A program made the position numbers and the translations under genes. 64,000 nucleotides of DNA from a virus. The notes beneath the pieces are model-generated. The model had not been told where the DNA came from. It saw nothing but the letters and a program-made list of their open reading frames with translations, and made no database searches. The DNA lies in the IMG/VR virus record IMGVR_UViG_3300037067_024426; one strand, written 5' to 3'. Positions within the stretch are counted from its first letter, which is position 1; each line of letters starts with the position of its first letter. Shown piece by piece: positions 1 through 64,000 of this stretch.

Positions 1-53
1 TCCCACAAGCTTCACAAACGTACTCGTAAGTCATTGAATGAATTACCGTACAG

Positions 54-125
54 AGCCAGCACCGGGAGTTGAACCCGGCTATCCTCGTTACGAATGAGGC
101 GCGTTCCCACGATTGCTATGCTGGC
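54..125 (-). tRNA. tRNA-Thr (anticodon CGU), predicted
   Basis: Reverse complement reads GCCAGCA..TGCTGGC acceptor stem. The T arm is CCGGG-TTCAACT-CCCGG. The anticodon loop is TTCGTAA, with U33 and A37. The anticodon stem closes with one A-C mismatch. The 3' end overlaps the stop of the HNH ORF. Confidence 0.5.
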
Positions 126-694
126 GTTAACTCAAGAGATCGAATTTTCGACCAATATCCGGCCGGTTTAGTTTTGATCTCATATTGTTCACATTTATGT
201 CTAACAGACATATGAGAGACACCGAACTGACGAGCGATTGAAGTTATAGGGATGGTTTCAATGAGTCTCGATAATTCTTCTTTATCGGGCCAGTCTATCT
301 TTTTCGGAGAAGAATTTGAGACAACGTTTTGACTGTTCGAAAAAAGCTCTTCCCGTTTCTTCTTTCTACGTTCCGATAACACTCTTTTTTCTTCGATGTT
401 AGTTTTCAGGGCTTCCTGGACCCAAGCATCGTGTATCTCTCGGTGACAACGACAACAGAGTAAAACGCATTTTTCAATTTCTCGTTTTACGCTTTCCCAC
501 CCGTAAGAACCATTAGATATGGAAAAATCTTTACCATCAGGTTCAGGATGATGAAATTCGAGAGCTGAAATGCACTTATCATAAGCACATTTTTCACATT
601 TCCCGCCCTTATACTCGACAGCTCTTATTTTTATTTTTCGTCGATGGTCAAAGATCTTAGTGCGAAAATAATCTTTTCGATTTCTTTTCTTCAC
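116..694 (-). CDS. HNH homing endonuclease with C-terminal helix-turn-helix
   Basis: HNH motif: ..EFHHPEPDGKDF..NG..LLCCRCHREIH. A helix-turn-helix-like segment SIARQFGVSHMSVRHK is present. The gene is embedded in the tRNA cluster, as is typical for phage homing endonucleases. It ends in TAG. Confidence 0.7.
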   Translation of the reverse strand: MKKRNRKDYFRTKIFDHRRKIKIRAVEYKGGKCEKCAYDKCISALEFHHPEPDGKDFSISNGSYGWESVKREIEKCVLLCCRCHREIHDAWVQEALKTNIEEKRVLSERRKKKREELFSNSQNVVSNSSPKKIDWPDKEELSRLIETIPITSIARQFGVSHMSVRHKCEQYEIKTKPAGYWSKIRSLELTPA

Positions 695-730
695 GATAAA
701 GAAATTTTACCATAAAGTTAACGACTTTTG

Positions 731-816
731 CTCCAGGGGTTGGATTCGAACCAACGACGGGGAATAAACCCAACGGATTAACAGTCCGCTCTCTGCTACC
801 ACTCGAGTACCCTGAA
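731..816 (-). tRNA. Atypical class-II-like tRNA (long variable arm); anticodon loop CTGTTAA suggests GUU
   Basis: The T arm is GTTGG-TTCGAAT-CCAAC. The acceptor is TTCAGGG/CCCTGGA with one G-U pair. The D loop is AGTGGTAG. The anticodon stem is GCGGA/TCCGT. A roughly 17-nt variable arm (GGG..CCC) is present. A long variable arm combined with a GUU anticodon is unusual. Confidence 0.4.
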
Positions 817-824
817 ATAGTTAG

Positions 825-897
825 CGCCCCTGATGGGAATTGAACCCACCTCGACCTAGCGTGACAAGCTAGCGTCCGCCCAGCGGACTTCAAGGGC
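825..897 (-). tRNA. tRNA-Asp (anticodon GUC)
   Basis: The acceptor is GCCCTTG/CAGGGGC. The anticodon arm is CTAGC-TTGTCAC-GCTAG. The T arm is GTGGG-TTCAATT-CCCAT. Confidence 0.65.
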
Positions 898-1111
898 AAA
901 AAAGGAGGCGTACCTCCAAGTTTTGCCTTGTTAGTCCGCCTCCGCCTACTATCATTTGCAGGCAAGGTACCCTCACCGAGCTTATGCCTTGCCATAGCCA
1001 GCGCCGTTGCCGGATAAACAAGGTTCCACTTTTCCGTCGCTAAAGCGCCGGCTGGGTTGGTCCTTAAACCTGTTAGATTGTCAAGGAGCGAGGATCCGCT
1101 TGGATCTTGCT

Positions 1112-1186
1112 TGGTTCCAGAACTAGGATTCGAACCTAGATAACGGGCTTCAGAGGCCCGCGTCTTAACCGTTGGACGATTCTGGA
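1112..1186 (-). tRNA. tRNA-Gln (anticodon CUG), CCA encoded
   Basis: A U1-A72 acceptor (TCCAGAA/TTCTGGA) as in bacterial tRNA-Gln. The anticodon arm is CGGGC-CTCTGAA-GCCCG. The T arm is CTAGG-TTCGAAT-CCTAG. The sequence ends ACCA. Confidence 0.7.
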
Positions 1187-1299
1187 ATAACAACTGTCTT
1201 GAAACCAAAACTGCTTGTAAACAGTGGTCATTCGTGCTGCGACTTGTACTTAACTGAGCTTGCAAACTAACTACTAACTTTTCCTTTTACTGAATTTCT

Positions 1300-1373
1300 T
1301 GGTGGATCTGGAGAGAATCGAACTCTCGCCGACGGGTTAAGAGCCCGCTGCTCGACCATTGAGCTACAGATCC
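1300..1373 (-). tRNA. tRNA-Lys (anticodon CUU), CCA encoded
   Basis: Clean cloverleaf. The acceptor is GGATCTG/CAGATCC. The D arm is GCTC-AATGGTC-GAGC. The anticodon loop is CTCTTAA. The T arm is GAGAG-TTCGATT-CTCTC. The sequence ends ACCA. Confidence 0.7.
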
Positions 1374-1377
1374 AAAA

Positions 1378-1452
1378 TGGTGGGTCGCCTCGGAATCGAA
1401 CCGAGCTCTCTCAGGTTAAAAGCCTGCTGCATCACCATGTTGCTAGCGACCC
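1378..1452 (-). tRNA. tRNA-Lys (anticodon UUU), CCA encoded
   Basis: The acceptor is GGGTCGC/GCGACCC. The anticodon loop is CTTTTAA. The T arm is CTCGG-TTCGATT-CCGAG. The sequence ends ACCA. Confidence 0.65.
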
Positions 1453-1522
1453 GAATCATCTGATTTGGGAATCGCTTCTGTTTTTGCTTCGAGTATCTCA
1501 TGGTCGTAAACTTTCTTCGGGG

Positions 1523-1603
1523 TGAGGCGTCTAGGAGTCGAACCTAGTGTGCCGTAAGGCGACAGTTTTACAGACTGCTTCGCAAGCCGCTGCGAGACGC
1601 CCC
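1523..1603 (-). tRNA. tRNA-Tyr (anticodon GUA), bacterial-type long variable arm
   Basis: The acceptor is GGGGCGT/ACGCCTC. The anticodon arm is GCAGT-CTGTAAA-ACTGT. The variable arm is CGCCTTACGGCAC. The T arm is CTAGG-TTCGACT-CCTAG. Confidence 0.65.
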
Positions 1604-1607
1604 GTAA

Positions 1608-1636
1608 ATTGGGTGCGCGCTACGCGCTGCGGTATA
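1608..1636 (+). promoter_or_regulatory. Candidate sigma70-type promoter: TTGGGT, 18-nt spacer, TATAAT
   Basis: A perfect -10 TATAAT at about 1630-1635, with TTGGGT 18 nt upstream. It points into a region with no plus-strand ORF. A divergent minus-strand promoter-like pair (ATGACT, 18 nt, TATTAT) at about 1632-1662 would drive the tRNA operon. Confidence 0.3.
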
Positions 1637-1642
1637 ATAGCT

Positions 1643-2052
1643 GATTGTCTGTGTTTGAGTCATCGTAATACCAAAAAGTTTTTGGCCGCCAGGATCTTCT
1701 CCGGGCGGCCTCGTCTTACCTGATTAGGGTGAAAAACTAGGCCGCCTTAAGTATCCACCTCGAGATTTCCAACAAACAATGGGCTGCGGGCGATCGAGGT
1801 AGATGAGGTGGTATGTATTCTACGTGCGATACACCACGACGCCGAAACCGTTTCCGGCTTCTGCATCGATTTAGGTGTACCTTGATATAATGCCACGTGA
1901 AAACTTACCTTCGAGAAGTAAAGCACAACTAACAAAGTTGCGCAAGTATCTTCTGTACTAGAGAATACAGCGAACAAGTTTGAACTTACGAAACTCAGAT
2001 ATCCCCAAATACGTCTGAACGCCGGAAGAGAGGCTCTCCGGCGTTCTTTTGA
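1643..2052 (+). ncRNA. Candidate roughly 400-nt non-coding transcript, promoter to intrinsic terminator
   Basis: Bounded by the promoter above and a strong terminator hairpin at 2018-2052. The longest plus-strand ATG ORF inside is about 25 codons. It contains several GC stems: a GGCCGCC/GGCGGCC hairpin at about 1684-1710, and CCACCTCG/CGAGGTGG at about 1760-1815. A second extended -10 (TGATATAAT) lies at about 1881-1891. Confidence 0.3.
2018..2052 (+). terminator. Rho-independent terminator (plus orientation)
   Basis: ACGCCGGAAGAGAGGCTCTCCGGCGT forms an 11-bp GC-rich stem with one bulge. It is followed by TCTTTT. Confidence 0.45.
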
Positions 2053-2107
2053 CTATCTGCACGTTACCCTATATCGAACAGGTAAAACAAACCCTAGATA
2101 CCATCCC

Positions 2108-2461
2108 CTACTGTTGAATCCCCGTATTCACCATCTTCGGAGCCTTACATCCACTATTCATGGATAGCTTAGCGGCGCATTCGACAGGTTGAATCGCTGT
2201 CTTTCCATTTTCATTATGGGAAATGCTGCAGCTCACATACCCATCGCCGTCAGAATCCATATCCGTACAAGAAACACCGATCACTTTAAGTCCGAGCTTC
2301 TGTGCATAAGCCCTGGCTGCCTCTTCTGCTTCTGCGCTACTCGAGGTACATCCTCGGAAGAGGAAATTTCCAGCAAGAGCAGCGATAGCGCCAAGGATAA
2401 CGATGACGATAATCAGCTCGATCAGAGTAAAACCGCGTGTTCTTGGGTGTCTTCGATTCAT
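2108..2461 (-). CDS. Prepilin-type N-terminal cleavage/methylation domain protein (type IV pilin or pseudopilin-like)
   Basis: N-terminus is MNRRHPRTRGFTLIELIIVIVILGAIAALA. This matches the class III signal G|FTLIE with Glu at +5 and a hydrophobic helix. Confidence 0.7.
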   Translation of the reverse strand: MNRRHPRTRGFTLIELIIVIVILGAIAALAGNFLFRGCTSSSAEAEEAARAYAQKLGLKVIGVSCTDMDSDGDGYVSCSISHNENGKTAIQPVECAAKLSMNSGCKAPKMVNTGIQQ

Positions 2462-2515
2462 TGTATTTCTCCTAATATTTCAGATTTGAACTGACTTCCA
2501 TATGAAGACAGTAAT

Positions 2516-2863
2516 TCAATTTACGACTAGTTCAGGTACGAAATCAACGGTGATATCAAGACCTTGATATTGGTCCTGATCTTTGACCCCGTCCCAGAAA
2601 TCCGTAACGAATGTGTCAAAGAGTTCAAGAGCAATAGTCATATCTTTGCTCGATTGCACAGCAAGGATGTATTTTATCTTTTCCTTGCCGGGAACATCTT
2701 CAATATCGATGTTATCTCGAACAACATCATGAACCACGATCGGTTCTTTAAAAACATCAATGAGTTTCTGCGCTATTGTAATGGCTGCTTTACGAAGCGG
2801 TTCTGGAATTTGCTGTAATTGCATTCCAGTTTGCCACTCATTGGATTCTTTCATAATACTCAC
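2516..2863 (-). CDS. Hypothetical protein
   Basis: A 115-aa ORF, tightly packed with neighbours. No recognisable motif. Confidence 0.4.
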   Translation of the reverse strand: MSIMKESNEWQTGMQLQQIPEPLRKAAITIAQKLIDVFKEPIVVHDVVRDNIDIEDVPGKEKIKYILAVQSSKDMTIALELFDTFVTDFWDGVKDQDQYQGLDITVDFVPELVVN

Positions 2864-3205
2864 TTAATAATTGGGAGATCTCTTCTTTACCGGAGGGGAA
2901 AGAGGTTTTTGATATCCCGGTTTCTCCCATGGTAAAAGTGTTGATTTTATACCCGGCGGTTTCTCAGGTAATTTTCCAGAGCTATGAAGATTGAGTGAAG
3001 ACTCAGCGCCGAGATCTAGCTTCTCATACCGACTAACGACCCATGCTCGTTGCTTCTCGGAAAGTTTCGCTTTCGGGTTCAATTCTAAGGGAGAAACCAT
3101 GCTTTGAAAGGCTTCTCGCTCTTCATCTTCGAGCCTTTCGTCCGCTAGTAATGCCTGCAACATTTCTTTTTCAGAAGCCATTCTATCCTCTCGTAAGCCT
3201 GTCAA
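2864..3205 (-). CDS. Hypothetical protein
   Basis: A 113-aa ORF abutting the previous gene. Confidence 0.4.
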   Translation of the reverse strand: MTGLREDRMASEKEMLQALLADERLEDEEREAFQSMVSPLELNPKAKLSEKQRAWVVSRYEKLDLGAESSLNLHSSGKLPEKPPGIKSTLLPWEKPGYQKPLSPPVKKRSPNY

Positions 3206-3461
3206 AAGTTAAGACAATACGTGTCTCATCATCCTTATTAAGTTCGATGTCTTCAGACACAAAGCGAGACACTGTAATTTCCGAAACACCAGCTTTTCTA
3301 GCCAGGTCATTCAAGGAGAGGTCCCATAAATCACAAGCAATGCTAAGAAGCTTTCCTTTTCGCGTTTCCTCTGAAGCAGCGATAAGTACTCGAGGAGGAA
3401 AAGGAGACGGACTGCTTGCGATTCGTAGAAGGATTTTTCTAAGAAAAAACTCGATCATCAC
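3183..3461 (-). CDS. Small helix-turn-helix DNA-binding protein (putative)
   Basis: The segment LNDLARKAGVSEITVSRFVS resembles a helix-turn-helix. Confidence 0.4.
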   Translation of the reverse strand: MMIEFFLRKILLRIASSPSPFPPRVLIAASEETRKGKLLSIACDLWDLSLNDLARKAGVSEITVSRFVSEDIELNKDDETRIVLTFDRLTRG

Positions 3462-3964
3462 TCACTCTTAGCAGGAGCAGGGAGTAATTTCTTAAGCTCT
3501 GCACCAGCTTTCGGTGAGAGAAGAGCACTTGCTTGAGCTGCCCTGAACTGTTTCCGATTGACAGGATCTTTAAAACCTTGCGGGTTAATGATCGCCATAT
3601 TTTCATTCACCCGTTGATGCTGACTGTTTAGTCTGCTGAGTGAAGGTCGCAAACAATTTTGGTAAGTGTCATCACTACCTACAGTTGCTCGCGCACCAAC
3701 TCCTGGCTTGCTATCATAGCCAAGCTTGTAATCTCGTCGAAGACAGGTGTAAGCACGAGACATCGAATTTTGGACGACCGTCTTCTCGTCTTGATCGATT
3801 CTCGCATTCGGTTTGTACCCATTGATTGCCCTTGCGATCATTTCGTGATCGAAGAAAACTCCGGGTAAAGCTTTAGCTCCCGATGCCAGAAAATGAGCAA
3901 TTCGCTTATACGGCTTTTGCCCAGTAAGAGTCTTGTACGAAGCTAGGAAAGTTCTCTGATCCAT
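3458..3964 (-). CDS. Hypothetical protein
   Basis: A 168-aa ORF. No motif recognised. Confidence 0.45.
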   Translation of the reverse strand: MDQRTFLASYKTLTGQKPYKRIAHFLASGAKALPGVFFDHEMIARAINGYKPNARIDQDEKTVVQNSMSRAYTCLRRDYKLGYDSKPGVGARATVGSDDTYQNCLRPSLSRLNSQHQRVNENMAIINPQGFKDPVNRKQFRAAQASALLSPKAGAELKKLLPAPAKSE

Positions 3965-3984
3965 ATTGATTGATCTCCGATTCG

Positions 3985-4851
3985 TTAAAATACAACAACG
4001 CTACTAAGACTTACGTTATATTCTTCTAGGGTTGAGTATGCTTCAACTATTTCCCTGAAGCGCTTTTCTGCTTCTTTATCGCCCTGATTGACGTCAGGAT
4101 GATACGGTTTACAACGAATTCTCATCTGTTTTCTTGCAGAATCGAGATCTACAAGACGGCCTTTTTTCGGTCTATTTACCCCCAATAAGTCACAACTCCC
4201 ATAAACGATAGTCATGGCTTTTCTGTCAAGAGTGCTGAATGGTTTCGGTATAACCTCACCGAGCTTTTCTGTTTTATTGGCTCGGATTTTCATTATTTCA
4301 ATTGATCTCTTTAAATCGAGTTCAACTTCTCTAACTAAGAACTCGATTGAATCTTCTTGAAGATTTGGATTTTTCTTTCTAAGAAGTTCTGTCATCCTAC
4401 TGGTAAGAATCGCTATTTCCGATAAAACGGAAAATTTATCTTCCAGTTTTTTAGGTGGAGATGAAGGTGGTGGTGGAGGTGGTGGGACAGAAACTTCTAT
4501 TTCGTTAGATACTGAAGAATCAATCTTCGGTTTTATTTTTCGTCTTGGAATTCCGGCTTCATCTTCTAAAAGATGAAGTTTAGTTATAGCACCTGAAAGA
4601 GTTATTTCGTTATTATCTATTGAAGGCCATAAATTATCAGAAAGAGGAGAAGCATTGAGAAGTCTTGCTCTTGCTCGTATATTGATTTGTTTATCTTTAA
4701 GATGTGCCGCTATTGAAGCTACTTTTTCATTCCAAGTAGCGTTAGTTATAGCTTCCAATAAACGACGTTCTGCTTTCGCTTTCTCGAGTTGTGAAGGCGA
4801 AGTTTCAACATCCAGGAAAAGTATTTCTATATTACTTTCCATTAGATGCAC
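3985..4851 (-). CDS. J-domain (DnaJ-like) protein with proline-rich linker
   Basis: C-terminal J domain: LLGVNRPKKG..ARKQMRIRCKPYHPDVNQGDKEAEKRFREIVEAYSTL, containing the HPD tripeptide. A PPPPPPPSSPP linker is present. Confidence 0.55.
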   Translation of the reverse strand: MHLMESNIEILFLDVETSPSQLEKAKAERRLLEAITNATWNEKVASIAAHLKDKQINIRARARLLNASPLSDNLWPSIDNNEITLSGAITKLHLLEDEAGIPRRKIKPKIDSSVSNEIEVSVPPPPPPPSSPPKKLEDKFSVLSEIAILTSRMTELLRKKNPNLQEDSIEFLVREVELDLKRSIEIMKIRANKTEKLGEVIPKPFSTLDRKAMTIVYGSCDLLGVNRPKKGRLVDLDSARKQMRIRCKPYHPDVNQGDKEAEKRFREIVEAYSTLEEYNVSLSSVVVF

Positions 4852-5875
4852 CTGAAAGTCTAGTTATCATCAGTTTCAATTCTTCAATCGATGATGATTG
4901 AGAATCAATTTTTTGTTCTAATGCTTTGATCGATTGAGCTTGAAATGTGAGAACCTTTACAAATTGATCAAAAACATTGCTTTCATCGTAATCATTAGGT
5001 GATTGCGGTTCTAACTGAGACTCACCAGTTGTAATACTTAAAATAGTATTCGGATAAACTAATCTAGCAATTAATGGAAAAGAATCATAATCATCCCTAT
5101 CCGAAGATAACCAATACCTTCGAGATTTTCTCTCACCCTCTTTTTCAATGAGGCCTTCTTCAACAGCAGAATTCAGAAACTCTCGTTGAAGTTCCACACT
5201 AATATTACATGATTCAGGAAATAATTCCGGTCTCGTCCATTTCCCGCCGGAAGCAAGTTTTAATATTGACTCTCGAAAAGATGTGAGTACGGCAGTTCTA
5301 TTTTCAGGAAAAAATTCGTTTATTCTATCCCAAGATAATTCATCATTCGTTATATCGGTTACAGAATCCGGGTCTTCTTCATCATATGTTAATTCTGGTT
5401 CCGGTGTTGATACTAGTGTTAACTCCGGTTCCGATACCAATTCCGGTTCTAATATTGATTTTTTCTCTAATTCTGGTTCTACTACCGACAGATTTTCTTG
5501 AACTGTCGGTGTTGGTAGTTCCTCTGTCTTTACGGCTAAAGCTAAAGCTTCATCCCAAATTGAACTTCCGGTAGCAGAGTCATAAGCTTTAACAACCAGT
5601 TCCCAAATTTTATCAGAATTTTTAAATATGCTAGAAAGATTTCCTGAGGTTAAAACGATTTCGCCATCAGTATCATCGAATATAATAAAACCTTCGTTGG
5701 AAAGCTGGCGCATGCAAGCGATTTCCCAAGCTTTCTGATGAGTACCAAGGTTCTTTTTTCTTATATGAGAAAATAGATCAGCTATATTCCCCTTTTTCAG
5801 GGACTCAAGTCTAGCTAAAGTAATCCTTAGATCTGCACTAAGCCAGTCTAAAGAATTATTTGAATTAGGAAGCAT
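4832..5875 (-). CDS. Hypothetical acidic protein with EPEL-type repeats
   Basis: Repeats of the form EPELEKKSILEPELVSEPELTLVSTPEPELTY. The underlying nucleotide repeats generate spurious plus-strand ORFs at 5283-5574. Confidence 0.5.
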   Translation of the reverse strand: MLPNSNNSLDWLSADLRITLARLESLKKGNIADLFSHIRKKNLGTHQKAWEIACMRQLSNEGFIIFDDTDGEIVLTSGNLSSIFKNSDKIWELVVKAYDSATGSSIWDEALALAVKTEELPTPTVQENLSVVEPELEKKSILEPELVSEPELTLVSTPEPELTYDEEDPDSVTDITNDELSWDRINEFFPENRTAVLTSFRESILKLASGGKWTRPELFPESCNISVELQREFLNSAVEEGLIEKEGERKSRRYWLSSDRDDYDSFPLIARLVYPNTILSITTGESQLEPQSPNDYDESNVFDQFVKVLTFQAQSIKALEQKIDSQSSSIEELKLMITRLSGASNGK

Positions 5876-6629
5876 TAACGTCTCCCCCGATAAGAAGAAG
5901 TCGTTCCAGAGCTTCTGAATCCGATAAAATTCCGTCTTTATTCAGGGTACGGATGGCTGCTATTTCATTACGAATATTATTCCCATCATTTTGATGATTA
6001 GATGAATCATCGAGTCTCTTCATGAGAGCTTTATATATTGCAAATAATTTATTATATTCAGCAAGAAGAAGATCTTTTTCAATTCTTAAACCAGATATCG
6101 TTTCTTCTTGCTCTTTGAGTTCATGAATTAGTCGTTCATTATCTTTTTCATACAATCCGATCATTTCAGATAACTCAACAGTTAGTTTGCTTTTTTCCTC
6201 CAGTGCTCTTCTTATCTCTTGATTGAGAGAGTCTTCTCGTAAAGTTTCTGCCGGAACAGGTTTCGGATTAGTAATGAAACCAATGACTGTTTTTACTGTA
6301 GCTGTAACTTCAGCTGATGGAGGGGGAGCTATAGAGTTACTGAGTCTCTTAATGGAGCCAGACAATTCGTTATCAAAATTCTTACTTCTTTTTGAGAGAG
6401 ACGCGAAAGGTTTCTTGCATTTCTTAGCGAATTCCTTTATCAAATCCTGTTGTGATTTGATAGTCATATCTTGAAACAAGATGATTGAATCAAAATCATC
6501 AGATTCTAGATAGACTTCTCCTTCCGGTCTCACTACACGAACAATTTCAACACTGAGTTCTTCTAACTTCGGCTTAATTTCTTCTTCGAGATATTTATCA
6601 GAGAAGCTACTGAAGACAATAGACTTCAT
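5865..6629 (-). CDS. Hypothetical coiled-coil protein
   Basis: A 254-aa ORF whose C-terminal half is heptad-rich. Confidence 0.5.
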   Translation of the reverse strand: MKSIVFSSFSDKYLEEEIKPKLEELSVEIVRVVRPEGEVYLESDDFDSIILFQDMTIKSQQDLIKEFAKKCKKPFASLSKRSKNFDNELSGSIKRLSNSIAPPPSAEVTATVKTVIGFITNPKPVPAETLREDSLNQEIRRALEEKSKLTVELSEMIGLYEKDNERLIHELKEQEETISGLRIEKDLLLAEYNKLFAIYKALMKRLDDSSNHQNDGNNIRNEIAAIRTLNKDGILSDSEALERLLLIGGDVNAS

Positions 6630-7831
6630 GACTTCTTGTCTCCAGACATGTCGCCAATAAGGCTGACAAATTCAATTAGTTCAGGATATTCACTGAATTT
6701 AGCTTGTAGATCAGCTTGGGAGGTAGTTTCTTTACCACCACGTTCAACTAACCAAGCCTTAATTTCATCTATAATTTGAGTAACTCTTTTTGGTTCCGCA
6801 CAATTCTCAAGTGTTGTTTTGAGTTTCTCGTACCATTTCTGTTCAAGAAGTAGAGAATCAGGTGATTTTCCGATTGAAGAAACTATCGGTCCTGAGAAAA
6901 GAGCTCTTTCAGTAACGATTTCTGTTTTTACTTTGATAACATCTTTTCTCTTAGGAGAAGAATTGTTTATTACGCGATACATGAATGGTGGACGATCAGC
7001 GACCATCTCACTGCATTTACTTTGATATCTTCTCTGATCTACTGTGCTTGATCCACGGTAAATCATTGCAGCATAGGCAATTCCAGTCGATTGTTTTTCA
7101 TCATCAATGAAGAAAAGTCCGGCAGGAACTGGAAAACTATGAGTTCTAACACAAACCGTAGAAACATGTCGTATTACGAAAGAAAGAGTTGCATAATTTT
7201 TAGTACCAAGAAATGGGATTTCCCCTCCTTCAACAGGAGGCATCAAAGATCCCGGTAAGTCTATCAATCCTTTGAATTTGGAAGCAACTTTTTCTTTCTG
7301 AGCACTCGAGTACCAAGGCGTAGCAGCCAATGGTAAAAATACTGAATTCATATAAAGATGGAGTCTTCTCGCATACGATTCATCATCTTCTGAACCGAAA
7401 ACTTCAGATATATCATTCTTGATTTTCTCGATCTTCTCAATAGCTTCATCGCCAACACCATCACATGATGACATGAAACATATGATGCAACCATCTTTTG
7501 CCCCATGAATGATGGTTTCACTCAATAAATCGAGAACTTCACAAGAAAGTCCATCTAAATCAAATAATATTAGTTCAAATTGTCGTCTAAATTCTTTGGC
7601 AAATTTATGTAAAGATGCAATATATACGTGCGCACCTGCCGTATATAGGTCTGTTGCTAGTTCCCTACTTTTTCCGCTAGTAACGAGATACGTAGTCGTC
7701 GGATCAAATTCTAATTCTGAAAGAGAAGCAAGCACTCTGAAACTATTTGTTAGAGTATTTCCTTTAGTAAGGAATTTCAAGTCTTTCGCTATAGTTCGAA
7801 TAACGTTATAAACTTGCTCGTCGGTTAACAC
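6626..7831 (-). CDS. Hypothetical protein (401 aa)
   Basis: A long ORF with overlapping stop and start codons. It contains an FDLDG segment. No confident domain call. Confidence 0.5.
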   Translation of the reverse strand: MLTDEQVYNVIRTIAKDLKFLTKGNTLTNSFRVLASLSELEFDPTTTYLVTSGKSRELATDLYTAGAHVYIASLHKFAKEFRRQFELILFDLDGLSCEVLDLLSETIIHGAKDGCIICFMSSCDGVGDEAIEKIEKIKNDISEVFGSEDDESYARRLHLYMNSVFLPLAATPWYSSAQKEKVASKFKGLIDLPGSLMPPVEGGEIPFLGTKNYATLSFVIRHVSTVCVRTHSFPVPAGLFFIDDEKQSTGIAYAAMIYRGSSTVDQRRYQSKCSEMVADRPPFMYRVINNSSPKRKDVIKVKTEIVTERALFSGPIVSSIGKSPDSLLLEQKWYEKLKTTLENCAEPKRVTQIIDEIKAWLVERGGKETTSQADLQAKFSEYPELIEFVSLIGDMSGDKKS

Positions 7832-7862
7832 TTGATCTTATACGCTATCGTAATTGCGATTT

Positions 7863-8462
7863 TCAGCCAATAACCAATGCGATCGCAAGCGGAAGTAAAC
7901 AAACTAAATGGATAACCTGATCAATTGTGATCGTCAGAATTCTTCCGAGTGGAGTCATAGCAAATTCGACAAACCCATAATGATCAAGGGCTACTCGAGC
8001 TTGCTTAACAGTCATTTTTCCTGCTGCAATCTCATCAAGTAGTCCGAGTCTATAGGTATATCCTTCTGATTCGTTAGACTCAGATTTTTGTTCATCCATG
8101 CCAACCGTTCCAGTTAAACGGGTGGTATCTCCATATTCAATGCGCCAACGCATCTCAAGTGGTCTTCTAATATTTTTTGCCCACCATATCACAGGAATGT
8201 ACGTATCCTCGATATAATGCGTAAAGAATACGAAAAGAATCAAGCCTGCTGCTGTGAAATCACCAATCCAGTGTTTCCAAACAGAGAAACAAATTATGCC
8301 TAGAAATGGCAGAGTGTAATAATAGCAGTGCTTTGCTCGAATTTTCCAATTAAGCGGCTTTGCAGTAGCCACATCGTGAGATTGGAAGCTCCAATCAGAT
8401 AAAAAATGAACGAGAACGAGAAGCGCAAAAACGCCCCCGATTTCAGAAATTTGATGTGGCAT
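7863..8462 (-). CDS. Integral membrane protein (about 4 transmembrane segments)
   Basis: Hydrophobic segments GVFALLVLVHFL, YYTLPFLGIICFSVW, LILFVFFTHYI and VCLLPLAIALVIG. Confidence 0.5.
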   Translation of the reverse strand: MPHQISEIGGVFALLVLVHFLSDWSFQSHDVATAKPLNWKIRAKHCYYYTLPFLGIICFSVWKHWIGDFTAAGLILFVFFTHYIEDTYIPVIWWAKNIRRPLEMRWRIEYGDTTRLTGTVGMDEQKSESNESEGYTYRLGLLDEIAAGKMTVKQARVALDHYGFVEFAMTPLGRILTITIDQVIHLVCLLPLAIALVIG

Positions 8463-8468
8463 GCGTCA

Positions 8469-8816
8469 TTAGTTTACAGCGGACGCAGCGGTCTTTTTAT
8501 TACCGAAAATACTATCCCACCCATCACGATAAGCTTGGCTATTTACCATTGAAGGACCGTGAGAGTCATGATCTTTTTGATCCGGAGTCCTTCCATCGTA
8601 AATACGGGTCATTTCAAAAACTGGTGAACTACCAACTTGTTTTAACTCAACAAGTTCCTTTCCGAGAAGACTCTCACCTTCTCCGATTCGTTTCAGTAAT
8701 CCACACTGAGGACCGTGATTAGGATCATTCCTGATTGCTGCAGTAGAGCCATCAGGTAGACTCGGACCTAGAACAACGAGTTCCTTTTTCGGACGATTAT
8801 CATCGTTATTTGCCAT
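8469..8816 (-). CDS. Hypothetical protein
   Basis: A 115-aa ORF. Confidence 0.4.
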   Translation of the reverse strand: MANNDDNRPKKELVVLGPSLPDGSTAAIRNDPNHGPQCGLLKRIGEGESLLGKELVELKQVGSSPVFEMTRIYDGRTPDQKDHDSHGPSMVNSQAYRDGWDSIFGNKKTAASAVN

Positions 8817-27316: not shown

Positions 27317-30300
27317 TTAAAGTCCAAAAAGACTAGCTAGAAACTGGAATTTCTGAGGATCAACACGAATTCCACGTTCCTCCGACAGAATAATCGTGCC
27401 ATTTGGACTAACTACTCTCAGTGGAGTATTTCCCTCTGCTAAAATACAAATTGCTTGAAGTTTTTTCGATACTTCTTCCGATAAAATAGTAGTCACAGTC
27501 CAACGAAGAATTACCTCATCTTCATTGATTTGTCTAGCTGTTCTCGTCTCCGTTTTTGTTGGAGACATCGATGTTGAAGAAGATGCTGGAGGATGAGAGG
27601 ATGCTGGAGGCTTCGAAGGCTTCGTTTCTTTTGCAGGAACTTCTATCCCATCAGCTCCACCGTGACCATTCTTACAACTCATCCCGCCAGGAGTCTCGAA
27701 CTGTGGCTCTTTACAAACTGAGCAGAGCGTTGGCTTAGAACCGGAATTTGACGCGAGACCAATATTAGATAAATCTAAATCGATATCGGATAAATCTATA
27801 TCCATATTAGTACCAGCTTCTTCAAGTTCTAAAGAACTCATACTATCAGAGATTTCCGGGGTTTGATTCTCTGATAACTGAGATTCATGTATTACAGGTC
27901 TTGATTTTGGTGGGAATGGCTGTTCCGATTCAGGATGTGGAGTTACCTCTGGTTCTACTGGAGTAGTTTGAACAACTGGCGCTGGCAACTCTGGAGCTTT
28001 TTGCGCTGTCTCAATTGCCGGAGCAGGAGGAGGTTGAACCCATTCAGTACCAGCAAGTTGAGCTGCTTTAATCCTATCACTCTCTTCAGGGAGAAGTCGA
28101 TAAATATAACCTTTTAAGAAATCAGGAATTTGTTGATAAACACGACCATCAACAAAATACTGATTTTTCTTCAGTTTACCTTTATAGTTACCGTTTTCAT
28201 CAATATCCGATTTCTTAGCGGGTTTGCCGTCAACCATCGCAAAATAATCGAATCGCGCTCTCCAATGGATATCAATACCTGGTTCCGTTTCGAGTGGGAC
28301 AACCCATTGTCTACCATGATTCTTCGGAAGTCTCCATGGTAACACCATCCACTCATCAAGTTTACGAGTCACCTCCATGAGATGCTCAGGTTTGACTTCA
28401 AACACAACTTCATCGTGAACAGTTAGAACGTATCGAACTCTATCTTCCCATCCAAGAGCTCGAATTTGCTTGTCAACATAACACATAGCAAATTTCAGAA
28501 TATCAGCTGAAGTTGCTTGAATCGTGTAATTGATAGCACAACGTTCTGCTTTTTTCTGTATTGCTCTTATCGGTGAATCGATCGTCGGAATTGGCATTCG
28601 ACGCCCGAATGCCGTATATACACATTTATGCTTTTTCGCAAATTTCTTTTGATGTTCAACATAGCCCATGAGACCAGGAAGACCCGTTCTCATGTTTTCC
28701 ATGTGACGACCACCGTCTTCTATTGAACAACCAACATTTCGTGAAATAGCTCCTGCACCACCACCGTAAATAACTGCAAAATTGCTTCTCTTACCGCGGT
28801 TTCTTTCATCTTTTGAAACCTCGGCTTTAGCAAAGAGAATTCGGGCAGTAATTGAATGTACGTCCCCGTCTTCGTGAAGGAATGATTTTGTCCAAAGTGG
28901 ATCTCCGGACATATTCGTAATAACACGAAGTTCTTCACCAGCGTAGTCAATTTTTAGGAGAAACCACCCCTTACGAGGGATGATTACAGTCCTGATTTGC
29001 TTGAATAACTCAGGTTTATCATCATCTGAATCTCGAGGGATACCTTGAAAGTTGATACCGGAATAACCATCTTCAATTTTGCCCGCTTTACTCGATAAAC
29101 GGGCAGTATCGGTACCGATCTGATTGAATGATGGTCTTACGTCACCGTATTTATCATGGCTCCTAGTCAGTTTTTCAATATATGAGCCATTCATTTTATC
29201 GTAATGACGATATTCTAGGATTAACTCAAATATACTTTCCGGTTTCTTTTCTTCAGTTGACTCATCATTATTCTTAGCTAAGTATTTCGGTCCATAGTGA
29301 CGGTGAAGAGACTTTAAGACTTCATCTTTTAACGAGTAGGTGATTTTTTCGCCACCCTCATCATCGTCATCATCGTCATCAGAGTTATCACTATAACTAA
29401 CAGAAAAACCACCCTCCTCTTGAATCATTTCAGGAGTTGGCTTAAGTTTCAATCCTTCGTTATCTGTGAAGAAGCAACCCGATAATTGAGTAGGAGACCC
29501 AACATTTAGGGATAACCAACGACCAGTTCTTCCCGTTTTTGATTCAATGAGCTCCCGAATACGATCTCCGGTTGTTCTCATTGCAGTAGTGCAATCGACA
29601 AATAACTGATTTACTCGATCAATATCAAGATGGACACGATTTCTTTCCATCTTTCGCATGACATTGGAGAAAGCTTTCTCGAGATCATAAATGTGCTCGT
29701 ATCCTTCAATTTTAGGACGTAGAGCATGATATAATTGATAAGTGAAGATTCCATCAGAACAACCGTATTCTTTACCTTCTTTCGGATGGAGCAAACCGAA
29801 ATTGTATCGCTCTTTATATCGTTTTAGTTGTTCTTTCTTTTCATCTGTGAAAAGTTCATCAAGTTCAACCATCTCAATGCCAAGATGCGTTTTCGTAAGA
29901 GGCTTGAGACCGGCAGGAAAGCTTTTTAGTGGACTAATGACTTTCGCAATGAAAAAAGTATCTTCAAATTCTTTATGTCTCCAAAATTCCTTCCCGGTTA
30001 CCGGGTAAAGCATTTCAGCGTCATATCTAGCATTATGAAAGATGATGCGACAGTTATAGACAAGTCGTGTAATTTCATCCCAAGATTCATCCCATGGGAG
30101 ATTACCGGAATCCTCTGGTTCATGGGCTAACGGAATGTAATATCCGTTTTTACCATCAAAAGACATGCAGAGACCAACTATTTTGTCAACAGTTCGAATC
30201 CCATGTTTTGTTATGCGACCGTCTTCAAAAAACTCATCGGGATATATCCGACTATCAACACCCGTTGATTCAACATCAAGAGAAGCAAGATTTCTGCTAA

Positions 30301-30418
30301 TACATATATCAACGAGTTTCTTGAGCTGGTCAATCCCAGTAACAATATGAAAATTGTATTGGTTAAACCATTCCCTATGGACTGTAACTCTATCGTCTAC
30401 TCTTTGAAGTCCAAGCAC
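27317..30418 (-). CDS. Family-A DNA polymerase (Pol I-like) with 3'-5' exonuclease domain and a roughly 300-aa C-terminal extension
   Basis: Exo I motif: LASLDVESTG. Motif A: LLKIDYAGEELRVITN. Motif B: RNRGKRSNFAVIYGGG. Motif C: VHDEVVFE. An acidic insert SDNSDDDDDDDEGGEK is present. The C-terminal extension has Pro-rich and Cys motifs. Confidence 0.9.
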   Translation of the reverse strand: MLGLQRVDDRVTVHREWFNQYNFHIVTGIDQLKKLVDICISRNLASLDVESTGVDSRIYPDEFFEDGRITKHGIRTVDKIVGLCMSFDGKNGYYIPLAHEPEDSGNLPWDESWDEITRLVYNCRIIFHNARYDAEMLYPVTGKEFWRHKEFEDTFFIAKVISPLKSFPAGLKPLTKTHLGIEMVELDELFTDEKKEQLKRYKERYNFGLLHPKEGKEYGCSDGIFTYQLYHALRPKIEGYEHIYDLEKAFSNVMRKMERNRVHLDIDRVNQLFVDCTTAMRTTGDRIRELIESKTGRTGRWLSLNVGSPTQLSGCFFTDNEGLKLKPTPEMIQEEGGFSVSYSDNSDDDDDDDEGGEKITYSLKDEVLKSLHRHYGPKYLAKNNDESTEEKKPESIFELILEYRHYDKMNGSYIEKLTRSHDKYGDVRPSFNQIGTDTARLSSKAGKIEDGYSGINFQGIPRDSDDDKPELFKQIRTVIIPRKGWFLLKIDYAGEELRVITNMSGDPLWTKSFLHEDGDVHSITARILFAKAEVSKDERNRGKRSNFAVIYGGGAGAISRNVGCSIEDGGRHMENMRTGLPGLMGYVEHQKKFAKKHKCVYTAFGRRMPIPTIDSPIRAIQKKAERCAINYTIQATSADILKFAMCYVDKQIRALGWEDRVRYVLTVHDEVVFEVKPEHLMEVTRKLDEWMVLPWRLPKNHGRQWVVPLETEPGIDIHWRARFDYFAMVDGKPAKKSDIDENGNYKGKLKKNQYFVDGRVYQQIPDFLKGYIYRLLPEESDRIKAAQLAGTEWVQPPPAPAIETAQKAPELPAPVVQTTPVEPEVTPHPESEQPFPPKSRPVIHESQLSENQTPEISDSMSSLELEEAGTNMDIDLSDIDLDLSNIGLASNSGSKPTLCSVCKEPQFETPGGMSCKNGHGGADGIEVPAKETKPSKPPASSHPPASSSTSMSPTKTETRTARQINEDEVILRWTVTTILSEEVSKKLQAICILAEGNTPLRVVSPNGTIILSEERGIRVDPQKFQFLASLFGL

Positions 30419-30435
30419 AACGGACTTTACAATGA

Positions 30436-31536
30436 ATGGTGTTCAAAATGAGTAGTAGGAATTACTACGAAGTTCTAGGCGTCACGAAAGACGTGAGTGA
30501 CGATGACTTAAGAAAAGCTTATAAAGCATTGGCTCTTAAGTTCCATCCAGACAGAAATCCGGATAACAAAGAAGCGGAAGCAAAATTCAAAGAAGCTACT
30601 GAAGCTTATTCGACACTCAGCGATACTGAAAAACGTCAGATTTATGACTTACAGTCCATGCCGAACCCATTTACTCGTGGATCACGGCCTCATGGATCAC
30701 GGCCTCCTTGGTCACCATTTGAGTCAATTGATCCAAATTCTATTTTCGATGAGTTCATGCGAACTCCAGGATTTAAAGTAAACACCGAGGATTCCCTGAA
30801 AGATCGCATAAGAAATGCGATGAAGGGCCGCGATGTTGAAATGGATATAACTATAACATTAGAAGAATCAATAGTTGGAGTTACCAAAGAAGTAAAAACA
30901 TCTACTGATTCAAATATTATGTGTGAAAAATGTAAAGGGACAAGAGCAAAACCAGGAACAAGAAAATTTCCATGTACCGCTTGTTCAGGATCAGGAAGAA
31001 ATTTCTATCAGGGCGGAAACAGTAAGTGTAAAGCTTGTCAGGGTCACGGGGATATCCCTTTCAATAAATGTGATCATTGTGGAGGGAAAGGGACAGTCAA
31101 AGGGACAAGAAATGTCTCCCTAAAAATTCCTGTCGGTATATCTGATGGACAAAAATTACGACTCGCTGGACAAGGTGGATTCGGTAATGGCGGTCCGCCC
31201 GGAGATTTGTATATAACAGTTAAAGTTACTGAGGACGATAACTTTGAACGAAAAGGGAATGATTTATGGACTAAATGTCAAGTCAGTCTATCCGATATTG
31301 TCAGGACAGGAAGAACGAAAGTAAAAACCATAACTGGCGATGAAGTATTCATTCAATTACCGAACGGATTCGTATCAGGCAATACGACTCTAAGAATTCA
31401 GGGCGCCGGAGTAAGACAGCCTGGTAGTGAACCAGGAAATTTATATGTCACTCTGAATCTTAGCGTACCGGCTATAAAAACAGCTAGAGCAAAAAAACTC
31501 CTTGAAGAGTTAGTAGATGAACTAGGCATATACTAG
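30436..31536 (+). CDS. dnaJ: DnaJ-type co-chaperone (J domain, four CxxCxGxG zinc-finger repeats, C-terminal domain)
   Basis: J domain: [33 protein letters not shown]. Zinc-finger repeats: [27 protein letters not shown] and CDHCGGKG. Confidence 0.9.
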
Positions 31537-32019
31537 ATGACTCTTTTGTATGCCGAAAGAATTATGGATCAGTCTATCTTGAAAAGGATCGCTACTAAGG
31601 TAGCCGAAAGTGAAGTAATCCCTCAAGTTATAAGTGAGGATACTTTAACTCTTAAAGGTCCTTTCAAACCATATAAACTTGGAGATGAAACTGAAATTGA
31701 GAGAGACGATTTAACAATTACCTCTCCGGGATCAGAATTCACCAATGATGAAGACGGATATCATTTATTTTATATCGATTGCGAATTTGAAGTAGAACCT
31801 GCAGAGAGAGCGACTCATAATTCTCCTGGGAACCCCGGTAGTACACAGTTAATTGATTATCAAGTAGTAGCAATTGACGGATTCATATTATTGAATCCGG
31901 AAGATAGAGTAGCTGCCAAAGAAAAACTTGATTTATCCGATCATCAGATACATAAATTAGAAGAAAAATACGGAGAAGATGCCGCTGATCGTGCCGCCGA
32001 TGATTTTTATGAACCGTAA
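31537..32019 (+). CDS. Hypothetical acidic protein
   Basis: A 160-aa ORF. Confidence 0.45.
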   Translation: MTLLYAERIMDQSILKRIATKVAESEVIPQVISEDTLTLKGPFKPYKLGDETEIERDDLTITSPGSEFTNDEDGYHLFYIDCEFEVEPAERATHNSPGNPGSTQLIDYQVVAIDGFILLNPEDRVAAKEKLDLSDHQIHKLEEKYGEDAADRAADDFYEP

Positions 32020-32487
32020 TTATTGAACAATAATCACGTATCTTCCATCCCGCCATTCATGGATTATTGCTGTGGCAAGATGTTGAGCTAGAACAGCTTC
32101 CATGTACGGGAGATGATATTTTTTATCATCTATATTGAATTTCCAACAATGAGGGATTTTAGGTTTCCCTTTTTTCATTTTCCGAGTTGAGCACAACTCA
32201 CTATTGGCCATAGGACAGTCTTTTATCTCAGCACAAATATGCTCTTCTATCTTTATGAGACATCCTGTCGGTGATGTGCTTAATAATCCTTCAAGTTGTT
32301 TTGTCCCACCTATTTTAGCCAGTTCCAAAACATCCCGCGGGGCTTTCGTGCATCTATCGAGAATAGATGATATGGCTTTAACTATATTAATATCTCTTAA
32401 CTCAGAAAAAACTTCAGGATCGATCTCAGATACATGAATTATTTCGCCAGTATTGAGACTCAACTCATATTGTAAAGGGCTAGACAT
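32020..32487 (-). CDS. Hypothetical protein
   Basis: A 155-aa ORF. Confidence 0.45.
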   Translation of the reverse strand: MSSPLQYELSLNTGEIIHVSEIDPEVFSELRDINIVKAISSILDRCTKAPRDVLELAKIGGTKQLEGLLSTSPTGCLIKIEEHICAEIKDCPMANSELCSTRKMKKGKPKIPHCWKFNIDDKKYHLPYMEAVLAQHLATAIIHEWRDGRYVIIVQ

Positions 32488-32489
32488 TG

Positions 32490-33122
32490 TTAATCAAGTG
32501 AGATATTTGAAGAGACACATGAGTTCATTAAATCTCGTAACTTGGCCAATACTTCAACCATCTCCATAGTCTGAACACCTTTATTTTTATCAAGATCGTA
32601 CTGAACGACATCGAGAACACGACAAAATTTTATATAATCACTAAATGATGTAGTATCCTTAAGTCTAGAAAGTTTTCCTTCTAACATCGCTAAGACTCTT
32701 GGAACATCTTGCCAAGCATCAGAAATATACTTAGCGGAACTTTTGTCTTTCGGTTCCTCAATGGGAGGACCATCTGGTCTCTGTTCAACACGAATATTAT
32801 ATCTACGTTCTAGAGTTCGTAAAGCGTCCATGAAAGGGACGCCCTTGAACTTCATGAACAGATTTATTGAGTCCCAGCTCGCATGACAAGATCCCCAACA
32901 GTGGACATGGGATGCTATATTTCCATCTGATGGGTAATAACGAGCTGCCGGTGTTTTCGTATTTGGATGAAATGGACAAAATATTGAAATAGCAGTTTCT
33001 TCGTCAACAAGCTCTTCCCCATGACCATGTTCATGAAGACACTGATATGCTGAATACTTTTTTCGAACAGCTTCAAGACGCCGATGGAGCCATTGTTGCT
33101 GAGCAGTGTTTTTTTCACTCAT
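32490..33122 (-). CDS. Primase-type CHC2 zinc-finger protein (no TOPRIM domain recognised)
   Basis: CPFHPNTKTPAARYYPSDGNIASHVHCWGSCHASW compares with the DnaG zinc finger CPFHxExTPSF..HCFGCG. Confidence 0.55.
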   Translation of the reverse strand: MSEKNTAQQQWLHRRLEAVRKKYSAYQCLHEHGHGEELVDEETAISIFCPFHPNTKTPAARYYPSDGNIASHVHCWGSCHASWDSINLFMKFKGVPFMDALRTLERRYNIRVEQRPDGPPIEEPKDKSSAKYISDAWQDVPRVLAMLEGKLSRLKDTTSFSDYIKFCRVLDVVQYDLDKNKGVQTMEMVEVLAKLRDLMNSCVSSNISLD

Positions 33123-33166
33123 TACTTTTAACGTACGGTGGATAAATCATAGAAACAGAGCATGGC

Positions 33167-33400
33167 ATGAAACCAGCCACAATAAGTATTAAAAATCTTC
33201 GTCAACATCGATATCCAATAATTGATGCTGCAGTGGCTAAATTTCGAGCAGAAATTCAAGCAGCAGATGATCAAAGAGTTTGGGATGCCTTAGATAAAAT
33301 TGGGTATGAATGCAGTATCTGTAAAAAGGACATACGAAGAGACGATGTTCTATCCGATAACTGTCCTGAATGCACAATTCGATCTGTACTTGAAACCTGA
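33167..33400 (+). CDS. Small zinc-ribbon protein
   Basis: CSICKKD..CPEC. Confidence 0.35.
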   Translation: MKPATISIKNLRQHRYPIIDAAVAKFRAEIQAADDQRVWDALDKIGYECSICKKDIRRDDVLSDNCPECTIRSVLET

Positions 33401-34903
33401 TCAAGCAACAGCGTCATACATCATCTCAACACCACAACTTAGTACCTGAGCGGCTTTAACGATGTTATCTGCGTCAAGATCTAGCATTCCGGTTACGATA
33501 TCACGCATTCTCTTCGATTGCCAAATAATCTTGCCAACCATGCGATCGAAAATTGGATTATCTCGGTTCTTCAAATTTCCAAGATAGAATTTACCTTCAT
33601 TCCTGAGTACGTCATTCAAATATGTATAAGTGATGACGTCAGCAGATTTCTCAATTTCATTTGCATATGAAATAGCAGAAATATCATAACGTCCATCAGC
33701 TTTATCGGCTCGAATTTTCCCTTGCCTATTCATCTGCCAGAGCCCTAAAACAGGAACTCCTTTGCCTCGAGCAAAATTCAATGCCATGAGACGGGCATTC
33801 TTAACAACATCATTTTGTGTTGCCACGTTATCTGCAGAATAACGTTTAGGCGTGACAAGACCTAAGTGGTCAACAATTATTCCATCACACCCATATTTAT
33901 TATCAAACATTTCAGCTCGACGACGAATACCATCAATTGTGGCTTCATCATCTTTCTTCGGACGCCAAACATAAAGCTTGTTCTTAGTAGTCTCTTGAAA
34001 ATCTCGAGCTACTATTACAAGTCTTTCTTTGTCACGAGGAGAGAGCTCACCGTCACGAACTTTTCGATAATCTAAACCAGTATATCCATCTTCGTCATAC
34101 CATTCAGTAACAAATTTTCCGTTTGCTGAATGGATAACATAAAGTTGTCGACGAAGTTGACTGTACGGCATTTCAAGAATAGCATAAAAAATATTTTTAC
34201 CATATTTGACTACGTTGTTATATGCATAATTCAATGCTAACGTAGTCTTCAATTCTCCGACGAATGCAGTATGAATCCAAAATTCGCCGCGTCGATGACC
34301 CTTACAAACTGAATCAACTGGTTCAAGACCGAAAAGATTTCGATTCGAAAATTTATCGGTTTTTGCCGTTCTCTCATACTCAGCAAGTATTTCTTCACAG
34401 TCTTCAGTTATAATGCCCTCAAGTTTTTCACCGCCTTCAACTCGAGTGAAAGTGTGTAATCTTTCATAAAGATAATCAACAGCGTCAGAAACGCCGCGCA
34501 ATACTTTCTTATTCTTACCCTCTGTCGTTCTCCCGTGTTCAGCGATAGCACTTGCATCGCGACAAAGAATGATAAGATTTTTAGTTTGTTGAAGATCTTG
34601 CTCAGCTCGAACTTGAGAAAGAAAATTTGTTCTTATATATGGAACAGCTTTTATTATTTCTTCAAGACGATTTACTGTTTCAATCTCATCTTGTCTCTCA
34701 AAATGTTCCCTGACAAGAGAGATGTCAGGAGGAGATGACATTTGAGTATAAAATAATTTCAGATATTCTAAGATCTTCTTATCTTCTTCAGTATTATAAT
34801 TGATTTCATGCTCACAGTAAACTTGCCAGTTTCGTAAGCATTCATCGGATTCAGGATGCTCACCAACCTGAATAAGACTTCGGTAAACATTATCAATGGA
34901 CAT
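33401..34903 (-). CDS. DnaB-like replicative helicase (RecA-fold C-terminal domain) with an atypical Walker A
   Basis: AFVGELKTTLALNYAY compares with DnaB ARPxMGKTxFALN. A Walker-B-like segment DGIIVDHLGLV. In the P-loop a Leu replaces the Gly before Lys. Confidence 0.55.
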   Translation of the reverse strand: MSIDNVYRSLIQVGEHPESDECLRNWQVYCEHEINYNTEEDKKILEYLKLFYTQMSSPPDISLVREHFERQDEIETVNRLEEIIKAVPYIRTNFLSQVRAEQDLQQTKNLIILCRDASAIAEHGRTTEGKNKKVLRGVSDAVDYLYERLHTFTRVEGGEKLEGIITEDCEEILAEYERTAKTDKFSNRNLFGLEPVDSVCKGHRRGEFWIHTAFVGELKTTLALNYAYNNVVKYGKNIFYAILEMPYSQLRRQLYVIHSANGKFVTEWYDEDGYTGLDYRKVRDGELSPRDKERLVIVARDFQETTKNKLYVWRPKKDDEATIDGIRRRAEMFDNKYGCDGIIVDHLGLVTPKRYSADNVATQNDVVKNARLMALNFARGKGVPVLGLWQMNRQGKIRADKADGRYDISAISYANEIEKSADVITYTYLNDVLRNEGKFYLGNLKNRDNPIFDRMVGKIIWQSKRMRDIVTGMLDLDADNIVKAAQVLSCGVEMMYDAVA

Positions 34904-35745
34904 TAATCTCTACCCCTGAACTTCTTGGACTTATTTATACCACTACCGTAAGAAGAAAGAGCGCTGTCGATACCGTCATCGTCATCTGATGCTGATTGAA
35001 TTACTCTCTTACTCTCTTTCTTAATTTCAGTAGACGGAACGACACGAGGGGGTCGAGTATCTTCATCCGGTCTCCCGAGGTCAGGAGTGGCGAAAAATGC
35101 ATTAGTTGTTTCCGAATCAGTCTCGTTGATTTTTGGGACAAGGACTCTTGTAAACTCTCTAGCTATCAAATCGGCTACTCTTTTTGAATAGGATATACTA
35201 GTTGTACTAAACGGATCAGTTGGATCAGATACCAACCAAACCGGCTTTCCATAATCAACCCGAAGTTTTATAGAATCTTCAAGAACACCAGAAGCGGCTT
35301 TATTTGAATTTGATATGAAATTTAAGCGGACGACTAAAAGATCTGGCGGTATTACGAAATCAGCCAAACTATTGTAAATAACGCCTTCATAATCAACACT
35401 TCTTTGCTTCTTTGAAAGTGATCCAACGTAAACTTCTTTCAGATCAAGATCGTTAGTATCTCGAATAAATCTATTGCTAGTCATCAATAGAATTTTCAGG
35501 ATAGCTCTCACATCACTCCAATGAGCGATAAGAAATAAGTTGTCTTTCGTTTGATTAACTACCGAGAGACGAACATGTTCTTTCTTAACCGTAGCCCTCT
35601 TAAGATGTGGCGGCATTCCCGCCTGAATTCTTCTTAAGTATCCACACATACATTCATGTGGTACATCATCCTTCATGCACCATCCAACCCCGGTACATGG
35701 TTTGCACCATTCAATGTTGGATTCCGCCTTCGATGGAGTACTCAT
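34903..35745 (-). CDS. Hypothetical protein with an N-terminal Cys cluster
   Basis: CKPCTGVGWC..HECMCG. Its stop overlaps the SNF2 gene. Confidence 0.5.
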   Translation of the reverse strand: MSTPSKAESNIEWCKPCTGVGWCMKDDVPHECMCGYLRRIQAGMPPHLKRATVKKEHVRLSVVNQTKDNLFLIAHWSDVRAILKILLMTSNRFIRDTNDLDLKEVYVGSLSKKQRSVDYEGVIYNSLADFVIPPDLLVVRLNFISNSNKAASGVLEDSIKLRVDYGKPVWLVSDPTDPFSTTSISYSKRVADLIAREFTRVLVPKINETDSETTNAFFATPDLGRPDEDTRPPRVVPSTEIKKESKRVIQSASDDDDGIDSALSSYGSGINKSKKFRGRD

Positions 35746-37865
35746 ATGTCAGAAAAATCCAGATCTAAGTACAATCCGGCGGCCATTTTTGATGTAGCTG
35801 ATGCTGCAGAATTTTGCTTAGTATCTTTTTGAACAGGCTTCTGTTTCTTCGAAGAAGTAGAATGAATATGTTTCATCTTTTCTTTGGCACCTGCTCTATC
35901 ACCGGTTCTTTTTGCATCAAGAACGAGATTCATAACTTCTTTCACTAAATCTGATTCAGTGAATTGAAGTCCGCCTTTCAATGCTTCACCGGAAACAGAA
36001 TCGGCTAATTTTTTCTTTCCTCGAAGAATTTTAATGACATGATCATCTATTGTCTTTTCTCCATTCTGACGTCTGGCAACTAGATGAGTAATGAGAACGG
36101 TTAAATGCTTACTACCGATTCTCTGAGGACGACCGATAGTTTGAACATAATCGCCATAACTAAATGGGCTATCTACGAAAACAAGATGTTCAGTAGCCTG
36201 AAGATTCAAAGACTCTGAACCAGCACTAGTGATTAACATTACGTTAACACCAGAATCGGGGTCTTGATAAGTTCTTACATGTTCAGTACGAACTTTGGCA
36301 TTCGATTCTTTTCCAGTAATACGAGTGCAATTGATTTTTTCTTTCTTGAGACGAGCTTCTATCAAACTGATCATTCGCTCAAAAGCAGAAAAAACAAGTA
36401 CCTTTGCGTCTGGGTTTTCTTGAAGAATTTCGACAAGTTGGTCGATTTTTGAAGATTCGCCTTCAAAGGGTTTTCCTTCTTCATCAGCTAAAAGCTGTGG
36501 AGCATCACACGCCTGACGAATCATGGTCATCGTCTTCAGCGTTTGAGTATTATCGTCGTCCGGATTTGCTTCAGCTTCAGCAAGAAGTAATTCTGCTAAA
36601 TCATATAACTCTTCCTGCTCCGGAGAGAGTGTGCAAATAATTTCTCGAGTGATGAGCTCAGGAAGTTCTTTCGCAACATCATGTTTACGTCTCGAGAGAT
36701 AAAACGGCTCTACTTTTTGTACGAAAGCTTCAAGTTGCTCTTTAGAATGACCGACAACTACAGGAATTTGTCTACCGCCACCTATCCTCTGCATTTTCAT
36801 AACGCAATAATCACGTTGAAAATGAGTAACTTTCGGAAAAAGTTCTGGATAGATGATTCGAAATATAGCAAAGAATTCCATTAATCGATTCTTTACTGGG
36901 GTTGCTGTCATCCCAACAACTCTATTGAATGGTTTCGCAGCAATATAAAATAATTTATGAAGTTTTCCTTGATAATTCTTTAGAACATGTATCTCGTCAC
37001 AGACGAGCATCATTTTAGTATTCGGGTTCTTCTTCCTGAATTTTGCTAGATGTTTAAGGAGTCCTTCGGCTATCATCGGTGGCTCTACAGCATCTTTTGC
37101 CACCGCGATTGCCTTATCAGCTTCTTCCATACCATGTCGTAATGAAAGAACTTGAGCTAAAACAGCTTCATCTTCTGGTGTCCAATCACTAGGTGGTTTA
37201 GCTCGACAACCCATCTCTTCATCAGATGGTTTCAGTTTTTCAATTAAGAAATCCTTAGTTGCTTGATCTCTTCCATCAAATCTAGTTCTAAATTTAGTTT
37301 TCCAAGTAGCATAAGTTTCAGCTAAGGATTTTTTGAAGTCTTTAGCTTCTTTCAAGCGTTTCTTGTCATCTTTAGTCGGCTTTTGACTTCTATCTCGAAC
37401 TACAGATTGTTCTGCGTCTTTAAGAAAGGTGTCATAAGTCATGACAAGAAGACGCTTCTTAGATGGATCGTGATTGAAGAAGAAATCTTTGTAGATCTCA
37501 TCTCGTTCAAATGGTTCCCCATCTGAAACCACAACGGATATACCCGTCATAAATCTATTGGCTTCATCCCTCCATTGATATAAAGAAGACTTTCGAGTGA
37601 CGACAATAGGAACATAGTCCGGTTCAACTAACCAGACATATCCGATAACACTCAAAACTTCAAGTGTTTTTCCTAACCCCGTGTCGTCTCCAAGAAGACT
37701 TCTTGTAACCTGCAAGAGATTCATTATCCCTTGCGCTTGATAATTTCGAACTACGACATCTTTTTCAACGCCATATTCATCAATATACTTGCTTCTTAGA
37801 TAGGGACTTGGCTTAAGTTTTATGGATTCGTTAGTTCGAATTGCCCTGATATGTTCTATATCCAC
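35742..37865 (-). CDS. SNF2-family helicase / ATPase
   Basis: Motif I: LGDDTGLGKTLEVLSV. Motif II: LVCDEIHVLKN. The helicase C-terminal domain includes ..TSAGSESLNLQATEHLVFVDSPFSYGDYVQTIGRPQRIGSK. Confidence 0.85.
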   Translation of the reverse strand: MDIEHIRAIRTNESIKLKPSPYLRSKYIDEYGVEKDVVVRNYQAQGIMNLLQVTRSLLGDDTGLGKTLEVLSVIGYVWLVEPDYVPIVVTRKSSLYQWRDEANRFMTGISVVVSDGEPFERDEIYKDFFFNHDPSKKRLLVMTYDTFLKDAEQSVVRDRSQKPTKDDKKRLKEAKDFKKSLAETYATWKTKFRTRFDGRDQATKDFLIEKLKPSDEEMGCRAKPPSDWTPEDEAVLAQVLSLRHGMEEADKAIAVAKDAVEPPMIAEGLLKHLAKFRKKNPNTKMMLVCDEIHVLKNYQGKLHKLFYIAAKPFNRVVGMTATPVKNRLMEFFAIFRIIYPELFPKVTHFQRDYCVMKMQRIGGGRQIPVVVGHSKEQLEAFVQKVEPFYLSRRKHDVAKELPELITREIICTLSPEQEELYDLAELLLAEAEANPDDDNTQTLKTMTMIRQACDAPQLLADEEGKPFEGESSKIDQLVEILQENPDAKVLVFSAFERMISLIEARLKKEKINCTRITGKESNAKVRTEHVRTYQDPDSGVNVMLITSAGSESLNLQATEHLVFVDSPFSYGDYVQTIGRPQRIGSKHLTVLITHLVARRQNGEKTIDDHVIKILRGKKKLADSVSGEALKGGLQFTESDLVKEVMNLVLDAKRTGDRAGAKEKMKHIHSTSSKKQKPVQKDTKQNSAASATSKMAAGLYLDLDFSDI

Positions 37866-37976
37866 TTAAAAAACATACAGGAGAAGCTTATTCATGATAA
37901 CACGAGTCTCACAAGCCGACGAAAGCCCTTTTCTGACCTTCCGATATACTTTTTGATATGGACCGGCTAGTTTAGG

Positions 37977-38675
37977 TCATTCTTGAGCAGGAAACCCGTT
38001 TTCGACCAAACTCATATTATTATATCGAATATCCATCGTTACTTCTTTTCCGATCCACGGTGGTTTAATTATAGTAGCATCTTCTGAATCGATTTCAACT
38101 TCAGCTAACCATCCGCCCGATAGATCTTCAAAGAATTGATCGATTTCCCAAGTCCGTCCTTCAAACGGGAACTTATAACGAATTTTCGTTATTACTCTCT
38201 TACACATCTTAATAAGACGATTCCCGTCAATTCGTGGGATTGGATACTCAAATTCCTCACGTTTAAACAGAGCAGCTTGCTTTATCGTAATGCAAGCTTC
38301 ATTATTATTGACGAGTCTTATTCGAATTGGTGGATCTTTCGATAAATAACCTTGCTTTATTAATTCACCACCTTCGAAAACAGGAAGCTGATCAATTAAA
38401 ACAAGATACTTCCGTTCAATTTCAATCCGGGCTGGAATGTCATTAATATGAACAAACCACTCAGTTTCAAGAGCTTTAGGTATTTCAATTCCTGAAGAAT
38501 CGAATTTACATATAATATAGTGTTCTTTCAACCAAATCTCATCGCCCTTTTTCACTGCAGGTTGAAATACTTTATGATAGACATCTTCACCAGCAGCAAT
38601 TCTTTTGAATGCTATTTCAAAAGAGACTGGTGTAAAATCTTTTAAGTTGACCGGCGCATGTGAATCTTTAACCAT
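37977..38675 (-). CDS. CYTH-domain protein (triphosphate tunnel / class IV adenylyl cyclase fold) with a roughly 90-aa N-terminal extension
   Basis: RIEIERKYLV matches the CYTH start EIERKFLV. Further matches: IRIRLVNNNEACITIK, EFEYPIP, and KIRYKFPFEGRTWEIDQF..LAEVEIDSED. Confidence 0.7.
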   Translation of the reverse strand: MVKDSHAPVNLKDFTPVSFEIAFKRIAAGEDVYHKVFQPAVKKGDEIWLKEHYIICKFDSSGIEIPKALETEWFVHINDIPARIEIERKYLVLIDQLPVFEGGELIKQGYLSKDPPIRIRLVNNNEACITIKQAALFKREEFEYPIPRIDGNRLIKMCKRVITKIRYKFPFEGRTWEIDQFFEDLSGGWLAEVEIDSEDATIIKPPWIGKEVTMDIRYNNMSLVENGFPAQE

Positions 38676-38699
38676 GCACCAAACATACAGAAAAGATAA

Positions 38700-39347
38700 T
38701 CAGTTGAAACTGAAATAAATAGAGGTGAATGCTGAAGAATCAAAACCTCTATAAACAAATGCGTATCCGGCAGTTACACCGAAATTCTTCGTAATATCAA
38801 AACCAGGACCGATACCGATACTTCGAATGCCTGGACTAACTGCTAAATTGACCGGTCCCACATGGAAAAAATCGAGACCAATCGATGCATCCCAAAAATC
38901 TTTTACTCCTCCAGAAAAAGATTTAATCATTTCAGGAACTAAAATTCCCGCTTGTGCTCGAATCCGAAGTCTAAACATCGGATCTGGAGGCTTCTCTCGA
39001 TAATTGACCTGAATAGGAAGAGTCGCTTCCATGTCACGTTCAATTGTAGGACCAAGTTTTAGTTTAAGTTTTATCGGTTTTTCCTTACCACCATTGATAT
39101 AAACTCGGTTATCCCAGTCACGGATGATAATGATAGTATCCGTGACTTCAATTTTAGCCGGGGATTCTTTAATCCCTTTGAGTTCTTTCAAAGCTGCAGC
39201 TACCTGTGCACTATCACTCTCCGATAGGCATATTCCGTTGCAAACTTGAATGTCGTGAATTTGCTTTTGTTCTGGTGGATCCGGTGTTGGCTGTTGAGCA
39301 AAACCGGTGGATGAAACGAGTAATATCGCCGGGATGAGTAGTTTCAC
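38700..39347 (-). CDS. Secreted protein with a C-terminal aromatic-rich segment reminiscent of an outer-membrane beta-barrel
   Basis: Signal peptide MKLLIPAILLVSSTGFAQQ. The C-terminus ..GYAFVYRGFDSSAFTSIYFSFN alternates aromatic residues. Confidence 0.45.
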   Translation of the reverse strand: MKLLIPAILLVSSTGFAQQPTPDPPEQKQIHDIQVCNGICLSESDSAQVAAALKELKGIKESPAKIEVTDTIIIIRDWDNRVYINGGKEKPIKLKLKLGPTIERDMEATLPIQVNYREKPPDPMFRLRIRAQAGILVPEMIKSFSGGVKDFWDASIGLDFFHVGPVNLAVSPGIRSIGIGPGFDITKNFGVTAGYAFVYRGFDSSAFTSIYFSFN

Positions 39348-39379
39348 AACCTAACTCTACCCAGCAAATTCAGACTCGT

Positions 39380-40363
39380 TCATTCAACGGTTTGCGTTGC
39401 ACAACAGTAGCCCGTTCCAACTGGAGTATATTCACTGTTCTTCACTGCTACAACACATCCAGCGGGTGGAGTAGATGGATTCAGACAATCGTAGAGATAC
39501 GGTTTCCCTGCGGTGGCGCCAGTCGTTGGACAAGCTGGCGGGAAGTCAGCCCAGGCAACCATGCAAGAATTCTTGGTGAAGTTGCAGCAATAATTCTGCA
39601 CTGAGGGATCGGTAGAAGCAGTTGGCGCCAGTTGACACCTTGCATGCGTATTGAATGAAGTATCGGGCGCACTGCTATAAGAATAGCCAAACGACTTCCA
39701 CCCGTCAACACTAACATCGGAACAATCAATAGCGGTGTTTCGAACCGGACCAGCACAGTGTCGTGTTGCGTCACAAGTCTGGAAGACGCTGCAAATTGCC
39801 GATGGATTGTTTGGATTGCAGGCGAGACCTGTTGATGTTCCGCCAGCAGCGTTGGACCTGCCACCAGTGGCACCGCCAATATTGGACCTGCCACCAACTG
39901 AAGAAGAACCACCGGAACCTTCGCCTGCCTTACCGCCGGTAGCCGGAGTAGAACCACCGGTAGCCTGCGTCGTGTTACCGCCGGTAGCCTGTGGACTCGA
40001 GCCGCCACTAGCCTGAACTGCACCACCACTAGCAGGAACAGAACCACCGGAACCAGGCTGCGAAGAACCACCGGTAGCCTGCGTGCCTTGCCCACCCTGC
40101 CCACTACCAGCTACCGTCGTGGTAGTAGTCGTACTCGAGGAACCACCGGACGTAGTAGTCGTACTCGAGGAACCACCGGGAATAGTTGTAGTAGTCGTAC
40201 TCGAGGAACCGCCAGGCGTGGTCGAAGTATCGCCACCAAATTCCGTAGTAGATGCTCCAGCCACTCCGCCAGTTTCGTCGATCTTCGTAGAAGTCGCATC
40301 AACTGCGTCAGAACCACAACCCGTGATGAAGAGAACCAATAGTGCTGCAAAATTTGATTTCAT
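39380..40363 (-). CDS. Lipoprotein with mucin-like Ser/Thr/Gly tandem repeats and a Cys-rich C-terminal domain
   Basis: Signal and lipobox ..LFITGC. Repeats PGGSSSTTTT. A 12-Cys C-terminal domain. The alternative-frame ORFs on both strands are repeat artefacts. Confidence 0.6.
   Translation of the reverse strand: MKSNFAALLVLFITGCGSDAVDATSTKIDETGGVAGASTTEFGGDTSTTPGGSSSTTTTTIPGGSSSTTTTSGGSSSTTTTTTVAGSGQGGQGTQATGGSSQPGSGGSVPASGGAVQASGGSSPQATGGNTTQATGGSTPATGGKAGEGSGGSSSVGGRSNIGGATGGRSNAAGGTSTGLACNPNNPSAICSVFQTCDATRHCAGPVRNTAIDCSDVSVDGWKSFGYSYSSAPDTSFNTHARCQLAPTASTDPSVQNYCCNFTKNSCMVAWADFPPACPTTGATAGKPYLYDCLNPSTPPAGCVVAVKNSEYTPVGTGYCCATQTVE
40100..40235 (-). repeat. Tandem roughly 42-nt coding repeats (three copies) inside the lipoprotein gene
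   Basis: The unit gtagtagtcgtactcgaggaaccaccgg recurs three times with minor changes. Confidence 0.6.
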
Positions 40364-40418
40364 ATTATCTCCGTTCCCCGAATGGTAAGAAATAGGGCAC
40401 GAGATTTACGGAATCAGT

Positions 40419-41000
40419 TCATTTTCCAGACACTAGCCCTATTTGTTCAGGAAGATCATCATTATCCGACCATCCGTGTCTATTTTCTGCCAAAGTTTCA
40501 CGGATAGTTGCTCCCGGATTTTCCTTAATTAATCTATCGTAAAGAGTTATATAAACAGCCGCTGAAAGATTAACACAATGACGTGTCGGAATTACGACAA
40601 ATCTATGACAACGAGAAAGAATGGAAGGAGGTACACTCCCATCTTCCGGTCCAAAAATGTAAAGAGCTTTTTCTGGATGAATAAAAGAAGCCAGTGATTC
40701 AGAATTAGGACGTAATTCAATAGCAACCGGAACAACAGTATCATCATACTGATCAAGAAAATGATCGTATTGACGAAGTTCGACTTCTTTGAACCCCTTC
40801 ATCCGTTCTTCGCGTGGCAGTTTTTTCATTTGGCTTAATGCGAATTGAACTCTTTCGCCCGTAAACCAAACTTGATCGACACCAAAACAGCTAGCAGCCC
40901 TCATGGCGGCTCCAACATTATGAGGAAACCGCGGATTCATGAGAGCGACTGCTGGAAGTCGACCTAACTTTTTTGCGTTCTTACCGTAAATCTCGGGCAT
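40419..41000 (-). CDS. SpoU/TrmH-family RNA 2'-O-methyltransferase
   Basis: Motif 1: LMNPRFPHNVGAAMRAASCFG. Motif 3: LYIFGPEDGSVPP..VIPTRHCVNLSAAVYITLYD. Confidence 0.8.
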   Translation of the reverse strand: MPEIYGKNAKKLGRLPAVALMNPRFPHNVGAAMRAASCFGVDQVWFTGERVQFALSQMKKLPREERMKGFKEVELRQYDHFLDQYDDTVVPVAIELRPNSESLASFIHPEKALYIFGPEDGSVPPSILSRCHRFVVIPTRHCVNLSAAVYITLYDRLIKENPGATIRETLAENRHGWSDNDDLPEQIGLVSGK

Positions 41001-41014
41001 TACCGAGATTACAA

Positions 41015-41530
41015 TTAACCGCCAAGCTTCCCGATCAAATTATTGAGATCAGCCGGTTTAATACCAGTGTCTTTGTTTCGAACTTCATAGACATCCGGTT
41101 TTACTTCAACTACCTCTTGAACATCCTTATTCTTCACACCAGTAGGAAGATCGATAACGACTTTTCCTTTATCAGGATGAACAATAGTTACGGTAGAAGG
41201 ATTTGAAAAAATACCAGGATCAGCAATTTGGGTAGCTACTGGTGCCTGGACAAATCCTTGTTTATCAGATTCACCAGGAAGAATTGGAGTCCCGTCATCC
41301 TTTTTACGCTCTTCCGGAGGAATACCTCGAACATTCTCTTTTTTCTTTCCCCAAAGAGAACCGAGAATCCCACCTATTTGAAAAGTCTTACCGGCTGCAA
41401 GCATGGCAATTGCCACGATAATTAATATGACAGTTACGGCAAAAGCAATTGGATAACGAACACAAAGATTCCCAATTGCTTTGCCGAGTGCCTTTAGGTA
41501 TATCCAAATGGATGAAAAAAACTTTTTCAT
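41015..41530 (-). CDS. Membrane-anchored hypothetical protein
   Basis: A transmembrane helix IAFAVTVILIIVAIAMLAAG. Confidence 0.45.
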   Translation of the reverse strand: MKKFFSSIWIYLKALGKAIGNLCVRYPIAFAVTVILIIVAIAMLAAGKTFQIGGILGSLWGKKKENVRGIPPEERKKDDGTPILPGESDKQGFVQAPVATQIADPGIFSNPSTVTIVHPDKGKVVIDLPTGVKNKDVQEVVEVKPDVYEVRNKDTGIKPADLNNLIGKLGG

Positions 41531-42180
41531 TTTGGCCTTGCGCTTGAGTCCATACGAGGACGAATTTGTTGAGTTTTTTCAGGAGGCGCTGGGCGAGGAC
41601 GAATTTGTTGAGTTTTTTCAGAAGGTATTGGACGAGCAGCAACTTGACGAGCAGCAATCTTATTTATCCGAGGAACTGAAGGACCATTAATAAAACCGAG
41701 AGTTTGCATCCAAGTCACTGCTTGAAATTCAACAACTTCAGCAAAGTCTTTAGAAGCGAAAGCTTCTGGAGTTAAAGAAATAATAACTGAGGTTCCTTCA
41801 GCTGCTTTACCATAATCGACAATCGATATACTTCGACCATCTCTTATCCTATATAATTCATTAGCTTTATTAGTTTCCCAATAGTCCAGTAATTCCTTAA
41901 CTGAGGAAACTAAAATAGTTTCACTAGTTAGTTCCTTACCGAATTTTTCCCAAACGTAAATTTTTCCCTTAAAGGGTTGGGAGTGTCTTAATCCAGCAAG
42001 TTTTCTGTAATCTTCAGCTGATGTACAAACCACACTATCAAATTCAGGATCTAAATCGTAAACATTATATCCAAATACTGCTTTCCCGAAATCTGAATAA
42101 AGTGTTTTCTTTTGACCTACGATAGAGTCAATGTGGTTTTTTAGAGATTGAACGTCTGGAAAAATCTGTTCGTATGCCAT
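41527..42180 (-). CDS. Hypothetical protein with a duplicated PEKTQQIRPR C-terminal repeat
   Basis: A 217-aa ORF. A 27-nt tandem duplication lies at about 41545-41625. Confidence 0.5.
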   Translation of the reverse strand: MAYEQIFPDVQSLKNHIDSIVGQKKTLYSDFGKAVFGYNVYDLDPEFDSVVCTSAEDYRKLAGLRHSQPFKGKIYVWEKFGKELTSETILVSSVKELLDYWETNKANELYRIRDGRSISIVDYGKAAEGTSVIISLTPEAFASKDFAEVVEFQAVTWMQTLGFINGPSVPRINKIAARQVAARPIPSEKTQQIRPRPAPPEKTQQIRPRMDSSARPK

Positions 42181-42199
42181 AATGATTCAGTTCCCTAAC

Positions 42200-45100
42200 T
42201 CAATACCACAGACTTAAGTTCGATATTAAGATCGCGTGGTTGTGTATCATGGACATCGGGAGATAAGGGTAGAAATCTGCTACATATATTAAACCAGCAC
42301 CAGGCCCAACAAATGACCCGGTGGAACCAGAATAACCAGTTTCAGCTCCTATCACCCTAACTGTTCCATTATACTGAAAACCAGCTGGGATAGCTGTATC
42401 AATGTTTAAAGTAACATTGAACCTACCGTAATAACCACCGGGATAAATAGTACTATTTCCAAGAAGAACTCCGGTAGTTTTAGATCCCCATGGATCAACA
42501 TCTCTCATATTTAATTGATATGAGTCAGGACTAGAATGATTCAAACCGATATAATTGTTAGTTACATCGAACAAACCACAGGCATCGTTCGATTTACGAC
42601 TAAGTAAACAAACTCCAACTGAATAATCACCACTACTTGCACTATTCCCACAATAAATAACGGTGCAATCTTCAACCTTAACGGGTCTGGTGAGATAGGA
42701 ATCGATATAGATACCGTTATACTGACAACTATCTATATTGACACTTCTGATAGTGATGTCGTCACCATATGCCTCAATACCGAAAAGTAAGCCATTTTCT
42801 GAGAGAGATCCTGCAAAACGAGACCCTATGGAGCTATTTTCAATAATAACTCCGCCAGTATTACCTTCATAAGCTGCATAGTAGGCAGCAGTTCTTGGCA
42901 TACTAATGCCGCTGACAAAAGAACCTGGGGATGCATATAATTCAATATTAAGATCACTTATGTGACCTTTACTGATTAGATAATTTCTAGCTTCGATTAA
43001 AACAATTGCTCCAGATACCCATTGATCTATATCATTTATATTATGATAATAAACTCTTTCCATGTTGAAAGAATTTAACTCTTGGAACATTTCCCTTATG
43101 CAAATTCTGCTACCTGGTGGAGCAGATCCACCGCCACCAGGAAACAGACGAGCATAAATACCATCAACATCTAGACTACCATATGAACAGAAGAAGAAAT
43201 CACCATAGTTTGCCCAAGCTATCGGATGGACAACTTCAATATTTTTTACTTCAATATATTTCCCAGCTAAACAGAAAAGACCGCCCTTTCCTTCACCAGG
43301 ACCACCATAGAGTCCACCAGTGTAGTTAGTAAACCAAGGAACCATGTTGGTTGTAGATGCTCCGTTTGTACTAAACCATGCATCAATTACAACATCTTCA
43401 ACAGTTAGTTTACCTCCATAGACTGAATCAACTCCAATCCCACCTATGGCAATAGCAGGAACAGCTACGGCATCGTGAGTGTTCCAGAATCCAACATAGA
43501 AACGTTTAATATCGAAGTTGTCGATCTTCATTGCAGGGTAACTAGAACCCTGAGTGTAATAATCTAGACCATTCCAACCTGTAGGTACGACATGAATGGC
43601 TACTGGTGATCCAGTACCATAATTGCTAGTATTCAGTCTACAATCATAGATGTGAACATTCTTAATTTCAGCACCGTAGTTAGCATAAGCATCACTACTC
43701 GGATTAAAAGATATTATGCCACATTGTGACTGTAGATTACCAGATACATCGACATCAACTCTAGAAGTGTCGAAGTTACAATTTAAAAATTCGATGAGTT
43801 CGACATTGGCCGTACCCATGCTAGTATAATCATAAATAGCTGTTACTGCCCCGTTAACTACTGAACTGAGATAGCATTCTTTAAATGAAATGATATTCGT
43901 GCTTTGATAGTGTGAATCATTAGTCCATATATCAAATCCGATAGTTTGGAACCATGGACCAGGATATGCAATCGGCATACTCTGACCAATGAAACTGGTT
44001 TTATATGCACGAAATTCAACAATATTTGCACAGTAAATGGAGCCAGCATTTATCCAGCAACCATTCATTTCTAAGATGCCGCCTTCTACCCGTATGAGAT
44101 TCAGTGAAGCACCGATGTCATTGGTAATTGCAATACCAGACATCTTCGTATACCCGTTGTTAGGGAGTGAGAGACACTCATAATACCATTGATGACTAAT
44201 CAAAACGGGCGAACCGTTTGGATGCTCATAGTATCCATCAATGACAAGATCTGAAAGAAATGTGAAATCAACAGTAAAACTAGTTACATAATAACCACGC
44301 TTAACTTTGATTGTTGCTGCGGTTGCTCCTACAGCATTCAAATAAGCCTGAGCTTTATGGAAAGCATCGGGCCCATTAAAGTCACCGAAAGTAGTAGTAC
44401 CATCACCAAGAACAATTTCATGCCGAGCATTTAATGTCCGCATGATGCTGTACGGACCAGCTTCTACGACGTTCCATACATAACGATCAGCTAGTGTCGG
44501 AGAACCATCAGTATGATTAGGATCGGCCGTAAGCGGTATATAACCCAGACCAGTACCACCACCAGTCGTACTATTTAAAGTATGTACATCAGCAAATTTT
44601 AAACCATCAGCTGAACTTAAAGGTCCTGGAGTTGTATCCCAAGATACGAGAGCACCGCCGTTGTAAAGAGAAATATATCCAGGGGTATTCGGACCAAGAG
44701 ATGCATATGGACCGGTATCCCTAGCTATTGAAGCAATTAGATTACTATAAGAATAAGTACCGGTGCCACCAAGAAAATCAAATTGAGAATAAGTTGAATA
44801 ACCAGTTGGATCTACGAAAAAATCCATGTACGAAACTGGATATAATGCATTTCCTCCATACCCAGTACCTTCAAAACGGTTACTAACTATCGCAGAAACC
44901 ATTTCATAAGGATACTTAAGGAATTGCTTAAATAATGCACTTGATTGATCAATTACGCCTTGTAAATACTCTCTCGCAATAGACCCATCAGGACCAACAG
45001 TTACTGGTTTACCAACATCAAATAACCCACGAGATGGTGATACATAAATATTCCCACGAGATGTGTTAACAAATTTCAGATTCAATGAGGCTGTGGATTG

Positions 45101-46612
45101 ATTTGAACCTGCAGATTTATCGAGAAATCTTTGAACTTTTGAATCTCCGACAGGATCAATATCACCGAATTCCATGACCTCAGGAAAGATCATTTCAGCA
45201 GGATAGCTGTTTATATTGAAAACCTGTTGAAAAGGGATAGTGACTAATTCTTCTTCTGAAGAATCGGAAGCCCCATAATAACCAGCATTTAGTCCAAGTT
45301 TGGCTAAAGTAGCAGAGGATCCATTAATTTGTAAGTATGAACCAGTCCCTCTATACTGAGAAGTGATTCTTATTTCATCAGGACCATAAGGTTCCGCGAT
45401 GAACGGTCCACGATACATACCAGGACGGAATCCAATTTTCGATAGAACTCCACTGCTTAAGGAATCGTCAGCTAATTCTATCGATGAATGAAGTCCATCA
45501 GTATTGTGACTAGATAAACGAATTAGATTCTGATAGAAATTACTATAAGCCGAGGCTATAGGAGAACCGATAGCTGCGTTTATTGTAGTAACTACATCAC
45601 CATTAGTAACTTCAGTCCCATTAAATATGACCCTAATTTGAGGTCCACCATCAATTCTAATTATGAATGATTCACCTGAAGCAAAACTGAATGGACCAGA
45701 AATTGTTCCAATTATAAAAACATGCCCATCAGAAAGCCCGAGAGCACCTGCATAAAGAGCATTTATTGATTGAACAACCCAATCACGATTGTTTGGGTTC
45801 GGGCCAAAAAATCCGAAAGAAACGGAAAAATTAACGCCGTCAACATTTAGATCGACTTGATCAGATCCATCTAAAGTGGTGAATGAACTATTGAAAGTAA
45901 CAACAGAAGCTCTGGTCGGGAGCTTCGCATAAGATCTAATACGATATCCGTAGTAACTATCATGCGTTAATCGTCCATGAACCGGAGTTCCACCAAGAAT
46001 GGACGCGGCCCATGTAACTGATCCGGTATCATTACTGACCATTCGATAGTCAGTAACATCAGTAACGAGATGACGACCATCTTGTGTCGCGAGACGTACA
46101 AGGCCACCAAGACCGTCGGGAGTACGAGTAAGAATACCTCTCGTCGGGCCCTTTAAACCAGTATATGTTCCTGCAACTAAACCGAGTTTAGCAAGAACAC
46201 CGGGAGAGACATCAGATAAATTGATAGAAGAAGAAGCGCCTACCGTTATAGTTTGAAGGGAAAGAACACCTTCTTTATTGAGTGCAACATCAAAACCAAG
46301 AGTCGAGTTTATTCTTGAAGCTATTCTGGAAACTGTCGTATCAGTCCCAATGAAAGTTACTAAAACACTCGGAGCACCATCAATCGCTATTCTTATTGCA
46401 TCACCAGCTAAGATAGGATATGGACTCTGAATACTACTAGTAACATATGCCTGAACATCTTCTTCAGCTCCACCCGGAACGCCAGTAACAGCAATAGTAT
46501 CGATTGAAGGGGTCGGAATGATCGAATCATTATAACCCGGGTAAAGATCCGCAGTACCAAATGTGAATTTGGTGTTGACCGACTTAATCTGTTCTTTTCT
46601 TGGCTGAACCAT
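42200..46612 (-). CDS. Giant structural protein (1470 aa), probably a beta-helix tailspike/fiber-like protein
   Basis: Gly/Asn/Thr/Ser-rich. The C-terminal half shows periodic hydrophobic rungs (..NVHIYDCRLNTSNYGTGSPVAIHVV..) typical of a right-handed beta-helix. Confidence 0.55.
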   Translation of the reverse strand: MVQPRKEQIKSVNTKFTFGTADLYPGYNDSIIPTPSIDTIAVTGVPGGAEEDVQAYVTSSIQSPYPILAGDAIRIAIDGAPSVLVTFIGTDTTVSRIASRINSTLGFDVALNKEGVLSLQTITVGASSSINLSDVSPGVLAKLGLVAGTYTGLKGPTRGILTRTPDGLGGLVRLATQDGRHLVTDVTDYRMVSNDTGSVTWAASILGGTPVHGRLTHDSYYGYRIRSYAKLPTRASVVTFNSSFTTLDGSDQVDLNVDGVNFSVSFGFFGPNPNNRDWVVQSINALYAGALGLSDGHVFIIGTISGPFSFASGESFIIRIDGGPQIRVIFNGTEVTNGDVVTTINAAIGSPIASAYSNFYQNLIRLSSHNTDGLHSSIELADDSLSSGVLSKIGFRPGMYRGPFIAEPYGPDEIRITSQYRGTGSYLQINGSSATLAKLGLNAGYYGASDSSEEELVTIPFQQVFNINSYPAEMIFPEVMEFGDIDPVGDSKVQRFLDKSAGSNQSTASLNLKFVNTSRGNIYVSPSRGLFDVGKPVTVGPDGSIAREYLQGVIDQSSALFKQFLKYPYEMVSAIVSNRFEGTGYGGNALYPVSYMDFFVDPTGYSTYSQFDFLGGTGTYSYSNLIASIARDTGPYASLGPNTPGYISLYNGGALVSWDTTPGPLSSADGLKFADVHTLNSTTGGGTGLGYIPLTADPNHTDGSPTLADRYVWNVVEAGPYSIMRTLNARHEIVLGDGTTTFGDFNGPDAFHKAQAYLNAVGATAATIKVKRGYYVTSFTVDFTFLSDLVIDGYYEHPNGSPVLISHQWYYECLSLPNNGYTKMSGIAITNDIGASLNLIRVEGGILEMNGCWINAGSIYCANIVEFRAYKTSFIGQSMPIAYPGPWFQTIGFDIWTNDSHYQSTNIISFKECYLSSVVNGAVTAIYDYTSMGTANVELIEFLNCNFDTSRVDVDVSGNLQSQCGIISFNPSSDAYANYGAEIKNVHIYDCRLNTSNYGTGSPVAIHVVPTGWNGLDYYTQGSSYPAMKIDNFDIKRFYVGFWNTHDAVAVPAIAIGGIGVDSVYGGKLTVEDVVIDAWFSTNGASTTNMVPWFTNYTGGLYGGPGEGKGGLFCLAGKYIEVKNIEVVHPIAWANYGDFFFCSYGSLDVDGIYARLFPGGGGSAPPGSRICIREMFQELNSFNMERVYYHNINDIDQWVSGAIVLIEARNYLISKGHISDLNIELYASPGSFVSGISMPRTAAYYAAYEGNTGGVIIENSSIGSRFAGSLSENGLLFGIEAYGDDITIRSVNIDSCQYNGIYIDSYLTRPVKVEDCTVIYCGNSASSGDYSVGVCLLSRKSNDACGLFDVTNNYIGLNHSSPDSYQLNMRDVDPWGSKTTGVLLGNSTIYPGGYYGRFNVTLNIDTAIPAGFQYNGTVRVIGAETGYSGSTGSFVGPGAGLIYVADFYPYLPMSMIHNHAILISNLSLWY

Positions 46613-46661
46613 GATTTACATTTCCTGTTCAATCGAAACTGGAATAGATTTCTTCGGTCAC

Positions 46662-49600
46662 TTAGAGCAAAACATACCACACTTCAAGTGTGTCAGTAGT
46701 CAAAAGTGAGGGGTTTGAACCACTTACTATGTAAGTAAGATCTTTACCCGAAACACCACCAACTACATAATCAACGCCGTAGGTTAGCTTAACACCGCGA
46801 GCATAGGCTTGAACGGTAGTTGGATCTAATGGACGCGCTGATAGATTAAAAACAGTCTGTCCATCTGAAACGATTGGCAGGATTTCCTGCTTCACAGAAG
46901 TTTGATCAACATCACTTGATCCAAAATAGATTGGATCATCATAAATATTGTTGACAAACAAAGGACGATCGTTTGGTTTTATAGAAGTATCGACAGATCC
47001 GCGCTTCTTCTCAAGTGGTCGACCCCAAATTCTATAACGATCGACAGCGGTATAACCTTCATTCGTACCATTCGCCGAATGTTGAATATCTGTGTCTCGG
47101 AAATAAGCGGGAAGACCCTGTGTAACTATTACTAATTGAAGTTCAGATCCGGAATGAACTTCAATGGAATTCACATTTTCTGGTTGCGATCTGACAAGGT
47201 AAGCCGTAGCAGCAAGAACTGAACCCGTTTCTGAATTCGGTCTAGCCTTAGGCATACGAGACGCAATAACACCACCTGGCCATGGAGGAGTGACAGACCA
47301 AGCGGCACCACCACGTGCAGTCTTGAATTTTGTTACGTCAGAGAAGCTTTGAGTACCATCAACTCGAACAATTGATTCTCCACCAGCACCATTGGTCCCG
47401 CTTGCTTGACCGCAAACAAATTCAACACCTTCCCAAGTAGAAGAACCAGCGGGTGTTGGATTTGTTGGTGCTTGATAAGGTGAGAATACTGTCGTTCCAA
47501 GTGAGATAGCACCAACATTGCTAGTACTTCTCGTTTGATATAACGTCTTTCCAATGAAATCCTTCTCTCGGAACCAAATTCCGAGAGGAAGTTGTGAAAC
47601 ACAACCCATGAACTCCGGGTTTACGTCACGGTCAAAAACTTCAGAGATAGCACCTCTCTTAATGGGAGGTCGAGCTGCCAATGAAGAAGGTAGAACTGGG
47701 AATTTAACAGTAGACCAGTCTTCGAATCCGACCCGATTCAAAGAGAATCGCCGATTCAAATCAACAAGAGTGCCCGTATAATCCGGAGCAGAATTCGGAT
47801 TTTGTATTGGAGTCAAAAGAGGGATCGGATTAGATCCTGAAAGTCTACCACTACCAAGAGATGTTATGAAGTTGACTGAAGCAAGAACTTCATATCCTGT
47901 CTTGTTCGGAAAAGCGAGAGTTTCAACAGGACCGAGAGGATTGGCCGAAATACTCTGAGCTTCAGAGATCGTGAGCGGGCCTAATCTCTGAACGTCATCA
48001 GAATAAGCTGACTGACTTCCGAATACGTCACCTTGATATGGCTGACGACTATAATAAACAGTCAGTTCATTATTCGTTGCATTCAAAGAGAGAGGCGCGG
48101 GAGCTACAATACCGATCTTTTGATCTGAAGTGCCAGTAAAGGAATTGGGCAAAATCGGTAAAGATCCACCACCGGAAGTTCGTGCTACCAAAATACGACC
48201 ATTGGTTTGTAAGAAACCACGATCGAATCCGAATAAGGTGCACTCAATGAGAAACTCTGAATTATCCCATGTAGTGCCTGCCGGAGCCTTTGAGAAATCA
48301 ATCACATCCTTATTCAGGATGAATGTCACATCCCCGTTAGTATCGACGTCCAATAAGAATGTTGGACCATCGAAATCATCATGCATCAAATTCGTATCGG
48401 TACCAGCTCCACCAACGAAAACACGATCAGAGTTGAATGGTGAAGAAGCTGGTTGTACTGGATATGGAGGACTACCCGATGTATTTCGTTTGTAAATCCC
48501 GGTAATACGAGCTGGACCATAGAATGGCGGGAACTGAATTCCCTTAAACGGACCACCATCAACACTTCTTAATTTCGTATTCGTGTATTTTCTACCGAAA
48601 ACTGATGGAAGAGCTCCAGTTCCGTATGTTTCACCAACAATCGGAGTTACAATGTAATAACCAGATCCACTCGGGTAACTAACAAGGTTTCTATTCCAAT
48701 CAGAGGAATCGGATGCACCGAAAGGTCCTTCCTTCGACATAAGAAGGAAGTTTATTCCTGAAGGGAATCTAGTAGTAGTGATAGGAACGATTGGGCAATG
48801 ATGAAGGCCTGGTCTCGGTAAATACTCAATCGGTATTTCAACGTATCGAGATAAAGCTCCCGTATAGAATAAGGTAAGAGGGTCAATCGTTGAATGAACC
48901 ACGGACAAACCATCTTGAGATAACTGAGGCATCGACCCTTGGAAGGTCGAAGCATTTGTCCAATTCAATTGACTACCATCTCTAACAAGAAGAGACGGAA
49001 CTAGAATGTTCCTATATGGTGCTGCATAGACAGTTTTAGCACCAGGATCGATCATAACTTCTGAAGTTCTGGCAATCTCTCTATCATTCCCCGTTTGAAC
49101 AAGCGGTGAGAATGGTAAATAAGTCGGAATCATTCGACTACGATCAGAAAGACCAGATCGAAGAATCACCTTCGATGAATTGGTTGGATCACCACGATAG
49201 TGAACTTGATGTACATAGTCAGCTTTGTGAGAAAGACCACGTCCTGCACCATAGACCACCGCAAAAGAGATGTGCATCGTAGTCTTCGATGCAAGATCTG
49301 CAGTTGCCGGAGAAGGAATGGCGTCAGTAAACTCTTGGAAGAGAGAATTGACAGCACCACTATTCAATGTGATCTCAAGATTCCCATTTGAATCAAGAGA
49401 GACTACTAAACCTTGTCCGTGCTTTAGGATTCGATATCCAGAGATAGTTACAGAAGCCGGATTTGATGCAGATGGAGAGGTTGTAAATGGTTGATTACTT
49501 GGAACCCCACCATTTGGATCAGTTGTCATTCCTTCAAAATGAACTAAGACAGCATCTGGATCTTCTGACGGAAGAATGAATCGAACCTGATCAGCATCAG

Positions 49601-51302
49601 TTGCCGGTAACCCAGCTTGGAAAGTAGAAAGTCCAATGGTGATTTTATCACCATTAAACCACCAAGGAACTGTTCCATTGAGACGGAAACCAGATGGATG
49701 AGATGGAGGCGTAGCCGTCCATTTAGCATCAATAGTGTATGGATTAACAGCAATCTGAATAGAAGAATTCAGGGCTGTCGCATTTGTCGGAACTTGAACA
49801 GGAACATCAAATCTCTCGGTTATGATTGCGTCAGACCAAGCTCTTCTATTCCCATTCGGTCCATCAAGTCTCGATAAACCACCAACAAACACTGAACCAT
49901 CAGTTATTCTATCGCCATAAAGCGTGACAACGCCAGCGGAGTTAGTCGATCCATAACGTTTCCAAGCAGTTCTAAGGTTGCCACGTAAAAGTTCTGTCAG
50001 ATTCGTTTTAAGGATCGAATTATAATCGAATTTACTTGCCACTGAGTGGCGCATGTCCATGACATCAGTTTTAGTAATCTGATCGGCAAAAAGCCCATCT
50101 GGACGCACAGTATATGGAATAAGTTCAACACCAGCTGAGTGAGAACGGATGACAGTCAAGAGTTGACCTCTATCCATCGTCACTACGAATGCGTTTGGTG
50201 CAGTTTGAGTTACATTGCTAACTCGAATAATTTCATCATCGATCTTAAAATATGCTTCACCGAATGAAGTGATTGTTGATAAAACTGTCCCGGTTACACT
50301 TGTTAATGTGAATTGAACATCAGTATTAGTAATATCATTCGGGAGAATGATATCATTTATATAAGTCGTTGCACCAGAGCGTGTAGTAGCAGCGCTATTA
50401 CGATTGAAAGCTCCAGCTAAATTACCGATATCTGAAAAACCGGAACCATTTCTGCGAAATACTGAAAGTAACGGAATAGCATAAACATACCCGTCAACTG
50501 TTCCGAGAACAGTTGGATCTCCATTACCGGCTCTCCAAAGACCGGGATCACCGAGTGCTTCTCTCATATTCTGGAAAGATAAAGCACTAGGTGCGGATAA
50601 AGCTCCTTGAGCAAATACTAAAGTTGGATCAAATCCTTCCGGATATTGAGCTAGATTGATGTCCGAGACAACTCGAATTCTGTACTGAATTTGAACTCGT
50701 TTAGTCGTTTCGTAATTAACATTCGGATCAATTAATTCATCCGGTAAATACGAAAATCCACTTTCAACGTTTCCGAATCTATAAAGAAAACCGCGCTGTG
50801 GTTTACCAGGAGCTATTCCGGATGCTGGGTCAACATCGATTCTCTGAAGCCAGACTTCAAGAAAAGCAAACTCTGCACGGTTTCCACCCGTTGATGTACT
50901 AGGCGGATTGAATTCAATCTTATTCCAAGAATCGGAATTATCCGGAGATAGAGGAGGTTGGCCAGTTCTTGTTCCACTTACAGGAATCGCCCACCCATTC
51001 ACAACAGCCCACTGCAAATCTCGAAGTTCTCCAGTATATTTTTTACCGAAAAACAGGAAATTTGAATAAGTGGGGTCAGTCGTATAATCAGACATCGGGT
51101 TAGACTCATTCATGAGCCAACCTGACGATAATTGAGAACGAACTACCTCTGCCTTCGCATTAAGCTCCATGAGCGAGATAAGGTTCAGTTCTGAATCGAG
51201 AGGAGGTCTATTCCCTTGGAATACGACAACCGCAAACTGACGATCTGTCGCAGAGACCACCCTTGAAACAATAGGGCCTAGAGGCTTGGAAGGCATCAGC
51301 AA
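46662..51302 (-). CDS. Giant structural protein (1546 aa), paralog of 52364..55381
   Basis: Shares RVQIQYRIRVV, LGTVDGYVYAIPLLSVFRRNGSGF and DGLFADQITKTDVMDMR with the 1005-aa protein. The ORF caller starts at TTG; an ATG lies two codons in. My end coordinate disagrees with the track by 1 nt. Confidence 0.6.
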   Translation of the reverse strand: MLMPSKPLGPIVSRVVSATDRQFAVVVFQGNRPPLDSELNLISLMELNAKAEVVRSQLSSGWLMNESNPMSDYTTDPTYSNFLFFGKKYTGELRDLQWAVVNGWAIPVSGTRTGQPPLSPDNSDSWNKIEFNPPSTSTGGNRAEFAFLEVWLQRIDVDPASGIAPGKPQRGFLYRFGNVESGFSYLPDELIDPNVNYETTKRVQIQYRIRVVSDINLAQYPEGFDPTLVFAQGALSAPSALSFQNMREALGDPGLWRAGNGDPTVLGTVDGYVYAIPLLSVFRRNGSGFSDIGNLAGAFNRNSAATTRSGATTYINDIILPNDITNTDVQFTLTSVTGTVLSTITSFGEAYFKIDDEIIRVSNVTQTAPNAFVVTMDRGQLLTVIRSHSAGVELIPYTVRPDGLFADQITKTDVMDMRHSVASKFDYNSILKTNLTELLRGNLRTAWKRYGSTNSAGVVTLYGDRITDGSVFVGGLSRLDGPNGNRRAWSDAIITERFDVPVQVPTNATALNSSIQIAVNPYTIDAKWTATPPSHPSGFRLNGTVPWWFNGDKITIGLSTFQAGLPATDADQVRFILPSEDPDAVLVHFEGMTTDPNGGVPSNQPFTTSPSASNPASVTISGYRILKHGQGLVVSLDSNGNLEITLNSGAVNSLFQEFTDAIPSPATADLASKTTMHISFAVVYGAGRGLSHKADYVHQVHYRGDPTNSSKVILRSGLSDRSRMIPTYLPFSPLVQTGNDREIARTSEVMIDPGAKTVYAAPYRNILVPSLLVRDGSQLNWTNASTFQGSMPQLSQDGLSVVHSTIDPLTLFYTGALSRYVEIPIEYLPRPGLHHCPIVPITTTRFPSGINFLLMSKEGPFGASDSSDWNRNLVSYPSGSGYYIVTPIVGETYGTGALPSVFGRKYTNTKLRSVDGGPFKGIQFPPFYGPARITGIYKRNTSGSPPYPVQPASSPFNSDRVFVGGAGTDTNLMHDDFDGPTFLLDVDTNGDVTFILNKDVIDFSKAPAGTTWDNSEFLIECTLFGFDRGFLQTNGRILVARTSGGGSLPILPNSFTGTSDQKIGIVAPAPLSLNATNNELTVYYSRQPYQGDVFGSQSAYSDDVQRLGPLTISEAQSISANPLGPVETLAFPNKTGYEVLASVNFITSLGSGRLSGSNPIPLLTPIQNPNSAPDYTGTLVDLNRRFSLNRVGFEDWSTVKFPVLPSSLAARPPIKRGAISEVFDRDVNPEFMGCVSQLPLGIWFREKDFIGKTLYQTRSTSNVGAISLGTTVFSPYQAPTNPTPAGSSTWEGVEFVCGQASGTNGAGGESIVRVDGTQSFSDVTKFKTARGGAAWSVTPPWPGGVIASRMPKARPNSETGSVLAATAYLVRSQPENVNSIEVHSGSELQLVIVTQGLPAYFRDTDIQHSANGTNEGYTAVDRYRIWGRPLEKKRGSVDTSIKPNDRPLFVNNIYDDPIYFGSSDVDQTSVKQEILPIVSDGQTVFNLSARPLDPTTVQAYARGVKLTYGVDYVVGGVSGKDLTYIVSGSNPSLLTTDTLEVWYVLL

Positions 51303-51485
51303 TCCTCTTTCATGAGAAATCCATCCCTCTTTGCGAACCCTATTGCATTAAAATTAAATATGTTCTTCATGGGGCTCTCAGTATGAGTCCTCAAGAGGTA
51401 ACTCGCTACCTAAAGAGTGAGATAATCCGACAAAAAATCAGCATTAGCGGGTTACCGCCTTTGATGATCATACCGGACTTTCAAC

Positions 51486-52364
51486 TCAGGTCGGGAGTGA
51501 GACTACGGAATCGTGTAACAAAAGCCAATCCGATAAATATTTCGATGTCGTAGAAATATTTTTAAATCGGAGTCTAATGTCACTACCCCCAAAAAGAGCT
51601 AAATCTAATCTTGAATCGGAAGTAGGGGAAGCCAGATGAAGAGCCGCAACAGATGAAGCATTGTGAGCGACCCCATCATTCCGAGTTACGATTAGAGTAT
51701 TGGAAAAAATGCCATCAACTTGCATCATCTCGTCATCTATGACGATCATGAATGGAAATGAAGTTGGATAACCACCAGCATTCGCGACACCGAAACTAGT
51801 ATCACCAGGACCAATCGGTCCGGACGTTACTAAAGATTCATATCCTAAGATGAAAACTTCGAAATTACTTGGATTGAATGCAATGAAATCAGCGGCATTC
51901 ACATCATAGTTGTATAGAAGTTGTGGTGGCTGCGGAGTGTCACTCGGATCTCCCGGATTAGAATAGAGAGTGAATCCATACCAATGAACAAAAATTGCTG
52001 AAGTATCAACAGGGATAATTATCGGATTTGTTAGAACATACCCATTCGGAAGTATTTCAACTCGTTTACCGGGCCCAAATGAATAGTAAAGACATCTATT
52101 TAAATCGATTCCAGGGGATATAAGGAAATCGGCGGGTGAAATTAATTCATCATATACAGTATATGTAAGATTGACAGTTGCAGCTAATTGAGTTCTGAAA
52201 GCTCTCAATTTCTCATCGATCAAATCTTGAAATATTCCAGTTTTAGCCTTTACCGTAAGACCGTCTGGAACATCAACTAAATATCTCCCCGAGACAGAAA
52301 AACGAACAGGCTCTGCATGAGCACTTCTAACTGAGTTATCAGATCTATTAACCAAGAATTTCAT
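51486..52364 (-). CDS. Hypothetical structural-module protein
   Basis: A 292-aa ORF. Its start overlaps the stop of the upstream giant gene. Confidence 0.5.
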   Translation of the reverse strand: MKFLVNRSDNSVRSAHAEPVRFSVSGRYLVDVPDGLTVKAKTGIFQDLIDEKLRAFRTQLAATVNLTYTVYDELISPADFLISPGIDLNRCLYYSFGPGKRVEILPNGYVLTNPIIIPVDTSAIFVHWYGFTLYSNPGDPSDTPQPPQLLYNYDVNAADFIAFNPSNFEVFILGYESLVTSGPIGPGDTSFGVANAGGYPTSFPFMIVIDDEMMQVDGIFSNTLIVTRNDGVAHNASSVAALHLASPTSDSRLDLALFGGSDIRLRFKNISTTSKYLSDWLLLHDSVVSLPT

Positions 52365-55300
52365 TAGTAATCAGACCTTCTTGGGTTCATCATGTTCCCG
52401 CGAATTCTAAATATCCCTGCTGCTGAATCGCTGGCATCAGTAGTAAGGGTTATCTTATTGTTAACATCATACTCTATCCAAGCAGAGAAAACAACAAGAA
52501 CAAGTGTTCCCTTACGACCAATACCACCAGGAAGATTTATGAAATCTTCTTTCAATTCCATGATGGCTGGATAAGCAACTTTATGTCTACGTCCAAATGA
52601 AAGTTCTTGAGAGTAGACAACAGGAGAATATTTAGAAGGTAGAAGAGGATCTCTCGATTTTGGCCAGAAGTGCCGTCCTTCAGCATCAATCACATCATCA
52701 AGTGCACCTCTGTATAAAGTCACATCTCCAGGGTTTGGTGCATATGGAACTGAAACAGCTAGAGTGATGAATCCAGTGTTGATATCGAAATTTAAGAGAT
52801 ATACGTCTGCCGGGGCATCCAAACGTGCCTCTGGATAATCAGGGATAGGAGTGGATCCGACCGGAATTTGAGCACCAGGAGATATAAATGGAAAACAGTC
52901 ATCAGCGCTTCCAGGACCCGAAGCGATGATGTTCATCATTTTTCCAAGAGCTCTCGGAGTCAAATTGAGAGTTTGGGATCCCGCTGGAGGAAGAAGACTC
53001 TGCATCGCTGCAGAGCGATAAAAGAAGTTATATGAATTTGTTGATGAAGTTAGAGGGTATGGGGCACGATAAGCAACATAAATGATGTTTATCATTGCTC
53101 CTATTGGAACCGGACTTATCTCAACTCTTGTAAAAGCTGTGTTGAATGTGTAATTATCAGTTATATATGGATCACCGAAACCATCAGATATTTGAATAAA
53201 ATCACCGGTAAGTCGTTCCGGAATGAGAACGTATGAAACTCCGGAGACTTCCCCATCAGCGTTAAATCCGAGAACGAGATTTAACGTTGAAAGATCTCCA
53301 ACAACAGATCCGATTCCAACATAACCAACTGATGAAGTTATTCGTATATGATAATCCCCAGGAATAACTCCAGGGACTACCGTCGCAATTAAATTCAGAG
53401 ACCAGAAAACAAATCCATTATTTAGGTCAAAAGCTATTTGATTCTTATCGGTAAGAGGTCCTGAAGTGACATCTATTTGAACAAATCCAGCACCAGGATT
53501 ATCTCTTACATATAAAGTAAAATTGACTGTCGTGTCAACGAATTGACTTATATCCGTTCCTGTCAGTTCGTAAACTGTTGAAACAGATGGGGCGACAGCA
53601 ATTGCTGAAAAAGTAGGAGCTCGAGGATCAGATAAGCTCTCTGGTGTTCTGTGACGAATAGCAACTTCTCTATGACCTAGGTCAGCCCACCATTGAGCGC
53701 CATCATAAAGAGTAACAGGATCTGGCGGAAGAAGACTTCTACTTACATCAGAAGTAGAAACCCAACCGGTTGTATCAACCCAAGACGGTAAAGGAGGAGA
53801 AGCGGCTGTCCAAAGTTGATATGCTTCAACGATATTACGTCTTACTCCACTGTTTACTGGATACTCAATAGCTAACTCAGCGTATAATGAAACATTTGAT
53901 TGACTAATATTCCAATTTATTATTACTTCATCAATGCCTGGACCGGTACCGATGTCGTAAAGAATAGAAGTAATATGAACCGGACTTGTTGGATCCAGCA
54001 TATTATCTGAAGTATAACCTGATCCTGGTGCGTATATTCTTAAACTAACAAGTCTTATTATTGAAGTTCCGACGGGTGCTCGTGTAAGAACATTTATCGG
54101 TGTCGTATCCCAAGAGAGAGTTAAACTAGATAAACTGAAAGTGGCAGTGCTTACCGGAGTACTGCCAATATCAATTCTAGCGACAATTGTATCGGTAATT
54201 GGTCGATCACTAAAATAACGTCGAATACCATCCGGATTTCCCGAATGTTCAGAATTCCCGACGTTTTCTCTATAAAGATAGGAAGTTCCAACAGTCCCTT
54301 GACTAGAAACTTCACCATGAGTCGTCATGGAATTATCAAGAACTTGTTGAAAAGATTTCTCAAGAAGCTCTTCAAAATTCGAAGAACACCCACGTCTTAA
54401 ATCAACAACATCAGTTTCTACGATTGAATCCGAAAAAAGTCCGTCTGGACGATCTGATAAACCAGAAGCTATGAGAGCAGCTCCATTCATATTCGAAATT
54501 CGATTGAACGGAGCGCTATTTCGTCTCATTACTGCGCAAACAGGAACAGCAAACATGAAACCATCAACTGTTCCTAAAGCTGTAGCACTAGTTAAATCTC
54601 CAGTTCCAGCCACCCAAAGACCTTTATCATCATCAAATGATAGATAATTATATGTAGTTGGGGCTCCATCAACGCCAGGACCAGAAAAATCAGATACAGA
54701 ATTTGCAACAACTAATGGATCATCTATCCCATCTATATATGAAGAAATATTGATGCCTGGAATAATACGAAGTCTATATTGAATCTGAACTCTAGCGTTC
54801 GATTCTACTGCATAACTTGGATCAACTAGATCATCAGTTAAATCAGTAGCAACAGGTGCTTTTACGTTTCCATAACGAAAAATACCGGCTGCAGAACTCT
54901 TATTTGCAATATTCGGAGTGGCCCGTAAGAGAGCTCTCCAAACTTCAAGAATTACTAAATCCGTTCTTGTTCCACTAACTGGAGGAACAGGAAAAGGTAA
55001 TATATTGATACCTGGACTAGTACTATTGGTTAGATCTATATGAAGATGCCATCCATTGATGAGAACATCTGTCGCCAGCATTCCGACGATATTTTCAGAA
55101 CCAGGGACCGGACCAGGATAAAGAAAAGATCCTGATGGGCTAGAACGCTCTAAGAAATCACCACCAAGAAAGCATGACGTAGAAAAACGTTGATTGGAAC
55201 GCTTTAGACCGTAATCAGAAGCTATCTGATTCCTGAGATTCATCTCCCAGTCAATGACCGGAGCATCTGTTTGAATTACAACAGATTCATATGATCGGTC

Positions 55301-55381
55301 TTCACCGGAGAAAGCACCTCCAGTGCCCGCGTCAGATGGGTTCTCCGAAACATTCGGTCCGTAATTTCTATAACCATCCAT
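52364..55381 (-). CDS. Giant structural protein (1005 aa), paralog of 46662..51302
   Basis: Contains RVQIQYRLRII, LGTVDGFMFAVPVCAVMRRNSAPF and DGLFSDSIVETDVVDLRRG. The N-terminal INGW..VSGTRTD..LEVWRALL segment is also shared. Confidence 0.6.
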   Translation of the reverse strand: MDGYRNYGPNVSENPSDAGTGGAFSGEDRSYESVVIQTDAPVIDWEMNLRNQIASDYGLKRSNQRFSTSCFLGGDFLERSSPSGSFLYPGPVPGSENIVGMLATDVLINGWHLHIDLTNSTSPGINILPFPVPPVSGTRTDLVILEVWRALLRATPNIANKSSAAGIFRYGNVKAPVATDLTDDLVDPSYAVESNARVQIQYRLRIIPGINISSYIDGIDDPLVVANSVSDFSGPGVDGAPTTYNYLSFDDDKGLWVAGTGDLTSATALGTVDGFMFAVPVCAVMRRNSAPFNRISNMNGAALIASGLSDRPDGLFSDSIVETDVVDLRRGCSSNFEELLEKSFQQVLDNSMTTHGEVSSQGTVGTSYLYRENVGNSEHSGNPDGIRRYFSDRPITDTIVARIDIGSTPVSTATFSLSSLTLSWDTTPINVLTRAPVGTSIIRLVSLRIYAPGSGYTSDNMLDPTSPVHITSILYDIGTGPGIDEVIINWNISQSNVSLYAELAIEYPVNSGVRRNIVEAYQLWTAASPPLPSWVDTTGWVSTSDVSRSLLPPDPVTLYDGAQWWADLGHREVAIRHRTPESLSDPRAPTFSAIAVAPSVSTVYELTGTDISQFVDTTVNFTLYVRDNPGAGFVQIDVTSGPLTDKNQIAFDLNNGFVFWSLNLIATVVPGVIPGDYHIRITSSVGYVGIGSVVGDLSTLNLVLGFNADGEVSGVSYVLIPERLTGDFIQISDGFGDPYITDNYTFNTAFTRVEISPVPIGAMINIIYVAYRAPYPLTSSTNSYNFFYRSAAMQSLLPPAGSQTLNLTPRALGKMMNIIASGPGSADDCFPFISPGAQIPVGSTPIPDYPEARLDAPADVYLLNFDINTGFITLAVSVPYAPNPGDVTLYRGALDDVIDAEGRHFWPKSRDPLLPSKYSPVVYSQELSFGRRHKVAYPAIMELKEDFINLPGGIGRKGTLVLVVFSAWIEYDVNNKITLTTDASDSAAGIFRIRGNMMNPRRSDY

Positions 55382-55422
55382 TGATGACTTCCCTCGAAAA
55401 TGGAGGGCTATCGAATTAGGCC

Positions 55423-55812
55423 TCAGTCGTCGTCACTATCTTCGTCCTCGTCGTCCAAATCTTCTTCACCGTCGTCGTCATCGTCGTCATCATCTTCTTC
55501 TTCGTCTTCTTCGTCTTCCGAATCCGATTCAGGAGATTCACTGATAACTACAACAATGCCTTCGTCATTAAGTTTCTGAACAATTAACTCCCAAAGAGTT
55601 TCCCCATCGTCAGAATCCCAATCATCGATTATTTCACTAACGTAATCGAAGAATTCTTCACCTAAAGAATCTTCAATTTCTTCCAACTGTTCATCAGTGA
55701 AACAATCGACCACGTTTTCGCATAGTGATGATTTATCATCATCGCTATCGATAGCATCTTGGATTGCTATAACTAAGGCATCATATTTACGACGTTCAAC
55801 AACTACTTTCAT
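55423..55812 (-). CDS. Hyper-acidic small protein with a poly-Asp/Glu tail
   Basis: 129 aa ending ..SDSEDEEDEEEDDDDDDDDGEEDLDDEDEDSDDD. Confidence 0.5.
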   Translation of the reverse strand: MKVVVERRKYDALVIAIQDAIDSDDDKSSLCENVVDCFTDEQLEEIEDSLGEEFFDYVSEIIDDWDSDDGETLWELIVQKLNDEGIVVVISESPESDSEDEEDEEEDDDDDDDDGEEDLDDEDEDSDDD

Positions 55813-55831
55813 AGACAGTCCTGTGAAATAA

Positions 55832-56503
55832 TCAGAAGGTAAGACGCCAAGTAAAACTAAGCGTCGAAGTTGCGGGTTTATTCAAGACTTTAAAAGTCTT
55901 GTAATTACCGAGCATATCCTTACCTGTCACATCGACAGTTGTATCATAAATCCCATTTGGAGGGAGAATTGGATTACGATTGGCCATATTAGTGTCGATA
56001 TCACCACCAAGAATGCCCATCTCAACAAGAGGTCCAACCGCTTCAGATTCCGAATAAGTAGTAGTGAAATCGATTATATTAGTTGGGATCCCAGAAATTG
56101 TCCCTTCAGCATCAACGTATTCGGAAACTTGTAATTGCTTACGAGCAATTTCGTTATATAAAGAGCGCTGGCTAACTGTAGCAACTGGAGGATTCTGAAG
56201 ATCCCAACCAACATCTCCAGTACCGACTGCAAGAGCATAACATCCGAATCTTGGTTCAGAAACATTCGGAGTTGGAGTACTCTTCATCAATCTTGCTACA
56301 AGAATGCTTGCATCGAGAGTGACTGTGTTTTCCCAACACCCGCTATCTTGAAGCTCACCGGTTTTACCGTCACGAAGCTCCCAAAAAATTATGCCAAATA
56401 AAATCGATCGACAAGTGTCGTTTTCTCTGACGTGAAGTCCGAGATTACCCGCATCTGCGGTTTTACGAAAAGTGTCTCTTGCACTTAGTATTCTTTTAGT
56501 CAT
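55832..56503 (-). CDS. Hypothetical structural-module protein
   Basis: A 223-aa ORF. Confidence 0.5.
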   Translation of the reverse strand: MTKRILSARDTFRKTADAGNLGLHVRENDTCRSILFGIIFWELRDGKTGELQDSGCWENTVTLDASILVARLMKSTPTPNVSEPRFGCYALAVGTGDVGWDLQNPPVATVSQRSLYNEIARKQLQVSEYVDAEGTISGIPTNIIDFTTTYSESEAVGPLVEMGILGGDIDTNMANRNPILPPNGIYDTTVDVTGKDMLGNYKTFKVLNKPATSTLSFTWRLTF

Positions 56504-56526
56504 CTCAGTCCTTCAACGAAACCTTA

Positions 56527-56991
56527 CTAGGGAATCTTAATGATTGTTGTCGGTCCTGGAGGGATCGTTTGAGTTAGAATTGCCGTAATAAGATATTCTT
56601 TCGGCTGTGTCCTATAAAGAGGTAGATTGGTTCTCGATAAATTTGAAGCCCCCCACCCAGGACTGCCGCCTCCGAATCTAAAAATCCTACTCGTTTTTTC
56701 TTGAGGACGTTGATAATAATCCCCAGCCCTGACAGAAAATTTAATAGAAGATAGATCGATTTCGTTTACTGAACTACCATTAAATAACGCCGGAGAAAAG
56801 AAAATAGCTCCAGGTGAACCTGAAAGTGGACCAGAAATCGGTAATCCGCTAAAAACAGAAAGTGGAGCTCGCCCGAAAGGAACTCCAGGCGGAACGACAT
56901 ATGCCGGATCAAGAAATACTTTAACTTGTATTTCTTGATCTGAACCGCCCCAGGGACCTGATCCCCATGGAGTTTTGCCGTATCCTGACAT
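56527..56991 (-). CDS. Hypothetical Gly/Pro-rich protein
   Basis: MSGYGKTPWGSGPWGG.. Confidence 0.45.
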   Translation of the reverse strand: MSGYGKTPWGSGPWGGSDQEIQVKVFLDPAYVVPPGVPFGRAPLSVFSGLPISGPLSGSPGAIFFSPALFNGSSVNEIDLSSIKFSVRAGDYYQRPQEKTSRIFRFGGGSPGWGASNLSRTNLPLYRTQPKEYLITAILTQTIPPGPTTIIKIP

Positions 56992-57004
56992 GTAAGTTCT
57001 CTAC

Positions 57005-57691
57005 TTAAAAAGACGTGGAATCGTAGTACCGATTAAAAATCTTCTTCGTTGCAAGTCGTTGTGAATCATTCGGTTGAGCTGAAAGAGCAATTACACAACC
57101 AATTTTGGCTGCCCAGTCACGACCCGGATAACCTGCATAATAACCATCAATGCCTCCAACACAAAATTGAGATACTACACCAGCGTTTGAAGCCTCAATC
57201 ATGTGTATTCCCGGTGATACTGTATCGGTTAAAACGCAATCAACATACCTATCTATCGATTGACTTGGATAAAGTGCGCTATTACCTGCGTATCCAGTGA
57301 TAGCCTGCATTCCAACATTAGTTACTATTACTGATGGATAGTCACTAAATGGGAGACTAGGCATCGTAACTAATGTTATGAAAGTCTTCACATAAGAAGG
57401 AACTATTACTGAGTTAGCTCTCAGAGATTTACCAGCTGGAGCTGCTGAATATAATGCTTTTCTATTATTGATTAAACCAAGTATGAATCGATTTGATGAA
57501 CTATTTGATAATAAATTATATCCAGACATACTTGGCCATTTATCTACATTCCCTGATGTATCAAGTATTAATTGATCGCCAATCCAAGCATCGATAAAAC
57601 TAAGACTGAATATATCAACTAAATTTCGATAAAGCCATATAGGTGATATGGTCACTCCACCAGGAACTGAGAGTTGACCAGGTATGCTCAT
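57005..57691 (-). CDS. Hypothetical structural-module protein
   Basis: A 228-aa ORF. Its ATG overlaps the TGA of the collagen-like gene. Confidence 0.5.
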
Positions 57692-60600
57692 GTTATATCC
57701 TCAAAGTTAGTCCACCATTTACTACGTGCCATAAATGTGGCTCCTCCTGAGGGTCTTTGTGCTGAAATTATGAATCCTCCTGTTGCAACTGCCATCGTAG
57801 CAACTGTATTAGCCATTCCTGTTGGATACTGACTAGTATCGAAATAGACCTGATTTTGGAATTTAACGGTAGCAAGTCCAGAAGGATCTGTTGTAACATA
57901 TGCGTCAACTTGGCAGTCAAGATTTCCTGAAATACTCTTATCTGCCGGTTCCCATACTGTTACACGAGTTCCTAATCGACAAATGTATATCTTAGAAGTC
58001 CCTAATCCGGAGAGAACTTCAGATCGAACAATTGTCAATGCATTAGTTCCGAGTATGACATCTCCAATTGTTGAACTAGTACTCAATACTGCTGGACCTG
58101 TGGCTCCTTGAGCACCTGTTGCACCAGCTGGACCTGTTGCACCAGCTGGACCCGCAGCGCCAGTAGGACCTGGAGGTCCTCCTGCTGGTCCGGTAGGACC
58201 TTCTGGACCCGTCACACCAGCTGGACCTGTGGCACCGGCAGGACCTGGAGAGCCTTGAGCCCCTTGAGGACCTGTAGCTCCTGTTCCACCACCAGCGGGA
58301 CCTGTGGGTCCTTCTGGTCCTGTGGCACCCTGTGGACCTTGTGGTCCTGTAGGGCCACCAAAAGGACCTGTGGGTCCTTCCAGTCCTGTTGCACCCTGAG
58401 GGCCAGTGACTCCAGGTGATCCTTGTAATCCTATCGAACCTGTCGCACCAGTAACTCCATCGATACCAGTTGCACCTTGGATCCCTTGTGGACCTGTGGC
58501 ACCTTGTGGACCTGTGACCCCTTGGATGCCTTGAAGACCTGTGGCACCATCGATACCAGTAGCACCTTGGATCCCTTGTGGACCTGTGGCACCCTGTGGA
58601 CCTGTAGATCCCTGAGGGCCTGTAGATCCCTGAAGACCAGTTGCACCCTGCAGTCCAGTAGAACCAGTTATTCCCGGAGATCCTTGATCACCTTGAGGAC
58701 CTGTGGATCCCTGAAGGCCAGTAGCACCTTGAGGACCTGTGGATCCCTGAAGACCAGTTGCACCTTGAGGGCCAGTTGCACCTTGTGGTCCCGTAGCACC
58801 TTGTGGTCCCGTAGGGCCACCAAAAGGACCGGTAGCACCTTCAGGACCCGTAACACCGGGTGATCCCTGAATGCCTTGTGGACCTGTAATTCCATCGAGT
58901 CCAGTTACCCCAGGCGATCCTTGAGGGCCTTGAAGACCAGTTGCACCCTGCAGTCCTATCCACCCGGTAGCACCTTGCGGGCCTGTAGCACCTTCAGGAC
59001 CAGTAGCACCCTGAAGACCCGTAGCGCCTTGGATCCCTTGAGGACCTGTAGGTCCTTCCAGGCCTGTAGCACCTTGTGGACCTGTAGATCCTTGAGGTCC
59101 GGTAGCACCCTGTGGACCCGTAGGACCGCCAAAAGGACCCGTGGGCCCTTCCAGGCCTGTGGCACCCTGTGGTCCTGTAAATCCTTGAGGACCTGTGGCA
59201 CCCTGTGGACCCGTTGCTCCAGTAACGCCATCGATACCAGTTGCACCCTGTGGACCTGTAGGACCGCCAAAAGGACCTGTGGGTCCTTCCAATCCAGTTG
59301 CACCCTGTGGACCCGTAGATCCTTGAGGTCCGGTAGCACCCTGTGGACCAGTTGCACCAGTTACCCCATCAATACCAGTAGCACCCTGTGGACCCGTAGG
59401 GCCACCAAAAGGACCTGTAGGTCCTTCCAGGCCTGTAGCACCTCGTAATCCAGTGGCACCTTGTGGACCTGTGGCACCCTGTGGACCAGTCGCACCAGTT
59501 ACCCCATCAATACCAGTTGCACCCTGGAGGCCTGTCCAACCAGTTGCACCCTGAGGGCCAGTTGCACCCTGAGGGCCAGTTGCACCTGTTAAACCATCAG
59601 GACCCGTGACACCAGTAACTCCATCGATACCAGTTGCACCCTGAGGACCAGTTGCACCTGTTAAACCATCAGGACCCGTTGCTCCAGTAACGCCATCGAT
59701 ACCCGTAGCACCCTGAGGACCAGTCCAACCGGTATGACCGGGGGATCCTTGAGCACCTTGGATACCCGTAACTCCAACAATTGCAGCTCCAATCGTTCTG
59801 CTATATTCACTGAAAATTGCTTGAGCAGAAAGATTTGTTGGAACAACTTTGAGAGATGAAATAACAAGATTTCTTGGCGCAGCAAGAACTTGATTCTGAT
59901 CAATACCGACCTTAAAAGTTCCGCTCTGCCCACCGTTTGTAAACGCTGCTAATCCAGTCGCATAAAGTTTACCGTTCATGTAGAAGCCGATATTTGCACC
60001 GGCATCTCTGACAACGGCAAGATGGAAAGGTTGATCTACAGGAGGAACTGCACCTGTTCCAATTGTGATCGAGTCTGCTCCAGCACCACTCTCTGAAGAG
60101 AATTCAACATATCGAGTGATTCCAGCAAAACTAATAGCATAAACTTCATTATCGGTTGGGTTTTCACCGATATTCGAATGTGCGACAAATGGTAATCCAG
60201 TTGGAGTAGGCTCTGGAATTTTTACGATTGCTTCAATCGTAACTGGACCAAGTATTCTTAACTCTGGATCAGCTACAGTTCTTCTTAAGAATGAAGTCCC
60301 GTCAAATACGAAACCACGTTTACCAGGACCGATTTCCCCATAATTTTCAATACCAGAAGCTACAGAGAGATCCTTACTGAGACCAGATGTGTCTGTTAAA
60401 TTCCCGTCAAATTGCCATAACCCAACTGGTGAATAAATGGTATCATGTGGTCTTATTTGATAAACACTAACAGGGCCTGTAAGACCTGCAGGACCAGGGG
60501 CGCCTGTAGCGCCTGTAGCACCGGCAACACCCTGAGGACCCGTAGCGCCTAATAAACCTGGGGATCCTTGAAGACCCGTTTGACCTCGAGGACCTGTCGG

Positions 60601-61674
60601 GCCTGTAGCGCCCTGTGGACCTGTATGACCCGTGGGACCAGGAGCACCCGTGGCACCAGCAACACCAGGAATTCCTGCAGTACCCTGAATCCCTTGAGGA
60701 CCTGTGGCACCCGTGACACCAGCAGGACCTGTAGCACCAGTAACACCGTCAGGGCCAGTAGGGCCACCAAAGGGACCTGTAGCGCCCTGTGGACCTGTAT
60801 AACCAAGACCCGTGGCACCCTGAGGACCTGTAGCGCCTGTGACACCAGGAGCACCTTCAGGGCCTGTGACACCCGTAGGACCAGGAAGGCCTGTAGCACC
60901 TTGAATCCCTTGAGGACCAGTAGGGCCCTGAAGACCGATAGGACCAGTAGGACCCGTATAACCAGGACCCGTAACACCTTGTGGTCCTGTAGCACCTTGC
61001 TGACCAATTGGTCCTGTTGGACCTAGAAAACCCTGCAACCCCCGTTGACCTGTCGGGCCAATCGATCCTGTTCGACCAATTGATCCTGTAGGTCCTTGTA
61101 GCCCTTGCGGACCTGCAGGCCCCGTTGGCCCTTGCGCGCCCGTAGAACCAGCGATACCGTCAAGTCGGCGGATGAGATCATTTAAACCGCCTCTAGGTAT
61201 ACCTCCCGAAGGTATATTTTCTGCCCAGCCATATTCTGCTCCGCCATAATTTTGTTCATCCGGTTTCGCACCAGGAGCACCACTTTCTAGTGGTGGAAGT
61301 GGGAGTGGCCATCTTTGAACTGGAGGCTGTATGAAACCACGAACGGGTTCTGGAACAGAAAAAACTCGAATGTCTATATTTGGAGTACCTACATAGTTAG
61401 CAGCTCCCCAAACTTTTAGAACAAATCGATAAGATCCAGATACGTCAGGCGTAAATGAAGCGAGGGGTGTATTTCCAGTGCTCGAGAAAGCATAAGGAGA
61501 TGCTACCGAAATTGCACTTCCGATAGGAGTGAAAACAAGGTCAATCTTCCAAGAGGCGACCCCCGTGTTGTCGCTATTTTCAATCTGAACGGGTACCCCG
61601 ACGACACCAATTAGTGCTCGGCCGTCGGCGATATTAAGACCCTGTGTGAATTTAATTAACGCCGTTACAGACAT
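57688..61674 (-). CDS. Collagen-like triple-helix repeat protein (1328 aa) with an N-terminal domain and a central lectin (LamG/ConA)-like domain
   Basis: Two long Gly-X-Y tracts ([16 protein letters not shown]..). They are separated by a roughly 240-aa globular insert (..[18 protein letters not shown]..). Confidence 0.85.
58090..61150 (-). repeat. Degenerate 9-nt periodic (Gly-X-Y) coding repeats with longer internal duplications
   Basis: ggacc(t/a)gt(a/g)gc..-type periodicity. Blocks such as [35 protein letters not shown] recur four or more times. Confidence 0.7.
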
Positions 61675-61735
61675 ATCTGACGACGTTTCTCAACAAAAGT
61701 TAATCAAAATTGGGCGGTTGGACCGGGTGGATCAA

Positions 61736-62194
61736 TTATTCCGCTTGAACAAATCTAACTTTGTTGCCGTCTCTTTCGAGAGATAGACTAAAATTAGAAA
61801 ATTGTTGATTTGAAGATCCCTCAGTTATTCGAGATAAAATATCCGGAAGAAGATCAAACTTAATCATCGTTTTACTTAAATCGAACCACTCATTCGGAGT
61901 AGAAGCGATTTTAGCAAGAACCGCTTGAGCAAGCATATCAAATCTTGCTGGCATTTCTCCCGATTCAGTCGATAGAGCCCATTGCAGGACATGCTTAATT
62001 GCAGGAGTTGGTGGCGCAACAGACGGTGAAAATGGTGAAGGAAATGCTCTACGAATATTTTGAACAGACTGAGGCCTAGAACGAACCGGCACTGGATTGA
62101 TGATAGGTTTTTCAATCGGGCTAGCGGGAGGAACCACACCTTTGAATCTCTCATCCATCATTGCGGGTCTTACCGGTTTTGCGTCAGTAGTCAT
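61736..62194 (-). CDS. Hypothetical Pro-rich protein
   Basis: A 152-aa ORF. Confidence 0.45.
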   Translation of the reverse strand: MTTDAKPVRPAMMDERFKGVVPPASPIEKPIINPVPVRSRPQSVQNIRRAFPSPFSPSVAPPTPAIKHVLQWALSTESGEMPARFDMLAQAVLAKIASTPNEWFDLSKTMIKFDLLPDILSRITEGSSNQQFSNFSLSLERDGNKVRFVQAE

Positions 62195-62301
62195 GATCCA
62201 TTATCCTCATAAACATCTCAGCTAAACCATACTTCGAGTAATATGAGATGTAAGAGTTGTATTTTCAAAAAACTGCTGAAATAAAATAGCTAGAAAACAA
62301 T

Positions 62302-63663
62302 ATGAATAATTCTATTTGCTGGCCAATAATTCGAACAGCGTCATTTGAAGATACTCACATAAATATCCAAAGACAGATGAATGAAACTCAATGGATGTCT
62401 CCAGATAATTTACGTTATTTACAAATGTTGCAACTTCGACTAATTGTTGAACATGCAATTAAAAATCTCCCCTTCTATACAAAAAGATTTGAAAGCATAG
62501 GGGTGAAAACAGCTAAAGATTTGGATGAGGAATCATGGGATCGTCTTCCAGTATTAACACGTAAAGAGATCCAAGAAAACGTAATAAATACAGAATCAAT
62601 ACCGCCATCTCATGGAAGAATAGCATCCATTGCTAGTAGCGGAAGTACGAGCACACCGATACGAATAACAAAAACGGATCTTTCTAACTTAATATGGACA
62701 GCGAGTTCGCTTCGTAATGAAGTTTGGAATCGCTTAAACCCTGAAGAAATGATGGTATTCATCCGCCATGGAATAGATGGTGGAACACCGGAGCAATTAG
62801 CCACGTTACGATCAACTGGATTATATCAAAATAACTACGGTCCACCGAATTCAATATTTTTAAAAACGGGAGGCGTATGGATAATCGATACTCGCTGTCC
62901 AGTTTCATATCATGCAGATTTAATTTCCCGTACTCATCCGGAATGCATCACAGCGATGCCATCAAATTTGTCACTCTTGCTTAAATATTATGAAGAAAAC
63001 AATAACGCTCCGAATTGGATTAAATCTGTTTGGACTGTAAGTGAAGCTCTCGGGGATCTAAGAGAAAGATGCTGGAAAGTATTAAATTGCAAAATAATAG
63101 ATAGTTATTCATGTGCAGAAACTGGATATATAGCACTTCAGTGTCCAGAGCATGAACATTATCACATTCAATCTGAAACTATTCGTTTAGAGGTATTGCA
63201 TCCGGATAACACTCATTGTAAACCGGGAGAAGTTGGGAGAGTGGTAATTACGCCGCTCCATAATTTCGCATCTCCTTTATTTAGATATGAAATTGGAGAT
63301 GAAGCTGAAGTTGGAGATCCTTGCCCATGTGGTAGAGGTTTACCCGTATTAAAAAGAATTATCGGGAGAACTTATGACTATCTAACCATGCCGGACGGGC
63401 GTAAACAACGTGTCGATACTGGTTATTATCCAATTTGTGAAATTCCTGCAGTACGAGAACTTCAAATAATCCAACGTTCAAAAGAACTTATTGAAATACT
63501 GCTCGTATTATCAAAATCGTTATGTACAGATGAAATAAAAAATATCACCGAATTATGTACGGAAAGATTTGGTGATGTTTTTGAATATAAAATAACTGAA
63601 GTTGATTCAATAAACCAAACTACGTCAGGAAAACGAAGAATATTTATATCAGAAGTTGACTAA
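62302..63663 (+). CDS. PaaK/CapK/F390-synthetase-family adenylate-forming enzyme
   Basis: P-loop-like SSGSTSTPIRITK. Further matches: ..CAETGYIALQCPEHEHYHIQSE, LEVLHPDNTHCKPGEVGRVVITPLHNFASPLFRYEIGD and CPCGRGLPVLKRIIGRTYDYLTM. Confidence 0.7.
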   Translation: MNNSICWPIIRTASFEDTHINIQRQMNETQWMSPDNLRYLQMLQLRLIVEHAIKNLPFYTKRFESIGVKTAKDLDEESWDRLPVLTRKEIQENVINTESIPPSHGRIASIASSGSTSTPIRITKTDLSNLIWTASSLRNEVWNRLNPEEMMVFIRHGIDGGTPEQLATLRSTGLYQNNYGPPNSIFLKTGGVWIIDTRCPVSYHADLISRTHPECITAMPSNLSLLLKYYEENNNAPNWIKSVWTVSEALGDLRERCWKVLNCKIIDSYSCAETGYIALQCPEHEHYHIQSETIRLEVLHPDNTHCKPGEVGRVVITPLHNFASPLFRYEIGDEAEVGDPCPCGRGLPVLKRIIGRTYDYLTMPDGRKQRVDTGYYPICEIPAVRELQIIQRSKELIEILLVLSKSLCTDEIKNITELCTERFGDVFEYKITEVDSINQTTSGKRRIFISEVD

Positions 63664-63675
63664 ATATTACTAATA

Positions 63676-63930
63676 TTAAACAGTCTTTTCGACAACCAAG
63701 CACAATCGTTCTATTGTAAGTGATAAAGAGGAATCAACACTCTCCATCTCTACATAAAATACTAAAGAAGAAGTAGCAATAATATTTTCTATGACAGTCA
63801 ATAAATTAAGTTGATTGGTTCCAGAAGAAATAGATATAATTGAAGTAGAACCTGGACTTACAGCAACAGGACCTCCATCAATTGCATATGAAACTCTAAA
63901 AGCCATAGGACTAGATACATCTGAAAACAT
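63676..63930 (-). CDS. Hypothetical small protein near the window edge
   Basis: An 84-aa ORF with a possibly incomplete context. Confidence 0.3.
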   Translation of the reverse strand: MFSDVSSPMAFRVSYAIDGGPVAVSPGSTSIISISSGTNQLNLLTVIENIIATSSLVFYVEMESVDSSLSLTIERLCLVVEKTV

Positions 63931-64000
63931 ATCTAGATTTAATCTACAAACCCAGATATTTTTACTAGTAGATGGCCCTACGTCGACAAACCCTGGACCG

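Follow-up and report, generated by a model that had tools for sequence, protein, structure and literature searches.

The gene at 37977..38675 of the window, by which we mean the whole 64,000-nucleotide stretch of viral DNA that was analysed, raises two questions: which reaction is carried out by a CYTH protein encoded by a virus, and what its N-terminal extension adds to it. A first-pass annotation described the gene as encoding a CYTH (triphosphate-tunnel) protein next to an SNF2 helicase, left the choice between triphosphatase and class IV adenylyl cyclase open, and suggested that a copy borne by a mobile element could generate or destroy nucleotide signals, for example in counter-defence. 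The CYTH annotation of the protein is already present in public databases, where the identical protein is named 'MAG: CYTH domain-containing protein [Lentisphaeria bacterium]'. What is new here is an orphan N-terminal module on a CYTH protein, restricted to one phage clade and polymorphic within that clade. The features discussed below are collected in Table 1.

Table 1. Features of the CYTH gene and its downstream neighbour, in window positions.
Feature	Position	Strand	Remark
Whole open reading frame: N-terminal orphan module plus CYTH/TTM domain	37977..38675	-	232 aa, ATG start, TGA stop
N-terminal module, aa 1-83	38427..38675	-	predicted beta-alpha-beta4-alpha-beta fold, net charge about -2
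CYTH / triphosphate tunnel metalloenzyme domain, aa 84-232	37980..38426	-	NeuTTM-like
ExExK signature E85-I-E87-R-K89	38409..38423	-	equals NeuTTM E4/E6/K8 by alignment
RxR triphosphate-binding motif R118-I-R120 (putative)	38316..38324	-	P116 at the W/Y position of thiamine triphosphatases
Y110	38346..38348	-	equivalent of NeuTTM Tyr-28, putative catalytic dyad
K132	38280..38282	-	equivalent of NeuTTM Lys-52, putative catalytic dyad
beta8 ExE metal-binding motif E192-V-E194	38094..38102	-	equals NeuTTM E114/E116; ExA in class IV cyclases
SNF2-family helicase, 707 aa	35742..37865	-	neighbour; first gene of the replication block after CYTH

Fold and catalytic motifs of the CYTH part

The open reading frame and the motif blocks quoted in the first-pass annotation were recovered exactly as given there, with EIERKYLV at aa 85-92, RIRLV..ITIK at aa 118-132, EFEYPIP at aa 141-147 and RYKFPFEGRTWEIDQF..AEVEI at aa 166-195. 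An HMM search with PF01928, the check that had been proposed for the CYTH fold, matched aa 84-211 at 35.6 bits, above the gathering score of 23.2 (E 1.1e-8), and PHROG 6660, a phage family of unknown function, matched aa 85-224 (E 3.3e-20). In the PDB, the sole match of a single-sequence search was NE1496, or NeuTTM (2fbl/3typ, E 1.5e-13), and a profile of 14 sequences retrieved NeuTTM alone (E 1.3e-28), with no other CYTH enzyme at E <= 10. These matches bear out the CYTH fold. The AlphaFold2 model of the full-length protein had a mean pLDDT of 81, with 85-94 across most of the CYTH part, and the eight-stranded beta-barrel (tunnel or cleft) that characterises the CYTH superfamily was found in the protein.

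The ExExK signature is kept in 13 of the 14 aligned homologues, and E87, R88 and K89 are invariant (alignment A1). Further NeuTTM equivalents in the HMMER alignment are R139 (R59), E141/E143 (E61/E63), K164/R166 (K85/R87) and E177/D179 (E99/D101). Both opposed sets of tunnel residues are present, the basic set comprising R118/R120, K132, R139 and K164/R166 and the acidic set E141/E143, E177/D179 and E192/E194, and together with E85/E87/K89 they provide the conserved ExExK and acidic metal ligands that the CYTH assignment presupposed. R118 and R120, within the 'IR[IV]RL' stretch of the clade, form invariant columns across 22 homologues (alignment A4). An RxR motif is thus present, and R118/R120 would match NeuTTM R39/R41 residue for residue, with HMMER and one MAFFT run placing the motif two residues out of register with respect to these residues. 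Judged from its sequence, the protein shows every testable hallmark of the CYTH/TTM superfamily and of its NeuTTM-like subgroup.

Vogt et al. gave three discriminators of class IV cyclases, namely HFxxxxExExK, a small residue for the first Arg of RxR and ExA on beta8, and described W/YxRxR in thiamine triphosphatases (PMC8233210). In the phage protein, the residues six and five positions before E85 are D79-I80 and not HF, the first Arg of RxR is kept (R118), and the beta8 motif is E192-V-E194, so that the second Glu is not replaced by Ala. The aromatic position of the thiamine triphosphatases is taken by P116 (P116-I-R118-I-R120), or by R118 in the other register, and neither residue is aromatic. 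The Cet1-type family PF02940 (mRNA_triPase) had no score in the Pfam search, which was reported to E 1 and listed the CYTH family alone, and the structural similarity of Cet1-type enzymes to the protein was far below that of NeuTTM. Every distinguishing feature of AC-IV, thiamine triphosphatases and Cet1-type enzymes is missing from the protein. Because the three cyclase motifs and the thiamine-triphosphatase aromatic residue are absent, triphosphate hydrolysis is predicted and not cyclic-nucleotide synthesis; on these motifs, the protein is very probably a triphosphatase and not a cyclase. Between the two activities left open by the first-pass annotation, the triphosphatase is favoured and the cyclase is not, and the generation of nucleotide signals becomes unlikely by the same residues (D79-I80, R118, E192/E194). 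The automatic label 'adenylate cyclase' borne by many homologues is legacy annotation, which the confident 'triphosphatase, not cyclase' call given by the catalytic motifs corrects.

The N-terminal module and its natural variation

The extension reported at the N-terminus proved to be an 83-residue module joined directly before ExExK in a continuous open reading frame, an orphan under purifying selection that one sister lineage lacks. Codons 70-90 offer no in-frame ATG, GTG or TTG, and an internal start giving a short isoform was rejected on that ground. Across four orthologous genes, dN/dS was 0.07-0.26 for the module and 0.07-0.18 for the CYTH part. The module is thus under purifying selection and, given the continuous frame, the lack of alternative starts at codons 70-90 and the dN/dS values, appears to be translated.

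AlphaFold gave the same beta-alpha-beta4-alpha-beta fold whether the module was modelled by itself (pLDDT 75) or as part of the full-length protein, the module model, built from 6 similar sequences, being of moderate confidence. The module holds 11 K+R against 13 D+E and is slightly acidic, hence no obvious nucleic-acid binder, and no recognisable nucleotide-binding fold was found in it. Its relatives were sought widely. Pfam and PHROG searches returned nothing beyond noise at E <= 10, and an exhaustive hmmsearch of a 6-sequence module profile against 1.84 billion representative proteins found only the cluster of the module itself. A single-sequence scan of IMG/VR gave no match; a Foldseek search of BFVD with this moderate-confidence module model gave no significant fold match (best hit E 0.03, TM about 0.5).

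Several candidate origins of the module were rejected. An ASCH/PUA-like module (ASCH, PUA, EVE) showed no sequence-profile or fold similarity, an internal duplication of the CYTH part had an hhalign probability of 0.1%, and for a paralogue in the window tblastn recovered only the gene itself. An hmmsearch of 4678 ORFs from 51 loci, aimed at relatives among the small genes upstream of CYTH in other phages, returned the same clade only. The apparent N-terminal similarity in L014/L015 (query 28-227) and H5 (query 53-228) consisted of tblastn read-through artefacts; the ORFs actually present there are standalone CYTH genes, 148 and 156 aa in length, and a prfB gene lying upstream gives the H5 record a bacterial appearance.

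Close relatives offer a natural experiment, since sister phages carry the same enzyme with and without the 83-aa orphan module. Six full-length (232-aa) orthologues occur at 74-100% identity. Two shorter proteins, P0007 (159 aa) and P0008 (162 aa), lack the module and match the CYTH part at about 80% identity. In the DNA encoding P0008 (L007), the flanking genes are the same and the two forms differ by one clean in-frame indel (about 210 nt); the opening codons (M-x-A-P-I) and the closing ones (..P-x-R-IEIERK) of the long form are both retained in the short one. The short forms were monophyletic in 96% of bootstraps, and were nested inside the long forms in 54%, which implies loss, versus sister to them in 33%, which is compatible with gain. 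As a close relative keeps the enzyme without it, the module is accessory. Another orthologue, P0005 (232 aa, on a 1173-bp Logan contig), keeps the module and carries E85G, R139C, E141K and E177K, with no precomputed Pfam match; it could be a catalytically dead variant, hinting at a non-catalytic role in some lineages, or the product of poor assembly.

Other extensions were seen among distant metagenomic CYTH homologues: P0009 combines a W-x-R-x-R motif with a C-terminal tail rich in Cys (CPDCGG...CPSF), and P0058 has a hydrophobic N-terminal extension of about 100 aa with a membrane-spanning look.

The phage and the gene neighbourhood

The mobile element invoked by the first-pass annotation is a large phage. 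The window is part of an uncultivated tailed phage of at least 157 kb, the length of the longest contig with the identical protein (ERZ27247363 k141_2920649). In all, 31 contigs carry this protein; the places listed for it, six in number, represent six different samples. Megablast found no close phage relative in GenBank, and PolA was at most 36% identical.

The CYTH gene lies directly upstream of a replication block of SNF2, DnaB, primase and PolA. The adjacent SNF2 gene noted earlier was confirmed, starting 111 nt downstream (Pfam SNF2-rel_dom E 3.5e-32, plus Helicase_C); the helicase is context for the CYTH gene and a candidate partner at most. In a single sample (L003, 10811..13981) the SNF2 orthologue reaches 1056 aa, compared with 707 aa for the helicase of the window, owing to an insertion of about 349 aa inside Walker A (GLGK|...|T) that has LAGLIDADG-type motifs (LLGVLLGDGS, LMDTDGYV), ends in HN followed by T, and has the look of an intein bearing a homing endonuclease; the window lacks this insertion. 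An intergenic motif, ATATCGGAAGG, between CYTH and SNF2 was rejected as a conserved element, as it occurs once in the window and not above chance.

For the four orthologues with retrieved contigs (P0005 left out), the gene order is SpoU methylase, a 308-327-aa gene, a 208-215-aa gene, CYTH, and SNF2 or its start as far as the contig reaches; in L013, the 308-327-aa gene is broken into smaller ORFs. On the longer contigs (L001-L006, L008), SNF2 is followed by a 257-280-aa gene, DnaB, a primase zinc finger, DnaJ and PolA. The SpoU-class RNA 2'-O-methyltransferase (40419..41000, minus strand; Pfam E 3.6e-18) is three genes upstream of CYTH and kept in all related contigs. Neither gene between them has a family match. 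That directly upstream of CYTH (38700..39347, minus strand) encodes what looks like a signal peptide and an outer-membrane-barrel-like C-terminus ending in ..YFSFN, and the next (39380..40363, minus strand) an LFITGCGS lipobox, a long Ser/Thr/Gly-rich low-complexity stretch and a Cys-rich C-terminal part. The former appears to be a secreted beta-barrel-like protein and the latter a lipoprotein; both may be surface-modifying morons, and these two surface-type genes suggest a diderm host, for which the MAG label makes Lentisphaeria a candidate. Across 40 phage CYTH loci, no recurrent neighbour gene was found beyond the within-clade synteny.

The window also holds several genes of independent interest. 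An 886-aa ORF (15367..18027, minus strand) is homologous to the eukaryotic Major Vault Protein (Pfam MVP_shoulder E 8e-30, plus a Vault repeat), its aa 524-833 matching MVP 478-817 among the PDB MVP chains at E 7e-19 with a similar overall length; a vault-protein homologue is unusual in a phage genome. It adjoins a tRNA gene with a CTA anticodon, of amber-suppressor type (18094..18168, minus strand; tRNA-Pyl according to ARAGORN), which itself adjoins a PTH2 peptidyl-tRNA hydrolase gene (18203..18523). As TAG ends 11 of the 56 long ORFs of the window, wholesale recoding of TAG is not evident. Seven further tRNA genes (Thr, Asn, Asp, Gln, Lys twice, Tyr) form a cluster at 53..1603 (minus strand).

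Three sigma-70-family factors, at 9504..10427, 18520..19035 and 24186..24884 (all minus strand), suggest phage-directed transcriptional programming; one has regions 2 and 4, one is ECF-like and one has a weak region 2 only. A full DnaJ-type chaperone (DnaJ, DnaJ_C, Zn-finger) is encoded at 30436..31536 (plus strand) and a second J-domain protein at 3985..4851 (minus strand). The minus strand also carries genes for an RRM-domain RNA-binding protein (12827..13285, E 2.7e-24), a dual-specificity protein phosphatase (11284..11775, E 1.4e-8), a protein whose N-terminus bears a methylation motif like that of type IV pilins (2108..2461), and a 1328-aa protein with about ten collagen triple-helix repeat stretches (57688..61674, Pfam Collagen E 6e-104), probably a fibre or decoration protein.

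Proposed function, alternatives and known systems

Considering these results, we regard it as probable that the gene is an accessory gene of a large phage and encodes a metal-dependent triphosphatase of the NeuTTM subfamily, with PPPi as the most likely substrate and a lineage-specific module that regulates or targets the enzyme. [quoted passage not shown] In the phage protein, the C-terminal 149 residues form the CYTH barrel, in which ExExK, ExE and the E/D ligands would bind metal ions (two-metal) and RxR, K and the K..R residues would hold the triphosphate; the Tyr110/Lys132 dyad would activate a water molecule, and the terminal phosphate would be cut off. PPPi would most likely be split into PPi and Pi, as by NeuTTM, with a nucleoside triphosphate (NTP or dNTP) as second choice. 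As the physiological substrate, PPPi is put forward tentatively, somewhat short of probable; among the ORFs annotated in the window, no PPPi-producing enzyme was found. Enzymes known to generate PPPi include QueD of the 7-deazaguanine pathway, dNTP triphosphohydrolases and cobalamin adenosyltransferase. The gene would be expressed with the replication genes or just ahead of them.

For the module, a place at one mouth of the tunnel is suggested by class IV cyclases, in which residues just before beta1 contact the nucleobase (PMC8233210). It would be an independently folding add-on directly before strand beta1 that could gate access or dock a partner. Most likely its part is to regulate the enzyme or to direct it to a partner protein; a contribution to catalysis itself is unlikely, since the same enzyme occurs without the module in a phage lineage close to this one. 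Our confidence in any specific role of the module is low.

Nucleotide house-cleaning, in which NTP or dNTP hydrolysis (NTP to NDP and Pi) would reshape the pool for phage DNA synthesis and the module would recognise base or sugar at the tunnel mouth, is the alternative that survives best, and we consider it rather unlikely. This role has been proposed, for CYTH as for MazG genes, in a survey of jumbo phages that found CYTH 'scattered across all groups' and possibly NTP-degrading (PMC7824862). The gene adjoins replication genes here, and one unrelated clade has CYTH flanked by an apparent DNA polymerase on one side and an apparent ThyX on the other (identities read from translations). CthTTM, a related bacterial CYTH enzyme, is reported to be less specific than NeuTTM (PMC3440374), and 42% identity to NeuTTM leaves the substrate specificity of the phage protein unfixed; moreover, the extension precedes beta1, at the site of the nucleobase-stacking HF motif of class IV cyclases. 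However, NeuTTM, the closest characterised relative, is PPPi-specific, genes of DNA-modification pathways were not found in the window beyond a Dam-like methyltransferase, and the module is dispensable in the sister lineage, slightly acidic and without a recognisable nucleotide-binding fold.

A bolder reading of the module is that of a new clade-specific domain that redirects an ordinary PPPase, by docking a host or phage protein or by gating the tunnel mouth toward a triphosphate-bearing molecule of host immunity or phage replication, its presence/absence polymorphism reflecting a host-phage arms race; we hold this to be improbable. Still a little less probable is the counter-defence role raised in the first-pass annotation, in which the enzyme would remove a triphosphate-bearing immune signal or precursor, or the PPPi arising from host dNTP triphosphohydrolase defences, with the module attaching to a defence protein of the host. 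Lineage-specific orphan modules and variation in presence or absence, when seen in phage accessory genes, are typical of genes caught up in an arms race, and the module varies by indel between close relatives; dNTP triphosphohydrolases also release PPPi. The proposal nevertheless found no support: no PADLOC model matched the CYTH protein or its unannotated neighbours, the generic SNF2-type matches concerning the helicase only, no partner gene is conserved across phages, and a literature search found neither an account of such a role nor an experimental paper on any phage CYTH.

An RNA 5'-triphosphatase, which would take the gamma phosphate off 5'-ppp primers or transcripts in the manner of Cet1-type TTMs and use the module to bind nucleic acid, is very unlikely, as PF02940 did not score, Cet1-type structures matched far more poorly than NeuTTM, the module is not basic, and no guanylyltransferase was seen among the annotated ORFs of the window. 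[quoted passage not shown]

CYTH/TTM genes are scattered in large phages, where the part they play during infection is a question of minor weight, and the protein described here is a clear example of them. If the module of the triphosphatase described here gives a new specificity or partner, it would show phages building new functions onto housekeeping folds; if it does not, the gene would be a routine accessory gene of nucleotide or phosphate metabolism.

Among known systems, multidomain CYTH proteins (YgiF, CYTH-CHAD; plant TTM1/2, kinase-CYTH; CYTH with HD or exopolyphosphatase) share the principle of a barrel with an accessory domain. In the phage protein, by contrast, the module is N-terminal, only 83 aa long, unrelated to CHAD, kinase, HD or exopolyphosphatase domains, and confined to one phage clade. 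The protein is not a member of the class IV adenylyl cyclases (CyaB of Aeromonas, YpAC-IV of Yersinia), as it lacks HF and has the gate-keeper Arg and the second Glu of ExE. CYTH in T4-like phages was noted as early as 2006 (PMC1524935), and phages of Pseudomonas, Vibrio and Xanthomonas carry standalone CYTH genes, as do huge phages known from metagenomes. Examples are Pseudomonas phage Astolliot UOL48612.1 and Vibrio phage 2.275.O NVP2275O_318; huge-phage records from metagenomes, LR745208 for one, contain CYTH-like stretches that lack annotation. Like the query, these are accessory genes, and a triphosphatase activity has been proposed for them (PMC7824862). These standalone proteins (phrog_6660) belong to the same family as the query, with 34-46% identity over aa 84-228; those inspected are 148-160 aa long, have no N-terminal module and lie in neighbourhoods unrelated to that of the query. 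NeuTTM itself (NE1496, Nitrosomonas europaea; PDB 2FBL/3TYP) is a single-domain bacterial enzyme, whereas the protein described here is phage-encoded, shares 42% identity with it, has loops of a different length around RxR and a predicted substrate, and carries an 83-aa module without a counterpart in NeuTTM.
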